Part shown: positions 1 to 64,000 of the stretch, piece after piece
How positions within the stretch are numbered: the first letter of the stretch is position 1
Layout: every line of letters starts with the position of its first letter
Origin: a virus
Taxonomy: Duplodnaviria > Caudoviricetes
Strand: one strand, 5' to 3'
Length of the DNA: 64,000 nucleotides
Virus record (IMG/VR): IMGVR_UViG_3300032050_000002
Notes under the pieces: model-generated
Seen by the model: only the letters and a program-made list of their open reading frames with translations
The model's database searches: none
Told to the model about the DNA's origin: nothing
Translations under genes and position numbers: made by a program

Positions 1-453
1 GTTTTTAGTGGGTCAAAACCTGAGACAAGTTCATATATAGATTTAAAAGGTAAATATAAATCAAAATATTTAACATTTAGAGATAAATTAAGTAAACCTG
101 AATGGGTTGACCATTTTATAAAAATAACCGAAGTAGAGAATATGGACTTTGAAGATGTAATTAAAAAATACGATAGTCCAACGTCTTATTTTTATACCGA
201 CCCACCGTACTGGAAAACAGAAAATTATTACTCAAATCACGATTTTGATAGAAATGACCACGAAAGACTTGCAAACTCATTAAAAAATACTCAAGGAAAA
301 TTTTCTTTATCTTATTACGATTTCCCAATTTTATCAGAGTGGTTTCCAAAAGACCAATATAGATGGGAAAGTAAGTTATTTGCCAAGGCGGCGGCCGCTA
401 AAAAAGGAAAGTCCCAAAATATGGGAGAAGAATTATTAATTTTGAATTATTAA
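1..453 (+). CDS. Dam/D12-family N6-adenine DNA methyltransferase, 5'-truncated by window edge
   Basis: Frame is open from base 1; YFYTDPPY catalytic motif and C-terminal EELLILNY typical of Dam-like MTases. Confidence 0.85.
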   Translation, partial: VFSGSKPETSSYIDLKGKYKSKYLTFRDKLSKPEWVDHFIKITEVENMDFEDVIKKYDSPTSYFYTDPPYWKTENYYSNHDFDRNDHERLANSLKNTQGKFSLSYYDFPILSEWFPKDQYRWESKLFAKAAAAKKGKSQNMGEELLILNY

Positions 454-472
454 AAATTTTCCGTAATTTTGG

Positions 473-480
473 ATATTTAT
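473..480 (+). promoter_or_regulatory. Phage ATATTTAT promoter-like motif (representative)
   Basis: Same octamer lies a few to about 25 nt upstream of more than 25 ORFs on both strands (e.g. 7254, 11727, 37561, 54299, 63793). Confidence 0.7.
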
Positions 481-497
481 TAGTAAAAACATTTGAT

Positions 498-1880
498 ATG
501 AAAATAACATCTTTATTAGGCAAGTTAATTGTAGAACAGTCAAGATTCCAAGTATTGTATGACAAAGTAGTAAAACCAAAAGACCCAAAAGACCCTAAAT
601 CAAAAGGGTTGATGACTTTTGATATTTTAAAGGCATTAATATTTGCCGACCCAACAACAAAGGCGCCTGAAAACTTCGATGTTGAAGGAGCTTCAATTGA
701 AGATATGGACAAAGTTAAGGCAGGTAAGTTTGTACAATGGATTCTTAAAAATTATTTAACATTTAAACCTTCAGAAGGGGGATTACCTGATGATATTGAT
801 GTTAAAAGTAAAGAATACCAAAACGCTAAGAAAGAGTATCTTAGATTGTTTATGGAAGACTTATTTAAAGTTACGGATGATTTAAAAAAGTTTGAAAGAT
901 TTAAACAATATTTTCCTGAAGATAAGAGAGATATAAATAAATTTACCGTTAAGTCATTATTTGATTTCTTAGAAACATTTGAATTACCTGAGAATGTTAA
1001 AAAGAAATTAGAAAAAAGTCAGACCAAAAAAGAAATTAGAAAGGAAAGAAAAGGTTATAGTCACCCTGGTGCTGAAATAATGTTAGTTGGAGATGAATAC
1101 ACGCTAATTAAAATTGAAGGAACGGGTGAAAAACAAAAAGAGGCCGCTAGTTGGTATGGTGGTTATTATGATTACGATAAAGGAGAATCAAGATGGTGTA
1201 CATCACCTCCTAACTCTTCTCACTTCATGCACTACGCAAGTAAAGGACCTCTTTATGTAATATTAGCAAATGACGATAAAGGTAAAGTTGGTGAGAGAAC
1301 AGGATTACCCCAAGAAAGGTATCAATTCCATTTCCCTGATAGTCAATTCATGGACAGAGCGGATAGACAAATTAATCTTGTTGACTTCTTAAATAACAAG
1401 GCACCTGAATTAAAAGAGATATTTAAACCTGAGTTCGCGAAAGGTTTGGTAACAAAGGGTGGTAATAAAGTACAAATAGATTACCCTAACAGTGCTGCGG
1501 GTAAATTCATTGCACTATACGGTTTTGAAGATTTATTTGAATCTTTACCTGAGACTGTTGAACATATAGTAATTACGGTTACAGGTAGTGATTCGGTTGC
1601 TTTTGATGTACCAGAATCTTTAGGTAGATTTACAAATCTAAGAGCGTTGTTATTACAAAATTGTGTTAAGAGTCTTCCTGAATCAATTGGAAAACTTAAA
1701 AAATTACACATATTAAGTTTACCTGACAACAAACAAATAGAAACTTTACCGGTCTCAATTATAGATATTCCTGACTTAACATTCATTAATTTAAAAGGAA
1801 GTAATCCTAATTTAATTATGCCTCCAGCTTTAGCCGAGAGAGCGGTTGACCAACAAGACCAATTATATTATTTAACATAA
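498..1880 (+). CDS. Phage protein with WCT-motif domain and C-terminal leucine-rich repeats
   Basis: 460 aa; SRWCTS...PLYVIL...YQFHF; LRR-like LPESIGKLKKLHILSLPDNKQIETLP; leader LIVE. Confidence 0.65.
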   Translation: MKITSLLGKLIVEQSRFQVLYDKVVKPKDPKDPKSKGLMTFDILKALIFADPTTKAPENFDVEGASIEDMDKVKAGKFVQWILKNYLTFKPSEGGLPDDIDVKSKEYQNAKKEYLRLFMEDLFKVTDDLKKFERFKQYFPEDKRDINKFTVKSLFDFLETFELPENVKKKLEKSQTKKEIRKERKGYSHPGAEIMLVGDEYTLIKIEGTGEKQKEAASWYGGYYDYDKGESRWCTSPPNSSHFMHYASKGPLYVILANDDKGKVGERTGLPQERYQFHFPDSQFMDRADRQINLVDFLNNKAPELKEIFKPEFAKGLVTKGGNKVQIDYPNSAAGKFIALYGFEDLFESLPETVEHIVITVTGSDSVAFDVPESLGRFTNLRALLLQNCVKSLPESIGKLKKLHILSLPDNKQIETLPVSIIDIPDLTFINLKGSNPNLIMPPALAERAVDQQDQLYYLT

Positions 1881-1898
1881 TTTTATTATCTTTGCCTT

Positions 1899-2189
1899 AT
1901 GAAAAGGATTGAAGTAGATATTTGGGTAAATCAGTTCATCGGATTTTTCGACAAAAACCCCGGTGAACTAACCCAATTAATCGGAAATATTGATAAAGAA
2001 ATATTTTTCGATAAAGTAAGACAAAGATGTTTTAAAAACCTAGACGAAGGGGATGAAGTATCTCTAACCCAAAAACAACTCATCGATATCATTGTTAGTC
2101 TTAATAAAGCTAATACGGTCATTGTAGACGTTGACAAAATGGACTATCTGTTCCAAAAAACAAAATTCGGTGATATTTGTTTAAATTAA
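1899..2189 (+). CDS. Hypothetical protein
   Basis: 96-aa ORF 4 nt downstream of TATCTTTG. Confidence 0.75.
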   Translation: MKRIEVDIWVNQFIGFFDKNPGELTQLIGNIDKEIFFDKVRQRCFKNLDEGDEVSLTQKQLIDIIVSLNKANTVIVDVDKMDYLFQKTKFGDICLN

Positions 2190-2190
2190 A

Positions 2191-2222
2191 TTTGGCAGTC
2201 TCAAAAAAAGTCCTTATCTTTG
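2191..2222 (+). promoter_or_regulatory. Bacteroidota sigma-A type promoter (-33 TTTG / -7 TAnnTTTG)
   Basis: TTTG 2191-94, 20-nt spacer, TATCTTTG 2215-22; same geometry at 17701, 35729, 38699. Confidence 0.8.
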
Positions 2223-2247
2223 TATTATAAATTTAAAACAACAGATT

Positions 2248-2997
2248 ATGACAATTGAACAGTTAAAAGAAACAACACCGGCAGTATTCACAACTCAACC
2301 ATCACCAAAAATGTCAAACAAATATGTATTTGTTCCGACTATTGACATCATTGAAAATTTCAATAGAGAAGGTTGGCAAATCGCAACGGCAAAACAAACG
2401 GGTAAAGGGATTTATGGACTCCACGAAATTAGGTTTAGAAATGGAGAATTACCAAAAGTAGGGGACTCGTTAGTTGAGGCGATTATCCGAAATTCTCATA
2501 ACGGAATGGCAACCTTTCAGGTAAGTGCGGGATTACACCGACTAGTGTGTAGTAATGGTTTAACGGTACCGACATCATTATCAGAATCATTCAATCTAAG
2601 ACACAAAAGTTTTGACTTAGATGAGGTTAAAAGATTAACAGAGAGTTTTGCCGGTAGATTACCAATCATCCAAACCTCAGTAGATAAAATGATGTCAAAA
2701 GAGATGTCAGAAAACGAAAAGATGGATTTTGTTAAACAAGCAACTCAAGTTAGATGGAAAGTTGGAAAACTTCCGGCAACATTAGACCTAAACTCTCTAT
2801 TGATACCTAACAGAGAAGAAGACAAACCAAACACATTATGGAATGTTTTCAATGTGGTACAAGAGAAATTCGTTAGAGGTGGAATTCAATACACATCAAA
2901 CGGTGGTCGTAAAACAGGACTTAAATCCCTTAATAACATTATGAATGTTAATACCGTTAATACTAAACTTTGGGAGATTGCTGAACAATATTGTTAA
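2248..2997 (+). CDS. DUF932/DUF945 family protein
   Basis: RNSHNG...AGLHRLVCSNGL and LWNVFNVVQE motifs. Confidence 0.8.
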   Translation: MTIEQLKETTPAVFTTQPSPKMSNKYVFVPTIDIIENFNREGWQIATAKQTGKGIYGLHEIRFRNGELPKVGDSLVEAIIRNSHNGMATFQVSAGLHRLVCSNGLTVPTSLSESFNLRHKSFDLDEVKRLTESFAGRLPIIQTSVDKMMSKEMSENEKMDFVKQATQVRWKVGKLPATLDLNSLLIPNREEDKPNTLWNVFNVVQEKFVRGGIQYTSNGGRKTGLKSLNNIMNVNTVNTKLWEIAEQYC

Positions 2998-3003
2998 TTT
3001 AAA

Positions 3004-3028
3004 GTGGGGGATTAATCCCCCACATTTT
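3004..3028 (+). terminator. Intrinsic terminator
   Basis: GTGGGGG-ATTAAT-CCCCCAC hairpin followed by a T-run. Confidence 0.7.
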
Positions 3029-3033
3029 TAATT

Positions 3034-4677
3034 ATGGAAACACTTTTTGAATATAGTAAAAGTCATTATAATGTAACATATTACAAGGATAATTGTGTAT
3101 TAAACCCACCCGATAATAAAGATGAGTTATTTGGAGTTAGTCTGTATAGACCCCCATTAAATGACCCAAGATTTCCATTATGGGATTATGATAAAAGTGA
3201 AAAGGGTGAGGAAGTTTATGTTAAAAATTATGGAAATCCTTTATGTTCCCTCAATCTTTATAGAGGAACAATAGTTATTGTCAAAAAGGAAGATAAAATA
3301 ACCATAAAGATATTTGATTATACAAGAACAAGAGGAGTTAATAAACCATATTTCAGAGTATCAACCAATGTCGAATTCTTCACATATAACTTCAAAAGAC
3401 ACATAATGTATGTTGGAGGTATTAAGAACTATCACAAAAAACGTAAATTCACTAAAAAAATTAAAATCACTAATACAGGTGAACATCCTTTAGCCGGTAT
3501 AAAATCAAAAATAAACGCATTAAACCATAGTAGTCTTTATAATGGAGAGTTTACTCACACGGACGCAATCAATTTCTCTGAAAAAGTTTTAGAGATTTTT
3601 ATAAGTAATTTACCTGGTATTGAAAAATATAAAGACATATTTCCTTTAGAACAAAGATTCTATAAATATCATTTGGAGAGTAAGGGCGTTAAGTTACCAA
3701 ATAATTGGACAACATTTATCCATACATATCCACAACCTTTGAAGAAAGTTTATGTAAAAAATGACTATAAGTATATTGATTCAATAATGGAAGTTAATAA
3801 GTTGAGCGGAACTAGAATAAGAAAAATTCTACATACCTTAGACCACTTTGACCCAAATACAATTAAGTCGGCATTTTATTATTATGGTGAAGATTATATA
3901 ATGAATCAGTCAGATGAATTCTTATATAAAATATTTAAAAGTAATATCACTAATTATAATGTTATCAAAGTAAATGAGTATATTACAAATAAACAGGATT
4001 TAAAAAATTCTTTTGAAATCTTTAAATTAGCGGTTAATGGTAATATACACGAACAAACATTTATTGACCATATTAGAATGTACTCATTCTTAAAAAGATT
4101 CGAACCAATTAAATGGGAGGCAAAAACTTATTTAGACTTTTCTGACGAACACATTCATTGGACGGAGTTACAATCTTTTTATACCAACGGAACATATGAA
4201 AGAACATACTCTGACGAGTTTAGTGAAGATAGTCAATCTAAAATTGAAATTAATAATGAGACCTATTATCCTGTTCTACTAAAAAAATCTGATGAATATA
4301 ATAAAGAATCCTTTATACAGAGTAATTGTGTTAAAGGATATATAAGTAGAGCGGCTAGTTTAATCATATCATTAAGAAAAGATGATAACGAATCTAAAGA
4401 AAGAGCTACGATTGAATATAGAATATCAGGTAATGATAAGAATGTAGAACTTAGAAGAGTGCAAACTTTAGGTAGGTTCAACAACCTTCTCCCAAAGGAG
4501 TGGGACGAACCAATAAAAATATTAGATGAAAATTTAAATAAACTTTTAAAAGAAAAAAAGTTTACATTACCAAAATTAAAAGTAACTTATAAGATGGGAG
4601 AAATTGAAACTGAAGGAATTTTTTCTGAAGAAAGTTATAATAAAGAATTAATATGGAAAGACAGGATAAACTTTTAA
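3034..4677 (+). CDS. PcfJ-like domain protein
   Basis: 547 aa; C-terminal ESFIQSNCVKGY...IISLR...RATIEY...VQTLGRFN pattern. Confidence 0.6.
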   Translation: METLFEYSKSHYNVTYYKDNCVLNPPDNKDELFGVSLYRPPLNDPRFPLWDYDKSEKGEEVYVKNYGNPLCSLNLYRGTIVIVKKEDKITIKIFDYTRTRGVNKPYFRVSTNVEFFTYNFKRHIMYVGGIKNYHKKRKFTKKIKITNTGEHPLAGIKSKINALNHSSLYNGEFTHTDAINFSEKVLEIFISNLPGIEKYKDIFPLEQRFYKYHLESKGVKLPNNWTTFIHTYPQPLKKVYVKNDYKYIDSIMEVNKLSGTRIRKILHTLDHFDPNTIKSAFYYYGEDYIMNQSDEFLYKIFKSNITNYNVIKVNEYITNKQDLKNSFEIFKLAVNGNIHEQTFIDHIRMYSFLKRFEPIKWEAKTYLDFSDEHIHWTELQSFYTNGTYERTYSDEFSEDSQSKIEINNETYYPVLLKKSDEYNKESFIQSNCVKGYISRAASLIISLRKDDNESKERATIEYRISGNDKNVELRRVQTLGRFNNLLPKEWDEPIKILDENLNKLLKEKKFTLPKLKVTYKMGEIETEGIFSEESYNKELIWKDRINF

Positions 4678-4982
4678 ATATAATACCTCAGAACTGTATA
4701 GATTCATTTGTAAAGAAATTTACAATGTTTCCTTCGGCAATTAAACTTGAAGGACCATTTAACAAAAAAGTTTTCAAATACTTTGAAAAATTTCATTTGA
4801 TTTGGTTTTATAGTGAACTTATGAATAATGGAGAAATTATCAAAACTTCTAGTTTTTATGAGTATGATTCATCGGGTATAATGGTTTATATATATGGTGA
4901 TGATAGTATATTTATACTTACAACTCCAGACAGAAATAATGCTTCGGAGTTTTTAATAAACAATTTAAAAAGATTAAAATAA
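4653..4982 (+). CDS. Hypothetical protein
   Basis: 109-aa ORF in operon context. Confidence 0.7.
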   Translation: MERQDKLLNIIPQNCIDSFVKKFTMFPSAIKLEGPFNKKVFKYFEKFHLIWFYSELMNNGEIIKTSSFYEYDSSGIMVYIYGDDSIFILTTPDRNNASEFLINNLKRLK

Positions 4983-4983
4983 A

Positions 4984-5307
4984 ATGGAAATTAGTTCAGA
5001 ATTATTAAAAGAAAAAATTCAAAATGGGGATAAAGTAATTGTTGATTTCTACGCGAGCTGGTGTGGTCCGTGTAAAGTAATGAAACCAACATTTGAGATG
5101 GTATCTAAGAAATTAAGAGAAAGTGATTCTCCTGTTGAATTATATACAATGAATGTTGAGAATAACCAAGAATTTGCCGCACAAATGGGAATTAGAGCCG
5201 TACCAACAATTATCTCATTCTCAAATGGAGTTGATGTTAATACGGTAAAAGGTATGCAAACCGAATCTCAAATAAACGATTTGACAAAACAATTATTAAA
5301 TGGATAA
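4984..5307 (+). CDS. trxA: Thioredoxin
   Basis: VDFYASWCGPCK active site and GIRAVPT cis-Pro loop. Confidence 0.93.
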   Translation: MEISSELLKEKIQNGDKVIVDFYASWCGPCKVMKPTFEMVSKKLRESDSPVELYTMNVENNQEFAAQMGIRAVPTIISFSNGVDVNTVKGMQTESQINDLTKQLLNG

Positions 5308-5617
5308 GTTATTACTTGTTTATACAATGAAAGGATGTCCCCATTGTCAAACAATGAAGGATAAACTGAATGAAAACAAGATTGAGTATTACGAAAGAGA
5401 TATTGATGAACATTCAGAGGAATATGACCTTTTTGTTGAGATAACGGAAAACGAGTATGTACCGGCATTTATGATTGTTGAATCTCCAGAAGAAAACCCA
5501 AATAGTTTGTTATTTGCTCCTGATAGGGACTTTACAGATATTGACGATGGTGTAAGAATAATTAAAGAACATTTCAATAATGAGCCTAAACTTCAAAAAA
5601 AACGGAAAAGTAAATGA
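5300..5617 (+). CDS. Glutaredoxin-like protein
   Basis: VYTMKGCPHC and VPAF motifs. Confidence 0.85.
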   Translation: MDKLLLVYTMKGCPHCQTMKDKLNENKIEYYERDIDEHSEEYDLFVEITENEYVPAFMIVESPEENPNSLLFAPDRDFTDIDDGVRIIKEHFNNEPKLQKKRKSK

Positions 5618-6104
5618 ACCAATTAAAAGTTGGTCACTATTAGATGGTAATACTATCGCAATCTATCAGGGTAGTCGTGGAGACAACCCTGAATTAGATT
5701 ATATTATTAAATACAAATCTCCCAACAAGAGATTAAGAGCTCCTTCACACACTCATTGGATATTTGATATTCTTTTAAAGACTGAGTATGCTAAAATGGA
5801 AATGTTGGATTATCTTAATGAGTGGATTGAGATATATGATATCATTGAACCATTTAAAACCAAAGAAGAAAGAGATAATTATAAGCTTTTATATAACGAG
5901 TACTTATGTGAAAAATATTACTCAATGGAGAATCTTGGAGTTTATTCTATTGAATTCCTTTCAGCATTAATTGAACTTTTCGCCAAATGTGAAAAACAAA
6001 CAAAAGGGGCGTTCATGTTTAAAAATTTACTTATTCTTTTAAAAGAATATTGTGAAGATAAGAAAGATTTTTATCAGGTTGTTTCTCACTCAAAAAGAGT
6101 TTAA
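5580..6104 (+). CDS. Hypothetical protein
   Basis: 174-aa ORF overlapping the glutaredoxin 3' end. Confidence 0.65.
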   Translation: MSLNFKKNGKVNEPIKSWSLLDGNTIAIYQGSRGDNPELDYIIKYKSPNKRLRAPSHTHWIFDILLKTEYAKMEMLDYLNEWIEIYDIIEPFKTKEERDNYKLLYNEYLCEKYYSMENLGVYSIEFLSALIELFAKCEKQTKGAFMFKNLLILLKEYCEDKKDFYQVVSHSKRV

Positions 6105-6913
6105 AACAAATTTAAATCCTTTATTTTATCCATTACCAACCAATCGGATTTCTCTAATTGACTATCAATACTTGTATTATAATCAAGTTTTGATAGTTTG
6201 GTTACTATAAAATTGTTTAGATTAAAATCAAATACATCTAATACCAAAGATTTCAAATCTTTATCTGAAAAGATAGAATCACTCTCAATATCAATCATAA
6301 TATCATTTGATTCTTCATTAAAATTTGTTGAGTATTTGAACGAAATCTTATCACATAAACAAACCTTAAACAATTGATTTGTTATATATTCAGAATAATA
6401 TAAATAAGCTCTATTGGTATTTAAACTATAACCATAAGGGAATTCAGAAGTTATAACTCCTGACGAGTATGTTGTAAACTCACTTGTGATTTCATTAAAA
6501 GTTTCAACCTCTACCTTATCCGTGTAATTAATTGACAGGTAATCTTGTTTAATATTTTTTACCAAATCAATTACGTTTCTATTAAAGACTGGTCTATTAG
6601 AATCATAAAAATCAAAATGTTGTTCAGAAGGAATATCAGGTGAAGTATTATATTTTATAATATCTATCGTGTTAATATTTTTAATACCAACGTGTTCAAA
6701 TAACTCTTTATTAATATCATAGAATCTTTTTTGAACATCCGACATATCAACTAAGTTTTGGGATTCTGTTTTACCATTAATAACAAAAAACGCATCAAAT
6801 AATGAAACCTCAATTTTTGTTTTATGATTTTTGTTTTTATTTAGTTCGGATAAGATAAATTCTGCGAATTTATTAACTAAACCTCTCTTTGATTTTGGAT
6901 TTATATATCTCAT
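6101..6913 (-). CDS. Hypothetical protein, possibly a degenerate MetK (SAM synthetase)-like fold
   Basis: N-terminal pattern NKFAEFILSEL...TKIEVSLFDAFFVINGKTES..VD parallels the MetK N-domain; catalytic motifs not seen. Confidence 0.35.
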   Translation of the reverse strand: MRYINPKSKRGLVNKFAEFILSELNKNKNHKTKIEVSLFDAFFVINGKTESQNLVDMSDVQKRFYDINKELFEHVGIKNINTIDIIKYNTSPDIPSEQHFDFYDSNRPVFNRNVIDLVKNIKQDYLSINYTDKVEVETFNEITSEFTTYSSGVITSEFPYGYSLNTNRAYLYYSEYITNQLFKVCLCDKISFKYSTNFNEESNDIMIDIESDSIFSDKDLKSLVLDVFDFNLNNFIVTKLSKLDYNTSIDSQLEKSDWLVMDKIKDLNLF

Positions 6914-6961
6914 ACATAATTGTTAATAAAAATTTATAATATGTTAAATACTAAAATAAAA

Positions 6962-6985
6962 AAAGGGGAAAACTTTTCCCCCCTT
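6962..6985. terminator. Hairpin, probable terminator
   Basis: AAGGGG...CCCCTT inverted repeat with flanking A-run (T-run on the minus strand). Confidence 0.55.
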
Positions 6986-7012
6986 AAATTAGTAGCCAAA
7001 CCCTTTTAAGTA

Positions 7013-7165
7013 TTATTTTTTGTAATACTTCTCAACAACTTTCTTAATCGACTCCTGAATAGTAGGATTAGTTGGCTGTTGTTTAGCGGCAGGTTGAGGT
7101 TGTGATTGACCTGATTGAGTCTGAGTTGGTTGACTAGCACCTTTGTTTTTGCATCCGCAGCTCAT
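7013..7165 (-). CDS. Small 50-aa protein MSCGCKNK...IQESIKKVVEKYYKK (not in ORF track)
   Basis: Translated by hand; ATATTTAT upstream on the minus strand at 7202-7209. Confidence 0.75.
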   Translation of the reverse strand: MSCGCKNKGASQPTQTQSGQSQPQPAAKQQPTNPTIQESIKKVVEKYYKK

Positions 7166-7265
7166 AGTAATTTTTTTTAAATTCCGGTTTATTTTTTATA
7201 AATAAATATCATTAACTTTGTGAATTAGTAAATGTAGATTAAATAATTTTTGTATATTTATAGTT

Positions 7266-8675
7266 ATGATTAATAGAAAACTTCTTTTAGATAAACAGGT
7301 GTTAAATAAATTAAAAACTCTAAATGAATCCGAAGACGATAAGTATTATCGTATGAGTGCTGAGGAGTATCATGATTTACTATTTTTTGCCGGGTATAAC
7401 CCAAGGGTCACAAAACTAAAAAAATTTCAAGGTAAACCACTATGGATTGATGGTGATGTTGATTTACGTAGAACACCAATCAAATCATTAGGTAATGTAG
7501 CGCACATTCAAGGAAATTTAGATATATCAGGAACAAATATTGAAAGTCTGGAAGGTATAACAGTTACAAGACACATTTGGGACTCCAACACTCCTTTAAG
7601 AAGAAAAAAGGATATGCAAGAAATCGCTGACAAAAAAGAACAAATGATGTCCGATAGAGAAAATAAAACAAGAGAAGAAGAAAACCCTGTAATAGATGAT
7701 GAAGATTTAAAAGCGATTGCGTTATTTAAATTTTTGGTTGCTAATGGAGATGTAAATGAACCTGATGATGAAGATAAAGAAACCATAAAAAAGTTAAAAG
7801 CGGAACTTGAAGTTTTACAAAAACAATATGATGAAAGTGAAGATAGTGAAGAATATAATAAACTATATGATAGAATATTTGAAATAGAATCTGAGTTAGA
7901 AGATTTAGAACCTAAATTTGATGTTTATGATATCTTTAAAAAAAGATATTCACATTATGGTATGACCACGTTTGAATTATTAGATTACGATAGTAGAGAT
8001 AAGGAGTATACCGTTGGGACTAGTGAAGAAATGGATGATGCCGCCTATGATTACGCTAAAAGTTATCTTGATGATGTAGGTATTGATGGGTTTAATAACA
8101 GTTTTATAGAGAACTATTTGGATGATAACGCGGTTAGAGAGGTATTTGAAGAACACTATGAAGATTTGGTTAGAGATTCGCCAGATAGTTATTTTGAGCC
8201 CGATGATTATCAGTTAACGGATGAACAAGAATTAAGAATTGAAAAATTACAAGAATATATTGAAGAATTGGAAACTTACATATCCGATAAAGAAGATGAA
8301 CAAAATGATTTAAATGACCAGATAGAAGAACCTGAAGATTATAGAAAAGCGTATGAGGAAATTCAAAAATTAATTGATGAAGCTCAAAGTAAAAAAGACG
8401 ATGCTGAAGAAGAGTTAGACGACATCAAACCAATCCAAGAACCGACAGAAGAAATGATTGAAGATAAGGTACAATCATTAGTTAATGATGATATGGAAAG
8501 TCCGATACGTTCATTAAAAAATCATGGTCTTGAGATTAGAAATTTTATTGATGAGGATAGATTTGCCCAAGGATTAGTTGATAGTGATGGATGGGAGATA
8601 ATGAATGGTTACGATGGGAGATATGATGAAGTTAGGGTTGCGAATGAAGTTTTTTACGTTATGAGAGTTAGTTAA
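7266..8675 (+). CDS. Large acidic coiled-coil protein with short LRR-like N-region
   Basis: 469 aa, very D/E-rich; GDVDLRRTPIKSLGNV..IQGNLDISGTNI; leader LNE; ATATTTAT upstream. Confidence 0.75.
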   Translation: MINRKLLLDKQVLNKLKTLNESEDDKYYRMSAEEYHDLLFFAGYNPRVTKLKKFQGKPLWIDGDVDLRRTPIKSLGNVAHIQGNLDISGTNIESLEGITVTRHIWDSNTPLRRKKDMQEIADKKEQMMSDRENKTREEENPVIDDEDLKAIALFKFLVANGDVNEPDDEDKETIKKLKAELEVLQKQYDESEDSEEYNKLYDRIFEIESELEDLEPKFDVYDIFKKRYSHYGMTTFELLDYDSRDKEYTVGTSEEMDDAAYDYAKSYLDDVGIDGFNNSFIENYLDDNAVREVFEEHYEDLVRDSPDSYFEPDDYQLTDEQELRIEKLQEYIEELETYISDKEDEQNDLNDQIEEPEDYRKAYEEIQKLIDEAQSKKDDAEEELDDIKPIQEPTEEMIEDKVQSLVNDDMESPIRSLKNHGLEIRNFIDEDRFAQGLVDSDGWEIMNGYDGRYDEVRVANEVFYVMRVS

Positions 8676-8709
8676 TTTACTTAACATAATAATCTCATAT
8701 ATTTTTTTT

Positions 8710-9477
8710 ATGAAAAACAAGGATGAATTAAAATTTATTTTGGACACCGATTGGGTCTTTGACGGAACAATTGATTCCGAACATAGAGAATATGTCTTGT
8801 TAAATTACTTTCAAAAATTAAATAAGAAATTAGACGAACTAAAGATATATCCAATGTTCACAGAACTATCATTACACGTTTGTAATATACAAAGTCTAAT
8901 GAATTCAAATAGGATTATCTATACCAATAAGACATTAAAATCTTTTGATGACGAACTAACAATACTTGATTTAAAAACAAAAGACATACCTGAACTATCT
9001 AGTAACGAAAAAGACGAATATAAAAAAATATTAAAGTATAGTCACTCTAAACTTCTTGATTATTTTAATATAACAAAAGCGTTTTGGTCAATGGTTTATG
9101 ATGCAATAGAAATTAAATTAAGAAAAAATAAAAATAGTCTGGATTCTAAAACAGGATATTTTTATTTCCAATCAACAACCAAACTTTATGTTTGGAAATA
9201 TACATTTAAAACCGCAAGTAAAAAATACGGAACTAAAAAGGCAGTACTTAAATTAGTTTTAGAACAAGACAAAGAAGATTTGACAACTAGACAAATTATA
9301 TCTAAATTTTACAAAGAAGATATTGAGAATAAAGAACCTATATTTGAAGTCATATGTAACGATATGTTTCCGATGGAAGAGACTTTAGTACCAATCTTTA
9401 AAAGAAAGGTAGTATCTTATATTAATCAACAAGTTAAAAATTTAGAAAAACCAAGTTTAGTTAAAAATGAGTTTTAA
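8710..9477 (+). CDS. Hypothetical protein (paralog of 48567-48932)
   Basis: W...IDSEHREYVLLNY vs W...FDYEIKQYVLLSY. Confidence 0.75.
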   Translation: MKNKDELKFILDTDWVFDGTIDSEHREYVLLNYFQKLNKKLDELKIYPMFTELSLHVCNIQSLMNSNRIIYTNKTLKSFDDELTILDLKTKDIPELSSNEKDEYKKILKYSHSKLLDYFNITKAFWSMVYDAIEIKLRKNKNSLDSKTGYFYFQSTTKLYVWKYTFKTASKKYGTKKAVLKLVLEQDKEDLTTRQIISKFYKEDIENKEPIFEVICNDMFPMEETLVPIFKRKVVSYINQQVKNLEKPSLVKNEF

Positions 9478-9664
9478 TAAAAGATTCGTAGACAAAGAAA
9501 GGATTCTTGAAATATTAAATGAAAAAGAACCACTTTCAAAATTATTTTCGGCAGATGCTTATATTTTCTTAGACGATATATCATCAAAAGTATTTGACCT
9601 TTATGTTAATGGAACATCAGATAAAGATATTGAAAAAATAATTAAAAATGGACAGAACGGATAA
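9467..9664 (+). CDS. Hypothetical protein
   Basis: Overlap-coupled ORF. Confidence 0.7.
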   Translation: MSFNKRFVDKERILEILNEKEPLSKLFSADAYIFLDDISSKVFDLYVNGTSDKDIEKIIKNGQNG

Positions 9665-9836
9665 AATTAATATTCTTTTGGCTAAATTAAGAAAACCATT
9701 ACCATTAGAATACATCATTCATAATATACTTCATTGTGATAAAAGTGAGGTAATTAGTTTATTAAATGAACTAATTGAAATTGGAACTATAGAAAAAGTT
9801 AAAGACGATTACCAAATAAAAAAATATGGAAAATAA
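9648..9836 (+). CDS. Hypothetical protein, possible winged helix
   Basis: Overlap-coupled 62-aa ORF. Confidence 0.65.
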   Translation: MDRTDKINILLAKLRKPLPLEYIIHNILHCDKSEVISLLNELIEIGTIEKVKDDYQIKKYGK

Positions 9837-10050
9837 AGAACAAGTAAATCACCCTGGTCATTACGGAGGAGAATCAAATCCATATGAAGCCATCAAGGTG
9901 ATAGATAATTGGGGTCTTGGATTCAGTTTGGGCAATACAGTAAAATACATTTCAAGGGCGGGAAAGAAAAACAAAGAGAAAGAACTTGAAGACCTTAAAA
10001 AGGCTTTATGGTATTTACAACATCACATAGAAACATTAGAGAATAAATGA
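9826..10050 (+). CDS. DUF3310 family protein
   Basis: VNHPGHY...EAIKVI...FSLGNTVKYISRAGKK...EDLKKALWYL. Confidence 0.85.
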   Translation: MENKEQVNHPGHYGGESNPYEAIKVIDNWGLGFSLGNTVKYISRAGKKNKEKELEDLKKALWYLQHHIETLENK

Positions 10051-10835
10051 ACGCACCAATAAGGTATTTTGGTAGTAAAGGAGGTTTCTACAACAAAATA
10101 ATTGAACACTTCCCAACCAAATCATATAAAACATACATTGAACCATTTGCCGGAACATTCATTGTCGGTCTTAAAAAACCAATAGCAAATGTAGAAATAT
10201 ATAATGACTTAGAAAAGAATGTATATTCGCTATACAAAGTAATATCAACACCGGAACTATTCAAAGAGTTTAAAGAAAAATGTGATTTGGTGTTTTACTC
10301 AGACGATATACGAAAAGAATACAAGGAAGAACTTAAAAAAGAATTATCAATAGTTGATAGAGCGTTTTACTTCTTCTATGTCAATAGAACATCCCATAAC
10401 GGAATAGGAGGATTCTCAATGAATACTCATGTAAGAAGAACTATGAGTAAAGCGGTATCTGACTTCTTATCATCAATAGATAGATTACCAGAATTACACG
10501 ACAGATTATCAAAAGTTATTATATCAAATACAGATGGTGTTGATTTAATCAACAAATATAATAATCCTGATACATTAATATATTGTGACCCACCTTATCA
10601 TCAATCAACCAGAACTGAGGCAAGGTACAAGGAAGATATGAATGATAAAAAACAAGAAGAATTTATTGACTCAGTCATCAATTCAAAATCTATGATATTA
10701 ATAAGTGGATATGAATGTGAACTATATAATAAATTAACAGATAATGGATTTACAAAACACCAATTTGAAGTTAAAACTATGGACGGTAACTTTAATAAGA
10801 AAACAAAGGTTGAAACTCTCTGGAAAAATTACTAA
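10047..10835 (+). CDS. Dam/D12-family adenine DNA methyltransferase
   Basis: RYFGSKG, YIEPFAG, YCDPPY. Confidence 0.9.
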   Translation: MNAPIRYFGSKGGFYNKIIEHFPTKSYKTYIEPFAGTFIVGLKKPIANVEIYNDLEKNVYSLYKVISTPELFKEFKEKCDLVFYSDDIRKEYKEELKKELSIVDRAFYFFYVNRTSHNGIGGFSMNTHVRRTMSKAVSDFLSSIDRLPELHDRLSKVIISNTDGVDLINKYNNPDTLIYCDPPYHQSTRTEARYKEDMNDKKQEEFIDSVINSKSMILISGYECELYNKLTDNGFTKHQFEVKTMDGNFNKKTKVETLWKNY

Positions 10836-10844
10836 ATTTAAAAT

Positions 10845-11693
10845 ATGAAAGAAATAGGAAAAATAATAAATGGGGATTGTACTGAAGTAATGAAAACATT
10901 ACCCGAATCCAGTATAGATTTAATTTGTACATCACCCCCTTACGGAGTTAATATCAATTATGATGTTCATAATGATGATATGACAATTGAAGAATACTTA
11001 GAATTTAGTGAAAAGTGGTTAACTGAGGCATACCGGGTTATGAAGGATGATGGTAGGATAGCCCTTAACATTCCATACGAGATAAACAGACAAGAAAAAG
11101 GTGGTAGGATATTTTTTGTGTCTGAAGTATATCAGGTTATGAAAAAGATTGGTTTTAAATTCTTTGGTATTGTTGACCTTGAAGAAGATAGTCCGCACAG
11201 AAGTAAAACAACCGCTTGGGGTTCTTGGATGAGTCCATCAAGTCCTTACATCTATAACCCAAAAGAATGTGTGATACTTGCTTACAAGAAACAACATATT
11301 AAAAAGGTTAAAGGTGAACCACAATGGAAAGGTGAAGTAATGGATGTTGAACAAGAAGACGGAACAACAAAAAAGAAAACAGTTTACCAAGAACAAGACA
11401 AGAAAGAATTTATGGAACTGGTGTTCGGACAATGGAAATACTTAAACGATTCAAGACCACTAACTAAGGCGACATTCTCAATGGACATTCCAACTAAAGC
11501 AATTAAAATATTAAGTTATAAAAATGATATTGTATTAGACCCATTTGCAGGTTCAGCAACAACTTGTGTGGCGGCTGAGATATTAGACCGAAGATGGATA
11601 GGTATTGAATTAAGTCCAAACTATGCACAAATTGCGATAGATAGGGTTAGAGCATTTGTTGAAGATAAACGACAATTAAAAATTGAAGTATAA
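10845..11693 (+). CDS. Beta-class N4/N6 DNA methyltransferase
   Basis: TSPPY precedes VLDPFAGSATT...IGIEL. Confidence 0.9.
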   Translation: MKEIGKIINGDCTEVMKTLPESSIDLICTSPPYGVNINYDVHNDDMTIEEYLEFSEKWLTEAYRVMKDDGRIALNIPYEINRQEKGGRIFFVSEVYQVMKKIGFKFFGIVDLEEDSPHRSKTTAWGSWMSPSSPYIYNPKECVILAYKKQHIKKVKGEPQWKGEVMDVEQEDGTTKKKTVYQEQDKKEFMELVFGQWKYLNDSRPLTKATFSMDIPTKAIKILSYKNDIVLDPFAGSATTCVAAEILDRRWIGIELSPNYAQIAIDRVRAFVEDKRQLKIEV

Positions 11694-11717
11694 AAGGAGG
11701 TTTAACCTCCTTTTTTT
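11692..11717 (+). terminator. Intrinsic terminator
   Basis: AAAAGGAGG-TTTAA-CCTCCTTTT plus T-run. Confidence 0.8.
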
Positions 11718-11739
11718 ATTTATATGATATTTATGTTTA

Positions 11740-12780
11740 ATGAGTGGAAAAATATTAATAACTGAAAATGAGAGAGAAGAAATTCTTAAATTATATTACA
11801 ACGCGATTAATAAAGAAATATCTGAACAATTAAAAATTAATACTAATATAACACAACAAAAACCTGACAACGAAAAAATTAAATGTTATTCTGAAATAGA
11901 ACCTTTATTTAACAAAGCAATCAATTATTGGAAAGAATGGTTAAATCATCCAACAACGATGGAAAAATTCAAAAATAATTTTGGTTATGACGAATCAAAG
12001 GTAAAAACTATATTCGATAGTTATATAGACACTTTAAATAAATTAGAATTAGTTGTATATAATGACAATGATATTAAAAGAAAAATATTGAAGTTCAAAA
12101 CAAAATCAGGTAGAAATGAGTCTCTTACAATTGATGGGGAAGAAAAAGATGATTACGCATTTGTTATAAATGAAACTAGATACATTTTTTTTGTTTTTGT
12201 AAATTGCTCTTCAGGAGACGAGGATGTTTACGGAACATTAATACATGAAATACAACATTCTTTATATAATAGAGTACACCCTCTAAACTCTGACCAAAAA
12301 ATAAAAGAATTATTTGTTGGTTCAAATACTAAAAAAGATACTCCGGCAACTTTATTTAAACAAAATAGTAAAGTTAATTCTAAAATTATTAGTGGTGAGA
12401 TGAATTTTTCTAAAATTGAGACCGAAAAAATTATGGGAGAATGGACAAGAATCTTAAATAAAACTTTAAGTGCTGGGGTTAGTAGAGAATATATTTGTTC
12501 TGAAACTGAAAAAATGTCAAACATACAAAGTATTAGAAATATACTTAACCTAAAACCTGGTGAAAATATTACAATTGAAATGTTACGACCTCATATATTA
12601 TTTGAGGCCGAACCCAAAGAAGACATCTTTTTCTTTTTTATGTGTTGGGCGGCAAATAATTTCCCTTCATTAAATAATATGATAAACAATTTGAATCAAT
12701 TAGCAAATAAAAATATACAAAAAAATAAACAAACACCGACTAATTTTGAATACAATCAAAATCAAATAAAAAACGTTTAA
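11740..12780 (+). CDS. Putative zincin metallopeptidase with ITE leader
   Basis: TLIHEIQH (HExxH) plus downstream SETEK; ATATTTAT at 11727. Confidence 0.5.
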   Translation: MSGKILITENEREEILKLYYNAINKEISEQLKINTNITQQKPDNEKIKCYSEIEPLFNKAINYWKEWLNHPTTMEKFKNNFGYDESKVKTIFDSYIDTLNKLELVVYNDNDIKRKILKFKTKSGRNESLTIDGEEKDDYAFVINETRYIFFVFVNCSSGDEDVYGTLIHEIQHSLYNRVHPLNSDQKIKELFVGSNTKKDTPATLFKQNSKVNSKIISGEMNFSKIETEKIMGEWTRILNKTLSAGVSREYICSETEKMSNIQSIRNILNLKPGENITIEMLRPHILFEAEPKEDIFFFFMCWAANNFPSLNNMINNLNQLANKNIQKNKQTPTNFEYNQNQIKNV

Positions 12781-12784
12781 AAAT

Positions 12785-13867
12785 ATGAAAAAAATAACAC
12801 TTAAAGAATCTGATTTAAAAGAAAAATTTTGTGAGATTTACAAAGAAGAACAAATTAAAATATTAGAAGAAAAATGGAGTAAAACATCTGAATCCGATAA
12901 ATTATTTGTGATAGAATTTATAAAACAATTGTATCCTGAAAAATCTAAAATGATTTCAGAATCAAAATGGTACAATACCGTAGGAGATATCTTAGGGTTT
13001 TTCGACCCAACAGGGGTTGTTGACATATTAAACGGAATTAGTTATTGGAGACAAGGAGATAAGTTATTTGCAATATTATCTTGGATATCGGCGGTACCTA
13101 TAATTGGTGATGTAATTGGTAAATCTGTTATGGGTTTATTTAAAATGGGTAGGTCAGGAGCGAAGTTATTTAAAAAAGCCGCTTTAGCGGGAGACTTTGT
13201 AAAAATGGGGGAAATTGCCGCTAAAGGAGGACCACTTAAAGGTTTATTAAGTAAAGTAACACAATGGGCACCTAAAATATTAGAACCGTTAAAAAAATTA
13301 ATTGGTAAAGTTCCATTTGTTGGAACAGGATTTGTTAAAATGGTGGATGATTATATTAAATTATTTAAAGACGCTTCAAGGTCTATGGACCAAGGGGCTC
13401 AAGTCGCAACTTATTTAACCAAAAAAATGGCGACTAAAACGTTAACAGATATTGAAAAGAAAACATTAAAAAAGGCTATAGAACAAGCGACAACATTTAG
13501 AGGTTTTAGAGATTTTACAGGTAAAGGTGGTTTTGCTGCGGGTATGGGTAGATTGTGGGGTAATAGAGGAACAAGAGGTCTTATGAGAAGAACTAGATGG
13601 TATTTAGGTTTATTAGATTATATTGGTTTAGGTAATTTTGTTGGACCTGAAGAACTTGAACAAAAGGTGCCTGATATAGAATCAAAAATTAACGAATATA
13701 ATAAAACCGCTGAAGCGGAAAATAATATTAAACAAGATTTAGGTTCTGAATATGTAACACAACAAGAACCATCGGTACCACCACCCACAGAACCTAGTAA
13801 GGGTAAGGAAGTTGCCAAAGATTTATTTTCAATGGTATTCCCAGAATTAGGATTAATAATGAAATAA
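12785..13867 (+). CDS. Leader-bearing protein with pre-toxin-TG-like hydrophobic hairpin
   Basis: MKKITLKESDL; DILGFFDPTGVVDILNG..GD..AILSWISAVPIIGD. Confidence 0.5.
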   Translation: MKKITLKESDLKEKFCEIYKEEQIKILEEKWSKTSESDKLFVIEFIKQLYPEKSKMISESKWYNTVGDILGFFDPTGVVDILNGISYWRQGDKLFAILSWISAVPIIGDVIGKSVMGLFKMGRSGAKLFKKAALAGDFVKMGEIAAKGGPLKGLLSKVTQWAPKILEPLKKLIGKVPFVGTGFVKMVDDYIKLFKDASRSMDQGAQVATYLTKKMATKTLTDIEKKTLKKAIEQATTFRGFRDFTGKGGFAAGMGRLWGNRGTRGLMRRTRWYLGLLDYIGLGNFVGPEELEQKVPDIESKINEYNKTAEAENNIKQDLGSEYVTQQEPSVPPPTEPSKGKEVAKDLFSMVFPELGLIMK

Positions 13868-13883
13868 TGATTATGAAAAAAAT

Positions 13884-14639
13884 ATGATTTTATCAATTTG
13901 GAAACCTAAATATAAAAAAGTTAAAAGATTAAACACTATTGAATATTATGAGATGGTTGGCTTTGATTTTTTAAATGAGAAGAAAAATAAAGATTTAATC
14001 GTTATATATAAATGTGATAGATGTTGTTCCGATGAAACTCATACTACTCGCTCTCACGTTTTTTTTAATGAAAATTATAAACTTAATGACATTAAAAATC
14101 AAACTTGTAGAAGTTGTAGGTCGTCAATATCTGAATATGAGATTAAAAAAAGTTTTATACCTTTTAGTGTCGTTAGCGATTCAATAAAGAATAGTAATTA
14201 CGAGCTAATCACCACTGAAAAAACATACAATGTTTCTAAAAATAAATCTCAATTAAAACTTAACATTATTTGCACTAATGGACATAACATTACGGCGACG
14301 TGGAATAACTGGTCTAAAGGTAAAAGATGTCGTATATGTTACGATAAAGACAGACTTGATAATGCTGTTAAAAATAAAAATGGATGGAGAAGATATAAAT
14401 TTTTAGTTTGGAATTACACTGAAAAATCCTATAAAGAATATTATAATGAAATAAACCCATTAAAACATAAAAGAGGGAAATTTTTCCATTTAGACCATAT
14501 ATATTCAATATATGATGGGTTTTTAAATAATATATCACCTAAAATCATAGGAGGGTTTAAAAATCTTAGAATTATATTAAGTGAGGAAAATTTAACAAAA
14601 GGTAAAAAAAGTCATATAAAATTAAATCAAATTATATAA
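13884..14639 (+). CDS. HNH-like endonuclease with zinc-ribbon repeats
   Basis: CxxC pairs, CTNGH...CRIC, HLDHIYS...NLRII...N. Confidence 0.7.
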   Translation: MILSIWKPKYKKVKRLNTIEYYEMVGFDFLNEKKNKDLIVIYKCDRCCSDETHTTRSHVFFNENYKLNDIKNQTCRSCRSSISEYEIKKSFIPFSVVSDSIKNSNYELITTEKTYNVSKNKSQLKLNIICTNGHNITATWNNWSKGKRCRICYDKDRLDNAVKNKNGWRRYKFLVWNYTEKSYKEYYNEINPLKHKRGKFFHLDHIYSIYDGFLNNISPKIIGGFKNLRIILSEENLTKGKKSHIKLNQII

Positions 14640-14640
14640 T

Positions 14641-16050
14641 ATGAAAAAATTAATTAAAGAATCGGGAATAAGAGATATTAATAAATTAAGAAAAGAATTC
14701 AAAGACGTTGTAATTGTGACACATATGGACCTTGACGGTGTCGTCTCGGCCGTAGGAATGAAATATTATTTTGAAAATAACGGATTTAAAGTTATTGACG
14801 TTCAAATAATCCAATATGGTGATAAAGAATGGTCATTGAAAAAATCGAACCCCGACAAAAAAATACTTTATTGCTTATGCGATTTTGCTCATGGAAAACC
14901 TATGTTTACAATACACTTGGACCATCACGATAGGCAGGCCGGTGCGGGAGAAACAAAATCAACATCATTTAGACAAGCGAGGTCAAATATCGAAACAATT
15001 TCACAAATAGTTTCACCAAAAGATTTATTTCCAAATCAAGATATACTATTAATCTCAACGGTTGACTCGGCAAATTATGCGGTTCAAAACATATCTGTTG
15101 ACCAAGTGATTAATTATCTATTTAGATTAGATAAAGATTCTTCCGCAAGTAGAAATAAAATGATGATGGGTTTAGTTGCGAATAAATTATTATTAGCGTT
15201 TAAAAATAAACCCGGATTCTTAGAAGAGGTTATTATGACATCAACACCCTCTTTACTTAATATTCTTTTAAATATTAAAAGAATAATGGTAGAAAAAGGA
15301 TATGCTAGTACCGAAACATTACAGAAAAACAAAGAATCTTATATCGAACAAATGAAATCACATCCAAATGTTAAAGTTATGGATAATATCATTGTTCAGT
15401 ATGGTGGTGGTAAAATGACATCACCGGGCTCATACGACAGATATACACCATTTAAGAATAATCCTGAAGCTGACTTTTTAGTAATCGCGTGGCCGTTAGG
15501 ATTAGTTCAAGCGTCTTGTAATCCATTTAAAAAAGAAAGAGAATTAAAAGGGGTTAATTTAGGTGAGATTGCTCAAGAAGTATTATCTAAATGGGAAGGA
15601 CAGTTAAAACAAAAAGAAGTTCCATTATCAACAATTAAATGGATTTCAGAAAGCTCAAAAGATTTCACAAGCGAATCAGTTGGTTTCACATTTAAAGATT
15701 TTGTTGCTTTATATGGTAATAAATATAAAACAATGGAAGGTGGAAAACAAACATTAAGAGATATTGGTGAAATTATGGAAACGCCATTTACAGAATTATC
15801 AGAAGATGAAAAAGAATTTTTAGACGGGATTACAATTAATGCTTGGGATTTAATTCAGGCCGGCAGTGGGGGTCATCGATGTATTACAAACGTCTCGAAT
15901 TTAAATTACTTAGGAAGAAGTAAAAGACCACCTGAAGGTAAATACAAATACGACCCAAACAAAGAGGACGCTCCTTATGTTAAGTTTACAAAAATGATAC
16001 AGGCGGAATTCGTAAGAGTATTACAAGAGAAGATTAGTAGTTCAAAATGA
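14641..16050 (+). CDS. DHH-family phosphoesterase
   Basis: HMDLDG, CDF, LDHH motifs; leader LIKE. Confidence 0.75.
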   Translation: MKKLIKESGIRDINKLRKEFKDVVIVTHMDLDGVVSAVGMKYYFENNGFKVIDVQIIQYGDKEWSLKKSNPDKKILYCLCDFAHGKPMFTIHLDHHDRQAGAGETKSTSFRQARSNIETISQIVSPKDLFPNQDILLISTVDSANYAVQNISVDQVINYLFRLDKDSSASRNKMMMGLVANKLLLAFKNKPGFLEEVIMTSTPSLLNILLNIKRIMVEKGYASTETLQKNKESYIEQMKSHPNVKVMDNIIVQYGGGKMTSPGSYDRYTPFKNNPEADFLVIAWPLGLVQASCNPFKKERELKGVNLGEIAQEVLSKWEGQLKQKEVPLSTIKWISESSKDFTSESVGFTFKDFVALYGNKYKTMEGGKQTLRDIGEIMETPFTELSEDEKEFLDGITINAWDLIQAGSGGHRCITNVSNLNYLGRSKRPPEGKYKYDPNKEDAPYVKFTKMIQAEFVRVLQEKISSSK

Positions 16051-16394
16051 AATTCATAATAACAGAAAATAAAATACAAAAAGTTGCATTTAAATTTATG
16101 AACTCTTTATTTAGTCCAGACCAGTTGGAAATTGTTACGTCAGAAAAATATCCAGATTCAATTTTCTTTATGAAAAATGGTGTGGTTGTTATGGAACAGG
16201 ATAAAAGAAATCAAGATTTTTATTTTGATTATTATGAAATTTGGTCATTTTTTGAATTGCTTTTCGGTATGGGATTCAAACAAATACAGGATGTTATGAG
16301 ATACTGGTTGGAGGAGACTCTCAAATTAGAGGGTTATACACCATTCCAAACTGTTTCGACTCTCCAAAGTGGTTGGAGGAGACTCTCAAATTAA
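16047..16394 (+). CDS. MKFIITE-family small protein
   Basis: Paralog of 54863, 57151, 57517, 59824. Confidence 0.75.
   Translation: MKFIITENKIQKVAFKFMNSLFSPDQLEIVTSEKYPDSIFFMKNGVVVMEQDKRNQDFYFDYYEIWSFFELLFGMGFKQIQDVMRYWLEETLKLEGYTPFQTVSTLQSGWRRLSN
16305..16393 (+). repeat. Two-copy repeat-spacer unit, 65-bp period
   Basis: TGGTTGGAGGAGACTCTCAAATTA identical at 16305 and 16370. Confidence 0.85.
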
Positions 16395-16727
16395 AACCTC
16401 ATCACCCTCTCTAATATCTAATTTTCTACAAGTTTTACCCCTTAACTCAAGGATAGTTTCACCTGTGCCGCAATAGTTTTTACATTCTTCAGAAAGACAA
16501 GGTTTGCAATTATGATGTATTTTAGTAATAATATTACCCTCAATAAAAATAATATCCAAAGGTATAATACAATTCTTCATCCAAAAACAATGTTGTCCTT
16601 CATCCATTAGAAACAACATACCATTAAAGGTCTCATCAAAATCTCTACCCATCATACCCCTTTGAGTTTCTTTTGGGGTCTTCGCTATTTTTACTTTGAA
16701 CTTGTTTCCGTTAATACTTAATCTCAT
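16386..16727 (-). CDS. DUF192 family protein
   Basis: KIAKTPKETQRGMM...GMLF...FWMKNCIIPLDIIFI. Confidence 0.85.
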   Translation of the reverse strand: MRLSINGNKFKVKIAKTPKETQRGMMGRDFDETFNGMLFLMDEGQHCFWMKNCIIPLDIIFIEGNIITKIHHNCKPCLSEECKNYCGTGETILELRGKTCRKLDIREGDEVLI

Positions 16728-16895
16728 ACCAATAAATATTAAGAAATTAATAAAAGAATTTTTGACTTTTTTAAATTAACCATATATTTATTATTACAAA
16801 CCAAATAACCCCTTTCTAAATTAATTGGTAGTTTAAACCCTGAAATCGTAAAAAAATTTTGGGGTTTTTTATTTTTTACCTATCTTTGTATTCTA

Positions 16896-17330
16896 ATGTT
16901 AAAAAATACCACAATAGAAAACAGGTCAGCAACCTACAATTTCTTTTTAGAAGAGAAATTTACCGCAGGAATATCTTTATTCGGACCTGAAGTTAAATCC
17001 ATTAGAAACGGAGATGTAAGTATCAAGGAATCATTCTGTTACGTTAAAGATGGTGAGATATGGATTAAAAATATGTATATCAAACATTATGAACATTCAA
17101 GGATTGAATTTGATTCTAAAAGAGATAGAAAACTTTTGTTAAAAAAGAAGGAAATTCGTAAAATAGAATCATTCTTAATAGACAAAGGTAAAACTCTAAT
17201 ACCTGTTAGAATTGAGGTTGGAAAATTAATTAAGGTTGTGATATCGATTGCAAAAGGTAAAAAGAACTATGATAAACGAAACACAATAAGGGAGAGGGAT
17301 TTAGACCGTCAAAATAAATTTGGTGAATAG
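16896..17330 (+). CDS. smpB: SsrA-binding protein SmpB
   Basis: IENRSATYNF..EKFTAGISLFGPEVKSIR...RDRKLLLKKKEI...KGKKNYDKR. Confidence 0.93.
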   Translation: MLKNTTIENRSATYNFFLEEKFTAGISLFGPEVKSIRNGDVSIKESFCYVKDGEIWIKNMYIKHYEHSRIEFDSKRDRKLLLKKKEIRKIESFLIDKGKTLIPVRIEVGKLIKVVISIAKGKKNYDKRNTIRERDLDRQNKFGE

Positions 17331-17370
17331 AAAAAAACTTTGTATCTTTGTATTAATAAAAATAAGAACT

Positions 17371-17694
17371 ATGAATGAAATTGGAAACTATACGGCAATT
17401 TACGGAAATATGATTTACACGGTTAACGATGTTAACTATGTTGCAACTAATGAAAGAAGACTTTTTTACAAAATAGGTACAGACGGGAAATACTCTAAAC
17501 TTGTGTTATCCATACCTAACAAAGGTAGTATAATCATTAAAAATGGTGAAGGAGTGTCTATGAGTGTAAATAAAGATATTCAAACTCCTGATATTGTTGA
17601 AACAACTAACGTTAAAAAGGTTGTAAATAACAACGATTCAAATGAAGTGGAAGCCTTTGCAGCAGGGGCTGTTGTGGGAGCAATTTTATTCTAA
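17371..17694 (+). CDS. Hypothetical protein
   Basis: Start reassigned downstream of host-type promoter. Confidence 0.7.
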   Translation: MNEIGNYTAIYGNMIYTVNDVNYVATNERRLFYKIGTDGKYSKLVLSIPNKGSIIIKNGEGVSMSVNKDIQTPDIVETTNVKKVVNNNDSNEVEAFAAGAVVGAILF

Positions 17695-17736
17695 AATAAA
17701 TTTGGTGGATTAAAAAACATTTTGTATCTTTGTATT

Positions 17737-18255
17737 ATGAAAAACGAACTACCATACTGTAAAAATTCTGACGGAATAATAGGTTACGAGGAATCGGTAA
17801 TCGCTAAATCAGAAACCAATGATTGTGTTGTTAGAGCATTTGCTTCGGCTTTCACAATGAATTATGATGATGCTCATTCATACGTTAAAACACATTTTAG
17901 AAGAGAGAATAGAAAGGGAGTTCAACGGTATGGTAGTTTAATGAACCGAAACGCTCTTATTAGAGAACTAATAAATAACAAATACCTTAAAGCAATCGGT
18001 AAAGAGACAGGTGTTAACAGTCTAAATGGAGCTCCAATACTTACGTTAAGTTATCCCGTTAAAGTTAAAGGTGTGAAAAAAGAACGTAAAATGACCGTTG
18101 GTATGTTCACAAAAGTTCATCCTATGGGAACATATATTTTAATGGTTAAAGAACATACATTCACGATTAAAAATGGGGTTGTTTACGGTAATGAACGAGA
18201 CTCAAAGCAACTTAAAAAAGTTGTTATTGCGGCTTGGGAAGTAATTGATTTTTAA
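17737..18255 (+). CDS. Hypothetical protein with NDCVVRA...H motif (possible papain-like fold)
   Basis: Cys and His motif spacing; ATG 4 nt after TATCTTTG. Confidence 0.45.
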   Translation: MKNELPYCKNSDGIIGYEESVIAKSETNDCVVRAFASAFTMNYDDAHSYVKTHFRRENRKGVQRYGSLMNRNALIRELINNKYLKAIGKETGVNSLNGAPILTLSYPVKVKGVKKERKMTVGMFTKVHPMGTYILMVKEHTFTIKNGVVYGNERDSKQLKKVVIAAWEVIDF

Positions 18256-18260
18256 ATAAT

Positions 18261-18581
18261 ATGGACATAAAAAATAATTTTAACCCTTGGTATTATTATC
18301 TTAACGAAGAACTGATTAAGAAAAAGAAACCAATTAAACCTGGTGAGTTTGTTCACCTTCATACCTACGATGGTTGTTTTATGGTATATAACGTTGGATT
18401 AACCCATTTTACCGTGATTAAAAACCGAAGGTATGTAAACATTCCTTGGAGTGATTTTAGATGTAAAAAAGGAGAAGGAAACAGTGATAAAACCGTTATT
18501 AAACGGTCAATTAAAAATATCGATAACATTAAGTTAGAATTAGATAATTTAAAATTTAATCTTTTAAATTTGGTAAATTAA
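18261..18581 (+). CDS. Hypothetical protein
   Basis: ORF track. Confidence 0.7.
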   Translation: MDIKNNFNPWYYYLNEELIKKKKPIKPGEFVHLHTYDGCFMVYNVGLTHFTVIKNRRYVNIPWSDFRCKKGEGNSDKTVIKRSIKNIDNIKLELDNLKFNLLNLVN

Positions 18582-18618
18582 AAATTAATTTGTATATTTG
18601 TATTATAAAATTAAAGTA

Positions 18619-19383
18619 ATGGAAACAACAACATCAACAATAAAACAGAGAACCAAAGAACATATCAAATCTCAATTTCATTTAACCGAAGTTAAAGCTA
18701 AAAAATATAAAGACGATAAAGACAAAGAAGAGAAAATTTGGAGAGATTACTTTGATGACATCAAAAAACATAGTAATAATTTTGAATTAATTTCAAAACC
18801 AATGAAAGAAGTTTTCAATGTCAATGCTTATAATGTTGATGAAAATGGTGAATTACTTTACTCATTAGGTTCGGTTACTGTTGGAGAAATTGTTAAGGAA
18901 TATAACATTATGTCGATTAAATATATCGGTCAGTTACCTCCTAATATTAGCTCGTGGCTTGTTCCAAAAGTGGATATTGAAGAACATATCACTTATGGAA
19001 GACGTGGATTTGGTAGAACAAATCACGGTTATAAACTAAGAGTTGAAGATAATTTTGGTAAACAAAAATATTATAAAACAGGTAAGAAAATTGTTGAGAT
19101 TGTTGAAGAATATGTTGAATCTAAGTGGGATGACCATAGACGTAATTTAAAATTACAGGATATTAAAACAAGAGCTGCTGAAATTTTAAAAGAAAGATAT
19201 AAGTATTCTATTATAAGTTTTAGTGAAGGAGTTTACACTATTAAACATCTTAACGGGATTTCTGTTAGTGTTGGATACCGAGAGGATGAAAAGGGAGAAG
19301 TTGTATTTGACCTTAAAAAAGTTAACCTAATCCCTAAACAACATGATGTTAATAAAATTATTGATGAATTAGGAAAATTATAA
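18619..19383 (+). CDS. Hypothetical protein
   Basis: Start reassigned after TATATTTG promoter. Confidence 0.75.
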   Translation: METTTSTIKQRTKEHIKSQFHLTEVKAKKYKDDKDKEEKIWRDYFDDIKKHSNNFELISKPMKEVFNVNAYNVDENGELLYSLGSVTVGEIVKEYNIMSIKYIGQLPPNISSWLVPKVDIEEHITYGRRGFGRTNHGYKLRVEDNFGKQKYYKTGKKIVEIVEEYVESKWDDHRRNLKLQDIKTRAAEILKERYKYSIISFSEGVYTIKHLNGISVSVGYREDEKGEVVFDLKKVNLIPKQHDVNKIIDELGKL

Positions 19384-19404
19384 AATAATTCTTATCTTTG
19401 TAGT

Positions 19405-19680
19405 ATGAATACGATAAATTATAACATAAAAATTGAGAGTGAAAAGTTTGGTAAACTTATGGATGAGACTTTTGTTGATAGAACACAGTTCAAACTTTTC
19501 CTTAAAATGATACACGGATGTTTAGAACTTAAAAACGACCTTGTGTTTTTCAATGGAGATGACTTTTTGGTGAACATTCCGTACAAGTATCTATCTCAAT
19601 CAATAATCTTAACAACATCTAAACCTTATGAGTTCACAGAACACGTTAGAAGTAAAATTGAGGCACTTGTTACAAAGTAA
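19405..19680 (+). CDS. Hypothetical protein
   Basis: ATG 4 nt after TATCTTTG. Confidence 0.75.
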   Translation: MNTINYNIKIESEKFGKLMDETFVDRTQFKLFLKMIHGCLELKNDLVFFNGDDFLVNIPYKYLSQSIILTTSKPYEFTEHVRSKIEALVTK

Positions 19681-19731
19681 CGTTTCCTTGTTCGTAAATA
19701 AGGTGGTGGACAAACCCGTGTGGGTCCTATG

Positions 19732-19753
19732 AAGGAGGCGAATGCCTCCTTTT
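19732..19753 (+). terminator. Intrinsic terminator
   Basis: AAGGAGGC-GAAT-GCCTCCTT plus T-run. Confidence 0.8.
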
Positions 19754-19768
19754 ATATATTTATACTAT

Positions 19769-20044
19769 ATGAAACACTTTTTAGAACATCATAGAGTAAA
19801 ACCAATAATGGTTGAGTTACCTAATAAACAAGGTGATAATATATTACCTGTTTATCTTTCAGATAAAAATGTTGTTGATGAGTTTAGTAACGAATATTAT
19901 TTGTCCGTTAAAATAAAAGATGCTGAGAAATTCAAAGACTATACCACTAAAATGTTAGAACATTACATTTACGAATACTTTAGATATTATTTAAAACTAT
20001 TTTCAGTTGAAGGTGACTTGTATTTAAGATTTGAATATTTATAG
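19769..20044 (+). CDS. Hypothetical protein
   Basis: ATATTTAT at 19756; start reassigned. Confidence 0.7.
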   Translation: MKHFLEHHRVKPIMVELPNKQGDNILPVYLSDKNVVDEFSNEYYLSVKIKDAEKFKDYTTKMLEHYIYEYFRYYLKLFSVEGDLYLRFEYL

Positions 20045-20054
20045 TTAAAAAACT

Positions 20055-20720
20055 ATGGGTCAGATAAAACATTACAACAACGGTAAATGGACAATATATA
20101 CTTCAGGAGAAGATTTATCAGGTTATACCGGAACAACTAACACATATTATATTGGTGTTAATAATACAGATGGGGATTATAGTAAAGTAAATCCTGATGG
20201 TGAATTAATTAATTTGGAAAAAGAATTTCAATATGAAATTGGTCAATATGTTGAGGATGAAGGTGGGGTAATATTTCATAGATTTATTGAAGGAAATGTT
20301 CAAAAGTATTTAGTAGTGGATATTCAAGATTTAGGGAATTATATTTGGAGTAATATTGATAGTGACTCTTGTAATGCAATAAGTTTGTGGCGGGGAGAGT
20401 TGAATACTGAATTTATGGTCGAACAATTAGGAGCTAATTCCGGTGCCGCTTTTGAGTGTATCGCATCAACCAATGGCGGAGTTAGTAATTGGTATTTACC
20501 ATCAATTCAAGAACTTAATAAATTGTGGAATAATATGTTTGAAGTATCCAAGGGTATTGAAATCGCAGGAGGTAATCAACTTAATCTTATATTTTATTGG
20601 AGTAGTACTGAAACTAGCTCAACAAACGCAAGAACTTATAATTTTTTTACAGGAATATCAAGCTCCGGTAATAAAAATGAAGATAATAAAGTAAGAGCAG
20701 TAAGAAAATTCTCAATATAA
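20055..20720 (+). CDS. DUF1566/Lcl (C-type lectin-like) domain protein
   Basis: WYLPSIQELNKLW, YWSSTE, VRAVRKF; N-terminal module shared with 21390. Confidence 0.75.
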   Translation: MGQIKHYNNGKWTIYTSGEDLSGYTGTTNTYYIGVNNTDGDYSKVNPDGELINLEKEFQYEIGQYVEDEGGVIFHRFIEGNVQKYLVVDIQDLGNYIWSNIDSDSCNAISLWRGELNTEFMVEQLGANSGAAFECIASTNGGVSNWYLPSIQELNKLWNNMFEVSKGIEIAGGNQLNLIFYWSSTETSSTNARTYNFFTGISSSGNKNEDNKVRAVRKFSI

Positions 20721-21364
20721 TGAAACTACTAACAATATTACTACTATCGACCATAACATTATTTGGTCAGGTATCGTTTAACGAACCAAAATCAGTTATT
20801 AAACATAATGAACTAACATTATATCTTGATTCAGATAACAATAGTTTTATATCAAAACACGAATTAAAATATAATAACTTTCTAAAGTTAGACTCTGATA
20901 GAGATGATAAATGGCATAGTGAAATAAAAGGCCCTTACTCTAAAGAACCATATCTATATTCAGGATATGATATGGGTCACTTAACGCCATCACATATTAC
21001 TTCTTACAATGATACATTAAATCACCATTCATTTAGTTTTTATAATCAAGCGCCACAACTGGCTGGATTTAATAGAGGTAAGTGGAAAAGATTGGAAATG
21101 TCCGTTGAAGACTCAATATCAAAATACAAATCGGATGTTATAATTATCACCGGCGTAATATATAATGAAACAAAGAAAGTTTATTTAGGTAAATCAAAAA
21201 TTAAAATACCTGAGATGTATTATAAGATTTTATACATTAAAACGAAAAAACCTATAACCTATATTTGGGTTGGCTCAAATAAAAACGGAGAAGTAATGAT
21301 TACAAATATAAAAGATTTGAACGGAGTTTTGGAACAAAATAAAAGTTCTATCAAATTTAAATAA
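20720..21364 (+). CDS. DNA/RNA non-specific endonuclease with signal peptide
   Basis: YDMGHLTP, NQAPQ..FNRGKWKRLE; hydrophobic N-terminus. Confidence 0.85.
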   Translation: MKLLTILLLSTITLFGQVSFNEPKSVIKHNELTLYLDSDNNSFISKHELKYNNFLKLDSDRDDKWHSEIKGPYSKEPYLYSGYDMGHLTPSHITSYNDTLNHHSFSFYNQAPQLAGFNRGKWKRLEMSVEDSISKYKSDVIIITGVIYNETKKVYLGKSKIKIPEMYYKILYIKTKKPITYIWVGSNKNGEVMITNIKDLNGVLEQNKSSIKFK

Positions 21365-21389
21365 TATCTGATATTTATAGTTAAAAACA

Positions 21390-23282
21390 ATGGGACAAAT
21401 TAAACATTACAACAACGGAAAATGGACAATATATACTTCAGGAGAAGGATTGTCAGGATATACAGGAGTAACAAATACTTATTATGTTGGTCCTGATTTA
21501 AATAATGATGGAAATTTAACCAAAGCAAATCCAGATGGAAGTTTGGTTAATTTGGAAATTAATTTAACGCTCAAAACTTGGTCAGAAATGTTGGCATTGT
21601 CAAATAATAATTCTTTAATTCAAGGACAACATTATTTGATTACTGATTTTCAGACAAACGCTATAATACTTAACACGGGTGAAGTTGAATACGGAAGTCC
21701 TTATGGAACTCTTTGGAACATTGACGGTTGGGCAGACCTTTCGGATTATACAACTAGGACTTATGTTGATTGGGCAACCGCAATAGGTTATGCACCGCCC
21801 GACTATGTGGGAACAGAAGCAATTATGTTTGATTTAATCAACAACAAGTATTACAAAATAATGTTTAGCCAATGGACGGGTGGCGGTGCGGGTGGCGGAT
21901 TTGCTTACACTAGAACAGAGATTTTATCACCCACTACTTTTGGCACTCCCGTAAATTTTACGCATACAAACTACGGGACAGAGGTTGATTACATTGATGA
22001 AGGTTTAGCGATAACAAGGGGTGTTAATAAAGGTATTTTTAATATAGCATACGAAAATTCTTATTCTGTTGGCGGTTACTTTTTGGGTGGAGAATATACA
22101 GTAGGCTCTGTTGAACCATTAATAGTTCAAGCAGTAAGTAATAATTCCATTTCAAACCAAGTCTTATCTACAATATATCCCGAAGATGAAATACTTTACG
22201 GGTTAAAAGATTTAATTCAAGGTGCTACAAAAGGAAGAATACAGTTTAGAAAAGATACTAAATTAGTTATTTCAACTTATTATGATTGGAGAGTTGTGAA
22301 ATTTAGGCGTTGGTTTGATACCGTAGTGAACGGATATATCTCTTTGGTTGATAATGGGCAAGTATTTGAGGATTATCTTACATTTCCAAATCAAAATGGA
22401 TTTACAACAGAAATACCCTTACTAAACAATGAAAACTATCCGCAATTAAACAATACAGTTTTTTTAGATTATTGTGCAAATAATTATATTAAAGTAGTTG
22501 ATTTCAGAGATAATACTTTTGATAATTTTTCTAGTAATTATATAATATCAAATTCTTTCTACGATAACTATGGCGGGATATTTATTCAAAATAAAATTTA
22601 TTCAACTTCATTCACGGAAAACAAAACAGTACAATGGGGTGTTGGAGATTTTTCCCTTAATCTAATTGTTGGTAATAGTTTTCAAAATAATTCATTTAAC
22701 CTATTTAGAGGGAATGAAATTAATTCAGAAGTCTTTGCTTTCACAAGTCCCATAGTTGGTGGTTCGGGAAATTTTTTAGAAAATAAATTAAATATAAAAT
22801 CTTGTCAAAACACAACTTACAGTTATTTTTCTAGGAATAATGTTTTTTCAAACGATTTTTCTTCAAATCAATTAAACGGGAGTTTTGTATTAAATAATAT
22901 AAATGCCGTTTTGTTTGTTTCTAATGTAATAAACGGGGGTTTTGATTACAATGATATTAGTGGTTCTGTTATTAACTTTAATTCAAATCAAATTTCGGGC
23001 GGTTTTTCTCAAAATAATATAAGTGCAAGTATATTAAATTGTATAATGATTTCGGGAAACTTTATAAATAATATAATTAATTCAACTATGCAATCTTGTA
23101 TTGTTCAAAACGGGTTCAGAGAAAATACAATAAACACTCCATTATTATCTTTGAATTTATCAACTCCCGCAAATTTGTATGAACCGGCTTACACTAAAAC
23201 GATATTTGCTAACAGAGACGGACAAGTATTTTTAACATATTTGAATAATACTAATACACCTGTTTATGTATCAGTACCATAA
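21390..23282 (+). CDS. Tail fibre/spike-like protein with beta-helix-like repeats
   Basis: 630 aa; N/F/I-rich periodic C-terminal half; shared N-terminal module. Confidence 0.55.
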   Translation: MGQIKHYNNGKWTIYTSGEGLSGYTGVTNTYYVGPDLNNDGNLTKANPDGSLVNLEINLTLKTWSEMLALSNNNSLIQGQHYLITDFQTNAIILNTGEVEYGSPYGTLWNIDGWADLSDYTTRTYVDWATAIGYAPPDYVGTEAIMFDLINNKYYKIMFSQWTGGGAGGGFAYTRTEILSPTTFGTPVNFTHTNYGTEVDYIDEGLAITRGVNKGIFNIAYENSYSVGGYFLGGEYTVGSVEPLIVQAVSNNSISNQVLSTIYPEDEILYGLKDLIQGATKGRIQFRKDTKLVISTYYDWRVVKFRRWFDTVVNGYISLVDNGQVFEDYLTFPNQNGFTTEIPLLNNENYPQLNNTVFLDYCANNYIKVVDFRDNTFDNFSSNYIISNSFYDNYGGIFIQNKIYSTSFTENKTVQWGVGDFSLNLIVGNSFQNNSFNLFRGNEINSEVFAFTSPIVGGSGNFLENKLNIKSCQNTTYSYFSRNNVFSNDFSSNQLNGSFVLNNINAVLFVSNVINGGFDYNDISGSVINFNSNQISGGFSQNNISASILNCIMISGNFINNIINSTMQSCIVQNGFRENTINTPLLSLNLSTPANLYEPAYTKTIFANRDGQVFLTYLNNTNTPVYVSVP

Positions 23283-23321
23283 TAGTAAGCAAATAAAAAA
23301 TTAAACAATTTTAAAAAAAAT

Positions 23322-23762
23322 ATGAACACAAAGCTTAAAAATAAATTATTGGAAGAGGTTAAAAGAAGAGGTTTAGTTGTTGAACAACAAACCAAGAATT
23401 CTGATTATGTAGAAATGATTTCATTATTGTTACATTCAAGAAATCAGATTCACGTATTACATTTACAAACAAAATCATATGCTGAGCACAAAGCATTAGA
23501 TGATTATTATAGTGGAATTGTTGACCTTATTGATGGTTTAGTTGAATCATACCAAGGAAAATACGAAATACTTAAAGGGTATAAATCTTATGATATTGAA
23601 GAATACAAAGGAACTGACTCAACAATTAAATACTTAAAAGACCTTTGCGATAAAGTTATGAAGTTAAAAAAATGTTGTGAAGATTCTTACATCCAAAATC
23701 AAATTGATGAGGTCTGTGAATTGATAAATTCTACCTTATACAAACTCAGATTTTTAAACTAA
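23322..23762 (+). CDS. Ferritin/Dps-like protein (DUF5856-like)
   Basis: HVLHLQTKSYAEHKALDDYY...DGLVESYQG...LYKLRFL. Confidence 0.65.
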   Translation: MNTKLKNKLLEEVKRRGLVVEQQTKNSDYVEMISLLLHSRNQIHVLHLQTKSYAEHKALDDYYSGIVDLIDGLVESYQGKYEILKGYKSYDIEEYKGTDSTIKYLKDLCDKVMKLKKCCEDSYIQNQIDEVCELINSTLYKLRFLN

Positions 23763-23771
23763 AAAAATTTT

Positions 23772-23800
23772 AAATCCCGGTAGAAATGTCGGGATTTTTT
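23772..23800 (+). terminator. Intrinsic terminator
   Basis: AAATCCCG...CGGGATTT plus T-run. Confidence 0.75.
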
Positions 23801-23816
23801 ATTTATACTTTCTCCT

Positions 23817-24164
23817 ATGAACATCAAAGTCCATCCAAAGAAAGTTAAGATACTGATGGACTTATTATATTCTGAATATCCTGTCATAAGAAATCACCCT
23901 GACTACAGAATATATTATATGTTTACTGATTACCCAGAAGTTAGTGAATATGTTTTTGTTGTTACAATACAATACCTAATTCACTCAGAATTTTCTGATA
24001 AAGTAAATGAAAGTCTTCGGGCATATAAAGATATGTTTTCATTAACAAACTGTTCAATACTAAGTGAATATGATTTTGAAATAATAATAAAAAATGAGGT
24101 GGCTCAATTACAGGACAAGTTAAGAGGTAGTAGTTTTAATATTGTTTTTTACGAAATTTGGTAG
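23817..24164 (+). CDS. Hypothetical protein
   Basis: ORF track. Confidence 0.65.
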   Translation: MNIKVHPKKVKILMDLLYSEYPVIRNHPDYRIYYMFTDYPEVSEYVFVVTIQYLIHSEFSDKVNESLRAYKDMFSLTNCSILSEYDFEIIIKNEVAQLQDKLRGSSFNIVFYEIW

Positions 24165-24208
24165 ATTCAAAATTAAATTGTATCTTTGTGGTGTTAAATA
24201 AGAACACT

Positions 24209-24652
24209 ATGAAGAAGAAAGAATTCCTATCTAAATACAAAAAAGTAATCAAAAAAATTGATAAAAAAATTGATAATGTTAATCGTGGTGGGTGTGGAAT
24301 ATATGCACTTGAATTAGGTAAACAACTAAAAAGACACGATATTAAATTCGAGTATGTTATGTTATTTACCCATTTAGGTAAAGAAGACAAACCTTATGTT
24401 AAAGACCTAATGAGAAACAATATGGTTAGAGATTTTAACTTTGACACTAATTGGACTCATATTGTAATTAAGGTGGGTAAAAAGTATATTGATGGAGAGG
24501 AAATTAGGGAATCTTTAACTGATGTAGGATTACCTATGAATGAGGAATTTTTAAATAATTTGGTTGACCATAAGGGTTACTGGAACGACACTTTCGACAG
24601 GAAACAAAGAACAAAAATCGAAAAAATATTGGAAAAAAATTTGGCAGATTGA
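24209..24652 (+). CDS. Hypothetical protein with GGCG...W.H motif
   Basis: Start reassigned after host-type promoter. Confidence 0.7.
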   Translation: MKKKEFLSKYKKVIKKIDKKIDNVNRGGCGIYALELGKQLKRHDIKFEYVMLFTHLGKEDKPYVKDLMRNNMVRDFNFDTNWTHIVIKVGKKYIDGEEIRESLTDVGLPMNEEFLNNLVDHKGYWNDTFDRKQRTKIEKILEKNLAD

Positions 24653-24681
24653 AAATAATTTTGTATCTTTGTATTATAATA

Positions 24682-25452
24682 ATGATAGATATGACAAATA
24701 CAACAACCACAACCACAACCACAACCAAAGTAATGAATTATCAAGGTAATAACTCTTTCGTGTTAAAAATGAAAGAATCCTTACAAAAATGGGGTAAATT
24801 AACCGAAAAACAATTAGAGGCGGTAGAGAAAGCTTTGGCAAGTAAACCAAAGGTAAATGTAGAAGAGTTACCTGAAAACTTAAAAACAATCGCACAATAC
24901 GAAGGAAGTAGTTCATTCGTAAATGATATTAAAAATAAGTTATTAACTTACGGGACTTTAACTGATAAACAGGTTGAAGCCGCAAACAAACAGATTCAAA
25001 AGGAGAAAGATAAACAAAAAACTGTAACATTCAAAAAACCTATCCCAACTATAGGTGAGACAATTAAAATCGGTCGCTCAATTGGAATTCAATTAAAAGA
25101 AACTTACGGGTTAAAATTCAACCCAATCCTTATCGACATTACAAAAGTATTGGCAATATCACCAAAGGCGGTTCAATTCTCAGGTAAACTTACTATCAAA
25201 CGTGGAGATGTGTGTACTTGTTGTTTAAGAACTTTAACAGATGAGTTCTCAATGCTAACAGGGATGGGTAAGACTTGTGCTAGCAAAGTAGGAGTAACCT
25301 ACATTACTGATAAAAGTCAGGCTGAGAAATTCCGTATGGAATACTTAAAAAGAGTGGAAGAAATTGGTGAAATGACCTTTTGGATTCCTAAATCTAAAAT
25401 AGTAAAGTGGGAAGGAACTATGGAAGTTTTATTAACACCGGGTATAATCTAA
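24682..25452 (+). CDS. Hypothetical protein with DUF6011-like zinc ribbon
   Basis: CTCCLRTLTDEFS..GMGKTC; duplicated N-terminal F...K..L..WG.LT.KQ unit; start uncertain (24682 or 24691). Confidence 0.55.
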   Translation: MIDMTNTTTTTTTTTKVMNYQGNNSFVLKMKESLQKWGKLTEKQLEAVEKALASKPKVNVEELPENLKTIAQYEGSSSFVNDIKNKLLTYGTLTDKQVEAANKQIQKEKDKQKTVTFKKPIPTIGETIKIGRSIGIQLKETYGLKFNPILIDITKVLAISPKAVQFSGKLTIKRGDVCTCCLRTLTDEFSMLTGMGKTCASKVGVTYITDKSQAEKFRMEYLKRVEEIGEMTFWIPKSKIVKWEGTMEVLLTPGII

Positions 25453-25468
25453 AAAAAAAAACAAATAT

Positions 25469-25675
25469 ATGCAAACATTAAAATTTAACACAACAAAAAG
25501 AACGGCAACATTATCTAGTATGAATGGTGATTATGTCGTAGCAACTTATGATAACGTACCGACAGTTAAAGTTTTGACCGGATATTACGAGGTTATGCAA
25601 ACAGTGGAGGATAATAGAGTAATTCCTATTTTAAGAGTACCAATAAGTAATACAAATATGTTTATTGAAAAGTAA
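25469..25675 (+). CDS. Hypothetical protein
   Basis: ORF track. Confidence 0.7.
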   Translation: MQTLKFNTTKRTATLSSMNGDYVVATYDNVPTVKVLTGYYEVMQTVEDNRVIPILRVPISNTNMFIEK

Positions 25676-25968
25676 TGGATAGAGAGAAACTTTTTTTAGA
25701 ACACATTGAAAAGTACTTAGATTACAAAAGTCAGGTAAATGAGATTTTTGTTGTGAATGATAGGGTCTTCGTGATTAAAAACGAAGACCACATTTACAAT
25801 TATACCAAATTACATAAAATTATTGATGAAATAAAAACAATAATGTTAATGTTTGGATATAGTGAGATTTATAAATGTGAGTATATTGGTGAGAATAGAA
25901 GTAAACTACCTAGTTGTGTCTTTACTTCAGGCTCAACTTATTCTTATGACATCATTAGATACGTTTAG
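25675..25968 (+). CDS. Hypothetical protein
   Basis: Coupled ORF. Confidence 0.65.
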   Translation: MDREKLFLEHIEKYLDYKSQVNEIFVVNDRVFVIKNEDHIYNYTKLHKIIDEIKTIMLMFGYSEIYKCEYIGENRSKLPSCVFTSGSTYSYDIIRYV

Positions 25969-26624
25969 AACTCGCAGTAAAACAATGTTGGGGTTGGCTC
26001 CCATTGAGATAATCTTTCATTAAAATTTAATTCAACTTTCATATCATCAGGAAAAAAAATAAACTCTCCATAAGAACCTTCATTAATTTCCCAACCACCA
26101 TAATAATCACCTAACTTTCTATATAAGAAATCTTCAACACCGGCTGGAATATTTTGACCTTCCCCAATGTAACCAGAATCACCAGAACCATCAAACCTAA
26201 CCTCATACGAGGTTTTTCCCCTACTTTTAAGTTCTTCCATAAATGAAATAACATCTTCAGTTAAATTATCTCCTTCAAACGAAGTACCTGAAGGGTTTTC
26301 GGCAAAAGATTCATAAAATCCAACAACTTTAAGTTTTCTTTCTTTACAATCAAAATTGAATTCTAATCGTTGTTGAACATCACAATCCTCAAACTTATCA
26401 TAATCAATAAAATTTGATTCTATGTATTCAATAACTTCCATTATTCTATCATACATAGGAATTTGCTGTCTATCATCTCTACCATAAGCCGATTTATCCC
26501 AATAATCAGGACTACAATTGTATAATTGCAAATCATAATCTACTTCATAAGACCCATATCCCATACAATAGTATACAAATAATTTTAATGTTTTTAATTG
26601 TTCTTGACTTAATTTTTGTTCCAT
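25965..26624 (-). CDS. DUF6878-like protein
   Basis: VRFDGSGDSGYI...GWEINEGSYGE. Confidence 0.6.
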   Translation of the reverse strand: MEQKLSQEQLKTLKLFVYYCMGYGSYEVDYDLQLYNCSPDYWDKSAYGRDDRQQIPMYDRIMEVIEYIESNFIDYDKFEDCDVQQRLEFNFDCKERKLKVVGFYESFAENPSGTSFEGDNLTEDVISFMEELKSRGKTSYEVRFDGSGDSGYIGEGQNIPAGVEDFLYRKLGDYYGGWEINEGSYGEFIFFPDDMKVELNFNERLSQWEPTPTLFYCEF

Positions 26625-26637
26625 ACAAATAAATATA

Positions 26638-26988
26638 TTAATCTAGATTTAAATCTAATGTTCTTAACATCCAAATTGGTTTTTCTTTTCCTTCTATTGC
26701 TTGAACCCATTCTCTTGCCGTTGGAATATAATTATAACAATCTTCTTTTATATGTTGTTCAGCGACGTAGCGAGTATAAACAACTTTATCATCACTGTTT
26801 GTAAACATAGGTCCGAATATCTTCTCACATTCAAATATACCTTCACTGTGATGTCTAAACATCCTGTGATTTGAATGACCGTACCACGACTTTGTAAAAT
26901 CAAACCAGTTATGAATATGAATGTAATCTTCCCACTTACCACCAAATTTCTTGGCGGATGACTTTGAATGTAAAATTGGGTGTGCCAT
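26638..26988 (-). CDS. DUF6915-like protein
   Basis: MAHPILHSKSSAKKFGG..IHNWFD..HR..RHHSEGIFE..EQH..ED. Confidence 0.7.
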   Translation of the reverse strand: MAHPILHSKSSAKKFGGKWEDYIHIHNWFDFTKSWYGHSNHRMFRHHSEGIFECEKIFGPMFTNSDDKVVYTRYVAEQHIKEDCYNYIPTAREWVQAIEGKEKPIWMLRTLDLNLD

Positions 26989-27044
26989 AAACGAAATATA
27001 AAATATTTTTTAGTATGATAAATATTTTTCGTATATTTATAATT

Positions 27045-27638
27045 ATGAAATTTATTATAACCGAAGACCAAAATGAAAATTTAAAAAAATATGACTTTTA
27101 TAAGAAAGGTTTTTTTAAGTATTGGGATAAGTTAGGTCCTGATGCAAGTAACAATGTTATGAAGTTTTTTAATACTGGCGATTTTAATTACGGTAAAATT
27201 AAAGGAGATTGGGGTCAAATAACTATGGGTGATGTCCAAGATTTTTTAAAAGAATGGTTGGGAGGTAAAGATAAAGCAATCTCAATTGCCGAAGAATTTA
27301 TATCAAGTAAAACTCATAAAATTGATGAATGTGGGGGATATAATTTTGAATTTGATGTTACCGAAGTTAACGCAGTTGAAGGTTTGAGTGCTCACGATTT
27401 AATTATAGATATTTATGTTCACGACACAAGAGGAACCGTTGCGTTAATTATGACTGACGGTGAAGTTCATAAATTGTCTGACGCAATTAAAAACGATGAA
27501 TATGGTTGGGAAATAATAAGTGAAATTCAAGAATGTGTTTGGGATTATTTTTATAGTAAGGTAACTGATAAAACTGGTGTTAGAGTCTATATTGGTGATG
27601 TTACCTATTATTCTGATGTAAACCCACAAAATAGATAA
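27045..27638 (+). CDS. ITE-leader hypothetical protein
   Basis: MKFIITEDQ; ATATTTAT upstream. Confidence 0.75.
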   Translation: MKFIITEDQNENLKKYDFYKKGFFKYWDKLGPDASNNVMKFFNTGDFNYGKIKGDWGQITMGDVQDFLKEWLGGKDKAISIAEEFISSKTHKIDECGGYNFEFDVTEVNAVEGLSAHDLIIDIYVHDTRGTVALIMTDGEVHKLSDAIKNDEYGWEIISEIQECVWDYFYSKVTDKTGVRVYIGDVTYYSDVNPQNR

Positions 27639-27639
27639 A

Positions 27640-28281
27640 ATGGATAAGGAAAGATATTTTAAAGTTTTTAGTAAAAGGTATAGTGAAGGTATTGATATAT
27701 TGGGTATCAAATTAATTCCTCTTGGTATTTCTGAAGAACTCAGGTTAAAGTTTAAATTGGAAAATCCAAACGATTTACCATATACAAAAAGTTCGCTAAT
27801 TGGATTTCTTAAACAAGAAATTGGTGAGTTTAATGAATTTTTAAATTTATATGACTACGTACCAACTCCGGTTATAGAATGTTTAGAGATTTATGTTAGT
27901 GATGAATTAAAAAGAAAAACTCAACAGGTTTTAAAAAAGAAAGATGAGATTAAAATTGAAGCTCACTTAGAAAAAGAATACATAGAAGAGATAACTCTAA
28001 AAGTAGAACACGTTAGTTTTAAATATAAACTTCATGAAACAAGAGACGGTAAAGAAGTTATGTTAATCAATTTTGTTAAACCAAAAAGTGGATACTTTAC
28101 TGAAACAAATGAAAGAGTTGCCTTAGATGACGCTATAGAGTATTACTTATATAATCAAAGACATAGTGGTAGATATCACGACTCAGATAATTATCCTGAA
28201 ATAGATATATTACTTTCAGAATACCCAACAATGGTCGATAGTGACTGGATGGTAAATTTTATGGTTACAGAATTTATTTAA
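27640..28281 (+). CDS. Hypothetical protein (paralog of 29932-30612)
   Basis: Shared GIKLIP...LENP.DL.Y.K. Confidence 0.7.
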   Translation: MDKERYFKVFSKRYSEGIDILGIKLIPLGISEELRLKFKLENPNDLPYTKSSLIGFLKQEIGEFNEFLNLYDYVPTPVIECLEIYVSDELKRKTQQVLKKKDEIKIEAHLEKEYIEEITLKVEHVSFKYKLHETRDGKEVMLINFVKPKSGYFTETNERVALDDAIEYYLYNQRHSGRYHDSDNYPEIDILLSEYPTMVDSDWMVNFMVTEFI

Positions 28282-28870
28282 TATCACTACTACCAATTAA
28301 AGTATAAGTAAATGAATTACCGTGAATGTCTCTTGATTTTCTACAAATTGACATAAACGATTCAAAATCTGCAGACTTTTTAAATACTTGACATCCCTCC
28401 GACCAATTCTCAACATAAGTTGAATCAACACCCGCTTTATGAATATTAATTCCATAAATACCTTCAGTTATTTTGGTCTCATCATATTTCATATCACGAT
28501 TAGCATCACGATACACCTTCACATTTTTTGCTTGACCTAAAGCCTCATATTTTCCTTGATGCAATCTTATTGTATGAGAACCTCTATATTGTCCCTCAAC
28601 TAAACGAGCAACCCCATCTTTATTATGATATTCCATAACACCTTTTTTACCTGGGTCAGTTGTTGCAGGCCAAATATGAAATTTCCATTGACCGTTTTCT
28701 TTATACGATATTGTTAGATAATCATCAAAAACATTAGTAACATTATTACCTGTGGAATCGTTCCTAATACCAACGATATTAACATCATAACCTTTATTAT
28801 CTTTATCTTCAAACCAAACATAACCTTTTGATTTTACAGCCTTTTCAATTTGTTCTCTTGTATAGTTCAT
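28274..28870 (-). CDS. Putative peptidoglycan hydrolase/lysin (YkuD-like His...SxGC)
   Basis: ATTDPG, GINIHKAG...NWSEGCQVF. Confidence 0.5.
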   Translation of the reverse strand: MNYTREQIEKAVKSKGYVWFEDKDNKGYDVNIVGIRNDSTGNNVTNVFDDYLTISYKENGQWKFHIWPATTDPGKKGVMEYHNKDGVARLVEGQYRGSHTIRLHQGKYEALGQAKNVKVYRDANRDMKYDETKITEGIYGINIHKAGVDSTYVENWSEGCQVFKKSADFESFMSICRKSRDIHGNSFTYTLIGSSDIK

Positions 28871-28909
28871 AGTATATTTTTTTTTATAAATATCTTATAT
28901 TTATGATAA

Positions 28910-29929
28910 ATGAGCGATAAAATATTACAGTACGTTGATATGATTAATAACGGTGAAATGGATGAATTATTACCGTATTTTAATAATGACATGGAACCGC
29001 TCATTAAACTAATTTCAAAGAAAGGCTTACTACATTTAATTGACCCATTCTCGGCGGATTTAGGTTCGCACCACAATAAATTGGTCTACGCAATTTTAAA
29101 TTCTGATAGTGAAGTAAGTGATAAATTATTTAAAAAGTTGGCAAATAGTTTGGGCGATATTGATGAGATAAATGGAGAATATTATCTTAATATACGTGAT
29201 TTAAAAGATTTGGCAGACCTATTTAGGACTTACAGTAGAGATGTATCACCAAGAGATATTGCGGAAAAAGTATTGAGTGATGATTATTGGGATGCGTTTT
29301 ACGATACAACGGATAATGTATATAGAGATGTTGTAGATGAATTAAACCCAAAAAATTTAGAATATTTAAAAGAATATATTTTAAAACAATTGGGAACTAA
29401 AGAAATAGAACTTGACGGTAGAAGTTCGGATTTGATGGAAGAACTTACTAGTGAACAAGGAAAAGAAACATCCTTTAATCTAACGCCACAAAACATAGAT
29501 AGAGTTGTTAAAGATGAATACACTATGGATTGGTTATTTAAAGATGAGTTAGACGACCTTAAATCCAATTTATATAGTATCCATTCAAATGCTTACAATA
29601 CCGCATATAACGATGAATATTATAGAAAAGTTTGGAATGAACTTGGGATGTATATAGAAAATAACCCTGATTGGTTTAAGTGGGGTGAAAAATATAGAGT
29701 TAGATTAAAACTTAAAAAAGGTATTTTATTTAATGTTATAAATAATTTTTTTGGTGAGTATAAAGATTATAATGATAGTTTTGACTATTACGGCTCATTT
29801 ATAAGTTTATTAGAACATCTAATGGATAGTAGTGATGATTACGAATACTTAGATTTTAGAATAATTGATTATCCGGACTATAGAGAGGTAGATAAGAATA
29901 TTAATGAAATTTTCGGAGAGTATATTTAA
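28910..29929 (+). CDS. Hypothetical protein
   Basis: 339 aa; ATATTTAT upstream. Confidence 0.75.
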   Translation: MSDKILQYVDMINNGEMDELLPYFNNDMEPLIKLISKKGLLHLIDPFSADLGSHHNKLVYAILNSDSEVSDKLFKKLANSLGDIDEINGEYYLNIRDLKDLADLFRTYSRDVSPRDIAEKVLSDDYWDAFYDTTDNVYRDVVDELNPKNLEYLKEYILKQLGTKEIELDGRSSDLMEELTSEQGKETSFNLTPQNIDRVVKDEYTMDWLFKDELDDLKSNLYSIHSNAYNTAYNDEYYRKVWNELGMYIENNPDWFKWGEKYRVRLKLKKGILFNVINNFFGEYKDYNDSFDYYGSFISLLEHLMDSSDDYEYLDFRIIDYPDYREVDKNINEIFGEYI

Positions 29930-29931
29930 GT

Positions 29932-30612
29932 TTAAATAGTTTCTCCTTCCATATCAAAATATTCCGAAGATACATTTATATACATACTTCCTCTATCACA
30001 TAAAGTAGGTGTATTCCAAATAATATCTGATATTGGATTTAATAACATATCGGTTTTGTCGTACAATAAATCAAACTCATCATTCATTTTATATAAAAGT
30101 TCTCTTATATCCTCGTTATCTAAAAAAACTTTATTTTGAACATCATAACAACTATCAATTGAAATTTGTGTCGATATTAAGATTTCATCACTATGCCTAA
30201 AATCAAAATCAAATTCAATAATCTCAACTTCAAAATCATAAAAACCAAGTTCGGTAAATCTTAAAGTAAAATGTCTAATTTGTCTTGACGTGGAATTTAA
30301 TCTCTCATTCATTTCATCACTAAAATAAGATACGTCAATAGATGAAAAATCCATTAATGTATTAAATGTGTGCCATAAATCGCTAAACGCGAACTTTGTT
30401 TTAGACGAAACAAATTTATTAAATAACTCAAACGAATCATAAACGAAGTCTTTAATTGCCGGTTTACTATATGATAAATCACTTGGATTTTCTAATGTCC
30501 ATAATATTTTATTATCATTTGAGTTTAAAGTTGGTATTAATTTAATACCTTCAAAATCAAGATAACCCGGTAAGTAACTATTAATATATAAGTTAATTAA
30601 TTTTGGACTCAT
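29932..30612 (-). CDS. Hypothetical protein
   Basis: ORF track; paralog of 27640. Confidence 0.7.
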   Translation of the reverse strand: MSPKLINLYINSYLPGYLDFEGIKLIPTLNSNDNKILWTLENPSDLSYSKPAIKDFVYDSFELFNKFVSSKTKFAFSDLWHTFNTLMDFSSIDVSYFSDEMNERLNSTSRQIRHFTLRFTELGFYDFEVEIIEFDFDFRHSDEILISTQISIDSCYDVQNKVFLDNEDIRELLYKMNDEFDLLYDKTDMLLNPISDIIWNTPTLCDRGSMYINVSSEYFDMEGETI

Positions 30613-31079
30613 TTAATTTTTTTAACACTATTATTATCTACTGTTTCATCATTTGTTTCAGAATCATATACATCATAATCAATTTCATCACCGTCATATA
30701 CGCTAATATCACCTTCATTAAGTATATTTCTAAATAATTCATAAACACTTGATTCATCATAACAACTAATTTCGTGTCTATAAGTTCTTCTAACGTATTC
30801 TGTTGAGTTAACATCAACTTCGATAGAATATAAACCCGCTTTAGGTCTAATTAATGGTATTTGAAAATCATTATCAATATTTTTTTTATATAATTCAAAT
30901 GCGAAATTATAATCGATATATGAATTATTACCGAGACCCATTGTTTTTAAAGCATCAAATGCTGCGGCATCAAAATCCTCAAACTCTGGCTCAGTTTCAC
31001 CATCTAATTCTCTCTGAATTTCTTTTAGTAATATAACTAAAATTTTATCATTAACTTTTTCTAAATTTGATTTTTCCAT
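30609..31079 (-). CDS. Hypothetical protein
   Basis: ORF track. Confidence 0.7.
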   Translation of the reverse strand: MEKSNLEKVNDKILVILLKEIQRELDGETEPEFEDFDAAAFDALKTMGLGNNSYIDYNFAFELYKKNIDNDFQIPLIRPKAGLYSIEVDVNSTEYVRRTYRHEISCYDESSVYELFRNILNEGDISVYDGDEIDYDVYDSETNDETVDNNSVKKIK

Positions 31080-31080
31080 A

Positions 31081-31467
31081 TTATTGTGAATATACGTTTT
31101 TAACTGGTTTACCGATTTTATTACTGAACCACTCAGGTGCTAAAGTATAGAAAATTGTCTCACCAAACATTAAAACTATTTTATTATAAATACTATTATC
31201 TAACTCAATTAACGGAAAATCTTTTAATTCATAGGTTTCTTCTTCCCACCCATAATCTTCCCATCTTGGATAATATACAAAAGATTCCATTACCGGTTCA
31301 TAATCAATATCTTCATCATCACCATAACCAAAGTTGGCAATAGGATAATATGCTAATGTATCCCCATCAGAATATCTTGACGCCATCTCAACATCTAGCT
31401 CTTCCATAGAATCCAAATAACTAAAAAATGCTGATTTTAGTTTATTTTCATTAATCAATAACTTCAT
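31081..31467 (-). CDS. INE-leader small protein
   Basis: MKLLINENKL. Confidence 0.75.
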   Translation of the reverse strand: MKLLINENKLKSAFFSYLDSMEELDVEMASRYSDGDTLAYYPIANFGYGDDEDIDYEPVMESFVYYPRWEDYGWEEETYELKDFPLIELDNSIYNKIVLMFGETIFYTLAPEWFSNKIGKPVKNVYSQ

Positions 31468-31933
31468 CTCTATTATATATATTTAAATTTATCGAATCAA
31501 AACCGGCATCCGAAATTATACTTCTATCAAATATATAATCATTCTCAATTATAATTCCAAAGTAAGGAGAGTACTGCGTTATATGTGTTGAAAAATCAAA
31601 ATCCTGAGTCTTTAAAAAATCTATTAATTGGTCGTAAACATCTAAATTAGTATGTTCATAAAATATTTGAAAATAATTATCAAATACACCAAAGTATAAC
31701 GCAGCATCAAAAAGCTCATCATCCGATGAAGACAATTTACCGATTAATTTAGAATATTCTAAATCATAGTTACTTGAATTCCCCCAAAATTTGGAATGGT
31801 CAACATTAACAACTAAAGTTATTGTATTTTCAGATATAAAAGTTTTTCTTATATCAGCAACTTCAACATCGACTAAATCTTTAAATACGATTTTAGATAT
31901 TAATTTAGTTAAACCTTTTTTATTATCGGACAT
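31451..31933 (-). CDS. Hypothetical protein
   Basis: ATATTTAT upstream on the minus strand. Confidence 0.7.
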   Translation of the reverse strand: MSDNKKGLTKLISKIVFKDLVDVEVADIRKTFISENTITLVVNVDHSKFWGNSSNYDLEYSKLIGKLSSSDDELFDAALYFGVFDNYFQIFYEHTNLDVYDQLIDFLKTQDFDFSTHITQYSPYFGIIIENDYIFDRSIISDAGFDSINLNIYNRDEVID

Positions 31934-31987
31934 AATAATAAATATTAATAATTTTGTAATATAGAAAATGTTTCTTATCTTTGTATC

Positions 31988-32488
31988 GTGATAGTTATGA
32001 ATATGACACTAGAACAACATTTTAAAAATTATACCAAAAATAATCCGAATAGTGAAATCACATTATTCGATTGGAAAGATTGGTTTGGAAATAGATTGAA
32101 AATTAATAAAAAATATATGGAAAACACACAGACAAAAATTGATTTTTTAAAATCAAAGGGATGGAAAAATTTAACAAAACAAGGAAATTGGGTTGATACA
32201 AACAAAGTATATACAATTCCTGACATCAAAGGAATTACATTAGAAGACGCTTACAACCACGTTAAGAACAACGAAGAAAAATATAGATTTGCAAAACCTG
32301 TATTGTCAAAGGTTATCATAAAAGAGAATGGAAAAGAGATAACAGGAGAAGTGGTTCAGAAAGTTATCCAATGCACAATGGACGGAATAATGTTTTTACA
32401 ATATGTAATTAAGTCTGAACAAGGGGTTCATATTAGAAACGAAAACGAATTTGAAGTTATTTTATCCCAAGAGTTAAATTACAATTAA
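31988..32488 (+). CDS. Hypothetical protein
   Basis: GTG 4 nt after TATCTTTG. Confidence 0.7.
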   Translation: MIVMNMTLEQHFKNYTKNNPNSEITLFDWKDWFGNRLKINKKYMENTQTKIDFLKSKGWKNLTKQGNWVDTNKVYTIPDIKGITLEDAYNHVKNNEEKYRFAKPVLSKVIIKENGKEITGEVVQKVIQCTMDGIMFLQYVIKSEQGVHIRNENEFEVILSQELNYN

Positions 32489-32506
32489 TTTTATTATCTT
32501 TGTATT

Positions 32507-33778
32507 GTGATTACAGAGAAACTAAAACAAATACCCAAATTTCCGGGTTGTTATCTATTCAAAGATGACAAAGACCAAATAATATATGTTGGGATGTCAA
32601 AGTTCTTACCAAAGAGGGTGACATCCTATTTCCAAAAAAATCACGATAACGAAAAAACAAAGTATCTTGTTGAACAGATAACTGATGTTGACTTTGTTAT
32701 TACTTCTTCTGAACAAGAGGCAATTCTAATGGAGGAAGAACTTATAAAGATATATAAACCAAAGTTTAATATCAAAGGTAAGGATGATAAATCAAGGAAA
32801 TGGTCGATTTGTTTAACTGATGAAAGATATCCAAGACTTGAGATTGTTAGAAACAAAACTAATGATTCGCCAAGTCTTGACTTCACCAGTGGTTTTCTAT
32901 GTAGAGAGGTGTTTAATCTTATTCACGATATTGTTGAACTAAGAACCTGTTCGTATGAATTATCTGAGAAAAACATTGAAGAAAGTAAAATCAAACCTTG
33001 TCTTGAATTACAAATGAAAAGGTGTTTAGGTCCTTGTAATGGTGATATAACAGAACTATTATACAAATCAAAGATACTAATTGTAAAACAAATCTTTGAA
33101 CTTAATATCGATTCTGTTAAAAAAGGTATGGTAAAAACAATGAAGTATTTTGCCGATACTATGGAATACGAGAAGGCAAATGATATTAAAGTTAGAATGG
33201 AATATCTTAAAACTCTTGAAACAAAGTTAGAAACAATTAGGATAAGAAAATCAAACAAAAAAGCATTTGAACTTAAAAAACTATTGGGGCTTAACTTTAT
33301 TCCAAATATCATTGAAGCGTTTGATAACTCACATAATCAGGGCGATTCTAATGTTGCTGCTTCAGTTAGGTTTGTAAACGGAATACCAAACAAAAGTGAT
33401 TATAGAAAATATAATATCAAAAGTTTTACCGGTGTAGATGACTACGCGTCCTTTGATGAGGTATTAACAAGAAGGTTTAAAAGATTAATTGAAGAGAAAG
33501 GACAACTACCAAACCTGGTATTAATTGATGGTGGAAAAGGACAACTAAATGTTGCAAAGAAAGTATTTGATGAACTTGGATTAACTGATAAGATTGATTT
33601 AATATCGGTGTCAAAAGATGACAATCATAAATCATCCATAATACATACAACAAATGGTAAAACTTATAGTATATTGAGTAATACTAATTATAGTTTGTTA
33701 GGAAAGGTTCAAGAAGAGGTTCACAGGTTTGCGATTAACTTCCACAGAAAAAAAGAAAGTAAAAAGATTTTTTTATGA
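32507..33778 (+). CDS. uvrC: UvrC-like endonuclease (GIY-YIG plus RNase H-like, no HhH tail)
   Basis: PGCYLF..IIYVGMSK.L..RV.SYF; IEAFDNSH; IDGGKGQL; EEVHRFAI.FHR. Confidence 0.88.
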   Translation: MITEKLKQIPKFPGCYLFKDDKDQIIYVGMSKFLPKRVTSYFQKNHDNEKTKYLVEQITDVDFVITSSEQEAILMEEELIKIYKPKFNIKGKDDKSRKWSICLTDERYPRLEIVRNKTNDSPSLDFTSGFLCREVFNLIHDIVELRTCSYELSEKNIEESKIKPCLELQMKRCLGPCNGDITELLYKSKILIVKQIFELNIDSVKKGMVKTMKYFADTMEYEKANDIKVRMEYLKTLETKLETIRIRKSNKKAFELKKLLGLNFIPNIIEAFDNSHNQGDSNVAASVRFVNGIPNKSDYRKYNIKSFTGVDDYASFDEVLTRRFKRLIEEKGQLPNLVLIDGGKGQLNVAKKVFDELGLTDKIDLISVSKDDNHKSSIIHTTNGKTYSILSNTNYSLLGKVQEEVHRFAINFHRKKESKKIFL

Positions 33779-33803
33779 GAAAATAATTTCGTATCTTTGT
33801 ATT

Positions 33804-34025
33804 ATGAAATCAATATATAAATACTACATATATTCCATAGTGGATATAGTTCAATTAATGGTCTTTTTAAAATTATCATATTTGAAATTTTTAAATGGAG
33901 AAACTGCAATGTTCTCGGTGTGGTTCATATTATTTGTTATGAATCTAAATGAGATGGTTACTAAAGGTAGAAACTTTAGAAAATACTACCCTTACTTTGA
34001 AGACAAATGGTTATACATATTCTAA
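33804..34025 (+). CDS. Small membrane protein
   Basis: Hydrophobic; ATG 4 nt after TATCTTTG. Confidence 0.65.
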   Translation: MKSIYKYYIYSIVDIVQLMVFLKLSYLKFLNGETAMFSVWFILFVMNLNEMVTKGRNFRKYYPYFEDKWLYIF

Positions 34026-34028
34026 ACA

Positions 34029-34238
34029 ATGGAAAGAGAAATTGAATTTAAAGAAGTCTTTGAACAGATGTGCGAAACATTCAAAGAAATTGGGTATGTC
34101 AACGGAGACATATCTGATGTTGGAAACGAAATTGGTTTTGCCTTAGGAAAAGTATTACCAAACCTGACAGAAGAAGAGATGAAAGTATTCATATTTGGAA
34201 TTAAACACGGAATATCATTAACAAACGGAACACATTAA
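34029..34238 (+). CDS. Hypothetical protein
   Basis: ORF track. Confidence 0.7.
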   Translation: MEREIEFKEVFEQMCETFKEIGYVNGDISDVGNEIGFALGKVLPNLTEEEMKVFIFGIKHGISLTNGTH

Positions 34239-34240
34239 CT

Positions 34241-34489
34241 ATGGGAAAAATAATTTTAGAATTTGACAGTGTAGAAGAATCTCAAGACGCAAGGGTTGCG
34301 TTAGATGCGATGAAATGGAAAATGGCGATTTGGGATTTAGACCAAGAATTACGAAGTACGGTAAAGTATGAGAAATCTTTATTAAGTCACGATGGTAAGG
34401 CAACCGATGTTGAAATTGAGATTGCAGATAAACTGAGAGAAAAGATTAGAGAGATATTAGAAGGGTATCAACTCAATATTGAAATGTAA
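34241..34489 (+). CDS. Hypothetical protein
   Basis: ORF track. Confidence 0.7.
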   Translation: MGKIILEFDSVEESQDARVALDAMKWKMAIWDLDQELRSTVKYEKSLLSHDGKATDVEIEIADKLREKIREILEGYQLNIEM

Positions 34490-34510
34490 ACATAAATAAA
34501 AAAAAGAAAA

Positions 34511-34960
34511 ATGAAAAAGTTAGTATTATTAGCGGGAGTTGTATCAACATTGTTATTAACAAGTTGTTCAGAGAATTATTCAAACGGTGAAAGAATTGGT
34601 GTTATCACACAATTCTCAGAAACAGGTTTGGTTTGGAAAAGTTGGGAATGTCACTTAAACACAACCCAAAGTGGGATGAATAGTTCAATACCTTTTGACG
34701 CATCAATTGATAACGATAATCCAAACGAAGAGGTGATTAAAACACTTGACTCGGCGGCTCAATATGGATGGAAGGTTAAACTTGTATACCACGAAGTAGC
34801 TGGTTTTAATTGGTTCGGTAACAGGGGTGAGACAAATCACTTTATCAATAAGGTTGAGGTATTGGAAAAAAACTTTGCCAACAATTTTACAAAAAATGAA
34901 CCAAAAGTTACAGGAAGAGTTATTGATACAATATACGTTGTGATTGATAGAACAAAATAA
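34511..34960 (+). CDS. Lipoprotein
   Basis: MKKLVLLAGVVSTLLLTSC lipobox. Confidence 0.75.
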   Translation: MKKLVLLAGVVSTLLLTSCSENYSNGERIGVITQFSETGLVWKSWECHLNTTQSGMNSSIPFDASIDNDNPNEEVIKTLDSAAQYGWKVKLVYHEVAGFNWFGNRGETNHFINKVEVLEKNFANNFTKNEPKVTGRVIDTIYVVIDRTK

Positions 34961-34997
34961 TTTTGGTAGATTCAAAATTAAATTGTATCTTTGTATT

Positions 34998-35402
34998 ATG
35001 AAAAATGAATTTATAACATATGAACAAGCGGTGGCTCTTAAAGAGTTAGGTTTTGATGAAAGATGTTTTGGACACTATAATCCAAATGGTGTATTCTTTT
35101 GGAAGATTCTATGTTCAGACGAAGACAATGACCATACATTATCAGTTAAAGATATTATGGAACACGTTGCTGACGGTTATGTTGAAGCACCGCTCTATCA
35201 ACAAGCATTGAAATTTTTAAGGTATAATAATAAATACAGATTTTATATAATACCTTGTAGTCAAAACAAAAAACATCTATTTGAAATAACATTACCTTCA
35301 AGTATTGTATATACGACCATAGATGAACATGCTTATGATACTTACGAAGAAGCTGAGAGAGATTTATTGGATAAATTAATTGAAATAATAAAAAACAAAT
35401 AA
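34998..35402 (+). CDS. Hypothetical protein
   Basis: ATG 4 nt after TATCTTTG. Confidence 0.75.
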   Translation: MKNEFITYEQAVALKELGFDERCFGHYNPNGVFFWKILCSDEDNDHTLSVKDIMEHVADGYVEAPLYQQALKFLRYNNKYRFYIIPCSQNKKHLFEITLPSSIVYTTIDEHAYDTYEEAERDLLDKLIEIIKNK

Positions 35403-35403
35403 T

Positions 35404-35604
35404 ATGAAACCAAAAATAGGTGATAAAATAATGGTTAAAACCAAACTTGATGGAGAAAAACTTTGTGAAATTGATTGGTTTGATGATAAAAAAATACATT
35501 TTAAGAATAAAAGTAATTTTGGCATGACTGTAAATTCTGATAGAGTTATATACACGAATAACTCTTTGAGAGGTGCTAATTTTATTTACACAAGTTTCAA
35601 CTAA
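35404..35604 (+). CDS. Hypothetical protein
   Basis: ORF track. Confidence 0.65.
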   Translation: MKPKIGDKIMVKTKLDGEKLCEIDWFDDKKIHFKNKSNFGMTVNSDRVIYTNNSLRGANFIYTSFN

Positions 35605-35616
35605 AACAAATAAAAA

Positions 35617-35727
35617 ATGTTTGATATACCAGAGCCACCAAATGGTAAAAATAATGGTCTTATTATGATAATTTGGTTTATTTTTGTGACATTGATTATC
35701 ACTATGTTTATCACATCATTAAATTAA
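35617..35727 (+). CDS. 36-aa single-pass membrane peptide (not in ORF track)
   Basis: MFDIPEPPNGKNNGLIMIIWFIFVTLIITMFITSLN, translated by hand. Confidence 0.55.
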   Translation: MFDIPEPPNGKNNGLIMIIWFIFVTLIITMFITSLN

Positions 35728-35764
35728 ATTTGGCAGATTCAAAATAATTTCGTATCTTTGTATT

Positions 35765-36442
35765 ATGAAAATTTGGCACATATCCGACACACATACATTC
35801 CACGGGTTATTAACAATACCTGAAAACATCGATATGGTTATCCATAGTGGTGACGTTAGTAACCCCCAAAATCAGTATCTAAACAAACCTGAAGTTGAGA
35901 ACTTCATCTATTGGTTCAGTAAGTTACCTATCAAATATAAAGTGTTTGTTGCGGGTAATCACGATACATCTATTGAAAAGAAACTAATAAACAAGATGGA
36001 TTTCGAGTCCAACGGTATTACCTATTTGGAAAATGATTTTGTTGAGATAGAAGGTCTTAAAATTTGGGGTTCACCAATAACTCCAACATTTGGAACAGGT
36101 TGGGCATTTAACAAAAATCGGGCAAAGACTCACGAAGTTTGGGCAAAGATTCCTGATGGAACTGACATTGTTGTTACTCACGGTCCTCCAAAAGGTGTGT
36201 TGGATTTATCTTATGATAGACTGAATCAATTGGAATTTTGTGGTGATAATTCTTTAAAAAAGAAAATGTTATCTTTAAATCCAAAGTTAGTTTGTTTCGG
36301 ACACATCCATAACTGTGAAGATATTATAAACGCTGGAACAATGAAACTATCTGTAAGTGATACCATATATAGTAATGGTAGTGTTGTTACCGATGGTAAG
36401 TTTGGTAAGTTAAGTAGTAATGGTAATGTATTTGAGATATGA
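35765..36442 (+). CDS. Metallophosphoesterase (calcineurin-like)
   Basis: ISDTH, HSGD, AGNHD, THGPP, GHIH. Confidence 0.9.
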   Translation: MKIWHISDTHTFHGLLTIPENIDMVIHSGDVSNPQNQYLNKPEVENFIYWFSKLPIKYKVFVAGNHDTSIEKKLINKMDFESNGITYLENDFVEIEGLKIWGSPITPTFGTGWAFNKNRAKTHEVWAKIPDGTDIVVTHGPPKGVLDLSYDRLNQLEFCGDNSLKKKMLSLNPKLVCFGHIHNCEDIINAGTMKLSVSDTIYSNGSVVTDGKFGKLSSNGNVFEI

Positions 36443-36466
36443 AATACAAAGATAAAACAAGAAAAT

Positions 36467-36820
36467 ATGAACTACAATAACATTATTATTGATTTCTTTA
36501 CTGGAATGAGAGGAATTCATGATTTATTTGAATCTATATATGAAGGATTATATGGTGGTGTTCAACGATATAAGGTAGAACCAAATGAAGGTATCTTTGA
36601 TAAAGATTTCTTAATAAAATTTATTAAGATAAATCAAGGTAATAATGATTTTGATTATGAACTTGGTAGAATTGGTTATAGATTTCTAACTTCAAATGAA
36701 GGGTTAAAAGAATTATCAAAATTCTACTTGAACGAGTTAAAAACATATAAACATGAATATGTATCAACTGAAGTTATTGAAAATTGTAAGAAATCGTTAA
36801 TTAATATAATAAACACATAA
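36467..36820 (+). CDS. Hypothetical protein
   Basis: ORF track. Confidence 0.7.
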   Translation: MNYNNIIIDFFTGMRGIHDLFESIYEGLYGGVQRYKVEPNEGIFDKDFLIKFIKINQGNNDFDYELGRIGYRFLTSNEGLKELSKFYLNELKTYKHEYVSTEVIENCKKSLINIINT

Positions 36821-36857
36821 TTTTAATTTTTTAAGAAGGGTGGTAAATTTTTATTGT

Positions 36858-36911
36858 ATATAACGTCTGATGATAAACAATCGTTTTAATGTTGTTTATC
36901 ATTTGTTATAT
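36858..36911. mobile_element. attC-like site 1
   Basis: ATATAAC-GTCTG-ATGATAAACAA...TTGTTTATCAT-TT-GTTATAT; near-identical core to site 4. Confidence 0.65.
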
Positions 36912-36935
36912 GAATGTAAATTAAAATTTGAAAAT

Positions 36936-37205
36936 ATGAGTAATATAGGTAGAATAATAAAAAATGGCTATTGTAATGGTTTCTTTGGGCGAGATTATGA
37001 TTTTCATAATTCTGTAATCATTGCTGAGGGAGATGAATACATTGTTATTAGAAAAGAAAATGGTATTGTTGAATTTGGTAATCTTCAATCTTGGGACTGG
37101 AATAGAAATGATGATGGAACTTTATCATATGGGATTTCTAATTTACAATGTATGAGTAGAGAAAAGAAACAAGAACTAATTGATAGTTGGTGTGGAGAAT
37201 TTTAA
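36936..37205 (+). CDS. Cassette A hypothetical protein
   Basis: Lies between GTTATATGAA (36905) and its complement TTCATATAAC (37211). Confidence 0.7.
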   Translation: MSNIGRIIKNGYCNGFFGRDYDFHNSVIIAEGDEYIVIRKENGIVEFGNLQSWDWNRNDDGTLSYGISNLQCMSREKKQELIDSWCGEF

Positions 37206-37213
37206 TTTATTTC

Positions 37214-37308
37214 ATATAACGTTTTGCGTATATGCGAGGTACGCCAAACAATAAACTTAAATATTTGTAAACCGCTTCGTGGCGTATCTTGCATATACGC
37301 TGTTAGGC
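37214..37308. mobile_element. attC-like site 2
   Basis: ATATAAC-GTTTT-21-bp imperfect stem...T-GTTAGGC. Confidence 0.65.
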
Positions 37309-37323
37309 ACAGTTGTTTTAATT

Positions 37324-37533
37324 ATGACAAAATTCGATAACGGTTTTATTCTTTCAACCGATGAACTGAAAGAATTGCTTGAAAAAGCGTTTAGTAATGG
37401 TGCTTTATCTCACGCTAAATGGGATGGACAAAGAGATACTTGTTGGTCAAATGTTAATGAAGATATGAAAGAAGAAGTTTCAGTAATTCTTTCTGACCTT
37501 AACAGTAAGGTGGTCACTAACAATTGTGCCTAA
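37324..37533 (+). CDS. Cassette B hypothetical protein
   Basis: Stop codon lies inside GCCTAAC; flanked by GTTAGGCACA / TGTGCCTAAC. Confidence 0.7.
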   Translation: MTKFDNGFILSTDELKELLEKAFSNGALSHAKWDGQRDTCWSNVNEDMKEEVSVILSDLNSKVVTNNCA

Positions 37534-37668
37534 CTATTACAGATATATTTAGGTTTTCTGATATTTATATATAAAATAAAATTATGAGCAAAGAAATGAG
37601 AAAATACATAGACACTTTCAAACAGAGACTAACTGAATCAGAAAACTTGAATATATCTGATGTTAGTG
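37528..37668. mobile_element. attC-like site 3 containing ATATTTAT motif, ATG and leader-peptide coding sequence
   Basis: GCCTAAC-TATTA-23-bp stem (CAGATATATTTAGGTTTTCTGAT / ATCAGAAAACTTGAATATATCTG)-AT-GTTAGTG. Confidence 0.65.
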
Positions 37669-37871
37669 ATAGTAATCAATTCAAAGTAGGGGATAAAGTT
37701 ATAAAAAACGAAGAAACTTGGGAACCAAATGATTTTGATAGTTGGGGAAGAGGAATTGGTGTGGGAATTATAGTTGAGCCTCCTTTTGAAATGGATGAAG
37801 GTGAAGTTGATGTAAGATGGCCTAATGGTAGAAGTTTTGAATTCACACACCAATTACGAAAGGTGAATTGA
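37584..37871 (+). CDS. Leader (from attC-like site 3) fused to cassette C protein (SH3/KOW-like small domain)
   Basis: MSKEMRKYIDTFKQRLTESENLNISDV | SDSNQFKVGDKV...VRWPNG; junction at GTT 37662. Confidence 0.7.
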   Translation: MSKEMRKYIDTFKQRLTESENLNISDVSDSNQFKVGDKVIKNEETWEPNDFDSWGRGIGVGIIVEPPFEMDEGEVDVRWPNGRSFEFTHQLRKVN

Positions 37872-37878
37872 TTATTAT

Positions 37879-37932
37879 CACTAACGTCCGATGATAAACA
37901 ATCGTTTTAATGTTGTTTATCATTTGTTAGGT
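37879..37932. mobile_element. attC-like site 4
   Basis: CACTAAC-GTCCG-ATGATAAACAA...TTGTTTATCAT-TT-GTTAGGT. Confidence 0.65.
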
Positions 37933-37989
37933 TTAGTTAAATTATTGTTTTACGAATGAAAAAAACAGATTATTACGAAATTTATATTT

Positions 37990-38020
37990 AAAACCTGAAA
38001 TAATTTTTCAGGTTTTTTTT
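37990..38020 (+). terminator. Intrinsic terminator after cassette array
   Basis: AAAACCTGAAA-TAATT-TTTCAGGTTTT plus T-run. Confidence 0.75.
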
Positions 38021-38053
38021 GTTTAATTCAAATTAATTTTGTATCTTTGTATT

Positions 38054-38698
38054 ATGGAAACCGATAAAAAGACATATAATAAAGAGATTGATGAGGCGGT
38101 TGAACGTGTTAACAACGGTCAGTTTGTATCAAATGAAGAAGTTATGAAAGAGATTGATGAATTGTTTGTTAAACCGGTAATCTTCCTCGACCACGATGGT
38201 GTCATCTGCCTTTCAACGGAATGGGGTTCTCGTTTCAAAAATAAAGAAGGATTGGACTCTGTATTTGACCGATTTAATGATAAAGCGATTAAGGTATTAA
38301 ATCAGATTATTGAAGAAACAGATTGTGAAATTGTTATTAGTTCGGATTGGCGTTTTCACGCACCATTAGAACAGATGCAAGAACTTTATCGTATTCGTGG
38401 AGTTAAGAAAGTTCCGATTGATTATACCACAACTGGTTTAGATTGGAAACAATTTATGACTATAACACCAAATAATGAACTTGAAGCAACACGTAGTTTT
38501 GAGATTTTAAATTGGTTGGAGGCACATCCCGATGTTACAAAGTGGGTTGCGGTTGATGATTTGAATATGAAGGAACAATACGGTGGTATCGATGGAAACT
38601 ATAAATATGGTTTAACAAACTTTGTTCATACTCCCCGTTCAAAAGAAGGTATTAAACAATCAGGAGTCAAAGAAAAGATAATTAAGTTTTTAAAATAA
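38054..38698 (+). CDS. HAD-superfamily protein (HAD_SAK_2 / RNA-repair type)
   Basis: IFLDHDGVI, IVISSDWR, WVAVDDL. Confidence 0.75.
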   Translation: METDKKTYNKEIDEAVERVNNGQFVSNEEVMKEIDELFVKPVIFLDHDGVICLSTEWGSRFKNKEGLDSVFDRFNDKAIKVLNQIIEETDCEIVISSDWRFHAPLEQMQELYRIRGVKKVPIDYTTTGLDWKQFMTITPNNELEATRSFEILNWLEAHPDVTKWVAVDDLNMKEQYGGIDGNYKYGLTNFVHTPRSKEGIKQSGVKEKIIKFLK

Positions 38699-38745
38699 TT
38701 TGGTAAATTAAAGAAGATTTTGTATCTTTGTATTGTTCTTTGAAA
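38699..38745 (+). promoter_or_regulatory. Host-type promoter plus boxA-like element for the RNA cluster
   Basis: TTTG-N20-TATCTTTG then GTTCTTTGAAA; no ORF follows. Confidence 0.6.
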
Positions 38746-38840
38746 GATTTATTGTGTTGTTCCCTTGAGAAAGGAAGTGCATTACCAGTAGAGGAATCAA
38801 GTTGTGCTCTACCAACACAGAGGACTTCTCACCCTCAAAT

Positions 38841-38967
38841 AGTCAGGTGACATTTGGTGTCATTAGTGTGGGAATGAATGTATACGACTGTCAAGTCAGT
38901 GACGTAACTGGCCAAATCCTACTACGGGTAGTATACGGCTAAACAGGTTCGAATCCTGTCCTGACTA
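38841..38967 (+). ncRNA. tRNA-scaffold RNA 1
   Basis: AGTCAGG/CCTGACT acceptor stem, short D hairpin, ACAGG-TTCGAAT-CCTGT T-arm, A73; multibranch insert in place of anticodon arm. Confidence 0.75.
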
Positions 38968-39182
38968 CAATGAGTAAGAGATACTCATTGGTCTTTGGTC
39001 AATAGATGGTTAAACAGGACTCGCTAAAATCTGGACAGCGAAAATGCCAGTTCGTAGGGCTCAAGGCGGCAATCACACCCTCTCCTACGTTGTGTGACTT
39101 TTTTAATAGGGGATGCCCTGTAGGTTTCATCAATAGGAAAAAACCGAAATAACTACTCACCGAATCTCAAGTGGGGAAATAT

Positions 39183-39308
39183 AGTCAGGTGGCGGAATTG
39201 GTAGACGCTAGAGCTGGAGTTAGGTCACACGCATTTGGGTTCGAGTCCCGTTAGTTGGGCCAGCTAGGAGAGCCGTAGACCGTGTGGGTTCAAATCCCAC
39301 CCTGACTA
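39183..39308 (+). ncRNA. tRNA-scaffold RNA 2
   Basis: Same acceptor stem; Leu-like GCGGAATTGGTAGACGC D-arm; GTGGG-TTCAAAT-CCCAC. Confidence 0.8.
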
Positions 39309-39415
39309 CTGAATCAGTTTGTCCGTGGGAACGACTTGAAAGAGTCACTGTAATCAAAATCCAATCACTGTCTCACTGGTGTATTGGGCTAAATGTGAGG
39401 AAAAAACGGTCATAT

Positions 39416-39514
39416 AGTCAGGTGGTGTATATGGTAACACCCTTCATTGTAAGGATAAACAAGGTTGATTGTTTATCTGGAAGGACGAAGTCGGTTCGAA
39501 CCCGACCCTGATTA
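39416..39514 (+). ncRNA. tRNA-scaffold RNA 3
   Basis: AGTCAGG/CCTGATT; GTGT/ACAC D-stem; CCTTC/GAAGG stem capped by a 9-bp hairpin; GTCGG-TTCGAAC-CCGAC. Confidence 0.8.
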
Positions 39515-39591
39515 CACTTGGTTTCGGTAGAGTTCCAGAAAGCATAGACTGAACAAAAAACAATCTACCTCGTTGACATAGAAGTGTCGTT

Positions 39592-39726
39592 AGTCAGATG
39601 GCGGAAACGGAAGACGCAACTGTGATGATTTTGCCGGAAGGTGTAACTCCTTTGTCTTAGGACATAAACAATAGCGGGGTTAATCAGTTCTCAATCATCG
39701 TGTGGGTTAGAATCCCACTCTGATTA
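39592..39726 (+). ncRNA. tRNA-scaffold RNA 4
   Basis: AGTCAGA/TCTGATT (compensatory 7:66 change); GTGGG-TTAGAAT-CCCAC. Confidence 0.78.
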
Positions 39727-39795
39727 CTGAAAATAAAACTCTGGGGTCAGGGTTTTGTTTCGCCGAAAGGTGTTGTTTTCAACGGTTCGAGTCCG

Positions 39796-39908
39796 AGTCA
39801 GGTGGCGGAATGTTAGACGCTTAAGGGTTGGATGGATGTTGCAACTGAAAAACAATGAATATAACCTTGAAAAAATCCATCGTGTGAGTTCAAGTCTCAC
39901 CCTGACTA
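39796..39908 (+). ncRNA. tRNA-scaffold RNA 5
   Basis: AGTCAGG/CCTGACT; GCGGAATGTTAGACGC; GTGAG-TTCAAGT-CTCAC. Confidence 0.8.
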
Positions 39909-39912
39909 CAAT

Positions 39913-39996
39913 ATGATAACAACAATATTAGTATACATTGGGTTTATCCTTTGGTTTTGGGCGGGATATAATGTGGGAAAAAATAACCGAAGATAA
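39913..39996 (+). CDS. 27-aa membrane peptide (not in ORF track)
   Basis: MITTILVYIGFILWFWAGYNVGKNNRR, translated by hand. Confidence 0.5.
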   Translation: MITTILVYIGFILWFWAGYNVGKNNRR

Positions 39997-40033
39997 ATTT
40001 GGTAAATTAAAAATAATTTCGTATCTTTGTATT

Positions 40034-40315
40034 ATGACAGAAAAGGAATTTGAAGCAATCGGAAATATTATGGATAACTTTGATTTTGACAAAGTTCACG
40101 AAGTTATGAGTTTACTTAAATGGGAATGGGTTGGCACCGAAAATGGTGTTCCAAGTAAGTCCGAGTTAAGAAGTGAAGCGAGAAGATTATTGAAGATGTC
40201 GATTAATGATAAAACAAGAGTTTCAACAGGTGGATTTGAAGTTGATTACATTAATGATGGAGATGGATTTGTTGAGTTAAAATTTGTTGTTTCACAATGG
40301 GATTCAGAAATTTAA
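40034..40315 (+). CDS. Hypothetical protein
   Basis: ATG 4 nt after TATCTTTG. Confidence 0.75.
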   Translation: MTEKEFEAIGNIMDNFDFDKVHEVMSLLKWEWVGTENGVPSKSELRSEARRLLKMSINDKTRVSTGGFEVDYINDGDGFVELKFVVSQWDSEI

Positions 40316-40327
40316 AAATTTAAAAAT

Positions 40328-40729
40328 ATGGAAGATAGAATACAAATAAACGGAGTTTGGTATGTTAAGGCGGACAGCTATGTTGATAAACCAATACCTA
40401 CTATATCAGTTAGTCTTTTTGATGAGGATGGGATTATATACAACCAAAATTGTATGTTTGAAACTGAGGACTTCATATTTAGAGCGGTTGTTCTTATTGA
40501 TGGGGATGGTGAATTAAAATATAAAAATAGTTTATATATTGAATTTATTGATAAGCGACCTGAACCTTGGAAAGAAGAACATTGGGATAATCCAACGTGG
40601 TTAAATGGTGTTATATTAAACAATACTGACTCAATCAAGGTGTTGGAAGAACTTAAAATGTCACCAAGCGCAATTGCAACTTTCAGAGACTTTTTGATTT
40701 ATTTAAGAGATGAAAAGGAATGGCTTTAA
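40328..40729 (+). CDS. Hypothetical protein
   Basis: ORF track. Confidence 0.7.
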   Translation: MEDRIQINGVWYVKADSYVDKPIPTISVSLFDEDGIIYNQNCMFETEDFIFRAVVLIDGDGELKYKNSLYIEFIDKRPEPWKEEHWDNPTWLNGVILNNTDSIKVLEELKMSPSAIATFRDFLIYLRDEKEWL

Positions 40730-40932
40730 AAGGAACACTACATAAAGATGATAATGATAAGTGGCATGTAATACATTTTCAAGCTACTTTAAACGGTCCT
40801 TTATTTCAATCACTACCAATAGTGAAAGATACATTCGATATCAACAATCCAAAACCAATAGTTGTATTGAAAGAAGGTAAGGAAGTAGAGTTTGAAGTTA
40901 TTGATGGAATGTATGCTAAATTAATAAAATAA
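40720..40932 (+). CDS. Hypothetical protein
   Basis: Coupled ORF. Confidence 0.65.
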   Translation: MALKGTLHKDDNDKWHVIHFQATLNGPLFQSLPIVKDTFDINNPKPIVVLKEGKEVEFEVIDGMYAKLIK

Positions 40933-40935
40933 AAT

Positions 40936-41256
40936 ATGAAATTAAAATTAAGTATTATCGCATTGGCGATTGTTGGTCTTACTTCCTGTGCAGACCCAGG
41001 AACAACTCAGTTACGATTAAATGGTAATGAATCAAATTTACCTGATGAATTGAAAGGGTTAAAAATATATTCAGTTGCAACTGATGGAGGTCACTATGTT
41101 AGAGTTGCTATATTAAATAATCAAGTTAATTCAACAACTTACACTGTAGGTAAACATACTCAATCATTAATACTTGTGAATAAACAAGATGGTAAACTAA
41201 TTGAGGTTGGTAGTGTTTTGATGGAAAATGATAGTTTAATTATTTGTAGAAAATAA
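40936..41256 (+). CDS. Lipoprotein
   Basis: MKLKLSIIALAIVGLTSC lipobox. Confidence 0.75.
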   Translation: MKLKLSIIALAIVGLTSCADPGTTQLRLNGNESNLPDELKGLKIYSVATDGGHYVRVAILNNQVNSTTYTVGKHTQSLILVNKQDGKLIEVGSVLMENDSLIICRK

Positions 41257-41259
41257 ATT

Positions 41260-41508
41260 ATGAAAACACGACAAGAGATAGAGCAGTTAGCTCAAGAAGA
41301 ATACAAGGATAATTTACACAATCCATTCTTTACTGCGGCACCAATGGGTTATATCAAGGGCTACATTCAATGCCAAGAAGATATGAAGAAAGAATTATAT
41401 GAGTTTGGTAAACTTGTATTAGATACATTTCATTCTGAGGGTAAAACTCATAGTGGTGAGGCAAGATTAGCGAGAATAAAGTATCACGAATGGTTTAATG
41501 AATTATGA
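41260..41508 (+). CDS. Hypothetical protein
   Basis: ORF track. Confidence 0.7.
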   Translation: MKTRQEIEQLAQEEYKDNLHNPFFTAAPMGYIKGYIQCQEDMKKELYEFGKLVLDTFHSEGKTHSGEARLARIKYHEWFNEL

Positions 41509-41681
41509 AACATTATTTAAGATACACTTTAAAAATACTTTTTGGGTTTATGATTATCATATCATTAGATGTTATGTTGAAAAAAGTAGACCCATCTGTC
41601 GGAGACTCGTGGCTTTTCATAACACTTGTTTTATACACAGGATATTGTTATATTGATTATAGAATAGAAGATAAAGATTAA
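41505..41681 (+). CDS. 58-aa membrane protein (not in ORF track)
   Basis: ATGA overlap with upstream stop; two hydrophobic segments. Confidence 0.55.
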   Translation: MKHYLRYTLKILFGFMIIISLDVMLKKVDPSVGDSWLFITLVLYTGYCYIDYRIEDKD

Positions 41682-41682
41682 A

Positions 41683-42051
41683 ATGAAAGCGCAAGAATTA
41701 AGAATAGGGAATTTAGTAGATTTAGGTAATAGAATTGCCAAGGTTATTGATATAGGCCATCTATCTTGCACGGTAGTTGATTTGGAAGAAACTCAAGATA
41801 CCTTAGAGGATTATGAAAGAACCAAAGGTATTCCACTAACAGATGAATGGTTGGAGAAGTTTGGGTTTGATATAAAAGATAAGGACAGATTGGATTGGGT
41901 TAAAGGAGCGTTTAACTTAGAAAGGTCTAATGAAGATAATAATAAATTCTGTTTTGAGGTTTACTCTCATTACATTCCTTTAGATTATGTTCACCAATTA
42001 CAAAACTTATACTTTGCCTTAACAAGGGAAGAATTAACAATTAAATTATGA
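41683..42051 (+). CDS. Hypothetical phage protein
   Basis: ELRIGN...IPLTDEWLEKFGF...VHQLQNLYFALT. Confidence 0.75.
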   Translation: MKAQELRIGNLVDLGNRIAKVIDIGHLSCTVVDLEETQDTLEDYERTKGIPLTDEWLEKFGFDIKDKDRLDWVKGAFNLERSNEDNNKFCFEVYSHYIPLDYVHQLQNLYFALTREELTIKL

Positions 42052-42275
42052 ATAAAGAGTATAAAATAACAAGAGAACAATTTGAGGAGATTACATACTA
42101 CAAAACTATGTTTGAGTCTCATGCCGATACAATAAAATGGCTCTGTGAAAAGGAAAAAGATGATGTGGTATATGGATTTCAATTAGGACAAACATATTCT
42201 CATATGAGACAATGTTTTATTGGCATGTTGGAATTAGAAACAAAGATTAGAGAACAAAACAGAAATGATGAGTAA
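42048..42275 (+). CDS. Hypothetical protein
   Basis: Coupled ORF. Confidence 0.7.
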   Translation: MNKEYKITREQFEEITYYKTMFESHADTIKWLCEKEKDDVVYGFQLGQTYSHMRQCFIGMLELETKIREQNRNDE

Positions 42276-42579
42276 ACGAACTAAAATAAATTTCAATACT
42301 ATTAATGGTGATAATTGGAAAAAACTTGATGTTGGTGACTTTGGTGCTCGTATCAAAGAACAAGAAAGATTAGAGTTTGAGAAGAAAAAGAAAAAAGAGG
42401 AAGAAGAAAAAGAACGTATTAATAATATACCTTGTCCTGCTTGCACATCAACAAACAAACATCACCATAAAAAATATGAAAATAATGGTATCATTGGGAC
42501 TGGTTATTCTTCTTGGTTAATTGAAGAATATCTAGTATGTTTGCAGTGTGGAATACATTTTAGTGATATTAAAAAATGA
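42265..42579 (+). CDS. Zinc-ribbon protein
   Basis: CPAC...CLQCG. Confidence 0.7.
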   Translation: MMSKRTKINFNTINGDNWKKLDVGDFGARIKEQERLEFEKKKKKEEEEKERINNIPCPACTSTNKHHHKKYENNGIIGTGYSSWLIEEYLVCLQCGIHFSDIKK

Positions 42580-42893
42580 AAAACAATATGACAATAGAAA
42601 CATTAAAACAATTAATTGAAATTGAGTTTGAAAGAACTGGAACCATATCTCAATTCAAACACGAAGTATTCAGGTTATTAGACCTATACGAATCTGATAA
42701 GAAACCTATATCACTTCCAAATGTAAATTATTCACCGACTCTAACTTTAGAGGGTAACGGAATGGTGCCTTATTCTGAACTTTGTGGTTGTAATCCCAAA
42801 AATGGTGGTAGTGGTATTTGTGGATGTGTAATCGGAAACAAGATGGTACCAAATGTAAAAACCAAACAATATAATACACCTGGAACTTGGTAA
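42576..42893 (+). CDS. Hypothetical Cys-motif protein
   Basis: CGCNPKNGGSGICGC. Confidence 0.7.
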   Translation: MKNNMTIETLKQLIEIEFERTGTISQFKHEVFRLLDLYESDKKPISLPNVNYSPTLTLEGNGMVPYSELCGCNPKNGGSGICGCVIGNKMVPNVKTKQYNTPGTW

Positions 42894-42917
42894 TTAAATT
42901 TAAAAAATAAAAATAAT

Positions 42918-43490
42918 ATGGGACTAATAGAACACGCAAAAATGGAATTAGAAATAGCAGGACTTTTTGATGAAGATTCTGACTATGCTGGAATGGTGGC
43001 AAAGGATGTGATGGAATTGGTAGAGGTATTTGCAAAACAAGGTCATTCAGGAATGTCAGCACCTTATGTAGCAAAACTATTTAATAAATTAGCCAACTAT
43101 GAACCACTACAACCAATTACCGGTAAAGATGAAGAGTGGGGTGATGTAAGAGATTTGGGAGGTGATAAATCTTGGTATCAAAACAAAAGATGTTCAGCTC
43201 TCTTTAAAGATGGTAAAGATGGTCAAGCGTATTACATTGATGCGGTTATTAAACGAGACCAAAATGGAACTTGTTGGAGTGGTATGGCTTGGTTATCTGA
43301 AGAAGATTATAAAACAGGTGATAGAAGTAAGATGGTTGGTAAGAAAGGTTATGTAAAATCATTTCCATTCACACCTAAAACATTCTACATTGATGTTAAG
43401 GATGTTGAAGTTGCAAAAGATGATTGGGAATCGTTTGTTGTTGACCCTTCTCAATTGGATGAAGTTAGTGAGTATTATGATTTAAAATAA
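42918..43490 (+). CDS. Hypothetical phage protein
   Basis: ELVEVFAKQGHSG.SA...PLQPITG..EEW...QNKRCS. Confidence 0.8.
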   Translation: MGLIEHAKMELEIAGLFDEDSDYAGMVAKDVMELVEVFAKQGHSGMSAPYVAKLFNKLANYEPLQPITGKDEEWGDVRDLGGDKSWYQNKRCSALFKDGKDGQAYYIDAVIKRDQNGTCWSGMAWLSEEDYKTGDRSKMVGKKGYVKSFPFTPKTFYIDVKDVEVAKDDWESFVVDPSQLDEVSEYYDLK

Positions 43491-43494
43491 GAAG

Positions 43495-43527
43495 AATCCC
43501 AATCAGTATAATGATTGGGGTTTTTTT
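43495..43527 (+). terminator. Intrinsic terminator
   Basis: CCCAATCA...TGATTGGG plus T-run. Confidence 0.7.
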
Positions 43528-43561
43528 GTTTATGGTGATATTTATATTAAAAAATATAATA

Positions 43562-44344
43562 ATGAAAAATTTATTATTAATATCAGAAGAAGAACGAAAA
43601 AATATTTTGAATTTTTATTATATAAAAGAACAGAGGTCTGATTTTGCTATGGATAGACAAGGTAACGCATTAGCTAATACAATTGGTGTTAGAAGTGACT
43701 CGGATTACAAAAAAGTTAATAGAATAATAAAAACCGCAGAAGATGAAGCAAAATATGTAGTGAAAGACCCACACACTCTATTGTTAATTACTCAAATAGC
43801 AACCGCCTTTATCCCTGTTGTGGGAGTTTTTATTAGTGCGGGTATTGGATTTGCAGACGCTGCGTTATATTACAATGAAGGAGACAAAAAAACCGCCGGA
43901 ATGACCGCAATGTTTTCGGTCTTACCTTTATTGGGAACCGTGGTTTCAAAAATACCTGCGATTAATAAATTAGGTCAAAAAGGTATGAAAGCGTTATCTA
44001 CAAAATTGGCTAAAAAAGGTTCGAATGCAAAATTAACTGCGAACGAATTAGAAGTTGTTAATGGAATATCAAAAGAAAACTCATTAATAACTCAAGAACT
44101 AAATCAATATAGTAAAAATATCACAAATAACGCCAGTAATAAAGTCACAAATAATAAAACAAAAAAAGTTTTAAAAAACATCGCTAAAAGTGGTTTAAAA
44201 TTTGCGGGGATAACCGGTGCTTATATGGGTGCGGGTTTGACTTATAGTGCGGCGTATGATAAATATAATAATACATCAACAATTGATTTAAATACTCCTC
44301 CACCTGAAAGTGCTAAAAAGGTTGCCGCAGGAATACAATGGTAA
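43562..44344 (+). CDS. Leader-bearing protein with pre-toxin-TG-like hydrophobic hairpin
   Basis: MKNLLLISEEERKNIL; IATAFIPVVG...DAALYYNEGDKKTAG...LPLLG. Confidence 0.5.
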   Translation: MKNLLLISEEERKNILNFYYIKEQRSDFAMDRQGNALANTIGVRSDSDYKKVNRIIKTAEDEAKYVVKDPHTLLLITQIATAFIPVVGVFISAGIGFADAALYYNEGDKKTAGMTAMFSVLPLLGTVVSKIPAINKLGQKGMKALSTKLAKKGSNAKLTANELEVVNGISKENSLITQELNQYSKNITNNASNKVTNNKTKKVLKNIAKSGLKFAGITGAYMGAGLTYSAAYDKYNNTSTIDLNTPPPESAKKVAAGIQW

Positions 44345-44366
44345 ATAAAATAAAATAAAATAAAAA

Positions 44367-45098
44367 ATGAAAAAATTTATAATTACTGAAGAAGAAAAAA
44401 ATAACATTCTTAAAATGTATAATGTTAATTTATTAAATGAGGACATATTTAGTTCGTTTATTGGTGCATTGTCTAAATTCGCAAGAAAAGCCATCACTCA
44501 ATCTGAAGATGATTTAATAAGAGCGTTTAGAACAAGTGAAGTTGCGTTATCTAAAAATATTGATGATATTGTTAATTTATCAATAAAAAGCGGTAAAATT
44601 GATGATATACAAACTTTAGAAGCAAAATTAATACATGCTTTCGACCCAAGCGGAACCAATCCCCAAATGGCGCAAGAACAAACTAAAAAATTTCTTAATA
44701 GTTATGCTAAAAGTAAGGGTAATACTGGGTGGAAAGATATTAGGTCTAAGGCACAACCTAGTCAGTCAGGAAGTGCCGCTCAATCAAATACGGCCGGAGC
44801 TTCAACAAGTGCGGTACGTAATATGTTTTCAGGAAATAGGATTTCAAATCGGTCATTTGGTGCCGATACCGAATGGTCTAAATATATTGAGTGGGATAAA
44901 ATTTTAAACGCTAAAAACATGGACGATTATAATAAGTTAATTGCTAAAGCAATTAAAACTGGTGATTATAGTCGTATATCTTCAAAAGGATTTGAAAGAT
45001 TTGGAATTGTTAATTTTAGAGATTTTCTTAAAAACAATATTACTAAAGTAAATGAAGTTATCCCTGAAACTGGAAGATGGAGCGTTGTATTTAAATAA
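44367..45098 (+). CDS. ITE-leader hypothetical protein
   Basis: MKKFIITEEEKNNILKMY..LLNE. Confidence 0.75.
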   Translation: MKKFIITEEEKNNILKMYNVNLLNEDIFSSFIGALSKFARKAITQSEDDLIRAFRTSEVALSKNIDDIVNLSIKSGKIDDIQTLEAKLIHAFDPSGTNPQMAQEQTKKFLNSYAKSKGNTGWKDIRSKAQPSQSGSAAQSNTAGASTSAVRNMFSGNRISNRSFGADTEWSKYIEWDKILNAKNMDDYNKLIAKAIKTGDYSRISSKGFERFGIVNFRDFLKNNITKVNEVIPETGRWSVVFK

Positions 45099-45108
45099 GT
45101 TTTAATAT

Positions 45109-45483
45109 ATGAAAATATTAATAACTGAAAATAAACTTGAAAAAGTAGTTCAAAATGAGATTAACTATCAATTGGATTATTTAAAAAAACTTAAAGAAGA
45201 AAATGAAGACAACATTCCTGACAACATTAGTGATGGTACTTGGGAAGATATCCATGTCGTTGAGAAAATTAAAGTCGAAGATAGTAGGGTCAGTGAGTTT
45301 AAAATCACTCCTGAAAAAGTTTACATTTTTACCTTGGGTTTTGTTTATGATAGCGTTACTGGTATTGCGGTTGATGATATTCTCTATGATATACAAGGTC
45401 TATGTAGAGAATCATTAGGACTAAACATACATTTTAATTTAGGTGAAGTAATAAACAGATATAACGAATATGGTCAGTGGTAA
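45109..45483 (+). CDS. ITE-leader hypothetical protein
   Basis: MKILITENKL. Confidence 0.75.
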   Translation: MKILITENKLEKVVQNEINYQLDYLKKLKEENEDNIPDNISDGTWEDIHVVEKIKVEDSRVSEFKITPEKVYIFTLGFVYDSVTGIAVDDILYDIQGLCRESLGLNIHFNLGEVINRYNEYGQW

Positions 45484-45932
45484 TGAATATATTTAAAAAG
45501 TTTTTACTTATATTATTTTTCTTTATCACAACATCTTTCGGTCAAGGAAATGAAACCGAGACTTACGTTAGTTGGAAACAATCAAACTCAGGATATTGGT
45601 CTCCAAACAGAGGATTTAATGTCTACAATGATTTTGATTTTATGATAACAAGAACTGTTTATCCTGATAACTATGGTTACTATACGTTTTATTTTTGGTT
45701 ATATTCGCAAAGTTATTATTGGGATGGTTATAGAGCTTCTTATACATCTACAAATATAAGAAATGTTACGGTTCATATTAGTGAAGGTGGAGGATTAAAA
45801 TTAGTTGCTTATGATTATTCACCTTTAGGGATAACTTTCTATGGTCAGTATTGTCCAAGTAATTTAATATTTAGAAGTAAATTAAAATCACCACTATATT
45901 ATATAAGATGGGGTAATATGTCAGCATTATGA
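45483..45932 (+). CDS. Exported protein with signal peptide
   Basis: MNIFKKFLLILFFFITTSFGQ. Confidence 0.7.
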   Translation: MNIFKKFLLILFFFITTSFGQGNETETYVSWKQSNSGYWSPNRGFNVYNDFDFMITRTVYPDNYGYYTFYFWLYSQSYYWDGYRASYTSTNIRNVTVHISEGGGLKLVAYDYSPLGITFYGQYCPSNLIFRSKLKSPLYYIRWGNMSAL

Positions 45933-46315
45933 GCGAACTAGAAAACAATATAATGGAAAAAAGATTCTCATTTTCAATCAAAGATATGAAGTGGGTTATA
46001 TCTACATTAGTCATCGCAATAGGTTGGGTTATAACAATTGTATTTTGGGTTCAAGATAAGAACAAACAAAAAAATAGAATAGAAACTTTAGAGACAAAAA
46101 ATGTTACATTAGAGAGACAAGTTGCAACACTCCAAGGACAGATTGAGGGTGTTAATCAAGCGACAAAAGTATTTATGGAATATCCACCATCTGAGAGTAG
46201 ATTTAGAATAGAATTATTGGAAAAAAGAGTGGATAAGATTGAAAATATAAGTGGTGTACAGGTAGATAAAGCTATTGAAAGTACGTCAGCACCAATTAAA
46301 AGAAATATAAGATGA
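45929..46315 (+). CDS. Single-pass membrane coiled-coil protein
   Basis: TM segment WVISTLVIAIGWVITIVFWV followed by heptad repeats. Confidence 0.65.
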   Translation: MSELENNIMEKRFSFSIKDMKWVISTLVIAIGWVITIVFWVQDKNKQKNRIETLETKNVTLERQVATLQGQIEGVNQATKVFMEYPPSESRFRIELLEKRVDKIENISGVQVDKAIESTSAPIKRNIR

Positions 46316-46713
46316 GCGAATCAATTTACGATAAAAAACAGATATTTCAAAACTTAGTAAAATCAACAGAAAAATTAAAAGACCTTTTTAATTTAGTTGA
46401 TAAATATTACGAAATATATGAAATTGTTATAGACGATAAAGATATTAGCCCCAATTATGGTTTGGATATGGTTCTTTATCGAGTAATTATAAAAATAGAA
46501 ATGGATAATCCTAGTATTGAAGAATTATCAGGTGAACTTAAAAAACTTGAAAAAGTATTTGAATCTTCTTTTGGAAAAGTTTCATTTGATAAATTTGGAT
46601 TGATAAAAAAACCTACATCAGAAAACGTTACTTACGCCGGTAGTTTAGTTAATAGTCTTATAATGCAAAACGATATTATGACTTTAGATGTGCATTGCCA
46701 TTTTATGAGTTAA
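46312..46713 (+). CDS. Hypothetical protein
   Basis: Coupled ORF. Confidence 0.7.
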   Translation: MSESIYDKKQIFQNLVKSTEKLKDLFNLVDKYYEIYEIVIDDKDISPNYGLDMVLYRVIIKIEMDNPSIEELSGELKKLEKVFESSFGKVSFDKFGLIKKPTSENVTYAGSLVNSLIMQNDIMTLDVHCHFMS

Positions 46714-47786
46714 TACTGAATTCTTTTCATATAAGTTCCATCATCATAACATTCAATAACAAATCCCTTATAATTTTCATCAACTTCTTTACCTTCTAAA
46801 GAAATTAGTTTTACAATCTTTCTATTAATATCATTTCTAATTCCAATGATATCGGAATATTCAAAGTTACCATCGTAGTCAATTTGTTTTAATCTGTAAT
46901 AATTAATTGAGTTATTTATAAATTCATAATCATTGTACTGATATAATTGTTCTTGTAAAGTCGTACCATTACCAAATACAATACCGATACTAGACCAATT
47001 AATCGCGTCTAAACTCCTTCCAACTTCAAAGTGACTATTGTTTGTTTCACTAAATGTTTTCCAATTTAAATTATTATATTTACCATCATTTGTTCCATTA
47101 AAATTTACAAGTTGAACTGGTAGTGGGGCGCAAGGAGCAATTTCATATAGTTCCATATTATCTAACCACCATTCTTCTCCAGCGGCATTTACCCTACAAA
47201 GAATATCTATAGCGATTTGAGATATACCTGTTAAAGTTAAAGTAATATCCGAATAACCATCTCCTGTTGTTGTTCTATTTCCTCCACCCGCAGGAGTATA
47301 CGTTGTTAAAGCACCATTTGCGGTTTTATTAATAACTCCTAAAGTATTATAATTCCAAGTTGCATTATTATTTCCCGTTATTCTAATTTCCGATGTATAA
47401 GATATTTCACCATTTGTTGATACTTGAACCTCAACTAAATCAGGAGAATCAACCCCTCTTGTTGTTGCGGTTGAATTTGAAAATACATAAGAACCTAATC
47501 TAAATTTAAATTGATATGTATATGAAGGGTTTAATCCTGTTATATTAGGAAGAACATACCAATCTTGTTCTATTGCCGAACTTCCAGCTCCATTACCATA
47601 AATAACAGCACTTGTTGTAGGTGAGACTGAAGCATCAATAAAGTAAGAACTATTTAAAGTATTACCAAACCAAAGTCCAACCCAATCATAAGTTTCAATA
47701 TAATCATACGCAACTAAAGTGGTACAAGTCTGTGACCTAACAAACGAAGATAGTGTAATAAATAGTATGATGATATATTTCCTCAT
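46710..47786 (-). CDS. Bacteroidota T9SS-cargo-like secreted protein
   Basis: Signal peptide; PLPVQLVNF..LNWKT.SETNNSHFEV.RS...YYRLKQIDYDG.FEYS; CTD-like tail. Confidence 0.7.
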   Translation of the reverse strand: MRKYIIILFITLSSFVRSQTCTTLVAYDYIETYDWVGLWFGNTLNSSYFIDASVSPTTSAVIYGNGAGSSAIEQDWYVLPNITGLNPSYTYQFKFRLGSYVFSNSTATTRGVDSPDLVEVQVSTNGEISYTSEIRITGNNNATWNYNTLGVINKTANGALTTYTPAGGGNRTTTGDGYSDITLTLTGISQIAIDILCRVNAAGEEWWLDNMELYEIAPCAPLPVQLVNFNGTNDGKYNNLNWKTFSETNNSHFEVGRSLDAINWSSIGIVFGNGTTLQEQLYQYNDYEFINNSINYYRLKQIDYDGNFEYSDIIGIRNDINRKIVKLISLEGKEVDENYKGFVIECYDDGTYMKRIQY

Positions 47787-47816
47787 ACCCATAAATACGA
47801 TAAAACTAATATATAG

Positions 47817-47975
47817 TTACCACTTTAAGAAAAAAATATCTCTAATGTAATATATTGTTACAACCGCCCAAGCCATAACCTCAGACCAATCCTGTTCGGC
47901 ACAGGAAGATAAGATACATAATAAAGAGAATACTAATCCGAAAATATTTAATAATTTAATTGTTAAATTATTCAT
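47817..47975 (-). CDS. 52-aa membrane protein (not in ORF track)
   Basis: Translated by hand; overlap-coupled to 47972. Confidence 0.55.
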   Translation of the reverse strand: MNNLTIKLLNIFGLVFSLLCILSSCAEQDWSEVMAWAVVTIYYIRDIFFLKW

Positions 47976-48280
47976 TGTTTATTTACTTTAAAGTTATTAA
48001 TAGGGTAATCCAATTCAATCTCCCAATCCTTATGTTGTTTATGAACAAAATAAAGTAAGTTTTTAACCTTATCTGCATGATTCATATCAACGAGTTTAAA
48101 TGTCATTTCTTTAACATATTTACCGTTATCGATAGAGTATTCAATTGCTGATAACGTGGCAACAGTGTCTTTCTCATACATAATAACATTCTCAGACGAG
48201 TAAAACCCTACGGTGTCAATTTTTTTTAGTCCAGTACAACTTACTATTAACACTGAACCTAAAATTAATAATTTTTTCAT
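47972..48280 (-). CDS. Lipoprotein
   Basis: MKKLLILGSVLIVSC lipobox. Confidence 0.75.
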   Translation of the reverse strand: MKKLLILGSVLIVSCTGLKKIDTVGFYSSENVIMYEKDTVATLSAIEYSIDNGKYVKEMTFKLVDMNHADKVKNLLYFVHKQHKDWEIELDYPINNFKVNKQ

Positions 48281-48510
48281 TTTTTATTAGGGTTAAATAA
48301 ATTAATATTATCTTTTAAAACCTCATTCATCTCAACAATTGATTTGTGATAACTAATTGCCGCATTATGAAATTTAATATTATTTTCAATAACCTCCAAA
48401 TATTCTTTACCCAAAGATAAAGATTTTATAGGGTTATTATCATAGATAATGCCAAGAGTTTTTTGTTGCATATCCAAAAAATTTTTAAATACCATTTCAA
48501 AGTGTTCCAT
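48277..48510 (-). CDS. Hypothetical protein
   Basis: ORF track. Confidence 0.65.
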   Translation of the reverse strand: MEHFEMVFKNFLDMQQKTLGIIYDNNPIKSLSLGKEYLEVIENNIKFHNAAISYHKSIVEMNEVLKDNINLFNPNKK

Positions 48511-48566
48511 ATTATTTGTAGTTTAATATTACAAATATAGTAAATGTTCTAAATAAAATCAAATTA

Positions 48567-48932
48567 TTAATATAACAACTGAATATGAGTTTTATATATC
48601 TTATAACCCATATCAATCTTTGAAGTTATTTGGGGAATTGAGAACTCAACAATATCATTAATCTCCAAAATGGTTTTCTCCTGTAAATCACAAACAGACT
48701 CATTCTTAAAATACTTATAATTTTTCATCTCAACCTTTTCAAGTAGATATTGATAGTTTTGTTTAAAATTACTGAGTTCCTTATTTAATTTTTCTAAATG
48801 AAGTAAATGAGGAGATAACATTTTTTGTAAAAAAGAATCCTCAACTTTTCTTAAATAAGATAACAAAACATATTGTTTGATTTCATAATCAAACGGATGT
48901 TCATAATACCAAGTTAAGTTTAAAAGTTCCAT
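48567..48932 (-). CDS. Hypothetical protein (paralog of the 8710 N-half)
   Basis: Shared YVLL.Y motif; ATATTTAT upstream. Confidence 0.7.
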   Translation of the reverse strand: MELLNLTWYYEHPFDYEIKQYVLLSYLRKVEDSFLQKMLSPHLLHLEKLNKELSNFKQNYQYLLEKVEMKNYKYFKNESVCDLQEKTILEINDIVEFSIPQITSKIDMGYKIYKTHIQLLY

Positions 48933-48965
48933 ACTATTATAAATATAGTGATATTTATTGGATAT

Positions 48966-49391
48966 ATGAAGTTGAACGAAAATATATTAAGGGTAAAAGA
49001 GATAATGGGTATTAATGAATCGGCAGACGCTGGTGAAAATGATATTAGTTTTGCAATTGATGCTGTATTAAACACCACTTTTGTAGAACCTAACAAAGAT
49101 ATCGTATGTAAAGTTAAAGTTATACACCCCAAAAATATTGAAGTTTTAATGGGTCAACAAAAATATGTTCAGTATAAATTAGTTATTACATTTATAGGTG
49201 GTTACGGAACAAAATATTGGCCAAGAACAATGGCTGTAAATGATATGTATGAAAAATTAATGGATGAGGCTTGGTTTTTAGTATATAATTTTGTGGGTAA
49301 ATCAACCGCAGTATTTTCAGAATACGTTAAAGAGTGTGACTCTACTGAAAAAGAGGTCGAACGCGTCCATCGGGGTATATTAAATATATAG
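48966..49391 (+). CDS. LNE-leader hypothetical protein
   Basis: MKLNENILRVKEIMGINE. Confidence 0.75.
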   Translation: MKLNENILRVKEIMGINESADAGENDISFAIDAVLNTTFVEPNKDIVCKVKVIHPKNIEVLMGQQKYVQYKLVITFIGGYGTKYWPRTMAVNDMYEKLMDEAWFLVYNFVGKSTAVFSEYVKECDSTEKEVERVHRGILNI

Positions 49392-49674
49392 AGTAAAAGG
49401 CGGTAGGTCCGTCAATAGTTTTTGGAAATATTAAATTGTGAACATCATCAATTTTTGCCGCTAAATCAGCAATATAAAGAGTAGGAACAAAATCCTCATT
49501 TGAAGTAACATTATATTTAAAAACAGGATAAGAGTCTTTCCAACCACTTAATTTGGTATCCGAAACTTCAATTTCAATTTCTTTAACCCAATCAAATTTA
49601 TCTTCATTAAAAAACGATTGCAAATAACCTTTAATTACTTTCGATATTTTATGTTCATTAATTTTAAAATTCAT
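49342..49674 (-). CDS. INE-leader hypothetical protein
   Basis: MNFKINEHKI. Confidence 0.7.
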   Translation of the reverse strand: MNFKINEHKISKVIKGYLQSFFNEDKFDWVKEIEIEVSDTKLSGWKDSYPVFKYNVTSNEDFVPTLYIADLAAKIDDVHNLIFPKTIDGPTAFYSIYLIYPDGRVRPLFQ

Positions 49675-50711
49675 TTTATTTTAATTCTTTTATCTTGAGA
49701 GTCGGAGTATATTTTTTCATTCAAACAGTAGTAACTACCTTTAATATCACCATTAATTTGATTTAAAATTAAGTCGACAGTTGATTTAAATTCAGGTCTA
49801 CCTTGGCCGTACATTTTATTATCAGAAATTAATATAATATCATCATAATCTTCCTCATTTTCATACGGTTTAATATTTAAAACCGATAAAGGATTTTGAA
49901 TATTCTTATCATTATTTTTAATTAGATAAGAGATTAATGAACCTTCTTTAACATCATTTAATAAGTAGTTAACATTCTGACCCTCTTCTTTTCTATCGTT
50001 AATTTCCTTCTCTATTTCAATTATTTTTTTGTAAAGTTGTCTAATTTTTTCTTGTTTTTCGTAAGGAATTACTTCCCTCTCAGGAAAGAAAAATGCGGAT
50101 GCAACTTCTTTAGGTCCACTCTCAGCTTCAGCTTTATAAGTCTCGTATTTCATTTTGGCTTCCCTTAATGAATTTTCAAGTTCTTTAATTCTTAACGAAT
50201 CAGAGTGACCCATAGTCATACAATTAGTCCAATTTCTATCTGTATCTGAACCGGCAATATCATAAGGATGTCTTGATATTACAACCATTAGATTAGATGC
50301 GTCAGATGTTAAAGATTTCCTTGATTCATCAGATACAAATTTTTTCATTAAAGCGTCAGATTTAAGTCTTGATAATGCTTTACCAATAGTTGTTACATTT
50401 TTTGAATCACCATACTTAGCGGTTCCTTTAACGTAATCCAATACTTTATATCCATTATCTTCTAAAAACTTTGTAACTTCTTTTTGAGTTTCTGATACGG
50501 GACCTTCTTGTGAAGATGATTGTAATGGAATGTAGATTCTATAATAGTTTCTATCGTGACCATACTTATCGCCAAGTGTTTTAAATATGTCAGAATACCT
50601 TTCTCTATTAAATTCTTTTGCGTATTTTCTAAATTGAGATGGTTTTAAGACCTCATTAACCATTTTAATGATAACTTTTTTTAATTCAGGTTCAGTTAAT
50701 CTTAATCTCAT
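49671..50711 (-). CDS. LTE-leader hypothetical protein
   Basis: MRLRLTEPELKKVIIKMVNE; VISRHPYDIAG..WTNCM. Confidence 0.8.
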   Translation of the reverse strand: MRLRLTEPELKKVIIKMVNEVLKPSQFRKYAKEFNRERYSDIFKTLGDKYGHDRNYYRIYIPLQSSSQEGPVSETQKEVTKFLEDNGYKVLDYVKGTAKYGDSKNVTTIGKALSRLKSDALMKKFVSDESRKSLTSDASNLMVVISRHPYDIAGSDTDRNWTNCMTMGHSDSLRIKELENSLREAKMKYETYKAEAESGPKEVASAFFFPEREVIPYEKQEKIRQLYKKIIEIEKEINDRKEEGQNVNYLLNDVKEGSLISYLIKNNDKNIQNPLSVLNIKPYENEEDYDDIILISDNKMYGQGRPEFKSTVDLILNQINGDIKGSYYCLNEKIYSDSQDKRIKIK

Positions 50712-50759
50712 AAACTATAAATATACAAATAAATTAAAACATAAATATATTTATTTAAT

Positions 50760-51350
50760 ATGCAAAACAAAAAATATATTGAAAAATTAAAAAAATTAGT
50801 TGATGAACACGGACTAAATTATGTGTCAAAATTATTAGGTATTTCCAAACTTAAACTGGCAAGACTTTCTGATATGGTTATTGGTGATGCGGATATAGCT
50901 TATGATATTATTAATTTATTATTTTATGATGGAGAATTAATTAAAGACTTTGAACACGATGGATTTAATGTTGTAATTGGGTATGATGGTTTGGAAGGCA
51001 CGGTTACTTGGGTAATAGAAAGTAAAACAACTTATTATTCTGAAGATGATGAAACAGAAATAATAACTTGTTACGCAACTCCATTTTGGGAGGGAGAATC
51101 AAATATACCAATTGATGTTACTTCTTACACAATAGTTGATGATAATCACGATGTTATATTTGAAATAGAGGGAGAAATTCAAGGAGATTATTATAAAAAC
51201 ATTACTATAGGTTCGGTATATAAAAATGTTGATACTCTTATAGAATGGTATGAAGAAAAATATATACCAATAGTTTTTAATACAGTAAGAAATTTATTTT
51301 TACCTAAGCTTAGAGAAAGAGCTAGTAAAGAAAGAGATTGGTTATCCTAA
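50760..51350 (+). CDS. Hypothetical protein
   Basis: ATATTTAT upstream. Confidence 0.7.
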   Translation: MQNKKYIEKLKKLVDEHGLNYVSKLLGISKLKLARLSDMVIGDADIAYDIINLLFYDGELIKDFEHDGFNVVIGYDGLEGTVTWVIESKTTYYSEDDETEIITCYATPFWEGESNIPIDVTSYTIVDDNHDVIFEIEGEIQGDYYKNITIGSVYKNVDTLIEWYEEKYIPIVFNTVRNLFLPKLRERASKERDWLS

Positions 51351-51904
51351 TCCCTAACTTTAAACATAATCGATAACCTTTTAAAACCTCTCCAACCACT
51401 ACATATCTCCCAACGATACTCTAACTCAGAGTGAGGAAGAAAATCATCTTCAAATTGAATTCCAATATTTGTTTTAGTAATCTTATTAATTATGTCATTA
51501 TCAATATTATTGAACATATTACAAACAAAGTCATTATATTTTGTTTTGGCCAAATCCAAAGAACCCTGACCGTACAAATCTACTAATTTAATTAAATCCT
51601 GTTTAGTAGAAACTTTAAACATAGGTTCAGAATACATTGTCCAATTTTTTACCTTAGATTTTTTGTATTTCTTTATCTCAATCTTATCACCATTTTGACT
51701 TACGGCATCATATTTCTCGAATGTGGAATCTGACATTGGTTTGAATTTATTAATATCAAAATTTACCGAAAGTATTTTTGAAAAGTTGCAAGGACCTTGA
51801 CCAGTCCATTTTATCTTAGGAGATTTAGTTATTTTTTTCCAACCTTTTGATTCACAAATTGTGTTCTCGAATTGAACACCAATTATATTTCTACTTTGAC
51901 TCAT
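51347..51904 (-). CDS. Possible PD-(D/E)xK nuclease
   Basis: G..FE..IC...KYDA..N...IEIKK. Confidence 0.4.
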   Translation of the reverse strand: MSQSRNIIGVQFENTICESKGWKKITKSPKIKWTGQGPCNFSKILSVNFDINKFKPMSDSTFEKYDAVSQNGDKIEIKKYKKSKVKNWTMYSEPMFKVSTKQDLIKLVDLYGQGSLDLAKTKYNDFVCNMFNNIDNDIINKITKTNIGIQFEDDFLPHSELEYRWEICSGWRGFKRLSIMFKVRD

Positions 51905-51939
51905 ACTTAATATTATTAAAATAATATTAAATGGTCAAA

Positions 51940-52371
51940 TTAATTTTCATCATCTAAATCAAACTCATCCTCATCATCAAATTCCTCATCTTCATCATTC
52001 GGATTAGACTCCCAAGTCTCATATCTATCAGACAAAGAATTAAATGTTATATCGTAGTTATGTTTTACAAATTCTTTAAAAGTGTCAACCCATTTATCAC
52101 TAAATGTTAAATCAAGTTCCTTTTTTATATCATTATCCATATACAATATTGGAGAATTGATATCATTTACCCCTTCATTAACCCACTCAAATGCAACATC
52201 TTGGTTACCCCAATTACCGAAATAAAAATACATACGGTCACCATCTTCATTACCAAATTCATCTTCAGCATAAGTCCAATTAAGTTCACCTTTATCATTA
52301 TGTTCAAATAAATTTAGGATGTATTCAAACATTAATGATTTAAGTTTATTTTCCGTTATTAGATATTTCAT
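51940..52371 (-). CDS. ITE-leader small protein, acidic tail
   Basis: MKYLITENKL. Confidence 0.75.
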   Translation of the reverse strand: MKYLITENKLKSLMFEYILNLFEHNDKGELNWTYAEDEFGNEDGDRMYFYFGNWGNQDVAFEWVNEGVNDINSPILYMDNDIKKELDLTFSDKWVDTFKEFVKHNYDITFNSLSDRYETWESNPNDEDEEFDDEDEFDLDDEN

Positions 52372-52372
52372 A

Positions 52373-52738
52373 TTACCAAAAAAACCAATTAAATGTTTTA
52401 TTTCCTTTAGAGGATAAATCTATTTTATGAAATTCCAAAAAAAACTTTTCAAAAGTTTCATCACCAAAAAGTTCATAAAGGTATTCTAACTCAGGATTTA
52501 CACTCCACCTTTCTTGAGCATGATAATAATCATTATCCGAATACTCTTCAATTATTAATTCACCATCTTGAGTATAGTATTCTGTTTTGAATATGTCGTA
52601 TTCTCTACTATAATCATTAGAGCCAAGGCCTATATGTTTTAATTTTGAATCTAATGGTTTTAATAGAATAGGCATTGTTAACTCAATGTGACGAATCATG
52701 ACCGATAACATCCTACTTTCTGTGATTAGATATTTCAT
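52373..52738 (-). CDS. ITE-leader small protein
   Basis: MKYLITESRM. Confidence 0.75.
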   Translation of the reverse strand: MKYLITESRMLSVMIRHIELTMPILLKPLDSKLKHIGLGSNDYSREYDIFKTEYYTQDGELIIEEYSDNDYYHAQERWSVNPELEYLYELFGDETFEKFFLEFHKIDLSSKGNKTFNWFFW

Positions 52739-52778
52739 ATAAATTATAAATATACGAAAAATTATAATATTTATTTGT

Positions 52779-53738
52779 ATGAACCTAAGACAAACAATAA
52801 AAAGAATACTAAAAGAAGAATCAGAATCCGTTAATTGTAAATGTGGATGGTCTTGGAAATTATCTGATGGAGGCGATGACCCATACGTTTGTCATAAATG
52901 TGGAAGAGATAATAGTAAATTAAATAAAGTTTATTATGGTTTTGCTAAATTACCCAATTATTGGGTTGACGATAACGATTTCTCATACAACGATGAATTT
53001 TTCGATGATAAAGACTATGATGACCACTATTTTGATAATTTTAAAGACATGGACAAAATGTTTGGACATAGAAAATCTTTATTCGGAACAAGAGGTTTAG
53101 ATGTTGGGGATGAAAAAAGAACTTCACGGTCATTTAATCAATATAACGAACGATATGGTCCTGCAATTGTTAGGGTTATCAAAGATAAAAAAGAAAAATT
53201 AAATGAAGTTAGAGTTCCAAGAAGTGAAAGGGTGGAATTATATAAGGATGATAATATAATTGTTGTTGTTCCATTAACTCATAGAGCATTACAAAAATAT
53301 GCTACAAATTGCCAATGGTGTATTAATGATGATTTAACAGATTGGGAGGAGTATCATAAAGGAAGACACGCAGTCATCATCCAAAGAAAGCCAAAGAAAA
53401 GTAAGAAAGGTATTACAGGGATGGAAACATATGGTGAGATTTTTATTTTATCAAGATTAGATGAAGGAATGTGGGATTGGAAAACTGCCATAGATATTTT
53501 AGGGTATGATTTTGGTGGTAGTAAAGAAAGGGCTTTAGACTATTATGTTAATATATCAAATGATATAAATAACTTTGCAACAAATATAGTTTATTATTCA
53601 CCTGAAAATGGAATATATGATATGGAAGATAACTTCTTATGGAATTTCGATATTGAGATAAACGACATACCAAATGTAACTCCAAAAGTTATAGAGATGA
53701 TGGATGACTATCTAACCAATTCTGAAGAGGATAATTAA
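52779..53738 (+). CDS. Modular leader-bearing protein (CxxC module plus WC-motif domain)
   Basis: MNLRQTIKRILKEE; CKCG..CHKCG; internal KLNE; QWCI. Confidence 0.75.
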   Translation: MNLRQTIKRILKEESESVNCKCGWSWKLSDGGDDPYVCHKCGRDNSKLNKVYYGFAKLPNYWVDDNDFSYNDEFFDDKDYDDHYFDNFKDMDKMFGHRKSLFGTRGLDVGDEKRTSRSFNQYNERYGPAIVRVIKDKKEKLNEVRVPRSERVELYKDDNIIVVVPLTHRALQKYATNCQWCINDDLTDWEEYHKGRHAVIIQRKPKKSKKGITGMETYGEIFILSRLDEGMWDWKTAIDILGYDFGGSKERALDYYVNISNDINNFATNIVYYSPENGIYDMEDNFLWNFDIEINDIPNVTPKVIEMMDDYLTNSEEDN

Positions 53739-54256
53739 TCTCGCCACTTACTTAATACCTCGTTTAACAAATATTGAGAAACGTTATTAGTCCCAATAAT
53801 ATCATTAACAACCAAATCATCTTTATGTTTTAAAACATTACCAACAAGTATTGGTTCATCATAATACCCCAAATTATTTTCGGTAACCTCGTCAACAGAC
53901 CTCTCCATATCAAAAGGAACACCATAAAAACTTCTAACTTTATAATTTAAAGACTCCTCCAAATTTTTAACTCTTTTCATATTCTTACTTATTTTAACAA
54001 CATCTGTATTAATAACTTCTTCAACCCAACTCATCAAGATTGGTTTAAAATCATCTTCAATTAATGAAAACATTTTAAAGAAAAAATGAAAATAATCATA
54101 TCTGTACCACAATGTTCCCCTTACAAACTGAAAATACCAAAATTTTTTCTCCCTATCAATAAACCAAATAGACTTATCGTAACAAATAATTTCAACCGTA
54201 CTTAAATTAAAGTATAATTCATCAAAGATAATTTTTTTTAATTTATCAGAAACCAC
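53735..54256 (-). CDS. MVSDKL-family protein with decayed C-terminal repeats
   Basis: Paralog of 59076-59732. Confidence 0.75.
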   Translation of the reverse strand: MVSDKLKKIIFDELYFNLSTVEIICYDKSIWFIDREKKFWYFQFVRGTLWYRYDYFHFFFKMFSLIEDDFKPILMSWVEEVINTDVVKISKNMKRVKNLEESLNYKVRSFYGVPFDMERSVDEVTENNLGYYDEPILVGNVLKHKDDLVVNDIIGTNNVSQYLLNEVLSKWRD

Positions 54257-54310
54257 AAAATAAAGATAATAATTAATTATATTAGAAACAATATCAATAT
54301 ATTTATAAAT

Positions 54311-54796
54311 ATGAATCTTAAACAGATTATTAGAAAAGTATTAAATGAGGAACACACAATTAAATCAAGACTTGAGCAAGTTGTTCAAAATCTTGGAATT
54401 ATGGAGGCGATTAAGTTAGTTGGAAGTGTTAAAAAACTATTTGAAGTATTAGAATTGGATTATAACGATATTAGAGTCCAAGAGGATATTGTTAAGAATT
54501 ATTTGTATCATAATGAATTTGAGAAAGTTCTCTTTTTAAAGGTTAATAGAGTATCACCAAACAGAACAGTTATAGATGTTTATATAGGACCTGATACTGC
54601 GGCAAATCATACAAGTTGGTTTTCCAGTGTGGTAAGTGATGAATTTAAAAAGGTATTTCCATTTAGGTTTGAACCCGTTTGGGAGTTTGAGTGGGCAAAA
54701 AGTAAAAGAACAAAAATATTTTTAGATGTTCATATTTTTGACGAAACCGAAAACATAACAGAATCTAAAGAAATTACAAAGATACAAATAAAATAA
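54311..54796 (+). CDS. LNE-leader hypothetical protein
   Basis: MNLKQIIRKVLNEE. Confidence 0.75.
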   Translation: MNLKQIIRKVLNEEHTIKSRLEQVVQNLGIMEAIKLVGSVKKLFEVLELDYNDIRVQEDIVKNYLYHNEFEKVLFLKVNRVSPNRTVIDVYIGPDTAANHTSWFSSVVSDEFKKVFPFRFEPVWEFEWAKSKRTKIFLDVHIFDETENITESKEITKIQIK

Positions 54797-54862
54797 CGAT
54801 TACAAATTCAGATAATACAGAAAAAACAACAAATGAATTGGTAGATGAAATTATTAAAAAGA

Positions 54863-55231
54863 TTAATTAAATTCATTTTTTGGAATAATAAACCTATGAC
54901 CATTAGTCCAATTAGTTCCTTTTAATACTAAATCAAACCCCAACTTATGACCAACCCAAGAAGTGATAAGTTCTACAGAATTATCATAACTCATTGAAAA
55001 AAAACCTGAAATCTCATCAATAAGATTATGATGAACAAACACCCAATCTCTTTCTTCACCAAAAGCGTTTTTTTTATAAACGGAAATAACCGAGTGGTCA
55101 TCATTTTCCGAATTTAAAAAGTAAATATAATTATTAAATTGTTTATTATTATCTTTAATAATAAAATCTTGGTTATCCAAATATTTATAAACCGCATTTT
55201 TAAATTTACTTTCTGTAATAACAAATTTCAT
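54863..55231 (-). CDS. MKFIITE-family small protein
   Basis: MKFVITESKF..YKYLDNQDF. Confidence 0.78.
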   Translation of the reverse strand: MKFVITESKFKNAVYKYLDNQDFIIKDNNKQFNNYIYFLNSENDDHSVISVYKKNAFGEERDWVFVHHNLIDEISGFFSMSYDNSVELITSWVGHKLGFDLVLKGTNWTNGHRFIIPKNEFN

Positions 55232-55243
55232 AACAAATATTTT

Positions 55244-55588
55244 TTAAGGGGCGCCATCATACCATTCCCAAATCCTATCAACATCAACGCCATATTTAAC
55301 TTCAAACCATTTCCCAATAATTTTATAATCACCAACATCCTTAACACCTGAAAATAAATTACAAAAATATAATATTGAAGGACTAACTTCTAAAGTTCCG
55401 TCAACATAATAAAATGCCCCAAGTCCAGGTTCAATTTCACTCGTTTTATCAAAATCTACACGAAATTCATCATCATTACTTTCGCTATAGCCATCTTCTT
55501 CAGGACTCAATTTCAAACTATTAAGTTTATCTAAAACATATAATTTGGCTAATCTTTGGGCTTTTGATTCTGATATTATAATTCTCAT
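55244..55588 (-). CDS. ISE-leader small protein
   Basis: MRIIISESK; IGKWFE. Confidence 0.72.
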   Translation of the reverse strand: MRIIISESKAQRLAKLYVLDKLNSLKLSPEEDGYSESNDDEFRVDFDKTSEIEPGLGAFYYVDGTLEVSPSILYFCNLFSGVKDVGDYKIIGKWFEVKYGVDVDRIWEWYDGAP

Positions 55589-55634
55589 TAACAATAAATA
55601 TAAAGATATTCATAAAATTAATATATTTATCAGT

Positions 55635-56600
55635 ATGGGAAAAGAAGACATTAATAAAATGTATTTAGGTAAAGATTATTCAAAACTTGTAAATGCGTTA
55701 TTCTCAAAGAAGTATAGTTGGTTTAAGAAAATAGATATAGATAATGTTATTTATAATAAATTAAAATATAAACCAAGTTTCTTAAATCTAAAAGGAACAA
55801 TATATGTTGATTCAGATTGGGGACACAAACAATTTAGAGAATATTATTACGATTTAGCCTTTCCCGAAGATACCGAGTTAAGTTTCGGTGATATTATGGG
55901 TGGAGATTTAAGTAAAGAAATACAAGATGATTTTAAAACAATATTCTCTTCTCTATATGGCACACAAATACCCACATATATGTCATTTACTTGGTTAATG
56001 GTAAAATTTGTTGATGAAGACAAAAGATTGGAAGAAACCATAAAAAAAGTATTAAGAAAAGAGAACAAATATAGTAAAAATATGAAATCAGATAGACCTG
56101 AAACCAATGAATCTGAATTAACCGAAAAATGTTGGCCAGGATATACCCAAAAAGGAATGAAGACAATGTTTGGAAAACGATATCCAAATTGTGTTAAGAA
56201 GAAAAAAACATTAAAAGAATGGTATGTGACAAGGGATAGAGAAAAAGAAATGGGGATGTCATACGTTAAATTTGAGGAAATAATAAATAATTTAATGGGT
56301 AAAAGATATGATTGGTGGGAAGGTATTAAAATAAAAGATATTTTATATTCTGGTTTTAGTGATGAAGTAGAAATTTATGGTGTTTTAAATGTTAATAGAA
56401 AATGGGCTAAACAACAATTAAAAAAACTTAGACCATTTTTTAAAACTAAAGATGGAGAGGGTTTGGATATAGATGATGTTTTCAACATGGAACTGATGAG
56501 AGAAATAGAAGAATATTTAACTATGTTGTTTTCAACATTAACTAATTTTAATAAAACTGAGGGAGTAAGATTAAATGCCTTACATATAAAATTTGCATGA
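55635..56600 (+). CDS. Modular protein with duplicated domain and KCWPGY...PNCVK module
   Basis: Two copies of KKYSWF/KRYDWW..IKI.D..Y; internal LEETIKKVLRKE, LTE, LKE; start reassigned. Confidence 0.75.
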   Translation: MGKEDINKMYLGKDYSKLVNALFSKKYSWFKKIDIDNVIYNKLKYKPSFLNLKGTIYVDSDWGHKQFREYYYDLAFPEDTELSFGDIMGGDLSKEIQDDFKTIFSSLYGTQIPTYMSFTWLMVKFVDEDKRLEETIKKVLRKENKYSKNMKSDRPETNESELTEKCWPGYTQKGMKTMFGKRYPNCVKKKKTLKEWYVTRDREKEMGMSYVKFEEIINNLMGKRYDWWEGIKIKDILYSGFSDEVEIYGVLNVNRKWAKQQLKKLRPFFKTKDGEGLDIDDVFNMELMREIEEYLTMLFSTLTNFNKTEGVRLNALHIKFA

Positions 56601-57148
56601 TGAACTTAGAACAAACCATAAGAAGAATATTGATGGAAGAAATTAACAGTTCTTCATTATCTCCTTACATTAAAAGAAGAGTTGATTTATCCGATGAAAA
56701 AATTAAAAAGATTTTAAAAACCGAAATTTTAACAGATAAAGACATTAATGCTGATGATGAATTTAGACTTAATAAGATAATAGATAATACAACAGGAGAG
56801 TTATTAAAATGGGTTAACCAAGAAGAATATGATGACAACTATGATTCAGTATATGAACATATAAAAAATAATTATTCTGATTTCATATTACAATACTTTA
56901 GAGAAGTTTTTAAAGATGATGAAGAAGCGAAGTTTTGTTTTATTAAACATAGTGAAAGATATGGAGGAAGAGGATTTACAGAATGTTTCGGTTCTTGGTT
57001 TGGTTTTCTAAATGGTTATGGAAGTTGGTTACCTAATGTTGATTGGAATAAAGTTAAAGAAGAATTAAAAACAAAAGATAGAATATTATTGGCAAGACCA
57101 TTAGAAGGTCATATCTATGGATATTATTTTTCGGTATTAAAGAAATGA
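56597..57148 (+). CDS. Leader-bearing hypothetical protein
   Basis: MNLEQTIRRILMEE. Confidence 0.75.
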   Translation: MMNLEQTIRRILMEEINSSSLSPYIKRRVDLSDEKIKKILKTEILTDKDINADDEFRLNKIIDNTTGELLKWVNQEEYDDNYDSVYEHIKNNYSDFILQYFREVFKDDEEAKFCFIKHSERYGGRGFTECFGSWFGFLNGYGSWLPNVDWNKVKEELKTKDRILLARPLEGHIYGYYFSVLKK

Positions 57149-57150
57149 TT

Positions 57151-57489
57151 TTAAACCCAATTATCCGGCATTTTTAACAAAGTTGCTTCAAGACCAATCC
57201 AACTATTTGTATCAACGACTTTCACATTTAATTTATTCTCAACCCAACCAGCAATTACGTTTCTGGTAACAATATATTTTGATGAAAAGAAACCATCCAT
57301 CTCAACAATCAAATCAGAATTAATATAACACATTCCCGTACCATAATCATACATTATTTGAGCAATCTCATCATCTTCTGAATTGGCAAAGTAAGCTCCG
57401 TCATAAGTATGAATACGAATAAAATCTTGATTGTCCAAATACTTTTCCATCGCGGAAACTATTTTTGATTCGGTGATAATAAATTTCAT
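57151..57489 (-). CDS. MKFIITE-family small protein
   Basis: MKFIITESK..YLDNQDF..WVENKL. Confidence 0.78.
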   Translation of the reverse strand: MKFIITESKIVSAMEKYLDNQDFIRIHTYDGAYFANSEDDEIAQIMYDYGTGMCYINSDLIVEMDGFFSSKYIVTRNVIAGWVENKLNVKVVDTNSWIGLEATLLKMPDNWV

Positions 57490-57516
57490 ATAGTATAAAT
57501 ATATAAACTAATCAAA

Positions 57517-57816
57517 TTAGAATGAAAATATGCCGTAACCAACAACAGGAACATTTAACTTATTTGACACCCATTTAGCAATAATATCACCGGCGGTTAC
57601 CTTCTCAATAGAGAAAAAATCAATTAATTCATCAACTAAGTCTTTTTTAAAATAACACATTTCACTTACATTTGAATAACCGATGAGTCCATCCACATCA
57701 TCCTCAGAATTTAAAAAACGAACTGTATTTTTATAACCCTTCACAATAAAGTCCTGATTATCCAAATACTTAAAGATAATGTTTTCCAATTTTGATTCGG
57801 TGATAATAAATTTCAT
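57517..57816 (-). CDS. MKFIITE-family small protein
   Basis: MKFIITESKL..YLDNQDF. Confidence 0.78.
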   Translation of the reverse strand: MKFIITESKLENIIFKYLDNQDFIVKGYKNTVRFLNSEDDVDGLIGYSNVSEMCYFKKDLVDELIDFFSIEKVTAGDIIAKWVSNKLNVPVVGYGIFSF

Positions 57817-57843
57817 AATCATAAATATACGATATTTATTAAT

Positions 57844-58689
57844 ATGCGACTTAAAGAAACTATGATAAAAAGATTATTTAATCTTTATGATGATATATTT
57901 AAGAAATTAAAGTTAGAAATTTATACCGATGAATCGGGAACCATATATGGAAAATGGTTTGATAAAAATGAAAAATTAATTTTCAGTAGAAATCATTTTG
58001 GAACATTATGGGTCGATGACTGCGACTCATATACCACACTATGGATTTATTCAAAGGCATTATCCCTAAATAAAGAAGAGTTTGAATTATCTTTAATAGA
58101 TTATTTGAATCTAAAATATCAAAACCAATCAAAAAATAGACCAATAAAAAGTATTGGTGATGAAAATCATTGTTTGGAGGATATGGAAGATGAAACCGAA
58201 AATTTGCAAGAATCCATAAGAAGAATATTAAGGGAAGAAACGGATTTTTATTATAATCTAAAGACGGTTGCGTTTGAAGAACTACCATTTGAATATCAGA
58301 GGTCATTAATAATTTATATGTATGAAGGACCCGTTGTTGATTGGTCATTAGACCTGGATAGGGACATTGTTTCAAAGAATGATGAACTTGTTAAGGTTCT
58401 AATAAATGATTATATGTCGGTAGGTAGAAATAAGAACAAATCATTTGCTTATGGTATAGTTCCAATGAAAACTCTAACAAAAGAAATTGCCGAGAGAATG
58501 GGATATGATAACTACAATGATTATCATAAAGATTATGTAGGTTCAAATTATGTTCAAAAACATAAAGAGTCGGTATGGCCAATTATTCTAAATCCTGACA
58601 ATGATGAATTAATAGAAGATGGTTGGCATAGATTCCACGATTATTATAGTAGGGGATTAAAGAAAGTTCCAGTGGTTATGTTTATGTAG
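57844..58689 (+). CDS. Two-module protein with C-terminal ParB/Srx-like domain
   Basis: Internal LQESIRRILREE; WPIIL...IEDGWHRF...VPV. Confidence 0.6.
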   Translation: MRLKETMIKRLFNLYDDIFKKLKLEIYTDESGTIYGKWFDKNEKLIFSRNHFGTLWVDDCDSYTTLWIYSKALSLNKEEFELSLIDYLNLKYQNQSKNRPIKSIGDENHCLEDMEDETENLQESIRRILREETDFYYNLKTVAFEELPFEYQRSLIIYMYEGPVVDWSLDLDRDIVSKNDELVKVLINDYMSVGRNKNKSFAYGIVPMKTLTKEIAERMGYDNYNDYHKDYVGSNYVQKHKESVWPIILNPDNDELIEDGWHRFHDYYSRGLKKVPVVMFM

Positions 58690-58708
58690 AAATTACAAAC
58701 TAATCATA

Positions 58709-59074
58709 TTAGTTTAAGTCCCAACATATTTCTGTAAGGTATTTGTCAGTTCCGTTTACTTTAGAAACTTCTTCTTTGTGTTTAGTTATAAATTCTTCAT
58801 TATAATTTCCCAAAACACCTTGGTCCCAATGATTTAATTTTGCAATACGAATAAACTTTCCATATTCTTTTTCGGTCAATCTACCCTTCAAAGGTATTAC
58901 ACTTCCAACACAAGTATTCCACTTTGTTTTTCTACCATTATATGTTACATAGTAATAATCTTGCTCATCATCACCAATAGCAATTAACCTTTCTATATCC
59001 CAAGATTCAGTTATTACAAATTGACCTTTAAGTTCTTCAAATTCTGATAATATTTTTTGTAAGTTACTATCCAT
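58709..59074 (-). CDS. Hypothetical protein
   Basis: ORF track. Confidence 0.72.
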   Translation of the reverse strand: MDSNLQKILSEFEELKGQFVITESWDIERLIAIGDDEQDYYYVTYNGRKTKWNTCVGSVIPLKGRLTEKEYGKFIRIAKLNHWDQGVLGNYNEEFITKHKEEVSKVNGTDKYLTEICWDLN

Positions 59075-59075
59075 A

Positions 59076-59732
59076 TTATTTTATTGTATGATTTAATACC
59101 TTGTCAACATAACTTTCTTCATCAATCATTTCGCCACCATCCATATTAGTTACCGTATGATTTAATATATCTTCCACCTCAGATTTAAATTGGTGAAGAT
59201 GGTCATTAGCAGTACCAGGAGTACATTTCAATATCTCTCCCATCCACTTATCCAAACTTGATGCGGTTTTATCAACCTTACAATTTAATACTTCTTCCAC
59301 CAATTCAGGAGCGTAATAAACACCACCATCTGTTGCATTAACCTTACAATTTAATACCTCTTCCACCTCTTCATTCATAAAAAAGACAACACGTACGGTT
59401 GTATTAACCTTACAATTTAATACCTCTTCCACCCGGTTATAAATGGTGATGGCACCAACAGCAGTTGTATTAACCTTACAATTTAATACCTCTTCCACCC
59501 AATCTTTTAAAATGGGCTCAAATCGAGCGGAGTCAAGAGAAAATAATAAGAAAAAATCATTAAAGAAACTATATCTCCACCACAATCTACCATCTTTTTG
59601 TAGTTCAAAATACCAGTACTTCTTTTGTCTGTCAATAAACCATATATTACCATTATAGTTGATAATCTCAGTCTTCCCAAGTTCTCTATATAGTTCATCA
59701 AAGACAATCTTTTTTAATTTATCTGAAATCAT
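59076..59732 (-). CDS. MISDKL-family protein with 22-aa constant/variable repeats
   Basis: (VEEVLNCKVNxT + 10 variable aa) x3-4; ATG 4 nt after TATCTTTG. Confidence 0.8.
   Translation of the reverse strand: MISDKLKKIVFDELYRELGKTEIINYNGNIWFIDRQKKYWYFELQKDGRLWWRYSFFNDFFLLFSLDSARFEPILKDWVEEVLNCKVNTTAVGAITIYNRVEEVLNCKVNTTVRVVFFMNEEVEEVLNCKVNATDGGVYYAPELVEEVLNCKVDKTASSLDKWMGEILKCTPGTANDHLHQFKSEVEDILNHTVTNMDGGEMIDEESYVDKVLNHTIK
59266..59499. repeat. CRISPR-like array: four 36-bp repeats, three 30-bp unrelated spacers
   Basis: GTTGTATTAACCTTACAATTTAATACCTCTTCCACC at 59464, 59398, 59332 (1 mismatch), 59266 (3 mismatches); internal GTATTAA/TTAATAC palindrome. Confidence 0.85.
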
Positions 59733-59769
59733 AATACAAAGATAATAATAAAAAATGGATTAGACAAAT

Positions 59770-59920
59770 TTAATTAGGTATTCTCAATTTATTAAAAATA
59801 AGTGGTCTTCTTACTTGTTGTGTCTAACACCTTGATTTGCGAGGTATTCCCGACAAAGGCTTAATCTTACCAAAACAAAATACTGCGTCTAACACCTTAA
59901 TTTGTAAGGTATTCTCAACC
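59770..59920. repeat. Decayed repeat-spacer array, periods 65 and 66 bp
   Basis: 59885-59920 vs 59820-59855 (29/36 identical); third partial copy AGGTATTCTCAA at 59776. Confidence 0.75.
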
Positions 59921-60165
59921 CACTTACCGATAAGGTTTTTAGAATCAAGATACTCTAAAGAAAAAAAAGAAGAAATTTCGTCCACCAAATCAACATTAAA
60001 ATAACACTTACCAACATTTTTATCGTATTTAATTTGAAAAAACTCATCTTCTATCGAATTAAAAAAATAAATATAAACCCCCTTTTCAACCTTAACAAAG
60101 TCCTGATTATCCAAGTACTTAAAGATTACTTGTTCCATTTTAGATTCGGTGATAATGAATTTCAT
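59824..60165 (-). CDS. MKFIITE-family small protein
   Basis: MKFIITESKM..YLDNQDF..WVENTLQIKV. Confidence 0.78.
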   Translation of the reverse strand: MKFIITESKMEQVIFKYLDNQDFVKVEKGVYIYFFNSIEDEFFQIKYDKNVGKCYFNVDLVDEISSFFSLEYLDSKNLIGKWVENTLQIKVLDAVFCFGKIKPLSGIPRKSRC

Positions 60166-60177
60166 ATAAGATAAATA

Positions 60178-60555
60178 TTAGTAGATGTGTTCATTATCAT
60201 AAAATGTCATTATTTCGTTAGTTTTAATATTCATATGTTTTTCAAACCATTTTAATAAATGACTTTGTATTTCTTCCCAAGTTTTCATGCTAAACAAATT
60301 AAATATATAACCGTAAAAATCATCGGCCAAATAAACTTCTGAATTGCCAAAAGCAATACGTGATTTAGAGCCCTTATATTCTTTATTTAAAGTTAATATA
60401 ATAATAACTTCATTATCGTTATCATCATACCAAACATCTCTATGATACAACCCATTAGGATTAGGAACTCTTTTATGTTTTAATCCCAAAAATAGTTCGC
60501 CAATAAAAGAATCAATTATATTATCTAATTTAGATTCGGTGATAATGAATTTCAT
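60178..60555 (-). CDS. ITE-leader small protein
   Basis: MKFIITESKL; LKWFE. Confidence 0.75.
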   Translation of the reverse strand: MKFIITESKLDNIIDSFIGELFLGLKHKRVPNPNGLYHRDVWYDDNDNEVIIILTLNKEYKGSKSRIAFGNSEVYLADDFYGYIFNLFSMKTWEEIQSHLLKWFEKHMNIKTNEIMTFYDNEHIY

Positions 60556-60591
60556 ATAGTAATAAATATGAAGATAATAAGAAATTATGAA

Positions 60592-60765
60592 CTACTTCTT
60601 AATCACCTTAATATCAGAGACATTTCTTGTTTCTTTAAGATACTTTTTGGCGTCTTTAATGGAGTTATGTAACTTATAGGGGAGTCTAGGTATTAAACCT
60701 GATTTTTCTGTATATACGTGTATGTAGTTATTACAAGGAAAAGTTATAACGGTTGTTTTTTTCAT
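60592..60765 (-). CDS. 57-aa hypothetical protein (not in ORF track)
   Basis: ATG 4 nt after TATATTTG; translated by hand. Confidence 0.55.
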   Translation of the reverse strand: MKKTTVITFPCNNYIHVYTEKSGLIPRLPYKLHNSIKDAKKYLKETRNVSDIKVIKK

Positions 60766-60785
60766 AATACAAATATAAGAATAAA

Positions 60786-60977
60786 TTAATCAAAAATGTA
60801 ATCCCCATCAATTAGTCTTTTAATCTTTTCCAACCATTGTGATGAGTGGGAAATATAACTATTAAATTTCTCTATCTCATCAAAAGAATATAATGATTTG
60901 TCTCTATTCTGATTATACTCAATATAACTTTCGAGTTTGGTTTTCTCCTGTTCGTAAAACTTTTCTAAATTATCCAT
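60786..60977 (-). CDS. Hypothetical protein
   Basis: ATG 4 nt after TATCTTTG. Confidence 0.7.
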   Translation of the reverse strand: MDNLEKFYEQEKTKLESYIEYNQNRDKSLYSFDEIEKFNSYISHSSQWLEKIKRLIDGDYIFD

Positions 60978-61014
60978 AATACAAAGATAATAATAAATTA
61001 TGAACTAAACAAAC

Positions 61015-61329
61015 TTAGTGATTATAACCTGGCTCACTATGAAATTCATAACCTTCCCCACAATCAAAGTAACAAGATACATTAGGGACTCTACCGTATT
61101 TTTTAAGGGGAGATAACATTTCAAAAAGGAGTTTTACTTCGGTATCAATTTCCATTTGTTTTTTAGCGGGTAAACACTCCTCAGATTTTAAATAACAAGC
61201 ATATTCTGACCCAACCATAAACTTTAAATTAGGGATATCATTAAACCTATCCTCAACTTTAACATCATAAAGATAAGGGTATTTTTTAAAGATTAATTTT
61301 CTTACTACATTTTCTAATAGTTCTTCCAT
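61015..61329 (-). CDS. Hypothetical protein
   Basis: ATATTTAT upstream. Confidence 0.7.
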   Translation of the reverse strand: MEELLENVVRKLIFKKYPYLYDVKVEDRFNDIPNLKFMVGSEYACYLKSEECLPAKKQMEIDTEVKLLFEMLSPLKKYGRVPNVSCYFDCGEGYEFHSEPGYNH

Positions 61330-62046
61330 AATAGTATAAATATAAAGATAATAAGAAATTATGAACTAAACAAACTCACTCCCATACATTCCCCACCTTC
61401 AGTGGGTCGTTCCACTACACTTCGTTTCGTTTCACTAATGTATTTCGTTCCTTTGTTCATTTCATAATTTCCCCCACTTTATTACAGGAACGTATTATAA
61501 TTCTATTTTGGTGTTGTGGTAAAATTCTATTTTGATGTAAAAACCTATATGGTGAATTATATGGTGGGAATTTGTGGTAAGTTATTATGGTAAGGTTTCA
61601 CCTTTAAAGAATAACTTTATTTTATCCCATATATAGTGTTCCTAACTATGAGGGGGAAGTCTGAGATGGTCATATGAATGGTCACTAAATGGGGACTAAT
61701 GTCCTTACGTTGAAGGTTAATAATGTAAAACTCTAACACACTAAAGTGTTTCCCGCGTTTAGGGACACTAACTAATATTTTTAGCTGGGAAATACATATA
61801 CTAAAAAAAATGGAGCCCACGATAGCGTCAGAGGGGTTTTTTTGTGTTTCTGATACTAATAACGAAGAAAGGTGGTGGGAGAAAGTGTAAATAAGTGGTA
61901 AGAGGTGGTAATAAAAGGTGGGAAAGGGATTATCCCCTATCTGACACGTAACTGACATTATGACAAATCCAAATAATTTAACATTTATTTTTATTAACAA
62001 TCCCCTATATTACTACCAATAAACCAAATTTTTTTATATAAGGGAT

Positions 62047-62352
62047 ATGTACCAAACAGGTGTTTTAGAGGACTTTATTACAGAGGTCTCCAAGGAAGGA
62101 GAAGAATATATTATAAAATACTCAAGTGGTGAGTATAAGGGAGAGTGTAGATATAAGATGATGGAACTTACAGGTAAGAACAAACCCATAAGGCAAACCC
62201 CCATGATACTGACTCATTCTAACATGGGGGATATTATAGAGAAGATACATAAGGACAATACCTTAAGCTCTGAAGATTTTAATTCTCTATCTATGGATAT
62301 AAGGGAGCACTCACTTAAAAGATTAAATGAGTTTCTTTCTATACTCCCTTAG
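62047..62352 (+). CDS. Hypothetical protein
   Basis: ORF track. Confidence 0.6.
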   Translation: MYQTGVLEDFITEVSKEGEEYIIKYSSGEYKGECRYKMMELTGKNKPIRQTPMILTHSNMGDIIEKIHKDNTLSSEDFNSLSMDIREHSLKRLNEFLSILP

Positions 62353-62733
62353 AATTTCTTTAAAGATATATTCATTACTTATAGCTTCCCTTTCAAAGGG
62401 ATGGTCATCATAACCATACTTGTTTAGTAATTTCATATACTTACTAATGCAAGGTTGTAAAGAGTGGGTGTACTCATGACAGATAAGACTTACAACATCC
62501 TTGATAGTTTTATTCTGTTTAAGCATTATAGTTATCTCATGCTCATAAGGGTCATAAAAACCATAACACTCATTACTAATGTCACCATTATAAATTCCAT
62601 AAGTTAATTCCTTTTTCTTTCTCTTATTAATACCAAGTTTATTCTTACAATACTCAAGGGAAAACATAACGAGCTCATTTATTTCAATGAGTGAATAATT
62701 CTTTAACCTATCTCTACTTAGATATTTTTTCAT
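62323..62733 (-). CDS. HExxH metallopeptidase-like protein
   Basis: LICHEYTHSLQ...HPFEREA. Confidence 0.65.
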   Translation of the reverse strand: MKKYLSRDRLKNYSLIEINELVMFSLEYCKNKLGINKRKKKELTYGIYNGDISNECYGFYDPYEHEITIMLKQNKTIKDVVSLICHEYTHSLQPCISKYMKLLNKYGYDDHPFEREAISNEYIFKEILREYRKKLI

Positions 62734-62894
62734 TACCTATAAAATTTGTTATTTAATATTGCCACGGTAATACCAAATACCGTAACCGCGAATGCTGTAA
62801 TAGATAGACCATACTCTTTAATTAATAGTCCATAGATTGCCATCATAAAAACCCCAAGCGTTGGGATTAATAAAATTATACTTGTCGTTTTCAT
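62733..62894 (-). CDS. 53-aa membrane protein (not in ORF track)
   Basis: Translated by hand; two hydrophobic segments. Confidence 0.55.
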   Translation of the reverse strand: MKTTSIILLIPTLGVFMMAIYGLLIKEYGLSITAFAVTVFGITVAILNNKFYR

Positions 62895-62897
62895 ATT

Positions 62898-63101
62898 TTA
62901 TTTTTTAATTCTTTTCATCACCTTCATGGCTTTCTTATATGACTTATAGAACTTAGGGGCTCTAAATACAAGTAACCATGTATTAACCAATTCATCATCA
63001 AGATAAGTCCAATTACCAAATATGTTTTTCTCTTGGATTCCCCAAGCTATCTCACCCGTAACAAATTTGTGTTCAACTATTCTAACGTCTCTCATTGTCA
63101 T
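62898..63101 (-). CDS. Hypothetical protein
   Basis: Start reassigned after host-type promoter. Confidence 0.65.
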   Translation of the reverse strand: MTMRDVRIVEHKFVTGEIAWGIQEKNIFGNWTYLDDELVNTWLLVFRAPKFYKSYKKAMKVMKRIKK

Positions 63102-63192
63102 TAATTTTATCTTACAAAGATACAAACTTTATTTCACCTGGCCAAATAAAAATAAATTTTTTTATATCAATTATTTTTCTTATCTTTGTAGT

Positions 63193-63267
63193 ATGATAAA
63201 TGAAACACTAATAGCAAGAGTATTCGGGGGACTAATGTTAATCATATTATTATCCACTCTAATGTAG
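63193..63267 (+). CDS. 24-aa membrane peptide
   Basis: ATG 4 nt after TATCTTTG; MINETLIARVFGGLMLIILLSTLM. Confidence 0.5.
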   Translation: MINETLIARVFGGLMLIILLSTLM

Positions 63268-63646
63268 ACACATTCTAAATAACAGGTGGGAACACCAATA
63301 CGTTGTAACCTAATTAGGAGACCGAGTGTACTCCCACGTGCTTTACATTCTACAATCCCCCACACTTATGAGCATACTGGAGTATACCCTCTTAGATACA
63401 TATGACTTATCTGACCCGTCTCGGTTATTAACCACTGACAATACAAAGGTACGAAATCCCCCCGACATATACAAATTTATTATTGTTAAAAGTTATTAAC
63501 ATGACACAGTGTCTGTTAATAAATTTATTTGGTTATGTCCCCCATTTGACATGACACTCAGAGATTACTTATAGAAGAGGTGGGAGGGGTATTATGTTTT
63601 TGGGGTAAAGGATATGACATACCTCCCCCCTGATTCCCTTATAGGT

Positions 63647-63678
63647 GGGGTATACCCCTCCCCTCCCCGTATCCCCCC
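63647..63678 (-). other. G-quadruplex motif and GGGGTATACCCC palindrome in non-coding region
   Basis: Plus strand CCCC-T-CCCC-T-CCCC-GTAT-CCCCCC. Confidence 0.6.
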
Positions 63679-63816
63679 TCCATATATGACATATTGACGG
63701 GGTAAAAAGGGGGGATAATCCTCTTTGCAATGTATTCATAAAAAATTTCCAGAAAAAATTTTTGGAAAATTTCCCCATTATAGTCAGGTAGTATATTTAT
63801 ATATAAAAATATTATT

Positions 63817-64000
63817 ATGAAAAAAGTTATAAGATTAACGGAAAGGGATTTAATGAAGCTTGTAAAAAAGGTTATTAAAGAATCAGAAAAAGAAACTGAA
63901 TTAGATTCAGATTTCTATGATAATGAATTAAATGATGAAAAGGTTATTAATAGTGTTAAATGGTATTTGAAGGACGTTGAAGGTGTTAATCTTCGAGGAG
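63817..64000 (+). CDS. LTE-leader protein, 3'-truncated by window edge
   Basis: MKKVIRLTERDLMKLVKKVIKE; ATATTTAT at 63793. Confidence 0.75.
   Translation, partial: MKKVIRLTERDLMKLVKKVIKESEKETELDSDFYDNELNDEKVINSVKWYLKDVEGVNLRG

Follow-up and report, generated by a model that had tools for sequence, protein, structure and literature searches.

Integron-like gene cassettes of Bacteroidota phages: a probable decayed copy in a phage genome fragment

A gene-cassette array in a phage genome fragment is, in all likelihood, a decayed and recombinase-less copy of an integron-like cassette platform carried by freshwater Bacteroidota phages, many of which are jumbo phages. The array lies in the window, which is the whole stretch of 64,000 nucleotides analysed from a 107-kb IMG/VR record. 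It is truncated at both ends, and it is an orphan because only the first 28 bases of its recombinase gene are left. The complete system, as reconstructed from related loci, probably works like an integron, yet outside the IntI family. No published description of this Bacteroidota-phage cassette system was found in the literature searched, and the system is likely to be widespread and apparently undescribed.

The window array and its decay

The source of the window is described as a freshwater jumbo-phage fragment, and the features of the array are collected in Table 1. All four hairpin sites share one layout, in which TAAC is followed by 3-5 unpaired nucleotides, the stem, the loop, the partner strand, 0-2 nucleotides, and GTTA. 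With G.T pairs allowed, the stems of sites 1-4 reach 14, 22, 25, and 14 bp. Sites 1 and 4 form a direct repeat with 1 of 48 positions different and are the only two that resemble each other, as sites 2 and 3 have no sequence relation. A generic scan of the 107-kb record found these four as the only strong TAAC-hairpin-GTTA sites, all other stems being of 13 bp or less. Shuffled genomes yield just this weak class (stems of at most 13 bp), so the four sites are not due to chance. The DNA minimum free energy of site 2 is -19.9 on the plus strand versus -16.5 on the minus strand.

The start of each window cassette (A, B, and C) pairs with the end of the same cassette and not with the adjoining hairpin, as seen in the inverted repeats I9, I19, and I1. 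Hairpins predicted at the junctions of circularised window cassettes gain 10-13 kcal/mol over the native context. The original prediction, made from sequence alone, had described much of this, and its structural claims held: four TAAC...GTTA hairpin sites, with confirmed coordinates; near identity of sites 1 and 4; complementary ends in cassettes A, B, and C; a cassette B stop codon within a core site (TAA 37531-37533, inside the TAAC of site 3); and a single terminator after the array. One such terminator-like hairpin is seen versus 0.2 expected in shuffles. The attC-like logic of the cassettes, also proposed there, holds in the window and in 97 cassettes of about 35 related loci.

Table 1. 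Coordinates of the cassette array and its flanks in the window
Feature	Position	Strand	Description
Metallophosphoesterase gene	35765-36442		adjoins the first cassette
First cassette, 5'-truncated	36453-36864	+	ORF 36467-36820 (117 aa, no family); ends AT-TGTATA-TAAC
Site 1	36861-36908	+	48-nt hairpin, stem 14 bp, commonest core type K0, loop TCGTTTTAATG
Cassette A body	36905-37220	+	codes GTTA-TATGAA / TTCATA-TAAC; ORF 36936-37205 (89 aa)
Inverted repeat I9	36905-36925 with 37200-37220		cassette A ends
Site 2	37217-37305	+	89-nt hairpin, stem 21-22 bp including two G.T pairs
Cassette B body	37302-37534	+	codes GTTA-GGCACA / TGTGCC-TAAC; ORF 37324-37533 (69 aa)
Inverted repeat I19	37302-37317 with 37519-37534		cassette B ends, 94% complementary
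Site 3	37531-37665	+	135-nt hairpin, stem 23-25 bp; loop holds AT-rich promoter-like box and ORF C ATG (37584)
ORF C	37584-37871	+	95 aa; first ~26 residues coded inside site 3, remainder by cassette C
Inverted repeat I1	37655-37683 with 37864-37892		cassette C ends, 29 nt, 90% complementary
Cassette C	37662-37885	+	codes GTTA-GTGATA / TATCAC-TAAC
Site 4	37882-37929	+	second K0 hairpin, stem 14 bp
Fourth-cassette stub	37926-37955	+	starts GTTAGGTTTAGTTAAA; ends abruptly after ~30 nt
Recombinase gene remnant	37956-37983	+	28 nt, equal to the opening 28 nt of the recombinase ORF in L030 (MKKTDYYEI...)
Intrinsic-terminator-like hairpin and T-run	37990-38016	+	closes the region ahead of the HAD-family gene
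HAD-family gene	38054-38698

The cassette A protein matches PHROG 11714 (unknown function, E 1.5e-9) and has no homologue in the other fetched loci, and the cassette B protein matched no Pfam or PHROG family. The match of ORF C to PHROG 7871 begins at residue 31, right past GTTA. Its leader, coded in site 3, is common to cassettes in three other loci (L007, L038, and L051), and site 3 as a whole recurs with 95.5% identity at L007 50-183, there fused to a different, unrelated body. The promoter-like box of site 3 is weakly enriched in the window, and a sigma-70 promoter scan did no better than in shuffles; for these reasons no firm promoter claim is made. Searches of the Pfam and PHROG families with the window cassette proteins and 10 larger cassette proteins of relatives returned almost entirely unknowns, with one YopX.

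Both truncations become visible by comparison with related loci. On the left, the homology to L003 (95% DNA identity) starts at 36453 and stops at 36868, and the L003 copy of the first-cassette gene is 21 codons longer and forms a complete cassette between two sites. On the right, the GTTAGGTTTAGTTAAA start of the fourth-cassette stub also opens complete cassettes in L007 (657-934) and L027, and the homology to L007 jumps from this stub straight to the HAD promoter. The recombinase remnant occurs once in the 107-kb record. The absence of an integrase, noted for the window by the original prediction, extends to the whole 107-kb record, where no PF00589 recombinase was found; the IntI-like recombinase that it proposed to search for was likewise absent from this record, the only trace being the 28-nt remnant of a Xer-like gene. 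A motif search of the same record found no attI-like motif. With four sites and no recombinase in 107 kb, the resemblance to a CALIN, as originally suggested, can be noted; a formal CALIN is called from two or more sites recognised by the attC covariance model with no integrase close by, and Rfam does not include this model. The IMG/VR record is about 37% complete, and an intact recombinase could lie elsewhere in the same genome.

Related loci, recombinase, and mobile unit

A BLAST search of the region against GenBank phages (50,697 records) gave only a 7% partial match, and consequently no cultured close relative was available for comparison. Homologues of the recombinase were found in 40 IMG/VR loci. 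In nearly all loci with upstream DNA, arrays of 1-19 sites lie on the plus strand directly upstream of the recombinase gene, and almost no sites were found on the minus strand or downstream of it. In G001, G003, and G004, a PF00589/PF13495 recombinase is located directly downstream of the array on the same strand. The original proposal that a host or distant recombinase shuffles the cassettes needs refining here: the enzyme is neither a host IntI nor a distant one, as the family has its own phage-encoded recombinase directly downstream of the array. Transposition of the IS200/IS605 type, which also involves hairpins, was considered and set aside: the neighbours of the arrays are tyrosine recombinases, and no HUH gene was seen beside the arrays in the loci examined, where no dedicated HUH search was made.

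The recombinase of the relatives is a Xer-like tyrosine recombinase of 265 aa. It scores 149.6 bits in two stretches against TIGR02249 (cut-off 265), remains below the NCBIfam cut-offs for both XerA and IntI, and in Foldseek ranks XerA and IntI4 about equal. When aligned to IntI4 (2a3v), its residues 8-176 correspond to 10-180 and its residues 205-261 to 257-313. Between them it has 28 residues where IntI4 has 76, and the ~48 missing residues fall at the IntI4-specific segment. The enzyme lacks the IntI-specific insert, the additional segment (I2 region) close to the C-terminal catalytic domain that marks the IntI clade, and does not pass the defining test of an IntI. A conserved attI-like motif, TAAC-TATYATATAT, links the last cassette to the recombinase gene in about 21 arrays and lies 50-70 nt ahead of the ATG of that gene. 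The enzyme also has cellular relatives, which belong to Bacteroidota and have the same motif; it precedes the homologues in Sunxiuqinia indica and in a Salinimicrobium MAG.

These observations bear on a first rival explanation, in which the array is a true classical attC array or CALIN whose cassettes come from bacterial integrons and are moved by a host IntI, an idea put forward for other phages. In its favour, the architecture fits, with AAC...GTT ends, imperfect hairpins, and cassette-specific end complementarity. Moreover, cassette B carries a canonical GCCTAAC/GTTAGGC pair, and virulent phages, a Polaribacter phage among them, have been reported to carry CALINs recombinable by IntI1 (PMC9892861). 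Against it, the sites co-occur in more than 30 loci with a Xer-like recombinase without the IntI insert, the cellular relatives of this enzyme with the same attI-like motif are in Bacteroidota, most sites do not meet RYYYAAC/GTTRRRY, and the ORF direction is opposite relative to site polarity. This explanation is considered very unlikely.

The statistics of the sites were obtained from 97 cassettes of about 35 related loci and from 126 unique sites, which show the general attC architecture of imperfect palindromes with an R''...AAC / GTT...R' core, an inner L box, and an unpaired spacer. The 6-nt codes (N6) at the two ends of a cassette form a mean of 5.08 Watson-Crick pairs out of 6, and 58 of the 97 cassettes are perfect; shuffling the partners lowers the mean to 2.29 and gives at most 8 perfect in 2000 shuffles. 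At stem positions there are 202 G.T versus 16 A.C, counted on sites detected strand-symmetrically, which indicates that the plus strand folds. In 120 of 126 sites the spacer is longer on the 5' side than on the 3' side, and in 119 of 126 the DNA folding energy is lower on the plus strand. TAAC and GTTA were demanded by the site scan, and their invariance therefore follows from the method. An A precedes TAAC in 87/125 sites, and a T comes after GTTA in 80/126. The R-box consensus, AT-N6-TAAC / GTTA-N6-GT, spans 12 bp, and its position 11 is a conserved G.T. The canonical RYYYAAC/GTTRRRY fits about one quarter to one third of the 126 sites, the spacer is one-sided, and extrahelical bases are not identifiable. 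Nearly all cassettes (95/97) have one plus-strand ORF, with a median of 91 aa, and in 38 of 97 units the start of the longest ATG-initiated ORF is within the hairpin site, as it is for ORF C of the window.

The strand bias could also be read in terms of RNA. In this second rival, the hairpins are RNA-only structures for mRNA processing, stability, or termination, the G.U pairs stem from RNA folding, and nothing moves at the DNA level. It is true that the coding strand carries the hairpins, that many of their pairs are compatible with G.U, and that a terminator closes the array. However, the TAAC-exact gain and loss of units between otherwise identical loci, the attI-like junction, and the linkage to a DNA recombinase remain unexplained, and a search of the window array with ARAGORN and Rfam matched no known RNA family. 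An RNA-only account thus has very little support; a role in RNA could possibly coexist with DNA recombination, which remains the preferred reading.

Comparison of loci also delimits the unit that recombines. L019 and L048 have a 98%-identical unit in common, exactly from TAAC to TAAC(G), in unrelated flanks. L031, L032, L033, and L034 have a 100% identical recombinase and attI with proximal cassettes of three kinds, and L032 differs from L034 by one extra unit, placed precisely at TAAC|attI. Because contigs with identical recombinase and attI differ by a TAAC-exact unit, the mobile unit is read as a hairpin plus its downstream ORF with crossover in TAAC. Each hairpin probably goes with the gene that follows it, with the crossover at TAAC and not at GTTA; this evidence is comparative, and no recombination was observed directly. 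The classical-integron reading, in which the hairpin travels with the upstream ORF, was rejected on two grounds: the hairpins that follow the ORF4 cassette in the window and in L003 are not the same, and shared units begin at the upstream TAAC. In 65 of 67 pairs of near-identical hairpin cores, neither flank is related, and the question of which flank travels with the hairpin is informed by only 2 pairs and the L032/L034 case. Some core-to-body links, for example site 3 versus L007, break after GTTA+8 and not at TAAC. As to integron membership, a cassette that is a mobile unit with core crossover and with both ends derived from one folded site is present, with polarity mirrored relative to the ORF, and an attI adjoining the integrase with the newest cassettes beside it is present in the relatives only. 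Cassette content varies greatly among relatives.

In the lake metagenomes, the K0 core has a depth 30-50 times that of its flanks. The cassette C body has a depth of 0.16 versus about 45 for the flanks in run X4, and in X16 cassettes A and B show no difference over 603 nt, whereas 15 of 561 positions differ in the adjacent HAD gene. This variation is at the level of contigs and not of reads, as the sole raw-read run (X22) had no coverage of the region.

A third rival regards the hairpins as repeated regulatory elements like PeSLs, across which homologous recombination shuffles genes, with the recombinase unrelated. The near identity of sites 1 and 4, the high repetition of K0 in the population, and the promoter-like boxes and start codons in some hairpins speak for it, and there are published cases of PeSL-mediated shuffling with mini-circles (PMC2839356, PMC4122927). 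On the other hand, most hairpin cores are dissimilar, with 78 sequence clusters among 136 sites in relatives and K0 in 24 of the 136. Moreover, the explanation leaves out the covarying cassette-specific 6-nt codes across each ORF, the TAAC-exact breakpoints, the insertion of one unit at a non-hairpin attI-like motif beside identical recombinase genes, and the near-universal adjacency and same orientation of the recombinase. It is regarded as highly improbable. For the integron-like reading, comparison shows the TAAC unit boundaries, insertion beside attI, covarying end codes, one-strand folding bias, and recombinase linkage.

Proposed mechanism and its implications

The proposed mechanism starts from the sites of intact relatives, which consist of AT-N6-TAAC-G, a bulge of 3-5 nt, a stem-loop, and (T)GTTA-N6-GT, and fold on the plus strand. 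The unit runs from one TAAC to the next and comprises the hairpin core, GTTA with its 6-nt code, a single short ORF, the matching complementary code, and TAA. In a circularised unit, the two codes would pair and the hairpin stem would lengthen. The 265-aa recombinase most likely cleaves inside TAAC; it would excise units by site-by-site recombination and insert them at the attI-like motif, ~50-70 nt upstream of its own start codon. Viewed on the minus strand, the order is that of the classical layout, with intI, attI, and then cassettes each ending in attC. The ORFs, in contrast, face the recombinase and would be expressed from signals inside or beside the hairpins. That the substrate is folded single-stranded DNA, which exact bond is cut, and that units pass through circular intermediates are inferences only. 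The evidence for recombination is wholly comparative, and how an enzyme without the IntI segment handles a folded site is unexplained.

In the window, the array has most likely lost its left end through deletions, together with the attI site and almost all of the recombinase gene. Cassettes A, B, and C would now be mobile only with a recombinase in trans, possibly from a co-infecting relative, an unsequenced part of the genome, or a copy in a Bacteroidota host. The window array probably records how such platforms decay, and it predicts mobilisation in trans.

A bolder reading, which we favour by a small margin, is that of a self-contained second integron-type lineage or an ancestral-like form, in which a minimal Xer-like enzyme acts on strand-specific hairpins. 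Strand choice would rely on G.T wobbles and the one-sided bulge and not on extrahelical bases, and the sites would themselves bring promoters, start codons, and N-terminal leader peptides, grafting them onto incoming cassettes. The system would be native to Bacteroidota phages, including jumbo phages, and present in Bacteroidota chromosomes. Integron sites are not known to graft a leader peptide onto incoming cassettes. If a phage-borne platform does run this cassette logic with a plain Xer-like enzyme, either the integron solution arose more than once or the extra IntI domain, described as an adaptation for the single-stranded attC pathway (PMC4792948), is not required. In addition, the system would provide a concrete mechanism by which large phage genomes turn over their ORFan accessory genes quickly, with a cargo that may include anti-defence or injected proteins, and it would offer engineering a compact structure-specific recombination system.

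Comparison with known systems

Classical integrons and CALINs: Structure-specific recombination of single-strand DNA is classically exemplified by integrons. Like them, the system has arrays of compact single-ORF cassettes with imperfect hairpins closed by ...AAC / GTT..., complementary cassette ends from which a circle would rebuild the hairpin, folding biased to one strand, and mostly ORFan cargo. A tyrosine recombinase gene lies beside a non-hairpin attI-like site with new units adjoining attI, and the window array without recombinase resembles the phage CALINs of Qi et al. 2023 (PMC9892861). In contrast to integrons, the enzyme is of 265 aa without the IntI-specific segment, the consensus is AT-N6-TAAC / GTTA-N6-GT instead of RYYYAAC/GTTRRRY, and a one-sided bulge of 3-5 nt replaces the two-sided unpaired spacer with extrahelical bases. 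Moreover, the ORFs are inverted to site polarity, with the hairpin ahead of its gene, and they are co-oriented with and read toward the recombinase. There is no common Pc promoter, so that this test of membership is not met, and the system is natively phage-carried.

PeSLs of T4-type phages: A PeSL is a conserved motif of promoter and terminator (Arbiol et al. 2010, PMC2839356; Comeau et al. 2014, PMC4122927). PeSLs are similar in being phage stem-loops with promoters that flank small novel ORFs in hyperplastic regions and in showing modular gain, loss, and shuffling. PeSLs recombine via sequence homology and are not known to use a dedicated recombinase. The sites described here, by contrast, are mostly dissimilar and share only core words and architecture, with covarying codes, a dedicated tyrosine recombinase, and an attI-like site. 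The test of PeSL membership is not met, as breakpoints fall at TAAC and not inside repeats.

CTX-phi and pdif modules: Integration of CTX-phi attP(+) at dif is a case of Xer recombination on folded single-stranded DNA (PMC3442271). The pdif modules of Acinetobacter plasmids are Xer-dependent. The present system resembles CTX-phi in a Xer-family enzyme on a hairpin-folded single strand, which is inferred here, and pdif in gene modules bounded by recombinase sites. Both, however, use host XerCD and 28-bp dif-like sites and are not known to have hairpin-bounded single-gene arrays, an attI-like platform, or a dedicated element-encoded recombinase. The Xer/dif test (a double-stranded core of ~28 bp with two 11-bp arms around a 6-8-bp centre) is not met by the present sites, in which TAAC and GTTA lie 40-250 nt apart and meet only on hairpin folding.

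Hairpin sites and cassettes in the window

The IMG/VR virus fragment that holds the window has an estimated completeness of 37% and a G+C content of ~29%, with GC skew that is strongly positive, and the runs holding window DNA come from lake and freshwater metagenomes. Sequence reading over 36500-38300 gives one plan for all four sites: TAAC, 3-5 unpaired nucleotides, a stem, a loop, the stem partner, 0-2 nt, and GTTA. A repeat finder recovers the hairpin arms as inverted repeats I11, I3, and I2, sites 1 and 4 as the near-identical direct repeat D1, and long-range complementarity bracketing each ORF as I9, I19, and I1. When the full 107,291-base record is scanned generically, the four sites have stems of 14, 22, 25, and 14 bp, all other candidates stay at 13 bp or less, and shuffled genomes return only this weak stem class. 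The TAAC of site 3 contains the stop codon of ORF B. The original prediction, made from sequence alone, of four TAAC...GTTA hairpin sites is confirmed, as are its claims that sites 1 and 4 are nearly identical (D1), that cassette ends are complementary (I9, I19, and I1), that the stop of cassette B lies in a core site, and that a terminator follows the array. The claimed absence of an integrase from the window also held and extends to the whole record, in which no PF00589 recombinase was found, incomplete as it is.

Features of the array, its surroundings and related loci (L numbers, fetched related loci)
Feature	Source	Coordinates	Strand	Remark
Metallophosphoesterase gene	window	35765-36442		flanks array
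Site 1	window	36861-36908	+	TAAC...hairpin...GTTA, stem 14 bp
Site 2	window	37217-37305	+	TAAC...hairpin...GTTA, stem 22 bp
Site 3	window	37531-37665	+	TAAC...hairpin...GTTA, stem 25 bp
Site 4	window	37882-37929	+	TAAC...hairpin...GTTA, stem 14 bp
Terminator-like hairpin	window	37990-38016		3' of array
HAD-family protein gene	window	38054-38698		flanks array
Leader-encoding hairpin type	window	37531-37671
Leader-encoding hairpin type	L007	40-183
Leader-encoding hairpin type	L038	1774-1920
Leader-encoding hairpin type	L051	7100-7240
Repeated box TTTGTATCTTTGTATT	window	38018-38053, 38699-38734		5' of genes
Repeated box TTTGTATCTTTGTATT	window	36443-36457	-	5' of gene
Rfam tRNA matches	window	39183-39908		four matches
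ORF-less units	L037	~276-305
ORF-less units	L022	7921-7949
ORF-less units	L003	5773-5886
ORF-less units	L007	978-1081
Putative GIY-YIG ORF	L003	7656-8351		two genes 3' of recombinase

The box TTTGTATCTTTGTATT is repeated 5' of genes around the array. It is similar to a Bacteroidota promoter type (TTTG ... TAnnTTTG), and by this analogy it would suit a Bacteroidota host. Downstream, Rfam gives four tRNA matches of 29.7-36.2 bits over the full model (1-71), none of which is called by ARAGORN; they span 99-135 nt each and are therefore tRNA-like genes with large inserts. G+C is raised to 39% in the 2 kb around them.

The family anatomy rests on 126 unique sites and 97 cassettes. The site consensus is AT-N6-TAAC-G(G/T)TT...stem...T-GTTA-N6-GT, in which N6 is a cassette-specific end code; TAAC and GTTA were obligatory in the site scan, and the non-obligatory flanking positions (AT, G, T, and GT) show 70-97% conservation. 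The N6 3' of GTTA pairs by Watson-Crick rules with the N6 5' of the next TAAC at a mean of 5.08 of 6 positions, and perfectly in 58 of the 97 cassettes. Shuffled partners give a mean of 2.29 and never more than 8 perfect pairs in 2000 shuffles, and complementarity is far lower in an own-site control. There are 61 distinct codes, and a G.T is conserved at position 11 of the end-code duplex (69/97 cassettes). The median unit is 389 bp long, and its longest ORF is a single + strand ORF in 95 of 97 units (median 91 aa), usually ending 1-23 nt short of the end of the next TAAC and starting inside the hairpin site in 38 units. Nearly all of the cargo is of unknown family.

Some units contain no ORF. 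Some of these are no more than a complementary pair of end codes enclosing the loop TCGTTTTAATG, and the same loop is found in the 48-nt K0 hairpin, the commonest core type. Others have ~110-nt structured, G+C-richer inserts with the code TAAGTA and adjoin the attI-like site.

The folding strand was addressed by strand-symmetric detection with Watson-Crick seeds and every mismatch type permitted. Non-Watson-Crick stem positions comprise 202 G.T/T.G and 16 A.C/C.A, and of the two spacers the 5' one is the longer in 120/126 sites. Under DNA energy parameters the + strand is more stable in 119/126 sites, which were selected with G.T allowed. When the last 20 nt of each window unit are attached to its own hairpin as a model of the circle junction, the folding energies change from -11.6, -20.4, and -20.6 to -22.1, -33.9, and -31.7 kcal/mol.

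The loop of site 3 carries an ATG and ~26 codons reading through GTTA into the cassette. This leader is 90% identical over 30 aa in L007 and L038, where it is fused to unrelated bodies; the hairpin type encodes Met and ~26 aa ending in ...ENLNISDV(SDS), in frame with unrelated cassette bodies. Some sites therefore equip the following cassette with expression signals and an N-terminal peptide.

A linked recombinase and the unit of exchange

Related IMG/VR contigs were located by searching with the proteins that flank the window array. The hairpin types of the window reappear in them at different positions: L003 has at least nine consecutive sites, with a homologue of window ORF 36467-36820 (ORF4) in a complete cassette, and L007 has four. 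In three related contigs, a PF00589 search detects a recombinase gene immediately 3' of the array and in the same orientation. As an IMG/VR query, the 265-aa recombinase leads to 40 loci, the longest of their contigs measuring 464 kb. Nearly all loci having upstream sequence carry 1-19 + strand sites immediately 5' of the recombinase gene, and almost no sites occur on the other strand or downstream. The proposal of a host or distant tyrosine recombinase is thus corrected: a Xer-like recombinase is encoded by the family itself and is deleted in the window. Two genes 3' of the recombinase in L003, in otherwise structural-looking surroundings, lies an ORF that, by its translation alone, resembles a GIY-YIG homing endonuclease.

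The enzyme contains PF13495 and PF00589 domains. Its best NCBIfam match is XerA at 185.6 bits (cut-off 220), and the integron integrase model TIGR02249 gives 149.6 bits over two stretches (cut-off 265). The alignment to IntI4 (2a3v) is interrupted at a segment of 76 residues in IntI4 and 28 in the phage enzyme. R131, K156/K159, H215, R218, H241, and Y250 are unchanged in 12 of 12 diverse homologues, and an AlphaFold model (pLDDT 87) matches XerA and IntI4 about equally. The enzyme belongs with the Xer/IntI-like tyrosine recombinases but lacks the hallmark of IntI.

Unit boundaries are visible between related loci. L019 and L048 have one unit in common, 98% identical and with unrelated outer flanks on both sides, whose limits are precisely the TAAC of the upstream site on one side and the TAAC(G) of the next site on the other. 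In L031/L033, L032, and L034 the recombinase genes are 100% identical and the sequence is identical back to a TAAC, past which stand three different cassettes; cassette content, when checked among relatives, thus differs despite an identical recombinase. L032 differs from L034 by one additional complete unit (hairpin, GTTA-TGTACA, ORF, TGTACA-TAAC), which separates the former last cassette from the attI-like motif. Among near-identical hairpin-core pairs, 65 are unrelated in both flanks, 2 have the right flank in common, and no pair has only the left. From the TAAC-exact units, the L032 insertion, and the core-pair flanks it follows that the unit is a hairpin with its downstream ORF and that exchange takes place inside TAAC(G). 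Ownership of the hairpin is corrected accordingly, from the original prediction to the downstream gene. About 21 arrays share TAAC-TAT(T/C)ATATAT... after the last cassette, 50-70 nt 5' of the recombinase ATG; by analogy, this motif is probably the attI equivalent.

Decay of the window copy and population data

At the left end of the window array, homology to the L003 cassette begins at 36453, within the gene, and the first 21 codons of ORF4 are lost together with the upstream hairpin. At the right end, ~30 nt of the next cassette are left 3' of site 4, a stub that opens like the sequence at L007 657 and like one cassette of L027. The 28 nt at 37956-37983 match nucleotides 1-28 of the L030 recombinase ORF without a difference and occur once in the record; the terminator and then the HAD promoter follow. 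No attI-like motif was found in the 107-kb record. The window copy is very likely a decayed orphan. In the related genome G002 (88% complete, no recombinase), a half-site and no more follows the same gene, and cassette platforms have evidently been lost more than once.

L004 comes from a near-complete relative that lacks the recombinase. At 4356-4400, 3' of its ORF4 homologue, it has a left half-site only, made up of TAAC, spacer, and the 5' arm of a stem like that of site 2, and a terminator comes next. The end code of this homologue is unlike that of the window and L003 despite the same gene.

Population evidence from metagenomes is at contig level only. K0 hairpin bins are 30-50x deeper than their flanks. 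In run X4 depth is 0.16 over the body of cassette C, versus ~45 in its neighbours. In run X16, cassettes A and B show no differences across 603 nt, the HAD gene has 15/561 differences, and the upstream genes are absent. Such patterns may reflect recent unit movement between diverged genomes, with which they are compatible, and are not proof of it.

Comparison with known systems

Homologues of the recombinase occur in Sunxiuqinia indica (L057 1-200, 59% identity) and a Salinimicrobium MAG (L058 1-290, 53%), at contig ends and with the same attI-like motif upstream of the gene. These cellular Bacteroidota contigs break off at the expected array position. Metagenomes contain thousands of homologues, many named XerD in the JGI annotation.

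Overall the finding is real, and the original interpretation is supported with three corrections, concerning the recombinase, hairpin ownership, and IntI membership: the integron reading holds in its cassette logic, but the system is outside the IntI family. The IntI-specific domain is described as an adaptation to the integron single-strand pathway (PMC4792948). Qi et al. (2023; PMC9892861) reported 21 phages with IntI-type integrons and CALINs and showed that certain attC sites from phages are usable by IntI1; the relevant sections of that study do not describe a Xer-like enzyme on a platform native to phages, and no account of a cassette/Xer-like recombinase system was found in the full-text literature searched.

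Read on the minus strand, the phage system resembles a classical integron, with integrase, attI, attC-terminated cassettes, and exchange at GTT. The + strand of the phage sites corresponds to the recombinogenic bottom strand of classical integrons, and the sole inversion of the classical order is the ORF orientation. The closest phage precedent of modular shuffling is provided by PeSLs, the stem-loop elements of T4-type phages (PMC2839356, PMC4122927). However, PeSLs are sequence-conserved repeats, whereas most of the array sites share little sequence with one another, and the sites are linked to a dedicated recombinase.

Follow-up and report, generated by a model that had tools for sequence, protein, structure and literature searches.

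Integrons are the textbook gene-capture device of bacteria, their defining parts being an IntI integrase with a special insert and attC sites placed behind genes that lack promoters. Their platforms also provide start signals: examples are ORF-11 in attI1 and a start within the 5' conserved segment from which cassettes are translated. Integrons and clusters of attC sites without an integrase (CALINs) have also been reported in phages, with classical attC models (Qi et al. 2023, PMC9892861). The internal proteins of T4 are diverse, and all that is common to them is a capsid-targeting leader (PMC3012670). In the PeSL cassettes of T4-type phages (PMC2839356, PMC4122927), a module of promoter and stem-loop flanks orphan genes in variable regions, and genes are gained, lost, and replaced at these modules; PeSLs comprise early promoters of the host sigma70 type and terminator hairpins, and they are shuffled by homologous recombination. 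Our literature searches returned no description of an Xer-linked, hairpin-first system on the coding strand or of recombination sites bearing a leader.

Here, we describe a phage locus with likenesses to each of these systems. Site 3 of its array is probably the 5' recombination hairpin of a self-contained cassette, belonging to an integron-like gene-capture system of large phages with T4-type heads. As with attC sites of integrons, the sites are imperfect palindromes of varied sequence and conserved form, with AAC and GTT in the outer boxes (GCCTAAC and GTTAGGC here). One folding strand is favoured, single-gene cassettes with mostly orphan genes form same-strand arrays, the box at the start of a cassette complements the box at its end, and the main array of relatives adjoins the gene of a tyrosine recombinase (Xer/IntI clade, SAM_4 N-domain).

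Origin of the Sequence

The window, by which we mean the whole stretch of 64,000 nucleotides that was analysed, corresponds to bases 32001-96000 of a 107-kb IMG/VR virus record (about 29% G+C), the completeness of which was estimated at 37%. DNA near-identical to the record was present in lake-water metagenomes of many studies, and the genes of the window are preceded either by a promoter of the Bacteroidota type (TTTG...TAnnTTTG) or by the motif ATATTTAT. Related records of 150-320 kb revealed a T4-type (gp23-type) major capsid protein in four of five cases and a T4-type prohead protease in three of five; a prohead protease (Peptidase_S77) was not found in the window's own record, which is 37% complete. 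The carriers are probably large freshwater phages with T4-type heads and Bacteroidota as hosts. A search of prokaryote genomes with the leader pattern introduced below matched 11 contigs from metagenome bins only, their taxonomy being inconsistent, and gives no host call.

Ten large ORFs of the window yielded three PHROGs matches, each of unknown function, and no ribozyme or known RNA was detected across the whole window by Rfam at the gathering threshold. The region 38700-39900 has a raised G+C content of 39% and includes an Rfam match at 39183-39308 on the + strand, where 126 nt align to a tRNA model of 71 positions. Despite this match, ARAGORN found no tRNA across the whole window; the region has the look of tRNA-like scaffolds with large inserts. 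Its neighbours are a gene with a HAD_SAK_2 "RNA repair" domain (38054-38698) and a metallophosphatase gene (35765-36442).

Organization of the Array

Four sites of a single design were found between 36861 and 37929, each consisting of TAAC, 4-5 nt, stem, loop, stem, 1-2 nt, and GTTA, with mismatches that are G.T on the coding strand. No site of this design lies outside the interval in the 107-kb record. The features, all on the + strand, are as follows.

36861..36908, +, site 1: TAAC, 4-nt spacer, 13-bp hairpin with a 9-nt loop, 1 nt, GTTA; heads unit A
36865..37220, +, unit A: site-1 hairpin and a small ORF, probable start at about 36936, stop at 37205
37217..37305, +, site 2: TAAC, 5-nt spacer, 21-bp hairpin with a 33-nt loop, 1 nt, GTTAGGC
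37221..37534, +, unit B: site-2 hairpin and an ORF at 37324-37533 (69 aa)
37531..37665, +, site 3: R'' TAAC 37531-37534, spacer 37535-37539, 5' arm 37540-37562, loop 37563-37636, 3' arm 37637-37659, R' GTTA 37662-37665
37535..37885, +, unit C, the putative mobile cassette: hairpin of site 3 carrying the promoter-like motif and the leader, then the domain and the terminal TAAC
37560..37576, +, phage promoter-like motif: ATATTTAT at 37561, extended form GATATTTATATATAAAA
37584..37871, +, ORF of 95 aa: predicted helix at residues 3-18 (ending L-T-E), disordered linker at 19-30, SH3-like beta domain at 34-95
37662..37683, +, extended R' box: 5' end of the unit C body, partner at 37864-37885
37864..37885, +, extended R'' box: 3' end of unit C, overlapping the stop codon and ending in TAAC
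37882..37929, +, site 4: final site, of the same kind as site 1

Sites 1 and 4 are 85% identical, and site 4 is followed by a terminator-like hairpin with a T-run near 37990-38015. The 5' and 3' ends of unit A pair with each other. In unit C, an inverted repeat of 29 nt spans the gene (37655-37683 / 37864-37892, 90%) and covaries between cassettes. At the boundary of units B and C, the TAA (37531-37533) of the TAAC at 37531-37534 is the stop codon of the unit B ORF, the recombination box overlapping the gene end.

Site 3 has arms of 23 nt (37540-37562 and 37637-37659) that are 91% complementary and separated by 74 nt, the stem showing just two mismatches, both of them G.T on the + strand. Its RNA fold reaches -36.5 kcal/mol versus -22.8 +/- 3.5 for shuffled sequences (z = -3.9), one of 200 shuffles being equally good. 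The outer boxes read GCCTAAC (TAAC 37531-37534) and GTTAGTG (GTTA 37662-37665), with spacers of 5 nt after TAAC and 2 nt before GTTA. From 37561 on, ATATTTAT shares the last 2 nt of the 5' arm, and the ATG at 37584 is 15 nt further on. Codons 1-18 of the ORF lie in the loop, with L-T-E as residues 16-18; codons 19-26 (SENLNISD) belong to the 3' arm, and the GTT at 37662 supplies V27. Linker residues 19-30 are encoded by the 3' arm and the R' box. A preliminary description of this DNA had reported a 23-bp stem enclosing ATATTTAT, the ATG at 37584 and leader codons, with SENLNISDV encoded by the 3' arm and a frame crossing the GTT at 37662. This is confirmed by the pairing of the arms and by the translation of the ORF, which runs to 37871.

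For the 95-aa protein, an AlphaFold (AF2) model displayed a mean pLDDT of 83, with values above 90 in the domain (34-95) and low confidence in the linker (19-30). A fold search with residues 34-95 gave SH3 and MIB/HERC2-like matches, which are weak (E 0.03 or worse), and Pfam gave no match for the ORF. Protein searches found the domain alone, as proteins of 64-70 aa, as well as behind other N-termini, amounting to about 186 clusters in all. At the protein level, P0005 carries the same SH3-like domain with a type-B leader (see below) in front.

The short 48-nt hairpin type of sites 1 and 4 (36844-36947, 37884-37987) reached summed contig depths of 500-1200 in lake metagenomes, most bins flanking such hairpins having depths of about 5-50, which makes it a very abundant repeat across the phage community. 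This type also matches LR756500.1, the 462-kb record of an uncultured phage. At the upstream edge of the array, one low-depth contig of run X14 (36435-37215) joins the end of the metallophosphatase gene to a point just before site 2, omitting a 117-aa ORF, site 1, and cassette A; in one relative (L073), the array begins directly after the metallophosphatase gene.

Boundaries of the Mobile Unit

The preliminary description had regarded site 3 as the 3' attC of cassette B with a crossover at G|TT (37662), behind which cassettes lacking a start would be expressed as fusions. Such a crossover is that of classical integrons (G|TT of R'), and it fits the similarity of leader modules, which stops about 12 nt past GTTA with unrelated bodies following. 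It is at odds with the contigs on which single units are present or absent, and we consider it improbable. The DNA of the 69-aa cassette B protein occurs letter for letter on six other contigs (L157-L162). On L157 and L158, the neighbours of unit B differ on both sides, homology beginning right after the upstream TAAC and ending at 37534, before the hairpin of site 3; on L159-L162, 100% identity over 36888-37534 is followed by a site-4-like hairpin in place of site 3. Unit C is missing as a whole, hairpin included, from L158-L162, where the matching background is 100% identical. In three of the four runs that hold the flanks (99-100% identity), the body of unit C has zero depth, and a contig of run X10 with the joint 37529>37881 and five ambiguous letters deletes exactly 37535-37885, i.e., 351 nt. 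Divergence immediately after TAAC was likewise seen for L014 versus L017/L055 and for other cassette pairs and clusters, and informative pairs keep the hairpin with the downstream body while the downstream neighbour changes.

Around unit C, homology breaks at 37534/37535 and at 37885/37886, each time directly after TAAC. This means that the mobile unit comprises spacer, hairpin, GTTA, body, and TAAC, and that the hairpin and leader of site 3 appear to move together with the SH3-like domain as one unit, 37535-37885. Every informative comparison breaks after TAAC, ahead of the hairpin and behind the body, instead of at the GTT at 37662, and cassette B, to which site 3 had been assigned as a site donating a start, occurs 100% identical without site 3 behind it (L158-L162). 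The hairpin thus heads its own gene, the ORF 37584-37871 falling entirely within unit C. Cassette C had further been said to have no start of its own. Past the GTT junction, the first in-frame ATG does not come before residue 69 of the ORF, and the statement holds under the boundary chosen there; that boundary itself finds no support in the homology comparisons.

A contig of run X3 that enters a different body at 37675 could be read as a body swap behind an unchanged leader. This reading was rejected, because copies of the arm are very numerous in the metagenome (bin depth 340) and the contig is not assignable to the same strain.

Folding and Pairing of the Sites

From relatives, 318 sites were collected, 246 of them unique; as the detector requires TAAC and GTTA, the constancy of these boxes across the 246 sites is built in. 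The stems of the 318 sites displayed 5152 Watson-Crick, 674 G.T, and 31 A.C pairs on a strand that was set independently, by the spacer asymmetry of 4-5 nt versus 1 nt. This excess of G.T over A.C points to selection for folding of the coding strand, a bias equally compatible with RNA structure and with single-stranded DNA.

Positions beyond TAAC and GTTA vary and covary. In 176 cassettes, the bases after each GTTA pair, across the gene, with the bases before the next TAAC, the pairing at positions 5-15 being 73-89% versus 39-56% with shuffled partners; 102 distinct octamers were found among these cassettes, 130 of which share a conserved G.T at position 11. The R'' box of site 3, GCCTAAC, matches RYYYAAC, and its R' box, GTTAGTG, matches GTTRRRY only as GTTRR. 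An ORF start inside the site, in the frame in which GTT reads Val, was present in 84 of the 246 sites (22 and 10 for the other two frames). Judging from these counts, the supply of a start codon is a general property of the hairpins. The leaders encoded by other hairpin types are very different, some of them acidic and N-rich, others basic and amphipathic.

The Linked Recombinase

A tyrosine recombinase was not found in the window's own record (37% complete). Among ten related records of 148-318 kb, eight carry exactly one Xer-like gene, and within 10 kb on either side of it, all 55 sites of these eight relatives lie upstream on the same strand, with none downstream and none on the opposite strand. 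The densest array, in one genome, counts 17 sites in 7 kb and, as with integrons, remote arrays without a recombinase also occur. P0265, a member of 266 aa, contains SAM_4 and Phage_integrase domains; the top-scoring NCBIfam model is archaeal XerA / "integron integrase", with a score under the cut-offs for both. Its alignment with the archaeal XerA-like 4a8e runs end to end, whereas against IntI4 (2a3v) 42 query residues stand opposite 90, about 48 residues being missing at the IntI-specific insert. The recombinase family is highly conserved and forms more than 120 clusters with 77-89% identity, nearly all of 266 aa and automatically named XerD.

In some relatives, the recombinase is altered (L058, G010:97575-98000; L148 in G001; L147 in G004). 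One altered gene has a leader and a cassette fused in frame to the catalytic domain (241 aa), and two others show open frames of 135 and 160 aa only. In L144 and L145, the last TAAC of the main array lies about 75 nt before the recombinase ATG without a hairpin, followed by a short A/T-rich stretch (TAGATTATATC... / TATAATATATC...) like the start of a hairpin 5' arm. By its sequence and place, this stretch is a candidate primary insertion site, attI-like.

The hairpins could instead act as RNA alone, in mRNA processing, stability, or translation control, the genes being shuffled by homologous recombination as in PeSLs. The G.T wobbles lie on the transcribed strand, the promoter-like motif and the stem-loop are combined in one site, and the identical arms of leader types A and B could allow homologous exchange of loops; PeSLs, for their part, give rise to mini-circles and border orphan genes of hyperplastic regions (PMC2839356). 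However, the 5' arm of site 3 is located upstream of the promoter-like motif, so that a transcript from the motif cannot form the stem. Moreover, adjacent hairpins belong to many unrelated sequence types, yet the breaks always fall at TAAC, and a recombinase gene is closely linked to the sites, all of which point the same way. The hairpins are not followed by a U-tract, and no Rfam family matched, the sole hit on 36800-38050 at E up to 1 being a spurious miRNA (E 0.87). The differences from PeSLs lie along the same lines: the hairpins here are diverse, bounded by TAAC and GTTA, free of a U-tract and linked to a recombinase, breaks fall between unrelated hairpins, and the motif is phage-specific and located in the loop. 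We give the RNA-only explanation little credit. Single-strand transposons of the IS200/IS605 kind, which insert 3' of a fixed tetranucleotide (TAAC in our case), restored by each insertion at the end of the element, and whose strand-specific folding and subterminal hairpins adjoining the cleavage point recall the units described here, are very improbable, as the five related records searched (three at least 90% complete) gave no match to an HUH Y1 transposase (PF01797, Y1_Tnp), each unit has one hairpin only, and the enzyme linked to the arrays belongs to the Xer/IntI clade of tyrosine recombinases.

In comparison with classical integrons, our integron-like reading has to accommodate several differences. 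The phage recombinase is about 48 residues short in the region of the IntI insert, and the array is located upstream of the co-directional recombinase gene, which stands at its downstream end. Unlike attC, which folds on the bottom strand and has extrahelical L-box bases, the phage sites favour the coding strand and have symmetric stems with conserved G.T wobbles and no bulges, asymmetric spacers (4-5 nt versus 1 nt), and outer stems of 12-29 bp, about a third of them giving a start codon. Each hairpin heads its own cassette instead of trailing it, and the break falls after TAAC, not at G|TT. With a recombinase lacking the IntI insert, a folded coding strand, and stems without bulged bases, site 3 does not qualify as a canonical attC. 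Like ORF-11 in attI1, the recombination platform gives the cassette gene translation initiation and an N-terminal extension; unlike the fixed attI side, the start signal here is inside the hairpin of the mobile cassette and travels along.

Conservation of the Leader

A protein search found the first 30 residues of the 95-aa ORF on quite different proteins. With a degenerate DNA pattern for ENLNISDV, 58 loci were retrieved from IMG/VR, nearly all of them N-terminal leaders of type A (MSKEMRKYIDTFKQRLTES-) or type B (MKDLKHIKRFNESE-) with unrelated sequence after them. Clustering revealed 55 families of bodies among 76 proteins; the junction lies at ISDV / GTTA plus about 8 nt, and the similarity of the module ends about 12 nt past GTTA. 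Most of about 50 independent loci retain the upstream arm, at 21-35 nt ahead of the ATG and with both G.T pairs unchanged. Both results, one leader on many unrelated C-termini and an inverted upstream arm conserved in homologs, are those that the preliminary description had named as support for its reading, and the retention of the arm at about 50 independent loci argues against site 3 being a chance structure. Among pairs of hairpins with at least 90% identity, 38 of 41 have unrelated flanks on both sides. Pfam gave no match for ten other leader-bearing proteins.

The leader is conserved in two layers. Of 52 contexts, 49 carry the identical 23-mer in the 3' arm, even though 48 synonymous variants would have satisfied the search, and a Ser codon, AGT, is conserved at stem positions 10-12 as part of the site. 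This means that ENLNISDV-x-x-S, which is predicted to be disordered, is to be seen as a translated DNA element and not as a peptide signal. In contrast, 21 unique leaders of the MSKEMR type keep Ile9, Asp10, and Phe12 across synonymous codon changes, and most of them likewise retain the terminal L-[NT]-E, so that the loop-encoded helix ending L-[NT]-E is conserved as protein. In about half of the 21, the module stands outside an ENLNISDV-type hairpin, and the extended motif AATATTTATATATAAA precedes all but two (19 of 21). The type-B leaders have a weak codon periodicity, as coding sequence should show.

The leader is single-copy in the 107-kb record, no further DNA copies being found. ENLNISDV also occurs within a protein of 2182 aa (L032); with different codons, no upstream arm, and about two chance matches expected, this occurrence was rejected as chance.

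Exchange at TAAC alone cannot account for one hairpin-leader module heading 55 unrelated bodies. Candidate routes would be a second exchange near GTTA, homologous exchange via the identical arm of 23-35 nt, or a process of cassette genesis. Classical integrons pose the same puzzle of how cassettes arise.

Promoter-Like Motif and Possible Capsid Targeting

The motif ATATTTAT stands 4-17 nt before the ATG of about 35 ORFs of the window, on both strands, and presumably acts as a promoter. At many ORFs (e.g., 7254, 11727, 27033, 50724(-), 57828(-)), the distance is 4-7 nt, which would leave transcripts almost without a leader. Recurring N-termini throughout the window, among them MKFIITES, MRLRLTEP, and MKKVIRLTE, share an [IL]-T-E motif, several of these proteins being paralogs. 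A motif of the ATATTTAT type precedes one prohead-protease gene; directly upstream of the relatives' capsid genes it was looked for and is absent, and a putative "late" timing is thus drawn from one protease gene and from analogy.

Similar to the internal proteins IPI-IPIII of T4, where a short conserved leader ending L/I-x-E heads many unrelated small proteins, the 55 body families found here are unrelated proteins with one conserved N-terminal leader ending L-x-E. The cargo proteins are orphans as well, and the relatives have a T4-type capsid protein and prohead protease. Unlike those of T4, the leaders are longer (18-20 aa), of unrelated sequence, nested in a recombination hairpin, and known here from sequence alone. 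By this analogy, the helix ending L-[NT]-E might be a capsid-targeting propeptide that is cut by a prohead protease of the T4 type, a tentative assignment to which we give somewhat less than an even chance. The conservation of the loop helix at the protein level keeps the idea viable. Since other hairpin types encode quite different leaders, targeting is not a general role of the hairpins and, if real, would be confined to the MSKEMR and MKDLKH types.

Proposed Mechanism and Significance

In the integron-like system that we propose, gain, loss, and exchange of units would proceed by breaks directly after TAAC. The enzyme responsible is likely to be the phage-encoded Xer-like tyrosine recombinase of 266 aa, the gene of which stands at the downstream end of the main arrays of relatives, and it would act on the coding strand, presumably folded as single-stranded DNA. 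With the hairpin placed before the gene and on the coding strand, it would be able to carry expression signals. The loop of the site-3 type would supply the phage-specific promoter-like motif, the ATG, and a helix of 18 residues, and the 3' arm and the GTTA box would be translated as a flexible linker (SENLNISDVSDS) into the SH3-like domain. Excision is predicted to yield a circle in which 37885 abuts 37535 (...TCACTAAC | TATTACAG...) and, on the emptied molecule, a junction between 37534 and 37886.

A wider reading would see a plug-in arsenal, in which integron-like swapping of the Xer type is combined with expression hairpins, one type of which adds a cleavable capsid-targeting leader. We rate it as unlikely as a whole; if it were true, the bodies would be made from a phage promoter, loaded into the head and injected with the DNA, e.g., as an anti-defence protein. 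Should the leader prove to be capsid-targeting, this would represent a natural way of loading virions with diverse proteins. Tools might also be made of the structured sites and their compact recombinase.

With an Xer-like enzyme without the insert, coding-strand sites ahead of the gene, and sites that carry motif, start, and leader, the system would perform an integron-like function while breaking several of the rules of integrons. Belonging to abundant large phages of lakes, it bears on the evolution of integron recombination from Xer systems and could explain the turnover of many orphan genes in big phages.

Follow-up and report, generated by a model that had tools for sequence, protein, structure and literature searches.

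A CRISPR-like array of 36-nt repeats and 30-nt spacers read in frame in a freshwater phage gene family

The focal gene and its surroundings

The window analysed in the current study is a stretch of 64,000 nt taken from a 107 kb IMG/VR virus record (G000). IMG/VR tags this record as a provirus; a search of this record and four related ones found no tyrosine integrase, and a reading in terms of lysogeny or an integrase was rejected. The focal gene, P0001, is an ORF of 218 aa on the minus strand (nt 59076 – 59732), surrounded by small genes that mostly lack a known family. P0001 and its neighbors gave no match in Pfam, PHROGs, PADLOC or NCBIfam, and a Foldseek search with P0001 found no match in the PDB and only unnamed homologues in BFVD. 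The product is laid out as an N-terminal domain of about 78–85 aa, four clean 22-aa units and three decayed units. In the AlphaFold (AF2) model, residues 1–85 have pLDDT values of 82–88, with a helix at residues 68–83, against 28–40 for the array tail. This last helix of the domain runs on into repeat 1, the first repeat-encoded residues forming its end. The coding part of the folded domain (nt 59500 – 59732, minus strand), recognised from AF2 and pN/pS values, takes the part of a 'leader' to the array.

TRF reports a 66-nt period at nt 59264 – 59499. A first-pass annotation of this DNA, made from the letters alone, had described four 36-nt repeats separated by three unrelated 30-nt spacers, in frame in a protein gene, and its positions and lengths were confirmed by TRF and by reading the minus strand, on which all of the following features lie. 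Each unit is translated as VEEVLNCKVNxT plus 10 variable residues. Repeat 1 (36 nt; nt 59464 – 59499) begins with a G that is the third base of a Trp codon. It is followed by spacer 1 (nt 59434 – 59463, 14 G+C), which was seen only in this lineage, and by repeat 2 (nt 59398 – 59433), which is identical to repeat 1. Spacer 2 (nt 59368 – 59397, 10 G+C) encodes VRVVFFMNEE and is common to many relatives. Repeat 3 (nt 59332 – 59367) shows one mismatch and repeat 4 (nt 59266 – 59301) three, with spacer 3 (nt 59302 – 59331, 12 G+C) between them. The rest of the gene (nt 59076 – 59265) comprises spacer 4 and the three decayed units, at steps of 57 and 69 nt that are multiples of 3, and then a truncated repeat and the stop codon; this tail is kept in relatives. 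As the annotation had noted, the mismatches of the 35-nt repeat cores to the first rise towards the 3' end of the gene (0, 0, 1, 3), with decayed units beyond (nt 59076 – 59235), and the spacers are richer in G+C than their surroundings (14, 10 and 12 of 30, against about 29% for the window). The 7-bp palindrome (GTATTAA/TTAATAC) that it placed within the repeat is real here, but belongs to the P0001 variant only, the family consensus folding differently and weakly; an RNA hairpin was for this reason rejected as a conserved feature. The pattern in P0001 is far beyond chance, the same architecture being found in 71 arrays from 47 contigs.

G000 carries four family genes in all: P0001, a paralogue at nt 53735 – 54256 (minus strand), and a tandem pair beyond the window. 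The paralogue has the same domain and a tail in which the 22-aa period survives at the protein level only, i.e. an old, decayed array. The tandem pair lies just past the window end (G000:C1:96761-97756, equal to L002:1269-2263); one member has three clean units of a VSTT repeat variant, and the other has decayed to a protein-level period. Smaller paralogues of about 100–125 aa form a swarm around P0001, all on the minus strand (nt 54863 – 55231, 57151 – 57489, 57517 – 57822, 59824 – 60165 and 60178 – 60555). They start with MKFIITESK and end in W-V-x-x-x-L-x-x-K-V, the motif from which the repeat would have arisen, and none could be assigned to a known family; array-less small paralogues near P0001 end in the similar W-V-E-x-x-L-x-x-K-V. 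Elsewhere in the window, nt 39183 – 39308 (plus strand) gave an Rfam tRNA match of 36 bits over 126 nt where ARAGORN calls none, and represents a tRNA-like unit with a large insert.

Family distribution and cassette turnover

A protein search recovered 1554 homologues of P0001, the lengths of which step by 22 aa. The family plan is a folded domain of about 85 aa followed by n units, each with 12 constant residues and 10 variable ones. Close relatives have near-identical domains and differing combinations of discrete 10-aa cassettes; P0003, for example, is P0001 without its first unit, that of spacer 1. At the DNA level, repeats were located without regard to ORFs in 46 related loci from viral and metagenome contigs, which yielded 360 repeats in 71 arrays on 47 contigs. 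Orthologous arrays are collinear, with whole cassettes gained, lost or replaced between related phages. The first-pass annotation had new units added next to the conserved core; strict growth at the leader end is not supported: the share of units held in common between relatives is 0.79 for the first, 0.85 for middle and 0.79 for the last units, and internal cassettes differ as often as domain-proximal ones.

The stretch is present in sequencing runs of at least 17 studies of lake metagenomes. Nineteen of the 20 runs that hold it are labelled as DNA, and one (0.04 of words) was merely guessed to be RNA. Logan contigs from four lake studies break within the array and join other spacers to the same repeat.

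Translation and selection

No in-frame stop codon occurs in any of 268 units. A random 30-mer of the same composition stays open with a probability of 0.51, which gives 4e-40 for 136 units, and stops have a frequency of 3–7.5% in the other five frames. Between orthologues, pN/pS is 0.23 for shared spacers and 0.22 for the domain; shared spacers are under purifying selection, like ordinary coding sequence, once they are present. These data show the cassette tail to be a translated part of a freshwater phage gene that is kept open in one frame. The tail is probably a disordered, hypervariable peptide that serves as a display or decoy in the conflict between phage and host.

Repeat boundaries and spacer composition

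Boundary statistics were taken from 136 independent units. The conserved block consists of nt 66 plus nt 1–35 of the 66-nt unit, synonymous sites included, and corresponds to a 36-nt repeat (G + 35). Entropy rises abruptly at nt 35/36, from 0.34 to 1.93 bits, remains near 1.95 bits through nt 65 irrespective of codon position, and drops from 1.92 to 0.33 bits at nt 65/66. Both repeat/spacer boundaries are therefore sharp and out of codon phase, and the variable part is exactly 30 nt long. In the last spacer codon, where the residue allows a synonymous choice, the third base is G in 108 of 110 cases, compared to 182 of 805 inner codons. At the other border the fourfold site nt 33, in the Thr codon at nt 31–33, is A (i.e. 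ACA) in 134 of 136 units, and nt 36 is free. The spacing is equally regular, with 268 unit steps of 66 nt and every other step a multiple of 3.

Pairs of spacers show either 1–6 mismatches or fall in a bulk around the random expectation of 22.3 of 30, with none at 7–11. The pairs with 1–6 mismatches are variants of one spacer in different phages. Spacers that can be aligned with one another, or that do not vary among relatives, had been named in the first-pass annotation as the signs of ordinary tandem duplication and drift. Neither was seen: similar spacers within one array number zero in 497 pairs, and cassette sets vary. Mismatches to repeat 1 climb from 1.1 to 6.3 with distance from the domain. 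The synonymous rate between orthologues is 0.079 in repeats and 0.081 in spacers, and this equality indicates that the uniformity of the repeats reflects a recent common origin of the units rather than nucleotide constraint. Taken together, the boundaries, spacer pairs, repeat decay and rates exclude duplication followed by drift.

The composition of the spacers is distinctive. Their GC3 is 0.40, compared to 0.30 for the domain, which places them off the mutational equilibrium of the genome, and their residue composition correlates better with random-codon expectation (r = 0.85) than with the phage proteome (r = 0.64). The dinucleotide TA is depleted (0.60) and AA/TT enriched (1.24), more than stop avoidance explains, and CG and GC, depleted in the phage genome, are not depleted in spacers. 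The signature as a whole is closer to natural DNA than to random sequence. Random untemplated synthesis is disfavored, as stop avoidance alone gives 0.92 for TA and 1.03 for AA, compared to the observed 0.60 and 1.24.

A related DNA-level event is seen in the neighboring gene (nt 59824 – 60165, minus strand), the 3' end of which forms part of a duplicated end segment (nt 59755 – 59920, minus strand). A further copy of the 36-nt end of this gene, identical at 29 of 36 positions, follows at a distance of 65 nt, and a partial one at 131 nt; the copying is out of frame and extends past the stop codon, as expected from a process that is blind to reading frame. The plus strand of nt 59755 – 59920 reads as a type VI-B-like repeat with a 5-bp hairpin (CCTTA..TAAGG), and nt 59894 – 59914 (plus strand) matches the repeat profile R1, described below, with 16.2 bits. 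Similar antisense matches occur at the ends of W-V-A-D-T-L-Q paralogues in L003, L009 and L015.

The strongest rival to a DNA-level origin is an ordinary protein tandem repeat, in which 22-aa units multiply by unequal crossing-over, the linker diverges under diversifying selection, gene conversion homogenises the repeats, and the likeness to CRISPR is a coincidence. It agrees with an in-frame, translated array on which purifying selection acts, with a constant motif that prolongs a helix found in array-less paralogues, with decayed paralogues that retain the period at the protein level, and with internal exchange of cassettes, as recombination predicts. It is at odds with the lack of duplicated or intermediate spacers, with borders that fall off codon phase and fix a G in the third position of an otherwise variable codon, with the raised GC3 of spacers, and with the out-of-frame 36-nt duplication in the neighboring gene. 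On balance this explanation is considered unlikely, though it retains real weight.

Similarity to type VI-B CRISPR arrays

Type VI-B systems have 36-nt repeats with GUUG...CAAC ends, 30-nt spacers and 66-nt crRNAs, and their loci lack Cas1 and Cas2 (10.1101/092577). The phage arrays were compared with 120 bacterial VI-B-type arrays, nearly all from Bacteroidota and including the Bergeyella zoohelcum array that adjoins Cas13b; the Flavobacterium columnare repeat is printed in PMC5395568. The literature (10.1101/092577) bears out the earlier statement that a 36/30 geometry is typical of Bacteroidota VI-B, and the phage arrays agree with VI-B arrays in this geometry and in their sense orientation (10.1101/092577; PMC5395568).

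In the same register, which had been fixed independently from the entropy profile, the family repeat is identical to real VI-B repeats at 24–27 of 36 positions and differs at 10–14 of 36 (about 65–70% alike), with ends of the form G.TG... and ...GGTA...ACAAC. At the 24 positions not used for fetching, the family repeat scores 10.2, compared to 6.6 ± 1.25 for shuffled repeats and 12.5 for real repeats among themselves. Part of the resemblance is accounted for by the codons for W-V-E and T-T. Profile R1, built from 52 real VI-B repeats, detects in-frame family repeats with 14–19 bits (E 3e-4 to 0.05), in sense and in register, and gives only 7.6 bits on the repeat variant of P0001 itself. Across all 107 kb of G000 it matches only the two family arrays and the end of the neighboring gene. 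The phage repeat begins with GGUG; 9% of real repeats have a G at position 2. Pairing of the inner stem reaches 38% of cells for the phage versus 76%, with covariation, for real repeats, and that of the terminal stem 75% versus 97%. No Rfam CRISPR repeat family was found in the array, even at E ≤ 10, and an exact match to the family repeat occurs in none of 185,579 prokaryote genomes and nowhere in INPHARED. A comparison of leaders was uninformative, the bacterial flank ending in TAG and the phage flank in TG.

Canonical VI-B-type arrays of 3–10 repeats are carried by large IMG/VR phage contigs, and in L023 and L004/L209 an in-frame and a canonical array occur on the same related phage contigs. 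As a control, canonical phage arrays have spacers of 29–31 nt, compared to strictly 30 nt in the family, and the six canonical arrays with at least six repeats, as well as the four-repeat L209 array, contain stops in all six frames. The non-coding canonical arrays of L198, L199, L201, L202, L204 and L207 (IMG/VR, 73–335 kb) have 6–10 repeats and spacers of 29–31 nt. L023 is a 3 kb contig with two family genes, on which a 437-aa TnpB/Cas12f-like ORF (NF040570, 174 bits) is directly followed by a canonical mini-array, in which three full and two partial VI-B-type repeats of 36 nt are separated by four spacers of 30 nt (L023:144-400 and L023:559-1872, both on the minus strand), a pairing of a TnpB-family RNA-guided nuclease with a VI-B-like array. 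This TnpB/Cas12f-like gene has no homologue in G000 or the four related records (G001–G004).

Machinery and sources of spacers

The first-pass annotation reported no cas gene in the window, which holds, and holds also across the 107 kb record. Its proposed wider search for cas1/cas2 or other integrases likewise detected none in the five phage records G000–G004 (37–82% complete), and neither Cas13b nor a reverse transcriptase (RVT_1) was found in them.

The proposed search of the spacers against Bacteroidota and phage genomes was fruitless. The phage's own DNA, 594 kb of DNA from related phages, INPHARED and about 800 genomes of Bacteroidota (406 genomes plus 401 from the order with the repeats most like those of the L023 canonical array), databases which barely cover this habitat, yielded no protospacer; all matches were at chance level. 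In the reverse direction, the DNA of the family phages was matched by no spacer from bacterial VI-B arrays or from canonical phage arrays.

Origin of the array

The off-codon boundaries, unrelated spacers, absence of unit duplication, polar decay, and 36/30 geometry with a VI-B-related repeat favor a DNA-level process resembling spacer acquisition. We infer that CRISPR-type spacer integration at a repeat-like gene end, most likely by a host Cas1-Cas2, followed by selection for an open frame, built the array; this is our preferred explanation, to which we give a probability a little short of even. An ancestral C-terminal helix W-V-E-x-x-L-N-x-K-V, common to array-less paralogues, would have supplied the first repeat. 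At this gene end, a 30-bp fragment would be inserted by a Cas1-Cas2-like integrase, with the 36-bp repeat copied in the process, and each integration would lengthen the protein in frame by 12 constant and 10 new residues. As 36 + 30 = 66 bp, or 22 codons, each event would preserve the frame. Units with stops or of the wrong length would then be purged by selection, and recombination within repeats would reshuffle the cassettes.

The process has both to insert 30 new bp and to copy a 36-bp repeat, which favors Cas1-Cas2; we know of no other enzyme that duplicates a target of about 36 bp while inserting about 30 bp. The likeliest candidate is a host type II-C Cas1-Cas2, the machinery that serves type VI-B arrays in trans in Bacteroidota. 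In F. columnare, II-C Cas1 acts in trans to supply VI-B arrays with spacers from both phage and host DNA, although leaders and repeats are dissimilar (PMC8092290). New arrays can be seeded by off-target integration (Nivala et al. 2018, as cited in 10.1101/148544), and nearly all CRISPR systems of huge phages lack acquisition genes, some having host-like repeats and possibly using host Cas proteins (PMC7162821). The integration model is weakened by the failure to find a protospacer in the DNA searched, the lack of an integrase in five incomplete records, the departures of the repeat from VI-B repeats, including the missing inner stem and the low score of the P0001 variant, the part of the likeness that codons explain, and the internal cassette differences. 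Of the first-pass suggestion that a process like spacer acquisition diversifies a protein tail, then, the DNA-level signature stands, while neither a protospacer nor an integrase was found to go with it.

A cassette inserter that the phage encodes, or that is in some other way unrelated to Cas, could have built the arrays, with the 36/30 geometry arising by convergence or mimicry. The DNA-level insertion signature speaks for such an inserter, as do the failure to find cas genes in records of up to 82% completeness and the number of neighboring genes without a known family. Against it, we know of no enzyme but Cas1-Cas2 that combines such insertion with duplication, and the geometry and repeat ends match arrays of the probable host phylum, so that we regard a non-Cas inserter as quite unlikely.

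The array could also act at the RNA level, a host Cas13b cutting the mRNA into 66-nt crRNA-like species that act as decoys, in an anti-CRISPR role by mimicry, or as guides, and translation being secondary. Sense repeats, the geometry and the conserved repeat ends would suit this role. Canonical VI-B-type arrays unaccompanied by cas genes are found in related phages, phage mimicry of repeats is known (PMC10651486), and huge phages may rely on the Cas proteins of their hosts (PMC7162821). The inner VI-B stem is, however, absent from the in-frame repeat, no Rfam CRISPR repeat family is recognised, and an RNA-only role needs neither amino-acid purifying selection nor stop-free spacers. A primary role in RNA is accordingly judged improbable, and the earlier proposal of a mini-array or source of decoy guides is not supported, given the missing stem and the selection on the peptides.

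A diversity-generating retroelement (DGR) or other targeted hypermutation would account for hypervariable coding segments in a phage, but is effectively refuted, as the five records have no RVT_1, there is no template repeat, and the spacers share no common backbone.

Relation to known systems and significance

Like the VI-B arrays of B. zoohelcum and F. columnare, the phage array has a 36/30 geometry with repeat ends in register, unrelated spacers, decay away from the transcription start, sense reading from the 'leader' and strain-variable spacer sets. It differs from them in lying in frame in a gene without stops, with spacers of strictly 30 nt and purifying selection at the protein level, and in lacking the inner stem, a nearby cas gene and detectable protospacers. 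Neo-CRISPR arrays made by off-target Cas1-Cas2 activity (Nivala et al. 2018, as cited in 10.1101/148544) are similar in that a repeat-like site is duplicated around a spacer and starts an array away from any CRISPR locus, including inside genes; the arrays of the present family occur in phages, are widespread (>1500 genes) and long-lived, and are kept as coding sequence.

False CRISPRs, tandem repeats within protein genes such as SdrC, also show a repeat-spacer appearance in an ORF without companion cas genes, but are defined by a lack of spacer diversity (PMC5294841), whereas family spacers are random-like and units are never duplicated. Phage orphan or mini arrays and RNA anti-CRISPRs (PMC7162821, PMC10651486) have host-like repeats without adaptation genes, as do the canonical arrays of L023 and L209; these are non-coding, whereas the repeat described here is in frame and only about 65–70% like real repeats. 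A survey of RNA anti-CRISPRs (Racr), in which ORFs were masked, detected none of type VI (PMC10651486).

At the protein level, P0001 is reminiscent of another kind of gene. Multi-core RiPP precursors of the cyanobactin PatE type have a conserved leader and repeated constant recognition segments that flank hypervariable peptide cores. P0001 differs from these in having no maturation enzymes nearby and off-codon boundaries, and in being a phage gene. A literature search found no published account of a comparable diversification by CRISPR-like translated cassettes.

Spacer integration may in these phages amount to a programmed generator of protein diversity, in which cassettes that bind or distract host defences are kept and the mRNA possibly also acts as a Cas13b decoy; we put this forward as possible, though doubtful. 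Such a generator would add to DGRs and cassette recombination a third way in which microbes target hypervariability to proteins. The family is a natural library of random 10-mers with constant flanks, and pipelines that mask ORFs or discard 'false CRISPRs' within genes are blind to its more than 1500 proteins. If integrases of the host or the phage can write random in-frame cassettes into a phage protein, phage genomes are themselves substrates of spacer integration, and CRISPR adaptation would gain a second evolutionary use, the diversification of proteins rather than the storage of immune memory.

Follow-up and report, generated by a model that had tools for sequence, protein, structure and literature searches.

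How can the end of a phage protein gene come to carry evenly spaced DNA repeats that leave the reading frame and continue past the stop codon? This question is raised by gene 59824-60165 in a 64,000-nucleotide stretch of phage DNA (the window), cut at bases 32001-96000 from a 107-kb IMG/VR record; this record has 29-31% GC and a CheckV completeness of 37%. Relatives of the phage are 200-330-kb phages from lake metagenomes; among GenBank phages, protein and sensitive DNA searches retrieved neither relatives nor spacer targets. Around the array, small paralogous genes follow one another, many with an MKFIITESK start, and the gene itself has eight paralogs in the record and homologs in IMG/VR. 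Searches of nine neighbouring proteins against Pfam and PHROGs gave only noise-level matches, and no CRISPR repeat family of Rfam matched positions 56500-61000 at a permissive threshold.

A preliminary description of the locus had pointed out that the segment encoding WVENTL recurs 65 nt further on and, in part, 131 nt further on, that spacers of 29 and 30 nt lie in between, that the 65-bp step shifts the frame and that the third copy is non-coding. All of this could be located precisely (Table 1). Copy 1, the gene-proximal and best-preserved copy, starts at the V codon and shares 27/36 positions with the consensus of the array family to which it belongs, here termed F1. The differences between copies 1 and 2 number six, all of them transitions, and both copies have an array-specific 3' half in common (AAGGTGTTAGAC, with the variant GGTGTTAGAC). 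By our estimate, such an identity within 100 nt is expected by chance about 3e-4 times per 64 kb. The gene product ends in ...IGKWVENTLQIKVLDAVFCFGKIKPLSGIPRKSRC, as copy 2 is read out of the frame of copy 1 (SGIPRKSRC) and contains the TAG stop at 59824-59826. Copy 3, beyond this stop, shares the frame of the real ORF and would give KLRIPN*, the usual C-terminus of the homologs. The two spacers are unrelated to each other, and a source for either was found neither in the record nor in the fetched loci. Programmed -1 frameshifting as a means of reading copy 2 was considered and rejected: no slippery site was seen, and the stub of the homologs brings a stop in either frame. Past the stub, the upstream region of gene 59076-59732 directly adjoins. 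Right behind the stub it contains TAAATTTG at 59765-59772 on the minus strand, 33 nt upstream of the start of that gene, a putative promoter element that fits TAnnTTTG, which we take to be the -7 box of Bacteroidota promoters.

Table 1. Features of the array and of the two genes concerned, in window coordinates.
Feature	Position	Strand	Remarks
Gene of the MKFIITESK...WVENTL family, 113 aa	59824..60165	-	ORF; last 32 codons within the array
Repeat copy 1, 36 nt	59884..59919	-	GTTGAGAATACCTTACAAATTAAGGTGTTAGACGCA; encoded peptide VENTLQIKVLDA
Spacer 1, 29 nt	59855..59883	-	Reads VFCFGKIKPL
Repeat copy 2, 36 nt	59819..59854	-	65 nt past copy 1; 30/36 identity to copy 1
Spacer 2, 30 nt	59789..59818	-	Downstream of the stop codon
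Copy 3, terminal stub, 13 nt	59776..59788	-	ATTGAGAATACCT; 66 nt past copy 2; non-coding
Neighbouring gene with F2 array	59076..59732	-	Four well-preserved repeats at 59301-59499, further ones decayed; 66-nt steps; translated

The periodicity of 65/66 bp for which the preliminary description had proposed to examine homologs was borne out by a pattern scan of IMG/VR, in which any distance of 52-82 nt was allowed for a second copy and arrays were de-duplicated. Related second copies lay 65, 66 or 67 nt away only, the few candidates at 60 and 62 nt being unrelated. The scan yielded 37 F1 arrays with steps of 65, 66 and 67 nt in 19, 13 and 12 cases, so that 31 of the 44 units break the frame. When all WVE-type motifs with a second copy are taken, the same three steps account for 12, 48 and 10 cases, and there are zero elsewhere within 55-80 nt. 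Spacer lengths tabulated over the homologs showed a correspondingly narrow distribution. As in CRISPR arrays, repeats of fixed length (36 nt) alternate with unique spacers of nearly constant length (29-31 nt in the 37 F1 arrays). Most F1 arrays consist of one full repeat plus a stub and hold one or two spacers; three copies occur in four arrays and five in one. Almost all are closed by a 12-13-nt stub just before the ATATTTAT-type motif of the next gene, with a break point at a constant base that adjoins the promoter-like module of that gene. Identity to the consensus drops with distance from the gene (34, 35, 33, 30 and 23 positions in L016; 27, 25 and 15 in array 59776-59919). The polarity of a CRISPR array is thereby present, in F1 taken alone as this decay gradient only.

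Several features of the F1 family indicate that it is DNA, and not peptide, that is repeated. Homologs retrieved by protein search end in WVENTLQMKVTNT, about ten residues and then LRIPN*, and their LRIP and VENT are written by one DNA word, GTTGAGAATACC, which occurs 65 nt apart in different frames. The downstream word co-varies with copy 1 within each gene, as with GTTGATAATACCC in both copies of L010, and private variants common to the copies of one array were seen in L023, L010 and array 59776-59919. Family members with an AT-rich-codon version of the motif (WVENTLDRRV...) never have a second copy. Most direct is the comparison of two relatives, L026 and L044, whose upstream flanks are 92% identical and whose sequences past the stub are identical, with unrelated spacers of 29 and 31 nt in between. 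In-frame stops in the first F1 spacers are mildly depleted (6 of 36 spacers, compared with 17 and 14 in the remaining frames). Because most steps are not multiples of three, unrelated spacers separate conserved repeats and spacers are swapped between L026 and L044, F1 does not result from protein-repeat selection. Insertion into these genes took place on DNA, regardless of reading frame, as the preliminary description had supposed when it proposed duplication of about 36 bp together with insertion of about 30 bp.

An AF2 model of the product of gene 59824-60165, built on 44 homologs (pLDDT 84), comprises a helix, four strands and two helices, with WVENTL closing the last helix and a disordered tail encoded by the spacer. 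Frame-breaking insertions would be tolerated because, according to this model, the array alters only a floppy C-terminal tail. A Foldseek search of the model against the PDB gave no match at E <= 0.001, and the best Z of 4.5 obtained with VIA-align over 48,161 chains is uninformative.

The structured insertion site that had been suggested proved to be a feature of individual copies. Copy 1 can indeed form the hairpin AATACCTTA/TAAGGTGTT (-9.1 kcal/mol), but its conservation across the family is absent: over 39 repeat variants, 75% of cells pair and covariation stays within the range of shuffled sequences. A third type of repeat was observed at the end of another paralog, at 16307-16407 on the plus strand (GTTGGAGGAGACTCTCAAATTAGAGGGTTATACACC); its second copy lies 65 nt on and is degenerate at the 3' end, and the antisense of this repeat type matches a real type VI-B repeat at 23/36 positions.

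The neighbouring gene 59076-59732 carries an array of a sister family, F2, whose repeat (GGTGGAAGAGGTATTAAAT..ACAAC) recurs in 54 arrays elsewhere in two to nine copies. Here 209 of 215 steps measure 66 nt and the remainder 63 or 72 nt, each divisible by three. In-frame stops are absent from all 150 spacers, of which 37 and 87 have a stop in the other two frames, from which it follows that F2 arrays are translated and that only in-frame, stop-free insertions survive, although the spacer-encoded peptides are near random in composition. The earlier view that no protein-repeat selection is involved thus holds for F1 with its frame-breaking steps and fails for F2, where translation is clearly selected. 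The repeat codons end in GC despite the AT-rich genome (ACC 0.71-0.97, AAG 0.72, AAC 0.74). Orthologous F2 arrays of related phages have their 3' spacers in common and differ at the gene-proximal (5') end, with some internal losses. One contig from another lake lacks exactly two gene-proximal units of the array in gene 59076-59732 (132 nt, 59368-59534), and another shows an in-frame loss of 192 nt of old units (59091-59282). F1 and F2 contrast in strand and in frame use, the out-of-frame F1 serving as a control which shows that the process is DNA-level and protein-blind, and the in-frame F2 as the outcome of selection. Together they establish that DNA-level insertion and protein-level filtering coexist.

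Array 59776-59919, by comparison, looks like an old, stable and fossil-like array that is no longer growing. This view is based on a repeat divergence of 17%, on spacers as AT-rich as the phage (31% and 27% GC) and on its constant length in three contigs from other metagenome runs (dated 2023-2025). These contigs differ by three substitutions only, 3/3 in spacers and 0 in repeats. In one contig, a junction 59787>59893 was noted; its one side spans 24 nt and unknown letters lie between, and it was treated as a paralog artefact. A search for RNA runs containing the stretch retrieved none, and one raw-read run (X21) gave no reads that aligned with it.

Where do the spacers come from? Their GC content is 0.40, against 0.315 for the loci. 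A foreign origin could be traced for the F2 neighbour array. The newest spacer of the array in gene 59076-59732 (59434-59463) matches at 30/30 positions a lake-metagenome contig of 27% GC (L107, Ga0315906_10085618), at 3095-3124 within an epimerase/dehydratase gene. The gene context, with a Wzx-type flippase and two methyltransferases (TylF-type), is that of a bacterial-type polysaccharide cluster, and the spacer, read in the sense of the phage gene, is antisense to the epimerase mRNA. None of the F1 spacers tried gave such a match: two newest ones match only themselves in IMG/VR, and one was unmatched in the metagenome collection. When 11 kb of a related phage, a stretch rich in arrays, were compared with 401 Bacteroidia genomes, the only hits were chance matches of low complexity (L118-L120) and a single host-like gene. 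Two unpublished genomes (G101 and G187) figure solely among these chance hits, and nothing concluded here depends on them. A gene of a related phage (L072, 8434-9181) has 67-74% nucleotide identity to many Bacteroidia genomes and is probably host-derived.

The dimensions of the arrays are those of type VI-B (Cas13b) CRISPR arrays. The VI-B repeat of F. columnare has 36 nt and its spacers 30 nt (PMC5395568), and the type is recognised by 36-nt repeats with GUUG...CAAC ends and a loop rich in U, its crRNA consisting of the 30-nt spacer with the 36-nt repeat behind it (bioRxiv 10.1101/092577). Real arrays adjoining cas13b (NF038190) were taken from four genomes (L098, L099, L102 and L104); they have 36-nt repeats and steps of 65, 66 and 67 nt in 7, 26 and 3 cases, and the arrays of F. 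columnare and F. covae close with a repeat whose 3' end is degenerate. F1 uses the 66-nt step less often than these arrays do (p = 7e-4), so that F1 is shaped either by selection or by a mechanism of lower precision. Three real VI-B repeats were then slid over all 214,000 36-mers of the phage record. The top of this ranking is held by F2 copies, in exact register and in gene sense, with 27/36 to the G158 repeat, where the background does not exceed 23. In antisense and in exact register, copy 1 shares 22/36 positions with the VI-B repeat of F. columnare (rank about 7th), as compared with 16-18/36 in sense; over the F1 variants, the values are 21-25/36 and 16-22/36, respectively. Because the repeats are near-palindromes, this antisense match does not assign to F1 the strand, if any, that a Cas protein would read, and decay in F1 follows the gene strand even though the likeness to VI-B repeats is better on the opposite one. 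The ends run from GTTG...CGCA in copy 1 and GTCG...CACA in copy 2 to GTTG...CACC in the F1 consensus, GTTG...CAAC in the L075 variant and GGTG...CAAC in F2. A central stem is present in copy 1, with a loop that reads CAAAT in gene sense (antisense, ATTTG).

The F1 repeat occurred in none of 185,579 bacterial species representatives, and a pattern fitting both F2 and F. columnare-type repeats matched only true Flavobacterium arrays, which argues for growth of the arrays in the phage lineage itself and against copying from a host array. In place of an AT-rich non-coding leader and nearby cas genes, the gene body occupies the leader position. Five related phage records, of which three are complete, yielded no Cas1, Cas2 or Cas13b, and a slightly different set of five records, which includes the present one, no reverse transcriptase. 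Among genomes sampled from the class and from the genus of F. columnare, Cas13b was detected in 2 of 401 and in 3 of 401, respectively.

We consider it rather likely that these arrays arose by insertion of the CRISPR-adaptation type, probably catalysed by a host integrase, into repeat-like gene ends. A spacer-integration reaction would have acted twice at the end of gene 59824-60165, each event duplicating the resident 36-bp repeat and adding 29-31 bp of DNA beside the gene body. The target would be a gene end related in sequence to the 36-nt type VI-B repeats of Bacteroidota, and the enzyme, as we infer, most likely a host Cas1-Cas2 complex acting in trans on phage DNA. Blindness of this reaction to the reading frame would account for steps of 65 and 67 nt being as common as 66; these steps would change or shorten the disordered C-terminal tail, which the gene family tolerates. 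Against this reading stand the failure to trace any F1 spacer tried, the moderate likeness of F1 to VI-B repeats on the strand opposite to the gene, the rarity of Cas13b in the genomes sampled, the absence of the F1 repeat from the bacterial representatives, the less frequent use of 66-nt steps and the fixed break point of the stub. To our knowledge, no host integrase has ever been demonstrated to insert spacers into the genome of a phage. The VI-B arrays of F. columnare gain spacers through a II-C Cas1 in trans, despite differing leaders and repeats (PMC8092290), and off-target Cas1-Cas2 integration elsewhere in the genome was detected in E. coli, according to the article in which that work is cited (Nivala et al., 2018, cited in PMC7054753). 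With these two precedents and with neither cas genes nor a reverse transcriptase found in the phage records, a host adaptation complex appears to be the most economical reading.

The arrays could also be viewed as counter-defence, with repeat-mimicking transcripts that soak up host Cas13b as an RNA anti-CRISPR or load it with guides chosen by the phage. We hold this to be unlikely; it concerns the purpose of the arrays and not their origin, and insertion by Cas1-Cas2 may be compatible with it. F2 repeats in gene sense have the sense of real VI-B repeats, so that the mRNA would carry them, whereas the likeness of F1 is confined to the antisense strand and its stub cannot supply the full 3' repeat for its spacer. 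The traced F2 spacer, being antisense to a bacterial mRNA, has the orientation of an RNA-targeting guide, but Cas13b is rare in the genomes sampled and its activation would damage the phage. GC-ending repeat codons suggest a constraint at the nucleic-acid level, and phage repeat mimics are a known strategy, although the viral survey in question detected no type VI repeat units (PMC10651486). Moreover, identity to real repeats amounts to 61-75% here, while known viral mini-arrays are host-identical (PMC11656645).

Less probable still, and in our opinion distinctly improbable, is a recombination system encoded by the phage that makes or swaps the units, with the repeat as recombination site and a CRISPR likeness that is convergent or ancestral. 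The exchange of whole spacers between otherwise identical loci and the failure to find cas genes in the phages would agree with such a system, as would the fixed end of the stub; its constant break point beside the next promoter-like module could be a cassette junction left by a phage recombinase. Against it, the insert traced to a bacterial-type gene is precisely as long as a spacer, the F2 repeats match Cas13b repeats, in register, better than anything else in the record, and the hairpin is unconserved. Duplication of a 36-bp site together with a gain of 29-31 bp is not known to us from any site-specific recombinase. The idea that slippage or unequal crossing-over produced ordinary protein tandem repeats, whose motif is maintained by protein-level selection, can be virtually dismissed: W-V-E-x-x-L-x-x-K-V is a real protein feature that closes the last helix of a confident model and is present in paralogs without a second copy, and F2 arrays are translated, but the 65- and 67-nt steps of F1 do not keep a triplet period, spacers are dissimilar while repeats are 83-100% identical, synonymous sites included, F2 spacer peptides are near random in composition, and members with the AT-rich-codon motif lack a second copy throughout.

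With insertion by a CRISPR-type integrase as the preferred reading, what would the arrays mean for the phage? Spacer uptake is known as bacterial memory on non-coding arrays, and here a reaction of the same kind appears to have been repeated on phage protein genes. If the integrase comes from the host, phages are edited by the immunity that is meant to stop them and may exploit it; if the enzyme is their own, it would be a new integrase with a CRISPR-like ruler. One may tentatively conceive, with more doubt than confidence, that freshwater jumbo phages keep repeat-like gene ends so that an integrase inserts foreign DNA there in random pieces of 29-31 nt, as a built-in diversity generator that yields in-frame 10-residue cassettes in F2 and ever-changing C-terminal tails in F1, and whose repeat mRNAs might engage host Cas13b. 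A term-based literature search retrieved no description of phage ORFs with fused repeat-spacer arrays, be it of the F1 or the F2 kind.

Among known systems, CRISPR arrays of huge phages offer one comparison. In 2020, Al-Shayeb and co-workers reportedly described huge phages with arrays but without cas1 or cas2, and the likeness lies in large phages (200-330 kb in our case) with arrays that lack adaptation genes. Huge-phage arrays are reportedly intergenic, with repeats that match a Cas effector of the phage or host; those described here are fused to ORFs. The off-target events in the 2018 work of Nivala and colleagues are reported to duplicate a repeat-length target and to add one spacer at a non-CRISPR site. 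Judged by its citing article, integration likewise takes place elsewhere in the genome there. The study reportedly used E. coli that overproduces Cas1-Cas2, with its own chromosome as the target, whereas here a natural phage genome, a recurrent motif, many genes and long-lived products are concerned.

Viral mini-arrays and solitary repeat units are likewise phage-borne, devoid of cas genes and furnished with one or two spacers, and they are thought to exploit or block the host system (PMC11656645, PMC10651486). Solitary repeat units are small non-coding RNAs, often just downstream of a promoter, whereas the F1 repeat lies inside an ORF; known mini-arrays have host-identical repeats and spacers mostly against related viruses, whereas the arrays here are coding and diverged, with two F1 spacers that have no viral match.

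The closest resemblance is to the VI-B arrays of Bacteroidota, such as CRISPR-2 of F. columnare (L098) and the array of L102. The present arrays depart from these in being embedded in phage protein genes, whose body takes the place expected for the leader, and no cas genes were found in the phage records; F1 repeats share 16-25/36 positions with them, more in antisense, and mostly flank one or two spacers, and F2 is translated. In common with VI-B arrays, they have 36-nt repeats, 29-31-nt spacers and steps of 65, 66 and 67 nt, a degenerate last repeat, growth at one end, in some of the repeats a GTTG or GGTG start and CAAC-like ends, in copy 1 a central stem and, in the neighbouring F2 array, a spacer copied from foreign DNA.
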